A stretch of DNA of 31,242 nt, from IMG/VR virus record IMGVR_UViG_3300020043_000581, positions 1-31,242 of that record. The stretch is one strand, 5' to 3'. The stretch is from a virus (taxonomy: Duplodnaviria > Caudoviricetes). The position numbers and the translations under genes are program-made. The notes beneath the pieces were generated by a model that had not been told where the DNA came from, searched no databases, and worked only from the letters and a program-made list of their open reading frames with translations. This document shows positions 1 to 31,242 of this stretch, in pieces (positions within the stretch are counted from its first letter, which is position 1; each line of letters begins with the position of its first letter).

Positions 1-121
1 CGACCGACACGGTCACACCTGAAACACCGAAAGGATTGTTTCACAAGCTTCATTCAGCGAAGCAACACATCGGAAAGGTAGCGAAGAACGCAACGAATCC
101 ACATTTTAAGAAAACATACGC
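1..121. repeat. Terminal direct repeat, copy 1 (121 bp; circular-assembly overlap)
   Basis: Identical to 31122-31242. It lies inside a coding sequence, as expected for an assembler k-mer overlap. Confidence 0.95.
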
Positions 122-551
122 TGACATTAACGCGTTGCTTGAAACGGTTGAACCTATTTTACTTGAAAACGGTTTGATTCTTTTACAACCAGTCAAAGCG
201 AATCTTGTCTTCACGCAAATCATTGACATCGATTCAGGCGAATCAATTGAATCATGTATGGAAATTCCAGCTACAATTGTTGATCCACAAAAAACGCTCG
301 CTTGTATCACTTATTTTCGTCGTGGAACGCTTCAATCGCTGTTGTCGCTTCAGTCAATCGACGACGACGGGAACGAAGCTTCAGGGAAAGGAACAATCAC
401 AACGTTCACGAATTCGAAGAATGAAAAACCAACCATTGACGAAGAACGATTCAAGAACGCTTTGAAGGCAATCGCTGACGGCAAGTTCACAATCGATAAA
501 TTGAAAGCGACTTATTCGTTGACACCTGAACAAATCAATCAATTGAAATGA
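1..551 (+). CDS. ERF-family single-strand annealing protein (3' part; true start ATG 31103 across the junction)
   Basis: KNATNPHFKKTYADI, ITYFRRGTL and DDDGN match ERF motifs. In frame with MATTRKTTDTVTPETPKG from 31103. Confidence 0.85.
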   Translation, partial: TDTVTPETPKGLFHKLHSAKQHIGKVAKNATNPHFKKTYADINALLETVEPILLENGLILLQPVKANLVFTQIIDIDSGESIESCMEIPATIVDPQKTLACITYFRRGTLQSLLSLQSIDDDGNEASGKGTITTFTNSKNEKPTIDEERFKNALKAIADGKFTIDKLKATYSLTPEQINQLK

Positions 552-751
552 AAGAAATGACCGCGGAACAACGCGCAAAGTATTTGTTTGAATTGTTTGA
601 TTTCATCGAATACGATTCGAAGGTGAAGACATTCATGACAAGGAAATCATGCGCGTTGATTCTGGTTCAAGAATTAATGAAGGACGTTGACATCAAATCG
701 CGTGACTTCATTTATTGGTCAAATGTTAAACTTTATTTATTAGAATTATGA
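548..751 (+). CDS. Hypothetical phage protein
   Basis: 67 aa with ATGA overlaps on both neighbours. Confidence 0.7.
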   Translation: MKEMTAEQRAKYLFELFDFIEYDSKVKTFMTRKSCALILVQELMKDVDIKSRDFIYWSNVKLYLLEL

Positions 752-1368
752 AATGGCGTGCTTCACAAATTGGTAAACTCATGACAACGTCCCGGTCGAA
801 AACGGATGTCTTGTCACAAACGGCGAAAAGTTACATTAATCAAATCGCGAAACAAGATTTTTATGGTTATGAATCACCGATAATTAATCGGTACTTGGAC
901 AAAGGAACGAATCAAGAACTTGAATCCATTCAGCTTTTGAACGCGGTTCGGTTCGAAGATTTCCACAAGAACGCGGTTCGCAAAACAAACGACTTCATGA
1001 CTGGTGAATGTGACATTGTCACCGTGTCATCAATCATTGACATCAAAACAAGCTGGTCGCTTGACACGTTCCCGGAATTGCCTGAAGAAATCGATTCGAA
1101 AGATTACGAATGGCAAGGTCGCGCGTACATGTATCTTTACGATAAACCTGAATTTGAACTTGTTTATTGCATGGTTTCAACGTGGGACGAATTCTTGACA
1201 CAATACGATGACAAAGCGCTTCACAAAGTTGACCACATCGATCCAGCGAAGCGAATCACTTCGATGTTGTTTGAACGTGACCTTGAACTTGAACAACAAA
1301 TGATTGAACGTTGTCAACTGGCGACCGAATACTATCTGGAACGAATATCTAAATTGAATAACAAATGA
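748..1368 (+). CDS. YqaJ/lambda-exonuclease-like PD-(D/E)XK exonuclease
   Basis: RASQIGKLM, GECD...IIDIK and YEWQGRAYM motifs; lies next to the ERF gene. Confidence 0.8.
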   Translation: MKWRASQIGKLMTTSRSKTDVLSQTAKSYINQIAKQDFYGYESPIINRYLDKGTNQELESIQLLNAVRFEDFHKNAVRKTNDFMTGECDIVTVSSIIDIKTSWSLDTFPELPEEIDSKDYEWQGRAYMYLYDKPEFELVYCMVSTWDEFLTQYDDKALHKVDHIDPAKRITSMLFERDLELEQQMIERCQLATEYYLERISKLNNK

Positions 1369-1544
1369 AGAAATTTTTCATTCTGGAATGTCATTCCGAA
1401 GAACTTGACACCGCGTTTTTCATTACTGAATATCTAAACAAACTTGGTCATGATTACACGATTTCGGTGACCAGCAATGAAGGTCAATTCGATTTGAAAT
1501 CGGTGTCGATTGATGAATTCAAAACATTTAATAATATACAATAA
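1365..1544 (+). CDS. Small hypothetical protein (59 aa, MKKFFILECH...), not in ORF track
   Basis: Translated by hand. ATGA-coupled to the exonuclease and ends 1 nt before the next ATG. Confidence 0.65.
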   Translation: MKKFFILECHSEELDTAFFITEYLNKLGHDYTISVTSNEGQFDLKSVSIDEFKTFNNIQ

Positions 1545-1545
1545 C

Positions 1546-1755
1546 ATGAAACAAACCGCAACAAATTACTTAATCGAACAGCTTTCATTGAAAACAATGG
1601 CTGAACACATGCCGTGGGTGGCAAAAATTCTTGACACCGCGATTGAAATGGAACACGAACAAATCGCTGAAGCTTATGAACATGGCGAATTTAATCAAGG
1701 GTGCAATGGTGACGCGAAACGATACTATATTGAAACTTATGAAAGCAACGCTTGA
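1546..1755 (+). CDS. Small hypothetical protein (MKQTATNYLIEQ...)
   Basis: ATG 1546 follows the previous stop; MKQTA...EQIAEAY pattern of small phage proteins. Confidence 0.7.
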   Translation: MKQTATNYLIEQLSLKTMAEHMPWVAKILDTAIEMEHEQIAEAYEHGEFNQGCNGDAKRYYIETYESNA

Positions 1756-1960
1756 ATTCAACCTACCAGACGAAGACGCGGAATTCTATTGCGCGACGAA
1801 AGGAACGGCGATGTTGAACGCGTTGTTTGAAATCAATTCCGAACTTCGCAAGCTTTGGAAATACGAAGAACTGAACGAAGACGAATGGAACATGGTTGAA
1901 CGAATCCGGGAACAATTCTTCGACATCCTTCGGGAAAATGAAATCAATCTGGACAAATGA
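1739..1960 (+). CDS. Small hypothetical protein (MKATLEFNLPDE...)
   Basis: Internal ATG 1739 of track ORF 1631..1960 gives tight gene packing. Confidence 0.7.
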   Translation: MKATLEFNLPDEDAEFYCATKGTAMLNALFEINSELRKLWKYEELNEDEWNMVERIREQFFDILRENEINLDK

Positions 1961-2205
1961 AATACGCAATCATTTTCACGTCCGCGGTCATTCTTGAAAT
2001 ATCTTCGACATTTTACATTCGATTTGTCGCGGACAAGAACACGATCGGAATGATTGTCTTCGCTTTCATCGCGCCATTCTTGTCACTGGCTTTTGCTGGT
2101 TACATGGTTGAAAGCAAACAATGGAATGAACGAATCAAAATGGCTTTTTCGCTGGCGTTCGGTTACGTCGTCGGCGCGTTAATAGTAATAACTTTAATAC
2201 AATAA
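1957..2205 (+). CDS. Small membrane protein
   Basis: Three hydrophobic segments; ATGA overlap. Confidence 0.65.
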   Translation: MKYAIIFTSAVILEISSTFYIRFVADKNTIGMIVFAFIAPFLSLAFAGYMVESKQWNERIKMAFSLAFGYVVGALIVITLIQ

Positions 2206-2207
2206 AT

Positions 2208-2546
2208 ATGAACAAAGAAAAAGGGACGGTTGTCAACGTGACGCCATTACAAACAATTTCGGACAAATTCCGAAAACAAGATTTCACAATCAAAACGTTT
2301 GATGAAAAATTTCCACAATTTTTGACCTTTCAAGTGGTCAATGACAAATGTGACCTTGTCGCAAACTTAAACGCTGGCGATGTTGTCGAAGTGAATTACA
2401 ATCTTCGTGGTCGTCAATGGAATTCACCTGAAGGTGTGACGAAGTATTTCAACACGGTCGAAGCTTGGTCAATCAATCTTTCAGGCGAACCAGTACAAAC
2501 AAAACAAACACCAGCAAATGAAGACGATGACGATTTACCTTTCTAA
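2208..2546 (+). CDS. Single-stranded DNA-binding protein, DUF3127-like OB fold
   Basis: FRKQDF, NLRGRQW and YFNTVEAW motifs with an acidic DDDDLPF C-terminal tip. Confidence 0.85.
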   Translation: MNKEKGTVVNVTPLQTISDKFRKQDFTIKTFDEKFPQFLTFQVVNDKCDLVANLNAGDVVEVNYNLRGRQWNSPEGVTKYFNTVEAWSINLSGEPVQTKQTPANEDDDDLPF

Positions 2547-2727
2547 CGACAAGAACGTCGTTGACTGGATGCGAACAATGACAACTTCGAAACTGAATAA
2601 GCGTTACAACATGAAACACTTGTCCGAAGATATGAAGGTCAATTACTCGATGTTGTATCGTTTCATGAAGGGAAAACCAGTCGGACAAGATTTTTTTGTC
2701 GCTTGGTTTAATTATTTTGTAATTTAG
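2518..2727 (+). CDS. Small putative HTH DNA-binding protein
   Basis: MKHLSEDMKVNYSMLYRFMKG resembles an XRE-type HTH. Confidence 0.5.
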   Translation: MKTMTIYLSNDKNVVDWMRTMTTSKLNKRYNMKHLSEDMKVNYSMLYRFMKGKPVGQDFFVAWFNYFVI

Positions 2728-2731
2728 TCAC
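2720..2731 (+). promoter_or_regulatory. Putative host-sigma -7 element TAATTTAG, 4 nt before the sigma-factor ATG
   Basis: One mismatch from the Bacteroidota TAnnTTTG. The context TAATTTAGTC(A/G)CATGGAA recurs at 18799. Confidence 0.5.
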
Positions 2732-3205
2732 ATGGAATTTTGGAAAGATGAAGCGTATCAAATTGCTCGGAAAATTACTTCGAATCACGAACTTCATGCG
2801 GATTTGGTTGGTCATGTTTTTATTCTCATGCACCGCTTTGACTTTCATCTTTCCGACATTCCAGCTGTTTTCGCTCGCTTCGCGTTCAATCAATGGACGT
2901 GGCAAAGGTCGGAATTCTGGCGACTGTACCGAAGCGACGGCGAAGCAATCAACGACGTGATTGATTCACATGATTCACCTTCGAATAACGAATTCAGCGA
3001 AATGCTTGACGCTTATCTTCATTCAAACCATGGTGATCCATTCATCAAGGAAATCACAAAAATGCACCTTTGTGGAATGACATTCAGGGACATCAAGGAA
3101 CTGACTGGAATTTCACTTGACACAATTCATAAAACAATAAAACAATTCAAAAATGATTTACACGATTATAGCGGTAGCGATCGCACGGGCGTTGATGTCC
3201 TTTGA
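2732..3205 (+). CDS. Phage sigma70/ECF-like sigma factor (late transcription)
   Basis: Region-2-like HADLVGHVFI and region-4 HTH MTFRDIKELTGISLDTIHKTIKQFK; lies upstream of the late genes. Confidence 0.7.
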   Translation: MEFWKDEAYQIARKITSNHELHADLVGHVFILMHRFDFHLSDIPAVFARFAFNQWTWQRSEFWRLYRSDGEAINDVIDSHDSPSNNEFSEMLDAYLHSNHGDPFIKEITKMHLCGMTFRDIKELTGISLDTIHKTIKQFKNDLHDYSGSDRTGVDVL

Positions 3206-3356
3206 TTTACCGAATACAAAACCATTCAATTGTCAATCATGCTTGTCATTCTGGACGGCGCTGGCGATTTATCTTATCACCGATTGGTCAATGATTCCAT
3301 TCGCGTTCGTTGCCTATCTTATTTCGGACTTAATTTTGATATATGAATATAAGTAA
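3153..3356 (+). CDS. Small membrane protein with CxxC (KPFNCQSCLSFW)
   Basis: Hydrophobic segments flank the CxxC motif. Confidence 0.65.
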   Translation: MIYTIIAVAIARALMSFDLPNTKPFNCQSCLSFWTALAIYLITDWSMIPFAFVAYLISDLILIYEYK

Positions 3357-3726
3357 CTCACTTCGAATCCAGCTTGAAAACTTCGGACGACACCGATATG
3401 CGAATCTGGATGACACCTTGAAAGAAGAACTTGCGGTTCATTACAAAGCACTTGGTTGCGGTAAACTGAACAAAGCTTGCGCAACGTGTGTTCGAATCGC
3501 AATGGACAAGCTGAACCAAAACAAAGACAAGATTCGTCCAGCTGTCCGTCAAGAAAACAACGAACGTCACATGAACGAACAACCGCCGAAGCTTCACTTT
3601 GTCGGCACGAAACAAAAGACGTTCGGTGAACTTCGACGTGAAGCGCTTGAACTTGGATTCAAAGGAACAAGAAAAACAACACGACAAGACATTGAAGAAT
3701 GGTTGACATCCACGAAACAGCAATAA
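3343..3726 (+). CDS. Hypothetical protein with CxxC (CGKLNKACATC)
   Basis: 127-aa ORF packed between neighbours. Confidence 0.65.
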   Translation: MNISNSLRIQLENFGRHRYANLDDTLKEELAVHYKALGCGKLNKACATCVRIAMDKLNQNKDKIRPAVRQENNERHMNEQPPKLHFVGTKQKTFGELRREALELGFKGTRKTTRQDIEEWLTSTKQQ

Positions 3727-4178
3727 TTTATCCGGGCGTCACGATTGGTCACAACGTCACAATCGGTGCTTATTGCATAATAGGCGCACCAGCGGAATCA
3801 AAGAAACACGACGGTCATGGATTCGGCGTGGTGATCGGTAACAATGTGACGATTCACGGTCACGCAACAATCGACGCTGGATCGGAACGTCCGACAATCA
3901 TTGACGACGGCGCTTATATCATGAAGACCGTTCACATCGGACACGACGCAATCATTCACAAGGACGTGACGATTTCACCGCACGCGGTCATCGGTGGCTT
4001 CGTTGAAATACACGAACAAACAAACATCGGAATGAACGCAACAATTCACCAGCGCGTGACGATACCTTCAAAGTGTATGGTCGGAATGTCTTCGGTGATC
4101 ACGAAGAAAACACACCTTGAATCGAACACCGTTCTGGTCGGGAATCCAGCACGAATAACACGAAGCAATAACAAATGA
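3699..4178 (+). CDS. Hexapeptide-repeat (left-handed beta-helix) acyltransferase, LpxA-like
   Basis: [IV]G/[IV]H hexapeptide repeats, VHIGHDA, IHQR and GNPAR; no LpxA C-terminal helical domain. Confidence 0.85.
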   Translation: MVDIHETAIIYPGVTIGHNVTIGAYCIIGAPAESKKHDGHGFGVVIGNNVTIHGHATIDAGSERPTIIDDGAYIMKTVHIGHDAIIHKDVTISPHAVIGGFVEIHEQTNIGMNATIHQRVTIPSKCMVGMSSVITKKTHLESNTVLVGNPARITRSNNK

Positions 4179-4828
4179 AAATAATCACCGTCACCGCAAT
4201 GCACGGTCGACATAACACGGTCGCCGAATGTATTGAACGAATGCCGTTCATCGATAAAGTTTATATTTACTCAAACGACGAAGACGAACGATTCCTTCAG
4301 GAACAAGACATTTTCGCAATGGCGAAATATCGAAACAATCCATTAAGCTACAAATGGAACATGGCAATTCGAACGCTTGAACAAATCGATTTCGACGCGG
4401 TCATTTTGCTTGGTTCGGATGACTACATTGACGAAGCGTTCCTTCGTTACGTTGAACGAACGATTCCTGACTTCGACATGATCGGATTCAAAGACATTTA
4501 TTTCCAGCACGACGGTTCGCTTTATTATTGGAAAGGTTACACAAACAATCGACAAGGTGAACCGTGTGGTGCTGGCAAAGTATATTCACGAAAATTCCTT
4601 GAATGTATCAACTGGAACTTATTTGACGTGGCGCGTGATCGTGGACTTGACAAGATTTCATGGCAACGTGTCAAACAAGCGAACGCAAAGGTTCATGTAA
4701 CTTCGCTCAAACAAAACGGTCTTTTGTTGGTTGACATCAAAGACGGCGAAGGAATGACACCGTTTAATAAATTCAAAGGACTGGAACGAATCACGAACCG
4801 TTCGGGAATTCCGAACAAGATTACATAA
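4175..4828 (+). CDS. Glycosyltransferase, GT-A fold (GT2-like)
   Basis: N-terminal IITVTAMHGR strand, KWN, LLGSDDYI (DxD equivalent), GAG and GLD. Confidence 0.75.
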   Translation: MKIITVTAMHGRHNTVAECIERMPFIDKVYIYSNDEDERFLQEQDIFAMAKYRNNPLSYKWNMAIRTLEQIDFDAVILLGSDDYIDEAFLRYVERTIPDFDMIGFKDIYFQHDGSLYYWKGYTNNRQGEPCGAGKVYSRKFLECINWNLFDVARDRGLDKISWQRVKQANAKVHVTSLKQNGLLLVDIKDGEGMTPFNKFKGLERITNRSGIPNKIT

Positions 4829-4830
4829 TA
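4812..4830 (+). promoter_or_regulatory. Putative late promoter motif, copy 1 (CGAACAAGATTACATAATA)
   Basis: One of four near-identical 19-mers; 19 nt before the terS ATG. Confidence 0.75.
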
Positions 4831-4849
4831 AAGGGGAACTTATATTCTT

Positions 4850-5257
4850 ATGGCAAACAAACACCGCAACATCGACAAAGATGAATTGCTTGAAATGGCT
4901 TATCGCTATTGTGATTATTGTATCGCTTCGACAAAGGAAATCGCGACGAATTCAGGCGTGAAGCAAGTGAAGGAACGTCACATTCCGACCGTGTCTTATT
5001 TTCTTTTGCACTGGCTTCGACGGGAACACTTTGATTTCTACACTCGTGGCAATTGGTACGTTGCTTTGAAAGATGAATCACATCCATTGTTTGACACTAT
5101 AAAAGGTATTGACGAATTGTTCAATTCACTGGCGCGTGACATCGTGGCGAATGAAGGCAAGGGAATTTTCTACGCAAAGAACAAACTGGGAATGCACGAC
5201 CGACAACAAGTCGAAACGCGCACCGTGGACAAGTTCGATTTCGATGTCAACGATTAA
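4850..5257 (+). CDS. terS: Terminase small subunit
   Basis: Directly upstream of terL; PTVSYF and GIFYAKNKLGMHDRQ resemble gp3-type packaging proteins. Confidence 0.7.
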   Translation: MANKHRNIDKDELLEMAYRYCDYCIASTKEIATNSGVKQVKERHIPTVSYFLLHWLRREHFDFYTRGNWYVALKDESHPLFDTIKGIDELFNSLARDIVANEGKGIFYAKNKLGMHDRQQVETRTVDKFDFDVND

Positions 5258-6446
5258 AGGTTACCGACCACACAAACACCAGCTTGAAATTCATCAAGCA
5301 ATCAACCAAGGCAAAGAAAAGTATTTCGCTTTGAACATCGGACGCCAGTTCGGTAAAACAATGCTTGGAATCAACCAGCTTTTGTATTGGGCAATCAATG
5401 ACCGTGGTTGCACGATTGCTTGGGTGACACCAGTTTACAAACAAGGAAAGAAGGTGTTCGCTGAACTTGAACGCGCCGTGTCGAAGTCGGGGTTGTTTGA
5501 ATTCAACAAATCCGATTTGAGAATCACCGGGTTCGGTTCATCCATTGAATTCTTTTCAGGTGAACGACCAGACAACATTCGTGGAAATACATTCGATTAC
5601 ATGGTGGTCGATGAATTCGCGTTCACGCGTCCTGAACTTTGGGACGAAGTATTGTCCGCGACGGTCTTGGTCAAAGGAAAGAAGGTCATCTTCATTTCAA
5701 CACCGAAAGGAAAGAATCATTTTCACCGGGTGTGTCTTCAACAAAACTACGACGACCGTTATCGTTATTTCCATTTCACAAGCTTCGACAATCCGATGAT
5801 TGATCCGAAGGAACTCGAAGAACGAAAGCGGTCATTGCCTGATCATGTGTTCCGTCAAGAATACCTTGCGGAATTCCTTGACAACGCTGGTGGATTGTTC
5901 AAAGGTGTGTCGTCTTGTATCGGTCAAGGTGAACGAACACAACGAATGTATGGTGGTCTTGACATCGGTCGCGCTGACGATTACACGGTGTTGACAATCC
6001 TGAACGAACATGGTCACATGGTTCATGTCGAACGATGGCGACACGATGACTGGTCGCGAATCATTGACAAGGTGGCGAACTTGATTCGAAGCTTCAACGC
6101 AATCACCACGGTCGAAGTCAACAATCAAGGTGATGTCTTCTTTGAAATGCTTCACAACACGTTGCGCAACAAGGTCGTTCCATTCGTGACGACATCGAAG
6201 TCGAAACCAGTGTTGATTGAAGACCTTGCGTTGTCATTCGAACAACAAGCGATTCGTGTCAACGATGTGAAATGGTTGCTTGACGAACTTGAAAGTTTTA
6301 CTTATATTTACAATCCGAAAACACGAGGTGTTCAATATAGCGCACCGACTGGACTTCACGACGACGGTGTCATGTCACTGGCGCTTGCGTGGAATTCTTT
6401 GAAGAACAACAAGTCAAAAGGGAAATACAATTCAATGCGATTATGA
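5244..6446 (+). CDS. terL: Terminase large subunit
   Basis: Walker A GRQFGKT, Walker B VVDE, motif III STP, nuclease GLDIG and HDDGVMSLAL. Probable start ATG 5244. Confidence 0.95.
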   Translation: MSTIKGYRPHKHQLEIHQAINQGKEKYFALNIGRQFGKTMLGINQLLYWAINDRGCTIAWVTPVYKQGKKVFAELERAVSKSGLFEFNKSDLRITGFGSSIEFFSGERPDNIRGNTFDYMVVDEFAFTRPELWDEVLSATVLVKGKKVIFISTPKGKNHFHRVCLQQNYDDRYRYFHFTSFDNPMIDPKELEERKRSLPDHVFRQEYLAEFLDNAGGLFKGVSSCIGQGERTQRMYGGLDIGRADDYTVLTILNEHGHMVHVERWRHDDWSRIIDKVANLIRSFNAITTVEVNNQGDVFFEMLHNTLRNKVVPFVTTSKSKPVLIEDLALSFEQQAIRVNDVKWLLDELESFTYIYNPKTRGVQYSAPTGLHDDGVMSLALAWNSLKNNKSKGKYNSMRL

Positions 6447-7147
6447 AAATAAAACTACCAGCGTCAATTCACGAATGTAAACCAGACCAGCTTGTCAAAT
6501 GGTTGATGTTAGCTGAAGTCATCAAGGAAAAGCAAAACGATGAATTGTTTCAAATGCTTGACTTTCAATGTCAATTGATTTCAATCTTTTCAGGACTGAA
6601 GGTGAACAAGGTCAAACAACTTGCAATCGAAGACGTTCAACGATTATCTGGTCACATTACACGAATTCTTGCGAATTATTCCTATTCCGAACCGCTTGGT
6701 GAAGTGACGGTCAATGGTCAACGTTACGTCTTTGAAAAAGATTTCCGTTTGATTTCCACGGGACAAATCATTGACTTGAAACTAATCGACGACGTCGCAA
6801 GTGATCCAGTTCAAGCGCTTGCGATTTGTTACATTGAAGAAGGGTTCGAGTATTGTCAAGAAGATGACCGTGGTCGTGTGTTGAATCCAAACGAAAAGCG
6901 TTACAAAGTTTTCAAGGAACAATTCGACGGTGCGGAATTCATGAACTTCTTTGGTTTTTTTTTGCGCGAATCAAAGAAGCGGAACGACGCTATATTAGCG
7001 ATCCAGACGATACGGACAATGATGAATCAACGGAACGCAATGGAGAAGCTCAAGACCATGAATGGTTCACGTGGACAAGAATCTTACAACGACTTGGACA
7101 AGAACTTGGAACGACTATTGACGCAATCACTAAACAACCGTACGTGA
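6443..7147 (+). CDS. Tail assembly chaperone (gpG-like, unshifted product)
   Basis: ATGA-coupled to terL; contains a T9 slippery run at 6955-6963. Confidence 0.65.
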   Translation: MKIKLPASIHECKPDQLVKWLMLAEVIKEKQNDELFQMLDFQCQLISIFSGLKVNKVKQLAIEDVQRLSGHITRILANYSYSEPLGEVTVNGQRYVFEKDFRLISTGQIIDLKLIDDVASDPVQALAICYIEEGFEYCQEDDRGRVLNPNEKRYKVFKEQFDGAEFMNFFGFFLRESKKRNDAILAIQTIRTMMNQRNAMEKLKTMNGSRGQESYNDLDKNLERLLTQSLNNRT

Positions 7148-7233
7148 AGACATTGTTCTGGATGAATTACTTGAAATTGAAAGACGAACAAGATTACATA
7201 TTAAGTAAACAACAATCTTCGCGCCATGGCTGA
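6961..7233 (+). CDS. -1 frameshift extension of the tail chaperone (gpGT-like)
   Basis: The -1 frame is open for 90 codons after the T9 run (FARIKEAERR...EWFTWTRIL...ITKQPYVKTLFWMNYLKLKDE...), has no early start codon of its own and fills the gap to the next gene. Confidence 0.75.
   Translation, partial: FARIKEAERRYISDPDDTDNDESTERNGEAQDHEWFTWTRILQRLGQELGTTIDAITKQPYVKTLFWMNYLKLKDEQDYILSKQQSSRHG
7185..7203 (+). promoter_or_regulatory. Putative late promoter motif, copy 2 (CGAACAAGATTACATATTA)
   Basis: 22 nt before ATG 7226. Confidence 0.75.
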
Positions 7234-7747
7234 CTTTGATTTCCTTGAAGAATTCGGGGTGTCGGTTGCTGAAGCTGAACAACCACAAAGCGTTTACGAA
7301 AAATTTATTCTCACGGTAGGGAATCAAGTCACGTCTGACCTTCGTGAATACATTCAGCAAAACGCAATGAACACTGGCGCGCTTGCGCAATCGGTTGTTT
7401 ACTTTCCGACTGGCGCGTTGTCGTTTGAAATACAAGCTGACGATTATTATAAGTTCGTTGATCAAGGTGTGAACGGAATCGCGGTCAATCATGCAAGCGC
7501 TTTTTCATTTCAATATCCGGGCGTGTCTTATAACATGGCAAAGGCGATTCAGGAATGGAAAGGACTTGAAATGTCACACGCGTTTGCGGTTGCTTCAAAC
7601 ATCAAGCAAGGTGGACTTCGACCGAAGCACATAACGGATTCGGTGATCACGGATGAATTGCTTGAAAAGATTTCGAACGATTTGGCTGAAGTCACTGGAT
7701 TGACGTTTGAAATTAAATTCGAAAAGACAACGAAAACATGGCAATAA
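7226..7747 (+). CDS. Putative neck/tail completion protein
   Basis: NTGALAQSV, YYKFVDQGV and GLRPKH resemble HK97 gp10-like proteins; structural context. Confidence 0.5.
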   Translation: MADFDFLEEFGVSVAEAEQPQSVYEKFILTVGNQVTSDLREYIQQNAMNTGALAQSVVYFPTGALSFEIQADDYYKFVDQGVNGIAVNHASAFSFQYPGVSYNMAKAIQEWKGLEMSHAFAVASNIKQGGLRPKHITDSVITDELLEKISNDLAEVTGLTFEIKFEKTTKTWQ

Positions 7748-8949
7748 CAATAACACAACAACCGCAACTATTTCAACCAGCGTGCAATCCTTACGTGTGG
7801 GTATTTGAAAGCGACCAAACGGCGCAACCGAACTTCAGCTTCATTGTTGAACTTTACGTCGGTGGTTCGTTGGTATCGACACACCAAGTGTTTAACGAAT
7901 CCGCGAACTATGCGAAGTTCGACGCAAGCGGTGACATTCGATGTTTGCTCACAAGCGAAATGGTAACAACTGGCGCGTTGCTTACATTCTACGATTCAGC
8001 GGTTGACGTGGTGAATGTTCGTATTTATGAAAAGTATGGAACACCACCGGTGTTGTCTGGAACGTTTGTGACGGGAACGGTGAACCGCGCATGGAACGCG
8101 TCGCTTCGACATCCTGACTTTATTAATTATGATCACCTTGATTTCATGGTGTCAAGGACGAATCCGAATTCAGGGAACATTCTTTTCTTGACTGACTTTC
8201 CACGAACACGAAAGTATTTCGTCGGACTTTACGAAAGCGCGTTCGTTGCGTTCATCAACCGAAGCAAACCAAGCGTTGATTTTTACCTGAAGCTTTACGA
8301 CATTACTGGAACATTGATCACCAGTTACACGAACACAATCACGGTCGGTGACTTGAATGTCATTGATTGTTCACCACAAAACTTGATTGCGAACACCACG
8401 GTCACATTGCTTGACTTTCAATCGTGCGCTTATTTCACGGTGCGCGTTCAAGGTCTTGACGCTGGTGTGAATTCAGGATTCACCGAAACGTTCACATTTT
8501 GGATTGATACGGAATGTCACCGATACGACACACACCGACTACACTGGTTAAACAAGCTTGGTGGGTGGGATTCATTTACCTTCACGCTTGTGTCAACGAA
8601 TTCAACCAAGGTGAAAACATCGGAATATCAACGTGAACGCGGTCAATGGAATCCGACCGGGACGACATGGGAATATACACGATATCACGGTGAACAAATG
8701 GCGTTCAACAAATACGCAACCGACACAACTATTTTGAATTCGGACTGGATTCATGAAAGCGTTCAACAATGGTTGGTTCGTGATTTGTACGAATCACCGA
8801 AAGTTTATCTTGAAGTCACACCGGGCGCGTTCGAACCAGTCAAGGTCACGAATGAAGATTTCACATTGAAACAAAGACGCGTTGACGGATTGATTCGTGA
8901 AACGGTGAACCTTGAAAGAACATACACATACAATTCACAATTGACTTAA
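7738..8949 (+). CDS. Putative tail/baseplate structural protein
   Basis: 403 aa, beta-rich, WLNKLGGWDSFTF motif; lies between tail genes. Confidence 0.55.
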   Translation: MAITITQQPQLFQPACNPYVWVFESDQTAQPNFSFIVELYVGGSLVSTHQVFNESANYAKFDASGDIRCLLTSEMVTTGALLTFYDSAVDVVNVRIYEKYGTPPVLSGTFVTGTVNRAWNASLRHPDFINYDHLDFMVSRTNPNSGNILFLTDFPRTRKYFVGLYESAFVAFINRSKPSVDFYLKLYDITGTLITSYTNTITVGDLNVIDCSPQNLIANTTVTLLDFQSCAYFTVRVQGLDAGVNSGFTETFTFWIDTECHRYDTHRLHWLNKLGGWDSFTFTLVSTNSTKVKTSEYQRERGQWNPTGTTWEYTRYHGEQMAFNKYATDTTILNSDWIHESVQQWLVRDLYESPKVYLEVTPGAFEPVKVTNEDFTLKQRRVDGLIRETVNLERTYTYNSQLT

Positions 8950-11258
8950 TGGCTGGCGAATTATATATAAACGACCGATTGATTGACATCGACCAAGCGT
9001 TGCCGTTCCCGTTGACGTTCAACATTGCTGACATACGCGATGTGTCCGCGCGGAAAGGGAACAAGTCGAAAACAATCACGATTCCCGGAACGAATTCGAA
9101 CAGCGCAATTTTCCGTTCGATATTCTTGTTGACATACACCGATGACACGACCGACACGAATTCCGCGATTCTTGACTTCGATCCTTCAATCAAAGCAACG
9201 GCACGATATTACAACAACGGAATTCTTGAATTCAATGGAATCGCACAGCTTCAGGAATGTAAACTGAAGGACGGAACATGGTCATTCGATTTGACTTTGG
9301 TGTCCGACACGATTGACTACATTTCCAGATTGAACAAGGTCAAAATAAACGAACTTGATTTCAGTGAATTCAATCACGCGTTGACAATGGCGAATCAAAC
9401 TGAAACGTGGAACGGATTCAATCAAATCAACGGCGCTTCGACATCAATCAAAACTGGAACTGACTGGGACGGTGTTGGCTATTATTATGGGTTGATTGAT
9501 TACGGCTATCCACGTGCAACACCTGACAAGTTCGATTGTGACCAGATTCCACCGCAAGTATTTGTTTACACAATCCTGAAGAAATTATTCGAATACGCTG
9601 GAATAACATGGTCATCGAATTTCCTTGAAAGTCAAAGATTCAAGAAACTTTTGACCGCTTACTTCGGTGGCAACTTTCCGACAATAACACCAGCGCAACA
9701 AGTAAATGATTCCGTTTACTCAAATGAAAACAACAACGCTTCAGGATTCATTGTCAATGGTTCAACGAATCAACAAGGGTTCGGGGGTTCAGTTAGTTTT
9801 GTAGACGCGAATCTTTCGGATGTGGTTGATGTTACGGTGACAAGTGATCCGATTGCTCAAACGGTAACAAGCACGCCGTTTCTTATTAACGCTGGAACGA
9901 CTGGAATGTACACGGTTGAATACAAAGGGAATCACCAGCTTGACATCAAGTTCGACCAAACAACATTGAACTGGTTCAACGTCCGATTGAACTTGTTAAT
10001 AATCAAGAACGGAACGGTGATCGCTACGGATGTGATTTATCAAGATAGTATTGTTTCATTGTCTGGTGATTATTCGAACAATTTCACGTTCAACTACACA
10101 CGTCAAATCAATTGCACAATCAACGATCAAGTTCGATTCGGTGTGACGTTGGTGGTCGAAGCTGGTCTTTCGGTTGGTGTTGACAACTTGACACGAACCA
10201 TTGAACTTCAATCAACTGGAACACAAGTGAATTTCCTGAAGACAATTCAAGAACTTGTTCCCGGTGGGACGGTTGCGATTGGTTCGTTTTTACCTGACAT
10301 GACTGGCGACGTTTTCTTGAAAGGATTGATCACCATGTTCAACTTAATGATTAAACCAGCGACGGACAATCCAAGCGTTTTGGAAATCGAACCGTTGTCG
10401 GAATTTTACACGTCGTCACAAGACGCGCTTGACTGGACACAATTGGTTGACTACTCGAAAGAACTGAATGTTCAACCGACGATTAACTACGCGTCTAAGG
10501 AATACAATTTCAACTTCAAACAAGACGGTGATTACTGGAATGGACAATATCAAAACGCCTACCTTGACAATTATGGTGAATTTCAAATCTTGTCACAATC
10601 GCAATACGCAACGCAAGTGACAAACATGGCTTTGCCGTTCAGTCAAAAACCATTGGTCGAAGTTCATCCGTCGTTGATTATTCCAGCTTCTTATCAAGTG
10701 AATTTTGATTCCGCTGGAAATGGTCAAGTCGTTCCGAAAAAAGGTAGCGCGTTCATCGTGTACGTTGGTGAACTTCGAAACGCGACATGGAAATATCACG
10801 ACGAATTCAACAACCAACACAACTTGACACAATATCCGTACGTCGGACACCTTGACAATATCGACACACCGACAAGTGACTTGAATTTTGGTGTTCCACA
10901 AACGGTGTACTATCCAGCGACGGTGTACACAAACAACAACTTGATTCAATATCACAACACGTTCATTCAAGAACTTGTGTCAAGATACGGAAAGCTGTTG
11001 ACTTGTTACGCGAAGATTGACACGGCAATAATCAACACGCTTGATTTCCGCAACTTAATCAACATCAATGGCGTTGTGTATCGTTTACAAAAGATAAGCG
11101 ACTACGATTCAACGAAAGACCGCACAACACAAATCGAATTGTTGCGATTGATTCAAGGTGAAGGAACACCGATTGAAGATGAATTCGAAACTGAAGGTTC
11201 AACACCTTCGCCATTAATAACCGAGGTAAACAATAACACAATAATAAGAGAACAATAA
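8949..11258 (+). CDS. Large tail-tip/baseplate hub protein
   Basis: 769 aa, SKTITIPGT N-terminal motif, T/N/S-rich beta central insert. Confidence 0.6.
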   Translation: MAGELYINDRLIDIDQALPFPLTFNIADIRDVSARKGNKSKTITIPGTNSNSAIFRSIFLLTYTDDTTDTNSAILDFDPSIKATARYYNNGILEFNGIAQLQECKLKDGTWSFDLTLVSDTIDYISRLNKVKINELDFSEFNHALTMANQTETWNGFNQINGASTSIKTGTDWDGVGYYYGLIDYGYPRATPDKFDCDQIPPQVFVYTILKKLFEYAGITWSSNFLESQRFKKLLTAYFGGNFPTITPAQQVNDSVYSNENNNASGFIVNGSTNQQGFGGSVSFVDANLSDVVDVTVTSDPIAQTVTSTPFLINAGTTGMYTVEYKGNHQLDIKFDQTTLNWFNVRLNLLIIKNGTVIATDVIYQDSIVSLSGDYSNNFTFNYTRQINCTINDQVRFGVTLVVEAGLSVGVDNLTRTIELQSTGTQVNFLKTIQELVPGGTVAIGSFLPDMTGDVFLKGLITMFNLMIKPATDNPSVLEIEPLSEFYTSSQDALDWTQLVDYSKELNVQPTINYASKEYNFNFKQDGDYWNGQYQNAYLDNYGEFQILSQSQYATQVTNMALPFSQKPLVEVHPSLIIPASYQVNFDSAGNGQVVPKKGSAFIVYVGELRNATWKYHDEFNNQHNLTQYPYVGHLDNIDTPTSDLNFGVPQTVYYPATVYTNNNLIQYHNTFIQELVSRYGKLLTCYAKIDTAIINTLDFRNLININGVVYRLQKISDYDSTKDRTTQIELLRLIQGEGTPIEDEFETEGSTPSPLITEVNNNTIIREQ

Positions 11259-11260
11259 TC

Positions 11261-11956
11261 ATGGCAAACAACATTAAAATAAGCGAATTGATTCCGAAGG
11301 GCGCGCCGTTGTCCACAACCGACTTGTTAATGATTTCACAAGAAACATCGGACGGATTCGAATCGAATTCAATCACCGGTGCGGAAATAATTGAAAGCGC
11401 ACAAGAAGGATTGCAACGAACACTTGTTTCAGGAACAAACATCAAGACCGTGAATTCAACATCGTTGCTTGGTTCAGGAAATATAAACGTTCAAGGGAAT
11501 CCAAGAACGTTAACAAGTGTTAATGGTTCAAATTTAACTGGAACGACAAACCAAATTAGCGCGTCCGTTTTGATTCCAGCCGGAACACTGGTATCGAACA
11601 ATTCAATTTTTATTAATGATCTACTAACAAAAACGGCTGGTTCAACAACATCGACTGGTCGAATTTATATCAACACATCGAATTCATTGACTGGTGCAAC
11701 ACTAATATGTACAGCCGGTGCCATGACATCCACTAATTACATTCAAAGAGTATTTAGAACATACTATTTTAACGGCACACATCTTTTGGTTTATAATCCA
11801 ACAAGTCAATTAAGCACAGATGTAACGGCTGGCACAATTACACTTGTACCATTTAATCCAGCGATTGATTATTATTTAATTTTTGCCGTTCAAAATTCAA
11901 ACACAACACCTGACAACTTAGGACATACAAGAGTAATAGTACAGCTATATGATTAA
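11261..11956 (+). CDS. Putative tail fibre/receptor-binding protein
   Basis: IKISEL N-terminus, LVSGTNIKTVNSTSLLGSGNI motif and T/S/G-rich C-terminal domain. Confidence 0.6.
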   Translation: MANNIKISELIPKGAPLSTTDLLMISQETSDGFESNSITGAEIIESAQEGLQRTLVSGTNIKTVNSTSLLGSGNINVQGNPRTLTSVNGSNLTGTTNQISASVLIPAGTLVSNNSIFINDLLTKTAGSTTSTGRIYINTSNSLTGATLICTAGAMTSTNYIQRVFRTYYFNGTHLLVYNPTSQLSTDVTAGTITLVPFNPAIDYYLIFAVQNSNTTPDNLGHTRVIVQLYD

Positions 11957-12152
11957 TTTAACGACCATTTCAAACGGGTTCATAATGAATGAATCCGAAT
12001 TCCATTTCGAAGGTGAAGCGGAAATTCTTAACGATGAACAAGCGCACGTTCCGACGGATCGTGGCGTGATATTCATGGACACGACCATGACAATCGACAA
12101 TGAATCATTCAATAATATCAACGACTTTTTAACGAAGCTTTATGGCAAATAA
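11949..12152 (+). CDS. Small acidic hypothetical protein (possible fibre partner)
   Basis: 67 aa, overlaps both neighbours. Confidence 0.6.
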   Translation: MINLTTISNGFIMNESEFHFEGEAEILNDEQAHVPTDRGVIFMDTTMTIDNESFNNINDFLTKLYGK

Positions 12153-14841
12153 AGAAGCGGTTTTCACCGTCAAGGTCAACACCGGGAATTCAGTTCAAGA
12201 CCTACAAAACGCGGACAAGGCGGTCAATCAACTTGGAAAAGATTTGAAGACCACACAAAACATTGCGAAAGATTCCAGTGGAACGGACGCAATGGCGCAA
12301 AAGCTTGCGGAACTTGACGCACGTCTTGAAGCTGGTGGTCTTTCCATGCGTGAAATGACCAAGACAATGAAGGAATACCAGACAATCGCAATTCAAGCTG
12401 GTGCGCAATCACCAATCGGTGCGCAAGCTTTACAAAATGCAGCTGGATTGAAGGATCAAATCGGTGATTTGAAATCGCAAACAACCGCGTTGTCATCGGA
12501 CTTTGTTGGTCTTGACACGTCAATGGCTGGAATCGAAGTCGGTGCGCAAGCGTTTATGGGTGTTCAAAGCGCAATGGCGTTGGCTGGTGTTGAAAATGAG
12601 AAATTGACGCAAACAATGGTCAAGCTTCAGGCGGTTCAAGGTCTTGTGAATTCAGTCACAACCATTGCGAACAAATTGAATTCGGATTCCATTCTTGGAA
12701 TTCAGCTTCGAACGGCTTGGGAAAAATTGAAGAATTCATCTTTCGTTCAAGGAACTGCTGCAACCACGGCACAAACTGCTGCAACTGGCGCACAAACTGC
12801 TGCAACTGCTGCAAGCACCGTGGCAACGGCAACGGCAACGAATGGAATGAAGTTATTTCGACTTGCGTTGATTTCAACCGGTATCGGTGCGATCGTTGTT
12901 GGTCTTGGATTGTTGATTGCTAACTTCGATAAGGTGTCCGCTTTTGTTTTAAGGGCGCGTGAAGAATTCGAAAAGCTTGGTCCGGGTGTGAAGATTGCGG
13001 TCGGAATTGCCGTCCTTGCTTTTGCGCCGTTGTTGGGTGTGATTTATGGTGTTGTCAAAGCGCTTGAGTATTTCGGTGTCGTGGACGATGTTCAAACGGC
13101 GAAAGCAAAGAAGAACGCGCACGATCACACTGAAGCTGTCATCAAAGCAAGCGACAAGCGCGCGCGTGCAATCAAGAAAGAACAAGACGCGACCGACGCG
13201 AAATATACCCATGAAATAAACATGGCGAAAGCTTCAGGAAAGGACACCTACGAAATGGAATTGATGAAGGCAAAAGCGCACCTGAAAAGCGGTCGTGTTT
13301 TCCTTGAAGTTCAAAAGTCAAAAATGGAAGCAATCAAAGCCGAAATGGAATTGTTGCTTGCGAATGAAGATGAAGATTCCGACCGATACAAAACTTTGAA
13401 AAAACGACTTCAGGATTCAAAGAAAATTATTGCGGACACATACAAGGACAATGTCGCCACAAAGAACGCGATTGAAGTCATGATTGCGGAACACAACCAC
13501 GAAGTTCAAAAGCAAGCGGACGACAACGCAAAGAAGGCGTTTGAAGCGCGACAAAAGAACAATGAAAAGATTCAACAAGCTGAAGAAAAAGCGAACGCGA
13601 AAAGCGCTGAAGATTTAAGAAAACACAACCTTCAAATGATTGCCGAAGAAGAAGCGCACGACGAAGCAATTCGACGTTCGAAAATGTCCGCGCGTGACTT
13701 GGAATTGTCCGACATTCAAGATGAGTATTTCCAAAAGCGAACACAAGCGGAACAACTTGGTGCTGAAGGCGCTGAACTTGTGGCGCAATTAACCGCTGAA
13801 GAAGAAACGAAAAAAGCTGAAGTTCGAAAGAAATACGCGGACGCTGAATTGAAAGCGCAAGCGGAACGCGAAACAAAGCGACGTGATCGACAAAAATTCT
13901 TGAACGATATTCTTTTGTCGGATGAAGAAAAGGCGTTGTTCGATTTGAACCAGACAACCGAAGACGCGAAAAAAGAACTTCAAAGACGTTTGAATTCAAC
14001 GGATGAAAACGAAAAGATTTCACAAGAGGAATACAACAACGCGTTGATTGCGCTGGAACAAAAGAAAGCTGACAAGATTCTTGAAATCAACAAAACAGCT
14101 TCGGACAAAGCGAAAGAACAAGCAATCAAAGACCGTGAAGAATCTTTGAAAGGTGTGACGGAATTTCTTGACAATGCGCAAATGGTGCTTGACCATGTGA
14201 AGACGGTTGACGCGTTAATGGATGAAATCGACCAAGCGCGATTGAACAAGATTGAAGGACGACGCGAAGAAGACCTTGCAAACCTTGACGCGAAAATGCA
14301 AGCGGAATTGAACGCTGAAGGATTGACCGCGCAACAAAAGACCGACATTGAAGAAAAGTTCGCTAAACAAAAATACGCTGTTCAGGTGCAAGCTTACGAA
14401 GCCGAAGAAAAAATAAAGAAACAACAATTCATGCGTGACAAAGCAATCAAGCTTGGTCAAGTCGCAATCGACACGGCGTCCGCAATCGTTAAAGCAATTG
14501 CACAATTTGGGCCACCACCGTCACCGGCTGGTATTGCTGGAATCGCGTCGGCTGGTGTCATCGGTGTGACGCAAGCGCTCGCAATCGCAAACCAACAATA
14601 CAAAGCTGGTTCAGCACCAAGCGCGCCTAATTTTTCAAGTGGTGGTGGCGGTGGTTCAATGGCTGGTGCAAGCGCAAGTTCATTCACGTCGTCGAACACT
14701 GGAACGTCAACGGCTGGATTGCTTGGTGAACAAGGTGCAACGACAACCAACATTCCGTCGTCACAAGTGTTTGTCCTTGAAAGCGACATTTCCGCAACGC
14801 AAAACAAAGTTAAACTTCAGGAATCCAAAACAAGTTTTTGA
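12142..14841 (+). CDS. Tape measure protein
   Basis: 899 aa, A/K/E-rich coiled coil, two hydrophobic segments (ALISTGIGAIVVGLGLLI), G/S-rich end. Confidence 0.85.
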   Translation: MANKEAVFTVKVNTGNSVQDLQNADKAVNQLGKDLKTTQNIAKDSSGTDAMAQKLAELDARLEAGGLSMREMTKTMKEYQTIAIQAGAQSPIGAQALQNAAGLKDQIGDLKSQTTALSSDFVGLDTSMAGIEVGAQAFMGVQSAMALAGVENEKLTQTMVKLQAVQGLVNSVTTIANKLNSDSILGIQLRTAWEKLKNSSFVQGTAATTAQTAATGAQTAATAASTVATATATNGMKLFRLALISTGIGAIVVGLGLLIANFDKVSAFVLRAREEFEKLGPGVKIAVGIAVLAFAPLLGVIYGVVKALEYFGVVDDVQTAKAKKNAHDHTEAVIKASDKRARAIKKEQDATDAKYTHEINMAKASGKDTYEMELMKAKAHLKSGRVFLEVQKSKMEAIKAEMELLLANEDEDSDRYKTLKKRLQDSKKIIADTYKDNVATKNAIEVMIAEHNHEVQKQADDNAKKAFEARQKNNEKIQQAEEKANAKSAEDLRKHNLQMIAEEEAHDEAIRRSKMSARDLELSDIQDEYFQKRTQAEQLGAEGAELVAQLTAEEETKKAEVRKKYADAELKAQAERETKRRDRQKFLNDILLSDEEKALFDLNQTTEDAKKELQRRLNSTDENEKISQEEYNNALIALEQKKADKILEINKTASDKAKEQAIKDREESLKGVTEFLDNAQMVLDHVKTVDALMDEIDQARLNKIEGRREEDLANLDAKMQAELNAEGLTAQQKTDIEEKFAKQKYAVQVQAYEAEEKIKKQQFMRDKAIKLGQVAIDTASAIVKAIAQFGPPPSPAGIAGIASAGVIGVTQALAIANQQYKAGSAPSAPNFSSGGGGGSMAGASASSFTSSNTGTSTAGLLGEQGATTTNIPSSQVFVLESDISATQNKVKLQESKTSF
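12769..12808 (+). repeat. Tandem repeat in the tape measure gene (GCACAAACTGCTGCAACTG x2, 21-bp period)
   Basis: Seen directly; encodes AQTAAT repeats. Confidence 0.7.
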
Positions 14842-15472
14842 TCCACGAACGACCGCGCGTTGTTAGGAATGAATCGGACGTTGAAAAACAACCGTACTTT
14901 CGAAGCAATTCTTCAGCTTTTGGAATGTTGTCCTTTGCAAGCTTGACGTTGTCACCTTTGCGAATGTATTCCGGTAGGTTCATGTTCAAATAAATTGACT
15001 TGATGAAATGGTTGTATCTTTTCCATTCAATCAATTCAAAGATTTCAAGCAACTTGTCGGAATCCATTAACACTGGCGAATGTGTTTCAAAATTCCACAA
15101 CGGGCGGTCGTAGTATTTCAAGAATTCAATGGTGTTGAACATTGCTTCACGGTAGTGTGACGGATGTCTTGGATTCAATTCGAATTCACCGATATGAATG
15201 GGAATGTCGGCGCGAAGTTTTGGCGTGATATAAAAGTCATCGTTCATGTAGATGAATTCACCGCCACGTTCACGGGCAAAGGTCAACATTTTATTCGTCA
15301 CGTCCGCGCCACGAATGTTGTTCAGTTGTGGACATGGAATGTTGTCAATGGTTGCGACCTTGTCACCAACGGTCACGATGTGCGCTTCAGGAAAAGACAT
15401 CCGAATGAATCGAATGGATTGTTGAATGTCGAAGTCGTCACGACCACGACGATAAGGGAATACAAATGTCAT
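14810..15472 (-). CDS. Stealth-family-like sugar-1-phosphate transferase
   Basis: DIQQSIRFI (cf. ELRYSLRS), EFIYMNDDFY, NFETHSP and FSTSD resemble Stealth conserved regions. Fills the gap between tape measure and protease. Confidence 0.7.
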   Translation of the reverse strand: MTFVFPYRRGRDDFDIQQSIRFIRMSFPEAHIVTVGDKVATIDNIPCPQLNNIRGADVTNKMLTFARERGGEFIYMNDDFYITPKLRADIPIHIGEFELNPRHPSHYREAMFNTIEFLKYYDRPLWNFETHSPVLMDSDKLLEIFELIEWKRYNHFIKSIYLNMNLPEYIRKGDNVKLAKDNIPKAEELLRKYGCFSTSDSFLTTRGRSWIKNLFWIPEV

Positions 15473-15491
15473 CGAACAAATTTACATATTA
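15473..15491 (+). promoter_or_regulatory. Putative late promoter motif, copy 3 (CGAACAAATTTACATATTA)
   Basis: 7 nt before protease ATG 15499; two substitutions relative to copy 2. Confidence 0.7.
15477..15484 (-). promoter_or_regulatory. Host-type -7 element TAAATTTG for the antisense Stealth gene
   Basis: The reverse complement of CAAATTTA is a perfect TAnnTTTG, 4 nt before the ATG at 15472. Confidence 0.6.
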
Positions 15492-15498
15492 TAATAAC

Positions 15499-16404
15499 AT
15501 GAGAAAAGAATTACCAGTTTACGAAATCATGATTGATTTGAATGATCCAGAAACAACCGTTTCATTCAATTCCTTGGTTGAATTTCCAGCGCACGAAAAG
15601 AACTTCGAAATGTTCGGAAAAAAAATAAAGTACGAATTCAACGAAGAACAACAAGTGATCACCGGAATTGCGATTTCAGCGGACACACCGATATACCGAT
15701 ACGACGAACAATCAAAAGAAGAATACTATGTCGTGTTCACGAAGGACGCCATTCGCGACATCGTGCTTGATTACGCGCGTCGAAACAATTTCAACAACGT
15801 GAATCTTGACCACAATCCACACAAGGTCGTTGACGGGGTGTTCATGATTATGAGTTACCAGATTGACAATGAACGTGGATTCACAGCACCTGAAAGATTC
15901 AAGGACGCGAACGACGGTTCATGGTTGGTGTCTTATAAAGTTACTGACAAGGCGTTGTTTGAAAAAGCGAAGAATGGTGAATTCAACGGATTCTCGATTG
16001 AAGGTGTTTTCATGTTGCTTGAAACTGACAAGACCAAGGAATCCGAATTCGAAGCAATCTTGAAAGAAGTTCAATTGTGGCGACGCAACATTGAAAGAAT
16101 CCGAATGTTCAATGACTATCCTGAAGCGGTATCGAATAACGCGAAACGCGGAATTGAATTGAATGAAAAGCACGGTAACAAATGCGCCACAAGGGTTGGT
16201 CGTTTACGCGCGACCACGTTGGCAAACCGTGACACCGTATCGGTGGCAATCATAAAAAGAATGTATTCGTATTTATCACGCGCCGAAGCTTATTACGACG
16301 AAAGCGACACGTCCGCTTGTGGAACAATTTCATTCTTGTTGTGGGGTGGCAAAGCTGGACTTCGTTGGTCGGAATCCAAGCTGAAAGAACTTGGTGAAAT
16401 ATAA
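15499..16404 (+). CDS. Prohead protease (XkdF-like) with an extra C-terminal domain
   Basis: SLVEFPAHE, NLDH, GSWLVSYKV and GFSIEG; precedes scaffold and capsid genes. Confidence 0.8.
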   Translation: MRKELPVYEIMIDLNDPETTVSFNSLVEFPAHEKNFEMFGKKIKYEFNEEQQVITGIAISADTPIYRYDEQSKEEYYVVFTKDAIRDIVLDYARRNNFNNVNLDHNPHKVVDGVFMIMSYQIDNERGFTAPERFKDANDGSWLVSYKVTDKALFEKAKNGEFNGFSIEGVFMLLETDKTKESEFEAILKEVQLWRRNIERIRMFNDYPEAVSNNAKRGIELNEKHGNKCATRVGRLRATTLANRDTVSVAIIKRMYSYLSRAEAYYDESDTSACGTISFLLWGGKAGLRWSESKLKELGEI

Positions 16405-16409
16405 ATTCT

Positions 16410-16428
16410 CGAACAAGATTACATAATA
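16410..16428 (+). promoter_or_regulatory. Putative late promoter motif, copy 4 (CGAACAAGATTACATAATA)
   Basis: Identical to copy 1; intergenic, 15 nt before the scaffold ATG. Confidence 0.8.
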
Positions 16429-16443
16429 TAAAAAACACACAGT

Positions 16444-17184
16444 ATGAACGCTTACGAAAAAGTAATGAACGAACTTGTAAAAATCAAGTCAATGTTCGAA
16501 ACGGCAACCGAACAAACGTTCGAAACTGCTACTTTATTAGACGGTGAAACGACCATTGAATTTGATTCACTTGAAGTTGGTCAACAAGTTTTCATCGTGA
16601 CCGACGAAGGTCGAATTCCAGCACCAGAAGGAACACATGCACTTGGTGGCGATTACACTGGTGTAACAATCACCGTTGACGCTGACGGCTTTATTTCCGA
16701 AGTTACTGACGAACGTGGAAATGAAGAAGTAACAACCGAAGAAACAAGCGCGGAATTTGAAGCGGTGTCCGCTGAAATTTTGCCTGAAGTATTAGAAGGT
16801 GTTACCGAAATAATCGCGTCCGAACTTGGTCTTGAAATGGACAAAGCTTACGACGTCGCAAGCGCCGTGATCACCAAGATAAACGAAATGACTTCAAGCG
16901 AAGAAACTGAAGCGGTCGAAGAATCAATGTCCGCTGAAGCGATTGAAGGAATAATCAATGGAAAACTTTCAACCTTGACAACTACTTTCGAAGCGGTTGT
17001 TGAAAGCTTGAAAAGTATTTCCGATGACAACGCGTCACTTCGAAGTGAAATTGCGTCTTTGAAAGCTGACTTCGAAAGCTTCAAGGCAATGCCGTCGAAC
17101 GAAACAAAAGAAAGCGAAAAATTTTCGCGAGCTGGCAACTTGACAGCCAAACAACAATTTTTGAAAAACTACAAAAACCTATAA
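16444..17184 (+). CDS. Capsid scaffolding protein
   Basis: Very acidic with a C-terminal coiled coil; lies between protease and capsid genes. Confidence 0.65.
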   Translation: MNAYEKVMNELVKIKSMFETATEQTFETATLLDGETTIEFDSLEVGQQVFIVTDEGRIPAPEGTHALGGDYTGVTITVDADGFISEVTDERGNEEVTTEETSAEFEAVSAEILPEVLEGVTEIIASELGLEMDKAYDVASAVITKINEMTSSEETEAVEESMSAEAIEGIINGKLSTLTTTFEAVVESLKSISDDNASLRSEIASLKADFESFKAMPSNETKESEKFSRAGNLTAKQQFLKNYKNL

Positions 17185-17187
17185 AAA

Positions 17188-18147
17188 ATGTCTATTAAAA
17201 AGTATGTAAAATCGAATTTCGATTATGATGTGGCTGGATTGTCACCGTATGTTGACGAACAACGTGAAGACCTTATTCACCGTTCGGTAACTGAAGCACA
17301 AACACTTTCCTACATTGCGATTCAACAAGGAATCAAAGGTAGCGAAGAATTAAAATTGCTCAATGATTCAATCGTTTACCAAACTGGTGATTGTTCAATG
17401 TCACCTTCAGGTGATACAATCTTCACTGACCGTGCGATTTCCGTTGAAACAATTGGTTACTTAAAAAGATTTTGTCAAAAGGATTTAGCTGGATTCTGGA
17501 CGCAACTTGCGCTTCGTCCGGGTGCAATGGCTGAAGACAAGACGTTACCATTCGAACAAATCTTAATCAACTACTTATTAGAGTTACACGCGTTCGAATT
17601 AGAAAAATTAATCTGGCAAGGTAACAAAGCGACTGGTTCAGGGAACTTGGCGTTCATGAATGGATTCAATCAATTCTTGACTGTTGCGAATGGTTGTGTT
17701 GACTTGAACACTTCAGGTCAAACGTCAATCGACGCGACAAACGCTTATGACATTTTTTACGAAGCGTTCACGAACACACCTTCAAACATCGCTGAAGGAC
17801 AAGATTTCATTTGCTTCACTGGTCGTGAGAATTTCAACTACTTATTGAAGAACTTGGTTGACCTTAATCTTTACAACTACAATCCGGGACAATTCGCAAC
17901 AATGAATGAATTGCTTTTACCGGGAACAAACATGCGAGTTGTTAAAGTTAACGGATTGAACGGAACGACAAAGATTTACACTGGTCGCGCTTCACATTTC
18001 TTCTTCGGAACTGACCTTTCAAGTGATTTCGAATCTTACGATTTGTGGTATTCATTTGACGACGATGTGATTTATTTACGTTCCAAATTCCGCGCTGGTG
18101 TTCAGGTGCCTTTCTTGAACCAAGTTGGAACATACGAAGGAATCTAA
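17188..18147 (+). CDS. Major capsid protein
   Basis: 319 aa, LEKLIWQG motif, follows the scaffold and is followed by a terminator. Confidence 0.8.
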   Translation: MSIKKYVKSNFDYDVAGLSPYVDEQREDLIHRSVTEAQTLSYIAIQQGIKGSEELKLLNDSIVYQTGDCSMSPSGDTIFTDRAISVETIGYLKRFCQKDLAGFWTQLALRPGAMAEDKTLPFEQILINYLLELHAFELEKLIWQGNKATGSGNLAFMNGFNQFLTVANGCVDLNTSGQTSIDATNAYDIFYEAFTNTPSNIAEGQDFICFTGRENFNYLLKNLVDLNLYNYNPGQFATMNELLLPGTNMRVVKVNGLNGTTKIYTGRASHFFFGTDLSSDFESYDLWYSFDDDVIYLRSKFRAGVQVPFLNQVGTYEGI

Positions 18148-18162
18148 TCAAACAAAATTAAC

Positions 18163-18186
18163 GGCGCGTTTCGGCGCGCCTTTGTT
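18163..18186 (+). terminator. Hairpin/intrinsic terminator after the capsid gene
   Basis: GGCGCGT-TTCG-GCGCGCC followed by TTTGTT; the imperfect U tract suggests partial read-through. Confidence 0.7.
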
Positions 18187-18208
18187 AAACTTAAAAAAAT
18201 AAAAAACG

Positions 18209-18742
18209 ATGTCTTGTTTAATGACCACGGGCTATAATGACCGTACATGTACAAATGGAAAAGGTGGTATCAAATCGGTGTTGTTGTTTCCTTTGGGTGC
18301 AACTTCAGGTGCGGTTGTTTCTGGAACAAACGAATTGACTTCATTGACTGTAACTGGTGAAACATTTCTTTACAAATTGAAATCAAATTTATCAAGCTAC
18401 ACTGCACCAGTTCGTGTTGACAAAAACAACGGAACACTTTGGTATGAACACGAACTTTCAATGATACTTGCGAGCGATTCAAAAGAATTGCGTCAAGAAA
18501 TTCACTTGCTTGCACAAAACGAATGTGTTTGCTTGGTTGAAAACGCTGACGGAACAATCGTTGCGCTTGGTCTTGGTGAAGGTCTTCAGGTTGCTGACGC
18601 AAACGAATACACTTCAGGTGTATTGAAAAGCGACCGAAAAGGTCATGTGATCGTAATGCGTGGAATGGAAAACGACGAAGTTCCAGATGTTAACGCAACG
18701 CTTTATACTACCTTGTTAGCACAACAATCACCAGTTATTTAA
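18209..18742 (+). CDS. Major tail (tube) protein
   Basis: 177 aa, beta-rich, GGIKSV and NGTLWYEHEL; flanked by terminators as expected for a highly expressed gene. Confidence 0.6.
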   Translation: MSCLMTTGYNDRTCTNGKGGIKSVLLFPLGATSGAVVSGTNELTSLTVTGETFLYKLKSNLSSYTAPVRVDKNNGTLWYEHELSMILASDSKELRQEIHLLAQNECVCLVENADGTIVALGLGEGLQVADANEYTSGVLKSDRKGHVIVMRGMENDEVPDVNATLYTTLLAQQSPVI

Positions 18743-18762
18743 TAAATAACCTACACAATTTT

Positions 18763-18795
18763 AAGGGGATGGGCTTTGTCCCGTCCCTTTTTTTT
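18763..18795 (+). terminator. Intrinsic terminator
   Basis: AAGGGGATGGG-loop-CCCGTCCCTTT running into a T8 tract. Confidence 0.85.
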
Positions 18796-18798
18796 GTT

Positions 18799-18810
18799 TA
18801 ATTTAGTCGC
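18799..18810 (+). promoter_or_regulatory. Putative -7 element TAATTTAG, 4 nt before ATG 18811
   Basis: Same context as 2720; sits directly after a terminator. Confidence 0.5.
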
Positions 18811-19053
18811 ATGGAAATTAAGAAAGAATTTATCGGTTGCAAATGTTGGTCACCAACTATGGAACGATACGTCAAAATTGAAGCTGACAAAGGTGAACTT
18901 TATTTGTCACTTGGAATCCTTGACATTTACGAATTTGAGAAACCGAACCTTGTAAAAAAAGAGAATGTTAAAAATACAAAAAAACGGAACAACACCGCTG
19001 GTGGTAACGGTGACGGAAATGACAACAATTCCGAATCCGAATTACTTGTTTGA
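18811..19053 (+). CDS. Small hypothetical protein
   Basis: 80 aa; its 3' end overlaps the next gene by 89 bp. Confidence 0.55.
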   Translation: MEIKKEFIGCKCWSPTMERYVKIEADKGELYLSLGILDIYEFEKPNLVKKENVKNTKKRNNTAGGNGDGNDNNSESELLV

Positions 19054-19333
19054 ATTCATTCATGAACAATCGTTCAACACGCAAACATGTGTATTGAACA
19101 ACATTTCACAAGGAATTCCAAGATATGATGAATTCGTTTTGATTGACGGCGTTGATGTGAATTTCATTTACGACGGCTTTTATATTTATAACATTTACCA
19201 ACAATCTTCACCAGCGAATCTTGATCCAGCGCAATCACAAGGACTTGTCGAAACTGGACGCGCGCATGTGATTGAAGCGGATTCACCAAGTTACGAATAC
19301 GATTCACCGATTTATTTCAACATATATGAATAA
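18965..19333 (+). CDS. Hypothetical structural protein
   Basis: 122 aa, beta-rich, directly before the portal gene. Confidence 0.65.
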   Translation: MLKIQKNGTTPLVVTVTEMTTIPNPNYLFEFIHEQSFNTQTCVLNNISQGIPRYDEFVLIDGVDVNFIYDGFYIYNIYQQSSPANLDPAQSQGLVETGRAHVIEADSPSYEYDSPIYFNIYE

Positions 19334-21089
19334 TAAAATCACGTCTTTGTCATTTCGCAAGGACTTTCAAAAACCTGAAGAAGAAAAAGACCGTTCACTT
19401 GGATTCACAAAGTGGGGAAAAAAGAACGACTATCCATTTTTTTTGGTGGAACTTTACAACGGTTCAGCTTATCACCAAGGAATAATAAAGAATAAAACAC
19501 ACTACATTGCCGGTGGTGGTCTTCAAATCGTTTCTGGAATGGTTCAACCATTCATTGACAACAAATGGTCGGACTTCGACATGAACGAAATCGCTGAACG
19601 AATGGCGTTCGACCAAGAATTGTTCGGTGGAATGGCGGTGAAAGGAACGTGGAATAAGGAACAAACAAAGGTTGTCATGTGGGAACACATTCCGATTGAT
19701 ATGATTCGAGCGTCGGTTGATGAAAGAACCTACTATATTTCGGATGACTGGACGGCGTTGAATCAATCACCGGAAAAAACGAACCTTCGAATTTTACCAG
19801 CTTACGACAAGGACAACCGAACCGGTTCGTTTATTCTTTACTACAAAGAACCGCACCTGAAAGGTCGAAAAGAACTTGGTGTTTATCCGAAGCCGTCTTA
19901 TTATGGTGGAATCACCGCGATTCAAACGGACGTGGACATTTCAAAGTTCCACATGTACGAACTTCAAAACGGATTCAAATCGGGAACATTAATCAACTTT
20001 CCTTCTGGTTATCCAGAAACAACCGAAGAATTGAATCGACTGAAGGAAAATGTCAAAGGTCGTTCACAATCAGTCGAAGACGCTGGTGAAATCATTTTGA
20101 CATTCAGCAATGGCAAAGACGAAGCACCTGAAGTATTGTCGTTGAATGGGAACAATTTGGATCAAAGATATTTGGCGACTGAAAAAAGCGTTCAACAAAA
20201 CATTCTTGTGGCGCACGCGATTACTTCACCGCAATTGTTCGGTGTTCGTCAAGAAGGTTCATTCAATTCAGCTGAATCAATGGACTTGTTCAATATCTTC
20301 AAAGCGACTTATGTGAACACAAAGCAAAAGCGAATTGAATGGATGTTGAACTTAATGCTGAAGCTTGGAGGGTATATTGGTGAAATTAAACTTGTCGATG
20401 TTGAACCATTTCCAAAACCACAACCGACACCAGCACCAGCACCGACACCGATTGTTCAATCGTGTCACAACAACAATTTCAGCGACGACGAAATAAAGGT
20501 GTTCGAACAATTCGGTGAATCAAATGACAAGTTCATCGTGTTACATTCCGAACCGATTGCGTGGGACACACCAAGCGAACAAGTGTTTTCACGAAGTCAA
20601 CAATTATTCGACAAGGTTGGTGAAATTTCAGCGACGTTGACTGGTGCTGACAAAGACGTTTTGAAATTACTTTCCGACGGTGAATCAAGCGAAGCAATCG
20701 CGAAAGCTTTGAACACATCAATTGAAGACGTTGCGAAAAGAATTGCGACGCTTCGTGAACTTGAAATTCTCACGAAGGGGGGTGAAGTGAACACGCTGGG
20801 AAAGTCCGTAATTGAAAACCTTGACATTCCGATTTCAAGGTTCGAAGTTCGTTACACTTACCGAACACGTCCGAATGTTCCCGATCCGATTACACAATCA
20901 CGCGCGTTTTGCGTGAAGCTTATCGAATTAAACCGAAGTTATTCACGTCAAGATATTGACAACATTTCCGTTCGGGTTGACCGCGACGTGTGGAAATACC
21001 GCGGTGGTTGGTACACAAATCCAGACACACAAGTCACAACACCGTTTTGTCGTCACGAATGGATTCAACAACTAGTAATTGCACAATAA
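19326..21089 (+). CDS. Portal protein with a long C-terminal extension
   Basis: WGKKNDYP, SAYHQGII, YPKPSY, NGFKSG and ILVAHAITSPQLFG. Probable start ATG 19326. Confidence 0.85.
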   Translation: MNNKITSLSFRKDFQKPEEEKDRSLGFTKWGKKNDYPFFLVELYNGSAYHQGIIKNKTHYIAGGGLQIVSGMVQPFIDNKWSDFDMNEIAERMAFDQELFGGMAVKGTWNKEQTKVVMWEHIPIDMIRASVDERTYYISDDWTALNQSPEKTNLRILPAYDKDNRTGSFILYYKEPHLKGRKELGVYPKPSYYGGITAIQTDVDISKFHMYELQNGFKSGTLINFPSGYPETTEELNRLKENVKGRSQSVEDAGEIILTFSNGKDEAPEVLSLNGNNLDQRYLATEKSVQQNILVAHAITSPQLFGVRQEGSFNSAESMDLFNIFKATYVNTKQKRIEWMLNLMLKLGGYIGEIKLVDVEPFPKPQPTPAPAPTPIVQSCHNNNFSDDEIKVFEQFGESNDKFIVLHSEPIAWDTPSEQVFSRSQQLFDKVGEISATLTGADKDVLKLLSDGESSEAIAKALNTSIEDVAKRIATLRELEILTKGGEVNTLGKSVIENLDIPISRFEVRYTYRTRPNVPDPITQSRAFCVKLIELNRSYSRQDIDNISVRVDRDVWKYRGGWYTNPDTQVTTPFCRHEWIQQLVIAQ

Positions 21090-21090
21090 T

Positions 21091-21609
21091 ATGAACTATC
21101 TTTTATCCGTCGAGAATCTTAAAAAACTTGGATTGATTCACCAAAATACCGACACGAAAATTCTTGCCGTGGCGATTCGTCGAAGTCAAGACATCAATGT
21201 TCAACCAGCGTTGGGAACACCTTTGTACAAAGCTTTGTTGCAACGTGTTCAAACGAATACATGGACACCGACTTATTTGACCTTGATGAATGATTATGTC
21301 GTGCCGTGTTTGGTCGCTTATGTTGACTATCGTTGCGCGTTACTATTGAACGAAAAGCTGACAAACAAATCGGTCGGTCGTGTGAACGATGAACACATTT
21401 CCGCGAACAACACACCAGACACTTACGTTTTGCGTGACCAACTTTTGAAAGACGCGCAATTCTACAAAGAACGTCTTATCGGATTCTTAATGGACGACAA
21501 CGGCGACAACTATCCTGAATACATTGACTGTTGCGGATCACCTTCGATGTGTCATGAAAAAGTAACGAAAGACAACACTGGTTATTCACCGCTTAATTGG
21601 ATCATATGA
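21091..21609 (+). CDS. Putative head-tail adaptor
   Basis: Helical protein after the portal; QDINVQPALGTPLY motif. Confidence 0.55.
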   Translation: MNYLLSVENLKKLGLIHQNTDTKILAVAIRRSQDINVQPALGTPLYKALLQRVQTNTWTPTYLTLMNDYVVPCLVAYVDYRCALLLNEKLTNKSVGRVNDEHISANNTPDTYVLRDQLLKDAQFYKERLIGFLMDDNGDNYPEYIDCCGSPSMCHEKVTKDNTGYSPLNWII

Positions 21610-21761
21610 ACAAACGGTTCACACCAAGCAAAAAAGACATTGAAAAACTGAACAAATACCTGAAGAATGGAAAAGACGCTAAACCAGTTAATGAAGGAAT
21701 TCGAAACAATTGCGACCGAACACCGTCAAATAAACAGCTTCTTTCAAGGCGACTATCTTGA
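21606..21761 (+). CDS. Small basic ORF (51 aa, MNKRFTPSKKDIEKLNKYLK...)
   Basis: Translated by hand; ATGA-coupled and bridges the gap to 21667. Confidence 0.4.
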   Translation: MNKRFTPSKKDIEKLNKYLKNGKDAKPVNEGIRNNCDRTPSNKQLLSRRLS

Positions 21762-22131
21762 CGCGGTGTCACGCGACGCGGTTGATTATCCTTTAATGGT
21801 TGTGACCTTACAACCGGGACAAATTAACGACTTCGGTGTTCAGGTGAACGCAATTATTTCGATTGCTGACAAATACAACATTCAGGAATACCGACAAATC
21901 AACGAAATTCATTCCGATTGTTTGTCAATTTGTAAAGATATTCATGTCATTTTGAAGCAATGGCGCTTCGAAGATTTCCTTGACGTGACTGGAACAATGG
22001 CGACGACACCATTCATCAACCGTTCACAAGACGTGACGGCTGGCTGGACAATGAACATCGCGATGAATGTTTATGACAACGAAGATTGGTGTCAAATTCC
22101 TATGGACAATTATTCATTCGGCAATGATTAA
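21667..22131 (+). CDS. Putative tail terminator protein
   Basis: 154 aa, acidic; YPLMVV and PFINRSQDVTAGW. Confidence 0.5.
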   Translation: MEKTLNQLMKEFETIATEHRQINSFFQGDYLDAVSRDAVDYPLMVVTLQPGQINDFGVQVNAIISIADKYNIQEYRQINEIHSDCLSICKDIHVILKQWRFEDFLDVTGTMATTPFINRSQDVTAGWTMNIAMNVYDNEDWCQIPMDNYSFGND

Positions 22132-22309
22132 TCAAGATCACCTTCGATTCCTTGCGGTTGCTTACTATCTTGTTAGTTACGGAACGGCGTTTTCATTGTG
22201 GTTCACTCATGAAATTCAAATGATTCTTTTCGGCTGGACAATTTTCTTTTTCAATACTTATCAAATTTTTACTGAATTGCACCACAATCAACTTGACGAT
22301 GAAAACTAA
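22124..22309 (+). CDS. Small two-TM membrane protein (possible lysis accessory)
   Basis: ATG 22124; two hydrophobic stretches; directly before the holin. Confidence 0.55.
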   Translation: MINQDHLRFLAVAYYLVSYGTAFSLWFTHEIQMILFGWTIFFFNTYQIFTELHHNQLDDEN

Positions 22310-22718
22310 CTTGACTTTGCTTGGCGTTTCTTTTTTATCAATTCTCGCACCAGTGAAAGGTATGGTTGCAATCACTATCTTTTTTATTTGGATTGACCTT
22401 GTGGTCGGAATTTGGCGAAGTAAAAAATTGAAATATCCATTGCGGTCAACTGGATTCAAACGAACCGTGTCGAAAACATTGCTTTACGCTGGCGCGATTG
22501 TGTCCGTTTTCTTTCTTGAAATGTATGTACTTGCGGACTTGATTGGCTTGTTCGTATCGGTTGACCTTGTGTTGACCAAGGCGTTCACATTCTTTTGTGT
22601 GTTCGTTGAATTAAAATCAATCAATGAATCTTATTTCGACGTAACAAAGAAGGATGTCTTGAAATCATTCAAAGAATTTATAACAGCAAAACACAAAGAA
22701 TGGGACGAATTCAAATAA
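22299..22718 (+). CDS. Holin
   Basis: Several TM segments with IDLVVGIW, S.GF.RT..K and ELKSINES; directly upstream of the endolysin. Confidence 0.75.
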   Translation: MKTNLTLLGVSFLSILAPVKGMVAITIFFIWIDLVVGIWRSKKLKYPLRSTGFKRTVSKTLLYAGAIVSVFFLEMYVLADLIGLFVSVDLVLTKAFTFFCVFVELKSINESYFDVTKKDVLKSFKEFITAKHKEWDEFK

Positions 22719-23356
22719 GTGACTTGAATTTAATTCAGGAACGATTGTCACCGGGACAATTCATCGCTGAAGAACATCCAAAAACACAAGTGTATCTTCA
22801 CCACACCGCTGGTGGTGGTGACGCGCGAAGCGTTTCAAGATTCTGGAATTCGAATTCTTCAAAGATTGCGACCGCTTTTGTCATTGGTGAACGTGGCGAA
22901 ATCGTTCAATGCTTCAGTTCAAAACACTGGGCGTGGCACTTGGGTGTTGGTTCGGAAATTTTCAGGGCGAACAAGATTCCATTTCGTGACCTGAACAAGA
23001 CGTCAATCGGAATTGAATTGACAAACTGGGGACCGTTGAAACAAGTGAACGGTAAATTTTACAACTACGTCAACCGTGTCGTTCCTTCGTCAATGGTGAC
23101 TGAACTTGAACGACCATTCAAGAACCACAAGTTTTGGTTCAAATATACGGACGAACAAATCGAATCGACACGAAAGCTTGTGACTTACCTTTGCGAAACA
23201 TACGACATTCCGCTTGATTACAACGAATCGATTTGGGACATTGATTTGTTTGCGCTGAAAAATGAAAAAGGAATTTACACACACAATTCGGTGCGAAAAG
23301 ACAAATCCGACGTGTATCCGTGTCCACGTTTAATCGAAATGCTCAAGAACTTATGA
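22700..23356 (+). CDS. Endolysin, N-acetylmuramoyl-L-alanine amidase (Amidase_2-like)
   Basis: YLHHTAG, AWHLG, SIGIEL and THNSVRKDKSD zinc-amidase motifs. Confidence 0.9.
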   Translation: MGRIQISDLNLIQERLSPGQFIAEEHPKTQVYLHHTAGGGDARSVSRFWNSNSSKIATAFVIGERGEIVQCFSSKHWAWHLGVGSEIFRANKIPFRDLNKTSIGIELTNWGPLKQVNGKFYNYVNRVVPSSMVTELERPFKNHKFWFKYTDEQIESTRKLVTYLCETYDIPLDYNESIWDIDLFALKNEKGIYTHNSVRKDKSDVYPCPRLIEMLKNL

Positions 23357-23811
23357 AAATAATTTACGCCATTTTAATCACGTTTGCCGTCGTTTCGTGT
23401 TCATCGGAAAGGAAAGCACAATATCACGTTAAAAAAGCGCTTAAACATGGCGCAAAATTAACACAAGACACCGACACAATTCGAATCACAACCATTGATT
23501 CATTCCCGGTCATTAAACACGATTCAATTGTTTGGGAAAAATTCATAACAACAAAAGACACGGTGATAAATTTTAGAAACGTGTATGTTCCGAAGACACG
23601 ATTCCAGACACGAATCGAATACAAAGAACGCGTGAAGACACTTCGAATCGAAGGAAAAACAAAATGGAAAACAGCGAAGGCGGTTCAGGTTGTGAAATAT
23701 CGCACGAACTGGTGGGTTGTCTTCATTGCTTTTGTTGTTGGCTTCATCCTTCGATTTGTATTGAACAGCACCTTCATTTCGCGCGTTCAATTATTCTTCA
23801 AATATCTATGA
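23353..23811 (+). CDS. Spanin-like lipoprotein (u-spanin architecture)
   Basis: Signal peptide with lipobox VVSC, beta-rich middle and C-terminal TM; follows the endolysin. Confidence 0.6.
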   Translation: MKIIYAILITFAVVSCSSERKAQYHVKKALKHGAKLTQDTDTIRITTIDSFPVIKHDSIVWEKFITTKDTVINFRNVYVPKTRFQTRIEYKERVKTLRIEGKTKWKTAKAVQVVKYRTNWWVVFIAFVVGFILRFVLNSTFISRVQLFFKYL

Positions 23812-24842
23812 ATAAATTTCGACCAAGGTTGACGCCAGACGAATTTCGTGTGGTTGAACAATACCGTGCAATCAAACGTGAATGTATTGAACAAGACATC
23901 GACCTGAAGACCGTCAAACACGGTTGGTTGAAATCAAAGAACACCAGCTTGTTTTTCAAGAATCCTGACTTTGAAGACCAAGAATCAAAGAAGCTGGAAC
24001 AATTAAAGGTTGACATTCTCAAATCGATTGAAGAACATTCACCAGTTTATCCAGAAATCAAACGAACGAAATCAAGTGAAGGTCATTTACTTGTCATTGA
24101 TCCAGCTGACGTTCACATCGGAAAGCTTGCGACCGCGTTCGAAACTGGTGAAGATTACAACCAACAAATCGCCGTCAAGCGCGTTCACGAAGGTGTTCAA
24201 GGAATTCTTGACAAGTCAAGTGGATTCCAGATTGAAAAGATATTGTTCATCGGTGGCAATGACATTCTTCACATCGACACACCGAAACGTCAAACGACTT
24301 CAGGAACACCACAAGACACCGACGGAATGTGGTACGAAAATTTTCTAAACGCGAAACGGTTGTATGTTGAAATTCTTGAAAAGCTGGTGACCATTGCGGA
24401 CGTTCATTTCACTTTCAATCCGTCAAATCACGACTATACAAACGGCTTTTTCCTTGCGGATGTCATTCAGTCATGGTTCAGGAATTGTCCGAATATCACA
24501 TTCGATTGTTCAATATCACATCGCAAAGCGTTTCAATACGGCACAAGTTTAATCGGAACGACACACGGCGACGGCGCGAAGCTTCATGACTTGCCGTTGT
24601 TAATGGCACAAGAATTCCCGGTTGAATGGTCGCAAACGAAACACCGTTATGTGTACACACACCACGTTCACCACAAAATGTCAAAAGATTTCATCGGTGT
24701 GACGGTTGAATCTTTGCGTTCACCGTCTGGAACGGATTCATGGCACCACCGCAATGGTTACCAACACGCGCCGAAAGCGATTGAAGGATTCATTCACCAC
24801 AAAGAACACGGTCAAATCGCACGATTGACACACATTTTTTAA
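23808..24842 (+). CDS. Calcineurin-like metallophosphoesterase
   Basis: DVHIG, GNDILHID, SNHD, THGD and HHVHH motifs. Probable start ATG 23808. Confidence 0.85.
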   Translation: MNKFRPRLTPDEFRVVEQYRAIKRECIEQDIDLKTVKHGWLKSKNTSLFFKNPDFEDQESKKLEQLKVDILKSIEEHSPVYPEIKRTKSSEGHLLVIDPADVHIGKLATAFETGEDYNQQIAVKRVHEGVQGILDKSSGFQIEKILFIGGNDILHIDTPKRQTTSGTPQDTDGMWYENFLNAKRLYVEILEKLVTIADVHFTFNPSNHDYTNGFFLADVIQSWFRNCPNITFDCSISHRKAFQYGTSLIGTTHGDGAKLHDLPLLMAQEFPVEWSQTKHRYVYTHHVHHKMSKDFIGVTVESLRSPSGTDSWHHRNGYQHAPKAIEGFIHHKEHGQIARLTHIF

Positions 24843-24888
24843 GCTTATCACCTTATTTTTGCGGAATTTATTTCAGCTTATCGCCTTA
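24842..24888. repeat. Direct repeat AGCTTATC(A/G)CCTTA x2, 33-bp period
   Basis: Copies at 24842-24855 and 24875-24888. Confidence 0.6.
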
Positions 24889-24936
24889 AAAAGTACAATT
24901 CACCGCACTTTTGTGTCGTTTATGACAACTAATCTT

Positions 24937-24958
24937 ATTTAGAATCATTCTAAATTTG
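24937..24958. promoter_or_regulatory. Perfect 9-1-9 palindrome ATTTAGAAT-C-ATTCTAAAT (Fur-box-like) overlapping -7 element TAAATTTG
   Basis: Palindrome at 24937-24955; TAnnTTTG at 24951-24958. Confidence 0.65.
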
Positions 24959-24977
24959 TGTAAAAATTAAAAGTTTT

Positions 24978-25018
24978 GTGAAAAAAGTTTTTCACTTATG
25001 AAACATTTTGTAATTTCA
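24978..25018 (+). promoter_or_regulatory. Second palindrome GTGAAAAA-AG-TTTTTCAC and putative early promoter
   Basis: 8-2-8 inverted repeat at 24978-24995, then ATGAAA-N7-TAATTTCA. Confidence 0.5.
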
Positions 25019-25046
25019 CCACGTTAAACAATTAAAAAAACACAAA

Positions 25047-25229
25047 ATGGAAAAAGAACAAATGATTGAAATCATTCTTCGTGAAGAACGTGAAGCGCGT
25101 GAATTCATGAATGAAATGGTCGAGAACTTCGGTCGTCAAGACGACTACACAAAACGAACAATTGCACAATGGTGTGTGATTGCTGAACTTATTGAAAAAC
25201 TACAAATCGAAAACAATGAAGAACTTTGA
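25047..25229 (+). CDS. Small early hypothetical protein
   Basis: 60 aa with an A-rich leader. Confidence 0.7.
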   Translation: MEKEQMIEIILREEREAREFMNEMVENFGRQDDYTKRTIAQWCVIAELIEKLQIENNEEL

Positions 25230-25335
25230 TCCTGAAGCACAAGAATTCCTGAAGCAAATGTTTGAATTCTTAAAATTTACCGCAATGGCGACCGTTTGCA
25301 CAATTTTATCACTTTATTTAATCTATTTATTATGA
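25216..25335 (+). CDS. Small membrane peptide (39 aa, MKNFDPEAQEF...)
   Basis: Translated by hand; C-terminal hydrophobic helix; ATGA overlap with the next gene. Confidence 0.55.
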   Translation: MKNFDPEAQEFLKQMFEFLKFTAMATVCTILSLYLIYLL

Positions 25336-25682
25336 AAGTAACATTCGACAAAAACCATTCTTCATTCACCTTTGAATTTGATTTCGACAAGTTCGGTGAA
25401 GGTTCATTCAAATTCGTTGACGTGACATGTGTTGACCATGACATCGTTGACGTGAACATTGAATTCGAAGACGTGTGGACGACACAACACATCGGTGAAA
25501 TTGAAATCGATTACATCCTGAACGAAGAAGAATGGAACGAACTTGAAAACGAAGTCAAAAGACAAATTCTTGAACAACCATTCGACTTTGACGCGCACGA
25601 ATATATTTCGGACGAAGACAAGTGGAACTGGTTCAAATATGAACAACAACAAATCGAACAAGCAAATGAAGAAAAATTCTAA
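25332..25682 (+). CDS. Acidic hypothetical protein
   Basis: ATG 25332 within the track ORF; strongly D/E-rich. Confidence 0.7.
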   Translation: MKVTFDKNHSSFTFEFDFDKFGEGSFKFVDVTCVDHDIVDVNIEFEDVWTTQHIGEIEIDYILNEEEWNELENEVKRQILEQPFDFDAHEYISDEDKWNWFKYEQQQIEQANEEKF

Positions 25683-25818
25683 ACCAAAAGAAAAAATGAC
25701 ATTGCCGACAATGGTTCGGTGGTGGTCACGTCAAAGCTTTACGCATGACAAAGGCGGTTCGTTTAACGTCCAGCTTTACCTTAAAATTTGTGAAATTAAA
25801 CTTTTGAAAAATGTATAA
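25666..25818 (+). CDS. Small hypothetical protein
   Basis: Start uncertain (25639, 25666 or 25696); fills the gap. Confidence 0.5.
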   Translation: MKKNSKPKEKMTLPTMVRWWSRQSFTHDKGGSFNVQLYLKICEIKLLKNV

Positions 25819-25954
25819 ACTACTTTACTTCTATGAATCACGGCTTGCGGAATCTTACGAATTCCCGACGAAAGCGCTTTGTCACTGGAAAATCAATGAA
25901 TTCCGCAAAGCTGGCACGCACATTTATGGTCACTTTGTAATTGAAAAGATATGA
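25811..25954 (+). CDS. Small hypothetical protein (47 aa, MYKLLYFYES...)
   Basis: Translated by hand; ATGA overlap with the next gene. Confidence 0.6.
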   Translation: MYKLLYFYESRLAESYEFPTKALCHWKINEFRKAGTHIYGHFVIEKI

Positions 25955-26205
25955 AGATTCCACAATTGAAACGCTGTTACATTATTGTTGAACTCTTGAA
26001 CGATTTGAAGATTCATTCCGGAAAAGAAATTCAACGAAAAGTCAATGAACGAATGGGTGCAAATTATTGTAAAAGTCAAATTGAAAAAGATTTGAGCTGG
26101 ATCAAATGGAATCTTGACATGGACGATTATTATTCATCTGGTCATGGTATTAAATTATATGAACCGCTTGACTTTTGGAAAGCGCTTAAAAACTATCTGG
26201 AATGA
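25951..26205 (+). CDS. Putative winged-HTH protein
   Basis: R..II.ELL...SGKEI...KSQIEKDL resembles the wHTH at the N-terminus of WYL regulators. Confidence 0.55.
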   Translation: MKIPQLKRCYIIVELLNDLKIHSGKEIQRKVNERMGANYCKSQIEKDLSWIKWNLDMDDYYSSGHGIKLYEPLDFWKALKNYLE

Positions 26206-26612
26206 ACGAAGACATCAAAGAACTTATTGCCGAATATAAACTGGACAAACCATGTCGCAAACGCGAAACTGTTTACAAACGATACTATCTTATGAACATT
26301 CTTCATTGCCGTTCACGGTTGTGTTTGCGTGAAATCGGTGAACTATTCAACCGCGATCATTCCAGTGTGATTCATGGATTGAAAGAACACAAGCGGTGGT
26401 GGTCACAACTTGACGAAGAATATCTTCGCGCAATTCATCCATTGCCGGAACTGGTGACCGATGAAGGACGGATTCCGAAGAATCAATTCTTTGATTGCGA
26501 AACGACTGAAGATTCAATCACGATTCGTGGAAAATTTACAAAACAAGTTTTGAAAGAATTTGAAAGACCATTGACAAAGACCGATATTTCACTTATCTTC
26601 GCACATTCATAA
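26202..26612 (+). CDS. DnaA domain-IV-like HTH protein
   Basis: LREIGELFNRDHSSVIHG matches the DnaA C-terminal signature. Confidence 0.75.
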   Translation: MNEDIKELIAEYKLDKPCRKRETVYKRYYLMNILHCRSRLCLREIGELFNRDHSSVIHGLKEHKRWWSQLDEEYLRAIHPLPELVTDEGRIPKNQFFDCETTEDSITIRGKFTKQVLKEFERPLTKTDISLIFAHS

Positions 26613-26634
26613 TACGTTTTGTTTAATTGGTTGG

Positions 26635-26661
26635 AAAGCGCTGGGAAACTGGCGCTTTTTT
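26635..26661 (+). terminator. Intrinsic terminator
   Basis: AAAGCGCTGG-GAAA-CTGGCGCTTT followed by TTT; two G-U pairs. Confidence 0.8.
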
Positions 26662-26836
26662 GCGTTACAGCGCGACAAAGTTGCGATTCTCTTATATACC
26701 CTGCCAGAAAAAAAAGCGGTATTTTTTAGGGGGGGGGGTAAAAACTTTTGTAATTTTGTCGCGCTTTGGTCGAAAGTCAATGTGGGGTGGTTTATAGGCG
26801 TTACAAAATGCGTTACAAAAATTTATTTTTGTCGCG
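26662..26836. other. Putative replication origin with iteron-like repeats
   Basis: GCGTTACA x3, GCGCGACAAA/TTTGTCGCG inverted copies, A8 and G10 runs; non-coding, upstream of the primase-helicase. Confidence 0.55.
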
Positions 26837-26848
26837 TTGTGTTTATGA

Positions 26849-26870
26849 ATGAAATTATTTTTTACTTTTG
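26849..26870 (+). promoter_or_regulatory. Putative host-sigma promoter for the replication operon
   Basis: ATGAAA-N8-TACTTTTG (TAnnTTTG). Confidence 0.65.
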
Positions 26871-26875
26871 TCACC

Positions 26876-26953
26876 ATGGCGCAAACGAAAGAATTTATTA
26901 ATGGGATTGACCGAGTAAGCACGCGCCATTGCTGAAAGGTCGTCCCATTTTTT
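26876..26953 (+). promoter_or_regulatory. Structured 5' leader with 19-codon uORF
   Basis: uORF 26876-26935; stem AATGGGA..GACC/GGTC.TCCCATT followed by T4; ATGGCGC/GCGCCAT complementarity. Confidence 0.5.
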
Positions 26954-26966
26954 ATGTGATATTAGA

Positions 26967-29354
26967 ATGATTCCAAACATTTCGGTCTTCAGGTCGTTAT
27001 TCAATGCAAAAGAAACACCGTTCACGATGAACGTGGTCGAAGTTTACAATCGAATCAAGAACGGTTATCCTGAACTTGTTTCGAAAATCAACCGACTTCG
27101 TGAAATGGACGAATCAACCGAAGCTTATCGTTCATTGAAAAATTCATTGCTGGCGATTATGTTCAACGGAACATTCAACCAGCGAACCGACAACGGCTTG
27201 ATTGAACATTCCGGGTTGTGTATCTTGGACTTCGACGACTATCCTGACCAAGAAACAATGAATCAAGACAAGCAAAGGTTCAAATCATTGCCGTTCGTGT
27301 TTATGGTCTTTACTTCACCTTCGAATAAAGGACTGAAGGTTGTTGTCAAGATACCACAATCAACGAAAGAAGAACACAAGCGACGATTCAAAGCGCTTGA
27401 ACTTGAATTCAATTCCGACTATTTCGACACGTCCAGTCAAAACGTTTCAAGGGTGTGTTTCGAATCTTACGATCCAGACGCTTACATGAACGAATTTTGT
27501 GACGAATTCACAACCATTGACGAAGAACGTGGTCACATCTTTACTGAACGTCCACCAGTGTGTCGATTAGTGGACGAATCAAAAATAATTGAACGAATCA
27601 TGAAGTTCGATTTCGGTGGTGAATTCAATTCAGGCAATCGGAACAATTACATTTTCAAGCTTTCAGCTTGTCTTTGTGAATACGGAATCACACGGGACGT
27701 TGCCGAATATCACCTTGAACAATTTGTGTCAAGTGATTTCACGAAAGCGGAACTGGCGAACACAATTAAAAGCGCTTATCGAACCGCGGACTTCAAAATC
27801 AAGTATTTCGAAGACAATGAAAAGCTAACAAAAGCGAAGCTGAAGATTCGTCAAGGAATCGCCACGAAGGACATTACTGAAGCGCTTGGTCTTGATGAAG
27901 AACAAATCGATGAAATCAAAAGCGATATTGAAAACAATCAAGACGTTTTCTGGACAATCACGCAATTGAAGACCGGGGAAAAGATTACAATTGAACCGAA
28001 CAATTACAGCGCTTTTCTTTCAAAACATGGATTCGGGAAATACTATCCTGAACGCGCTTTGTCACCTACCTTTGTTTTGGTAAAAGAAAACAAGGTTCGT
28101 TTGTCATCGGTTGAACAAATCAAAGATTTCGTGTTGAAATATCTGGAATCGCGATGTGAAATATCGGTGTGGAATTATTGCTCACGTTCGACGTATCTAT
28201 TCAGCGAAAATTTCCTGAACATGATTGATTCCATTGACGTCAAAATGCTTCAGGACACCAAGACCGAATCATTCATTCCATTCAAGAATGGTGTGGTCAC
28301 GATCACGAAGAAGGATGTCACGTTGAAAAGTTACATTGACGTGAACGGTTACATTTGGGAAAATCAAATCTTGAACCGGGACTTTGTTCAACTGGACGAC
28401 CACAAGAACGACTTTCAAGATTTCATTTCCAAGGTATCGAATAAAGATACAACCAGAACACAAGCGCTTGAATCAACACTTGGTTATTTGTTACACACTT
28501 ACAAAGACAAGACCGAACAAAAGGCAATCATTTTCAATGACCAAGAAATTGACGACAACGCGAATGGTGGTTCAGGAAAATCATTGATGTTGACGGCAAT
28601 CGGTTACTTCAGGAACATTGTCACCGTGGACGGAAAGCAATTCAATTCAATGAAAAATGACTTTGTTTACCAGCGCGTGAACCTTGACACGCAAATTCTT
28701 GCGTTCGACGACGTGAAAAAGAACTTTGACTTCGAACAATTGTTCAGTGTGGTGTCACAAGGAATCACCGTCAACCGAAAAAACAAGGACGAAATTTACA
28801 TTCCATTCGAAAGGTCACCGAAGATTGTGATCACCACGAACTATGTGATTGCTGGCGCTGGTTCAAGTCACGACCGACGAAGACACGAACTTGAATTTTA
28901 CCAGTATTTCAACGCGCAACATTCGCCATTAAAAGAATACGGTCGTTTGTTGTTTGATTCATGGTCACAAGATGACTGGTCAAAATTTGACAACTACATG
29001 ATTGCGAACGTTCAAAAATACCTAAACGAAGGATTGACCGCAACGACATCAATCAACGCGGACACGAAGCGATTCATTCAAGCAACATGCAAGGACTTCT
29101 TCGAATTCGTTCGTGAAGGCAATCTGGAACTTGACATTTATCACTACAATCAAACGAAGCTTCAGGAATTCCAAAATGAAACAAATTCATTCCGGGACTT
29201 GTCAACACAAAAGTTCAAAAAATGGGTGAAGGAATATGCAAATCACAAGGGGTACAAATACACCGAAGGTCACAACCATTCAGGTCGTTATTTTATCTTG
29301 ACTGAAGGTTCACCAGCGAATGAATTTACACCGAAAAACGATTGTCCATTTTAA
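26967..29354 (+). CDS. Primase-helicase (BT4734/VirE-N-like primase, PriCT-like domain, SF3 helicase)
   Basis: HSGLCILDFD, SPSNKGLK, SRVCFESYDP, GNRNN, Walker A GGSGKS, FDD and ITTN. Confidence 0.88.
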   Translation: MIPNISVFRSLFNAKETPFTMNVVEVYNRIKNGYPELVSKINRLREMDESTEAYRSLKNSLLAIMFNGTFNQRTDNGLIEHSGLCILDFDDYPDQETMNQDKQRFKSLPFVFMVFTSPSNKGLKVVVKIPQSTKEEHKRRFKALELEFNSDYFDTSSQNVSRVCFESYDPDAYMNEFCDEFTTIDEERGHIFTERPPVCRLVDESKIIERIMKFDFGGEFNSGNRNNYIFKLSACLCEYGITRDVAEYHLEQFVSSDFTKAELANTIKSAYRTADFKIKYFEDNEKLTKAKLKIRQGIATKDITEALGLDEEQIDEIKSDIENNQDVFWTITQLKTGEKITIEPNNYSAFLSKHGFGKYYPERALSPTFVLVKENKVRLSSVEQIKDFVLKYLESRCEISVWNYCSRSTYLFSENFLNMIDSIDVKMLQDTKTESFIPFKNGVVTITKKDVTLKSYIDVNGYIWENQILNRDFVQLDDHKNDFQDFISKVSNKDTTRTQALESTLGYLLHTYKDKTEQKAIIFNDQEIDDNANGGSGKSLMLTAIGYFRNIVTVDGKQFNSMKNDFVYQRVNLDTQILAFDDVKKNFDFEQLFSVVSQGITVNRKNKDEIYIPFERSPKIVITTNYVIAGAGSSHDRRRHELEFYQYFNAQHSPLKEYGRLLFDSWSQDDWSKFDNYMIANVQKYLNEGLTATTSINADTKRFIQATCKDFFEFVREGNLELDIYHYNQTKLQEFQNETNSFRDLSTQKFKKWVKEYANHKGYKYTEGHNHSGRYFILTEGSPANEFTPKNDCPF

Positions 29355-29365
29355 TTTTATATCTT

Positions 29366-29512
29366 ATGAATTATTTACTTATGTTAGCTATTATTCTCAC
29401 CATTTTCATCTGGTGTGTGTCGATTTATTTATTCGGTTGGTGGGGTGCGATTGGTTGTCTTGTCATTGGAATTTGTGGAACGTTGTGGATTGAAATCAAA
29501 GGACTGGAATGA
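29366..29512 (+). CDS. Small two-TM membrane peptide (48 aa, MNYLLMLAII...)
   Basis: Translated by hand; ATGA overlap with the methyltransferase. Confidence 0.6.
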   Translation: MNYLLMLAIILTIFIWCVSIYLFGWWGAIGCLVIGICGTLWIEIKGLE

Positions 29513-30117
29513 AAATAACGAATGAAGACAACATGGAATTGATGTCAAGGTATCCTGACAAACACTTCGACTTGGCGATTGTTGATCCTCCGTATGGATT
29601 AGAACGCTTTAAGAAAGGAGGGAGCCACGTAAATAAATACGGAAGCGAAAACGGACAATGGAACAATGAAAAACCAACCAAAGAGTATTTTAATGAACTT
29701 TTTAGGGTTAGTAAGAAACAAATTATATGGGGCGCAAATAACTTTGAATTACCAACAAGCGAGTATTTTATTGTATGGCAAAAATCAAACGCACAAGATT
29801 TTAGTTTTGCTATGTGCGAAATGGCTTGGACTAATTGTAAAGTTCCCGCAAAAGTTTATAAAAAATTACACGTTTCAGTTGATGACAAAAATAAAATTCA
29901 CCCAACACAAAAACCCATAGAACTTTACAAATGGCTTTTAGATAAATACGCAAAGCAAGGTGACAAGATTCTTGACACACACCTTGGTTCAGGTTCAATC
30001 GCGATTGCGTGTCATGATTATGGCTTTGATTTAACGGCTTGTGAACTTGACAAGGAATACTTCGACAAAGCAATGGAACGAATTAATAACCACAAAGCAC
30101 AAACAAAACTATTCTAA
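29509..30117 (+). CDS. DNA amino-methyltransferase (N6-adenine likely), beta class
   Basis: DPPY precedes HPTQKP and the SAM-binding LDTHLGSGS. Confidence 0.92.
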   Translation: MKITNEDNMELMSRYPDKHFDLAIVDPPYGLERFKKGGSHVNKYGSENGQWNNEKPTKEYFNELFRVSKKQIIWGANNFELPTSEYFIVWQKSNAQDFSFAMCEMAWTNCKVPAKVYKKLHVSVDDKNKIHPTQKPIELYKWLLDKYAKQGDKILDTHLGSGSIAIACHDYGFDLTACELDKEYFDKAMERINNHKAQTKLF

Positions 30118-30569
30118 TGAAGAAGGAAAATAAAGAACGACTGGACGCGCTGAAGCTGGCGAATGACATCGAAAGACATCCGTCTTTTCCGAAAGATTAC
30201 TTCGTCAAGAAAAAGTGGGACGACAAGACCGCAAACGGATTGACGAAGGCAATCACATCGTTCATCCAGTTCAACGGCTACCAAGCTGAACGAATCAACA
30301 CAATGGGTGTCGCAAGGGAAAACAAACGAACCGACGGGAAAGTCATCGGTGTGACTTGGACGAAGGGAACAACCACCGCTGGTTCAGCTGACATTTCAGC
30401 GACTATTCGTGGACGTTCAGTCAAGATTGAAGTCAAGGTCGGAAAAGACCGTCAAAGCGAAGCACAAAAGCGATACCAAGAATCAATCGAACGCGCTGGT
30501 GGTGTGTACATGATTGCGCGTGATTTCGATTCGTTTGTTGAATGGTTCGATGAATTCGTGAAGCAATGA
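30117..30569 (+). CDS. VRR-NUC-like nuclease (possible Holliday junction resolvase)
   Basis: GSADI...IEVK...DRQSEAQ...GGVY. Confidence 0.8.
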   Translation: MKKENKERLDALKLANDIERHPSFPKDYFVKKKWDDKTANGLTKAITSFIQFNGYQAERINTMGVARENKRTDGKVIGVTWTKGTTTAGSADISATIRGRSVKIEVKVGKDRQSEAQKRYQESIERAGGVYMIARDFDSFVEWFDEFVKQ

Positions 30570-31045
30570 TTGAAATCACAATCACACAAGAACAAATCTT
30601 GCGTGCTGAAATGCTGTACAAATTCAAAGCACTGAACAATTCAATTCGTGAAGGTGACGGAAATTTGACCGGTGCGCTTGGTGAAATCGTGGTATTCGAT
30701 CACTACACGAAAAAAGGTTGTGAAGTCGAACATTGTCAACACCATGATTTCGATTTAATGATTCAAGGTTACACGGTTGAAATCAAAACAAAAGGTGTCA
30801 ACACGATTCCGCTACCAGATCACACATGTCATGTGTCTAATTTCAACGCAAAACAACAATGTGAATTTTATTGCTTTGTCAATGTCAAGAATGATTTCAC
30901 GAAAGCTTGGTTGAAAGGAATGATTTCACGAACTCGATTTGATTCAATCAAGCAATTAAAAATGAAAGGTGATTTCGACAAAAATTTTCAATTCAGGTGT
31001 GACACTTGGATCGTGTTGAATTCTCAATTGACAAAAATTAATTGA
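30566..31045 (+). CDS. PD-(D/E)XK endonuclease-like protein
   Basis: GALGE...DFDL...VEIKT. Confidence 0.6.
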   Translation: MIEITITQEQILRAEMLYKFKALNNSIREGDGNLTGALGEIVVFDHYTKKGCEVEHCQHHDFDLMIQGYTVEIKTKGVNTIPLPDHTCHVSNFNAKQQCEFYCFVNVKNDFTKAWLKGMISRTRFDSIKQLKMKGDFDKNFQFRCDTWIVLNSQLTKIN

Positions 31046-31058
31046 AAATGTTTCACGA

Positions 31059-31080
31059 ATGAAAAATTTGTTTATCTTTG
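31059..31080 (+). promoter_or_regulatory. Putative host-sigma promoter for the recombination operon
   Basis: ATGAAA-N8-TATCTTTG (TAnnTTTG), 22 nt before ATG 31103. Confidence 0.65.
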
Positions 31081-31102
31081 GTAAAATTTTAATTCTTTAA
31101 TT

Positions 31103-31242
31103 ATGGCGACAACAAGAAAAACGACCGACACGGTCACACCTGAAACACCGAAAGGATTGTTTCACAAGCTTCATTCAGCGAAGCAACACATCGGAAAGGT
31201 AGCGAAGAACGCAACGAATCCACATTTTAAGAAAACATACGC
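31103..31242 (+). CDS. 5' part of the ERF-family annealing protein (continues at the window start)
   Basis: ATG GCG ACA ACA AGA... reads in frame into LFHKLHSAKQ. Confidence 0.85.
   Translation, partial: MATTRKTTDTVTPETPKGLFHKLHSAKQHIGKVAKNATNPHFKKTY
31122..31242. repeat. Terminal direct repeat, copy 2
   Basis: Identical to 1-121. Confidence 0.95.

Follow-up and report, generated by a model that had tools for sequence, protein, structure and literature searches.

The window, by which we mean the whole stretch of 31,242 nucleotides analysed here, consists of a complete 31,121-bp phage genome plus a 121-nt terminal repeat, and all of its long ORFs that match phage families lie on the + strand. 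Terminase, portal, holin, amidase, Erf, SSB, a primase-type protein and a methyltransferase were identified among the 48 ORFs scanned, and no match to an integrase, a CI-type repressor or Fur was found among them. The original prediction of a phage with no repressor or integrase of its own therefore held for these 48 ORFs, but the genome does encode DNA-binding-like proteins, one at 26202-26612 (Table 1) and, with a weak match, one at 2732-3205. The latter, a 157-aa protein with a weak C-terminal HTH match, is retained in relatives at 48-99%; by eye it has the look of an ECF-type sigma factor and is a candidate late regulator.

The site under study lies in an intergenic gap (24843-25046) between a DNA repair exonuclease family gene and a series of small early ORFs. 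No Pfam or PHROG match was obtained for the small ORFs, and the 84-aa ORF matched only unnamed clusters in the Atlas. The predicted unit is closed by a protein with a DnaA-type HTH and followed by a predicted intrinsic terminator; a hairpin with a T run occupies the same place in 13 of 15 relatives, and the downstream primase has conserved candidate -7 elements of its own. The non-coding stretch before the primase (26662-26870) contains three copies of GCGTTACA (26662, 26798 and 26810), a run of 10 G and two copies of TTTGTCGCG (26755 and 26828) with an inverted copy at 26671. These repeats hold their position in 13 of 15 relatives, including relatives that lack the palindrome described below, and the stretch is a candidate origin of replication to which the neighbouring DnaA-type HTH protein may bind.

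The host is probably a member of the Flavobacteriales (Bacteroidota), for three reasons. Those cultured primase matches that have a named host were phages of Flavobacterium, Cellulophaga, Polaribacter, Maribacter and Bacteroides; the window has promoters of the -7 type; and in the order of host genome G001, the only order searched, 3 of 401 genomes encode relatives of a 319-aa virion-block (capsid-like) protein. A terminase search returned only 27-30% matches, to phages of unrelated hosts, and carried no host information. A host in the Alphaproteobacteria or Firmicutes, in which the site would be an Irr or PerR operator, was not supported, given the Bacteroidota-type -7 elements, the Bacteroidota phages among the nearest cultured primase matches with a named host, and the relatives of the capsid-like protein.

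Table 1 Features at and around the putative operator (positions in the window)
Feature	Position	Strand	Basis or remark
Gene of PHROG 704, DNA repair exonuclease family	23664..24842	+	End of late block; synteny anchor
Fur-family box, 19 bp, 9-1-9	24937..24955	.	Motif match and conservation
TAAATTTG, possible secondary -7 element	24951..24958	+	Overlaps right arm; no conserved -33 partner
A/T-tract spacer, box to core promoter	24959..24987	+	Length varies by whole helical turns in relatives
-33-like element, TTTTTCA (TTTTGCA in several relatives)	24988..24994	+	Predicted, alignment
Early-promoter -7 element, TAATTTCA	25011..25018	+	Predicted; starts 74 bp after box start
Small early ORFs (60, 39, 116, ~40 and 84 aa), function unassigned	25047..26205	+	ORF calls
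136-aa protein, DnaA C-terminal HTH, last gene of predicted unit	26202..26612	+	PF08299, E 8.7e-08
Predicted intrinsic terminator, GAAA-loop hairpin and U run, before primase	26632..26661	+	-17.9 kcal/mol, z -4.15
4-mismatch copy of the box over primase start	26960..26978	.	Probably not functional

The palindrome reported previously and the overlap of its right arm with TAAATTTG were both present as described. With the structure ATTTAGAAT-C-ATTCTAAAT, it is the longest perfect palindrome in the genome (spacer of at most 8) and ends 91 bp before the ATG at 25047. Palindromes with 9-bp arms of any sequence occurred 0.81 times per genome in 100 order-3 Markov simulations and are thus common in such DNA, so that only agreement with a published motif carries weight. 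The Fur box proposed for Riemerella anatipestifer, as given in excerpts of PMC5609570, is ATTTAGAATTATTCTAAAT; it equals the phage box at 18 of 18 arm positions and differs solely in the central base, in agreement with the original prediction. When up to three mismatches were allowed, the palindrome was the single match to this motif in the window, compared to 0.01 expected in shuffles. The same excerpts and those of PMC10986502 report that Riemerella Fur shifts promoters containing the box, such promoters were derepressed in a fur mutant (excerpts of PMC10986502 and PMC7976709), and binding of Fur to an iron-uptake promoter was observed only with Mn2+ (excerpt of PMC7976709).

A scoring matrix was built from 100 host sites. 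The phage box reached 31.3 bits (host sites: minimum 15.9, median 29.4), a near-optimum score that is circular because the host sites were chosen by the same pattern and are biased to near-consensus sites. No further box was found in the genome: the third-best site scored 7.6 bits at the end of an ORF, the remainder scored below 0, and a second promoter-like site at 31073 was without a box in the matrix scan.

Across IMG/VR, the exact motif was present in 124 viral stretches in 12 of the 64 parts of the collection (an estimated ~650 for the whole), while two composition-matched control palindromes gave 7 and 4 matches in the entire collection. The motif is roughly 100-fold enriched in viral contigs over these controls and, judging from such counts and from the conservation described below, is under selection in phages. 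The central base was C or G in 105 of 125 phage sites, compared to 29 of 71 Bacteroidota sites; a central C or G was also frequent at host nqrA and cytochrome c sites.

Conservation was assessed in loci retrieved by means of the upstream gene; of 80 such loci, 8 were dropped for having less than 500 nt downstream. The box was kept in 18 of 23 close relatives (82-97%), so that it does recur at the same place in related phages, whereas 7 of the 49 distant relatives (upstream gene 60-70%) had only a 3-mismatch match and relatives at 36-51% primase identity had no box in the fetched stretches. Column identity across 17 distinct sequences was 0.97 for the box and 0.98 for a CTT at 24934-24936, to which the conserved block reaches leftward, compared to 0.52 for the left 37 bp and 0.76 for the right side. 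We consider the site real, conserved and probably functional. Exactly one box was found in each of five near-complete relatives (5/5), and five other records contained none within three mismatches. Three of these five box-less records form a clade nested among box-bearing phages in a primase tree of 19 rows and retain the same core promoter, as does the box-less sister clade at large (5 of the 23 close relatives). The nested position and the shared promoter suggest that this clade probably lost the site, a pattern that phage mosaicism could mimic, and the same promoter without a box indicates that the site is dispensable.

Two weaker sites were noted among the relatives. In the box-less clade (L476-L479), a near-palindrome with 5-6 mismatches lies 79 bp before the -7 element and ~20-40 bp after the upstream gene; it is half a turn out of phase and is perhaps a decayed box. 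Six distant loci (L502, L511, L518, L519, L522 and L523) have in common a site with three mismatches, rich in A and T and followed 57 bp later by a canonical -7 element, which may be either a weak box or another operator.

An alignment of 12 sequences placed the early promoter downstream of the box, with a conserved -33-like block and a conserved -7 position (Table 1). Three relatives (L261, L279 and L291) carry a canonical TATCTTTG or TAGATTTG at this -7 position, where the element of the window itself is non-canonical. Given that the Flavobacterium -7 element spans -12 to -5 (excerpt of PMC9723704), the predicted transcript start falls near 25023 and the box centre near -77. The box end and the -33-like element are separated by 33 bp; the box would thus lie upstream of the core promoter without overlap. 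TAAATTTG had been taken for the -7 element of the main promoter, but the -7 element that is conserved as a pair with a -33-like sequence is another one, beginning 74 bp from the start of the box. A scan for E. coli-type promoters (11 sites compared to 6.8 expected, none at the box) was uninformative for this phylum. The inverted repeat TTTCAC-NN-ATGAAA (5-4-5) occurs only at 24990 and 31051 in the window, each copy preceding a predicted early-type -7 element (25011 and 31073), and is partly kept in relatives.

The distance between box start and -7 element was close to invariant or changed by whole helical turns. In the 18 box-bearing relatives it was 74 bp (15 relatives), 73, 75 or 64 bp; a distance of 64 bp was seen in L460, L296 and L010, and one of 53-54 bp in the related promoters of L043, L073, L078 and L084. 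Phage-wide, strict -7 positions peaked at 33, 53-54, 63-64 and 74-75 bp downstream of the box. For the 125 phage sites in 62 clusters, which contained 64 strict -7 matches 25-110 bp downstream, phasing at 10.5 bp reached R = 0.44, a value that none of 20,000 uniform draws attained; for comparison, R was 0.27 on the upstream side (n = 23). By this measure, the box and the promoter stay on the same face of the helix. In other phages, the two ORFs that follow a phased site were mostly small and without an assigned function: 18 of 75 matched a PHROG (75 of 90 listed ORFs were surveyed), five of these matches being named (helicase, exonuclease, recombinase-like, Erf and NinB) and none belonging to head or tail families. 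In a separate group of seven loci (L008, L011, L029, L031, L046, L059 and L068), the box precedes the -7 element by 33-35 bp, covers the -33 region and lies upstream of a ~220-aa gene (phrog_5824 in the four tested), a layout that is, by its position, repression-type.

To see what the motif marks in the presumed host group, bacterial genomes were searched. The exact scan (5 of 64 parts) returned 120 stretches, 70 of them Bacteroidota by title, and 136 adjacent ORFs were scanned in the first 80 stretches. Neighbouring genes in Bacteroidota encoded TonB receptors, HmuY, imelysin, IscA, SufB, Fur-family proteins and, on the iron-consuming side, NqrA, cytochrome c and CcmE; the motif thus marks iron-related genes in this group. 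Five Bacteroidota genomes contained 6-9 sites each within two mismatches (reversed control, 0-1), and in one Flavobacteriales family sites within one mismatch were present in 51 of 61 genomes (reversed control, 2 of 61). Literature match, iron-gene neighbours, viral enrichment and conservation make it highly probable, in line with the original prediction, that the palindrome serves as an operator for a host protein of the Fur family, whichever the sign of control.

The phage spacing was then applied to host loci, using windows of 52-55, 63-66 and 73-76 bp taken from the phage peaks. We scanned 273 ORFs, identified cytochrome c by CxxCH and classed 84 Bacteroidota locus-strands by hand, leaving out loci that were unannotated, unrelated or from other phyla. 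A strict -7 element lay in a phased window in 38 of 51 iron-consuming loci compared to 0 of 33 loci for uptake, Fe-S assembly or starvation, a comparison in which classes were set by hand after the distances had been seen, orthologues are non-independent and most loci come from one family. Counting by gene family is therefore the fairer measure, and here 6 of 13 iron-consuming families were phased compared to 0 of 12 uptake or starvation families (Fisher p = 0.015), 7 of the 13 iron-consuming families having no phased site. Phased genes were nqrA (14/14), cytochrome c (18/20), sdhC (3/3) and also fumA. The -7 elements of uptake and starvation loci, when found, were at -26 to 47 bp (one also at 91). 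The nqrA spacing alternates between 74-75 and 64-66 bp, similar to the phage promoter, and G001 contains both layouts, phased upstream and over the promoter.

Taken with the host spacing, the phased upstream position of the phage box suggests that metal-bound host Fur activates the early promoter rather than represses it: for a regulator that requires metal and represses uptake promoters from over the promoter, activation is the simplest outcome from a phased upstream site. We assign a probability of about 0.57 to the reading that Fur acts in this way and that the unit at 25047-26612 is expressed well only in iron-replete cells. After entry of the phage DNA, metal-bound host Fur would bind at about -77, contact RNA polymerase on one helical face and help it to initiate at an early promoter that is weak by itself. 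Iron starvation of the cell would lower expression of the early unit, and infection would be slowed or deferred. The phage would benefit by starting its programme when respiration and iron enzymes are running, and any effect on replication would be at most indirect, e.g. via the DnaA-type HTH protein encoded last in the unit. The sign of control is then likely opposite to the one first implied: repression had followed from a layout with the box over the -7 element, and this layout was not supported for the promoter 74 bp downstream, which resembles those of host iron-consuming genes.

Expression data from Riemerella bear on this reading in two ways. Under iron restriction, sdh, fumarase and cytochrome genes fall while suf, iscA and uptake genes rise (excerpt of PMC5609570). 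The sdh, fumarase and cytochrome genes fall likewise in a fur mutant under iron restriction, and no drop in sdh or fumarase is listed for mutant versus wild type in iron (Table 2 of PMC5609570), a pattern not expected from sole activation by Fur if those promoters carry the box.

An alternative explanation, which we consider unlikely, is that Fur represses a promoter whose -7 element is TAAATTTG, so that early genes rise when iron is scarce, or that two promoters alternate, Fur repressing one of them and activating the other. TAAATTTG is canonical, starts 14 bp from the box start and may be a second promoter element; 15 of 17 distinct close relatives retain its TTG, and the repression-type overlap of box and core promoter, absent for the conserved 74-bp promoter, would apply to this possible second one. 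Two host loci (L172 and L189) and the cultured phage laban6-1 show such an overlap as well, and repression is the sole mode demonstrated for Riemerella Fur in the excerpts of PMC5609570 and PMC7976709. However, a TTG within an 8-nt window at -33 spacing from TAAATTTG was found in only 2 of 17 relatives. The element was kept in 15 of 24 hand-picked similar phage promoters, and the 9 without its TTG mostly still have a downstream -7 element at 53 or 74 bp; spacing in whole turns would also be left unexplained by pure repression. Rather improbable, in our view, is a reading of the site by another Fur-family protein of the host, responding to peroxide, haem or manganese, or by a protein acting metal-free. 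Such a reader would presumably be PerR-, Irr- or Mur-like. In Alphaproteobacteria the same 19-mer adjoins genes for rubrerythrin, ferritin and bfd, and in Firmicutes it lies next to other genes; these neighbours suggest that the motif is probably common to several Fur-family proteins. Two to three family members are encoded in three of the five Bacteroidota genomes, and iron responses persist in the Riemerella fur mutant (excerpt of PMC5609570). Against this, G001 and G003 encode one family member each, although both are metagenome-assembled and possibly incomplete, and it is Fur itself that binds the box promoters in Riemerella and whose loss derepresses them (PMC5609570, PMC10986502 and PMC7976709, in the excerpts cited above).

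Binding of the palindrome by a phage protein, for autoregulation or at a cis replication site and independently of iron, is very unlikely: the phage does encode the DnaA-type HTH protein and other DNA-binding-like ORFs, but a search of 12 loci with the box did not find the 84-aa ORF in 5 of them, relatives without a box still have the DnaA-type and 157-aa proteins, and the motif occurs in many dissimilar phage contexts and at host iron genes. Even less should be expected of the decoy idea of the original prediction, in which replicated genomes would titrate Fur and derepress host iron uptake. The near-consensus score of the site would suit a decoy, albeit with the circularity noted above, but the window and all five near-complete relatives hold one copy per genome, and a decoy would work whatever its phase relative to a promoter, so that the helical spacing would be left unexplained. 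Finally, a chance AT-rich palindrome, or an RNA hairpin or terminator ending the late block, is largely refuted by conservation and enrichment. The simulated frequency of such palindromes would allow for chance, but the motif expectation of 0.01, the conservation relative to the left flank and the enrichment over control palindromes all contradict it, and the fold of the palindrome is weak for a terminator (-4.4 kcal/mol, without a U run).

Direct coupling of replication genes to Fur, the other part of the original prediction, was not borne out. The degenerate copy at the primase start was present with four mismatches and spans the start codon (ATG at 26967), its right half encoding M-I-P-N, but a functional role was not supported, as 24 of 33 relatives have at least 5 mismatches there. 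With 9.5 bits it ranks second among the sites of the genome (0.07 sites of this strength expected per null genome) but scores below all 100 host sites. Unconserved and below the host range, it was rejected as a second operator; with the conserved terminator between the early operon and the primase also considered, direct control of the replication genes is not supported.

Host iron regulators acting on phage DNA are known from prophage toxin genes, namely Shiga toxin under Fur and tox under DtxR, which are cargo genes repressed by iron. The present case is similar in that a host iron regulator would act on phage DNA, but differs in that the target would be the early programme of the phage itself, in a genome with no integrase detected among the ORFs scanned. 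Relative to the Riemerella Fur regulon, the phage box is the same save for its centre and likewise intergenic ahead of a start codon, but it lies upstream of the core promoter instead of over it, and only repression is demonstrated in the parts of that work cited. In Salmonella (hilD), and in Neisseria as cited in the same source, metal-bound Fur activates promoters directly when bound upstream of them (excerpt of PMC3089636). The phage site shares the position upstream of the core promoter and the predicted ON state with iron; unlike those cases, its spacing is fixed in helical turns, and it is a site predicted from sequence. Phages gated by host CtrA (lytic deferment), LexA or Spo0A (phi29) sites (excerpt of PMC9437464) likewise carry a host operator in an intergenic phage promoter that recurs in dissimilar phages with no phage-encoded regulator; here, in contrast, the signal would be a metal nutrient, the site is single and the predicted effect is activation of a small early operon. 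In the open-licence literature searched (main texts), neither Fur boxes on Bacteroidota phage promoters nor phased Fur activation in Bacteroidota were described. Co-option of host regulators by phages is known; the iron-sensor version at an early promoter would be new.

Flavobacteria carry out much of the degradation in lakes and seas, environments in which growth is often limited by iron. If their phages read the host sensor at the first promoter, iron supply would directly tune viral lysis. More tentatively, Bacteroidota Fur might be a dual regulator that activates iron-consuming genes from helically phased upstream sites, and hundreds of phages of this phylum, including phages without integrase or repressor, might have copied this layout to their early promoters. 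Host iron would then set whether or how fast infection starts, and lytic phages in waters poor in iron would face a nutrient checkpoint. The host data also point to a simple positional rule for Fur activation versus repression in Bacteroidota, which was not found in the literature searched.

Among cultured phages, a 32-base query matched 126 records with weak E-values, including 59 Flavobacterium and 17 Polaribacter phages. In Polaribacter phage Freya_1, a perfect box is accompanied by -7-like elements at 24 and 39 bp, whereas the box of Flavobacterium phage laban6-1 has one mismatch and its elements lie at 14, 55 and 86 bp; both layouts differ from the one described here. As cultured phages of both genera carry the box, the question is accessible to experiment.

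Further bacterial loci were noted. In four genomes, three from Bacteroidota and one from Lachnospiraceae (L157, L171, L181 and L188), dnaA is preceded by a perfect box at a distance of 215-334 bp, possibly linking a Fur-family protein to the chromosomal origin region. In genome G004 (L357), one box lies between the divergent genes fumA (Fe-S, -7 element at 64 bp) and fumC (iron-free fumarase), which offers a natural test of opposite control from a single site.
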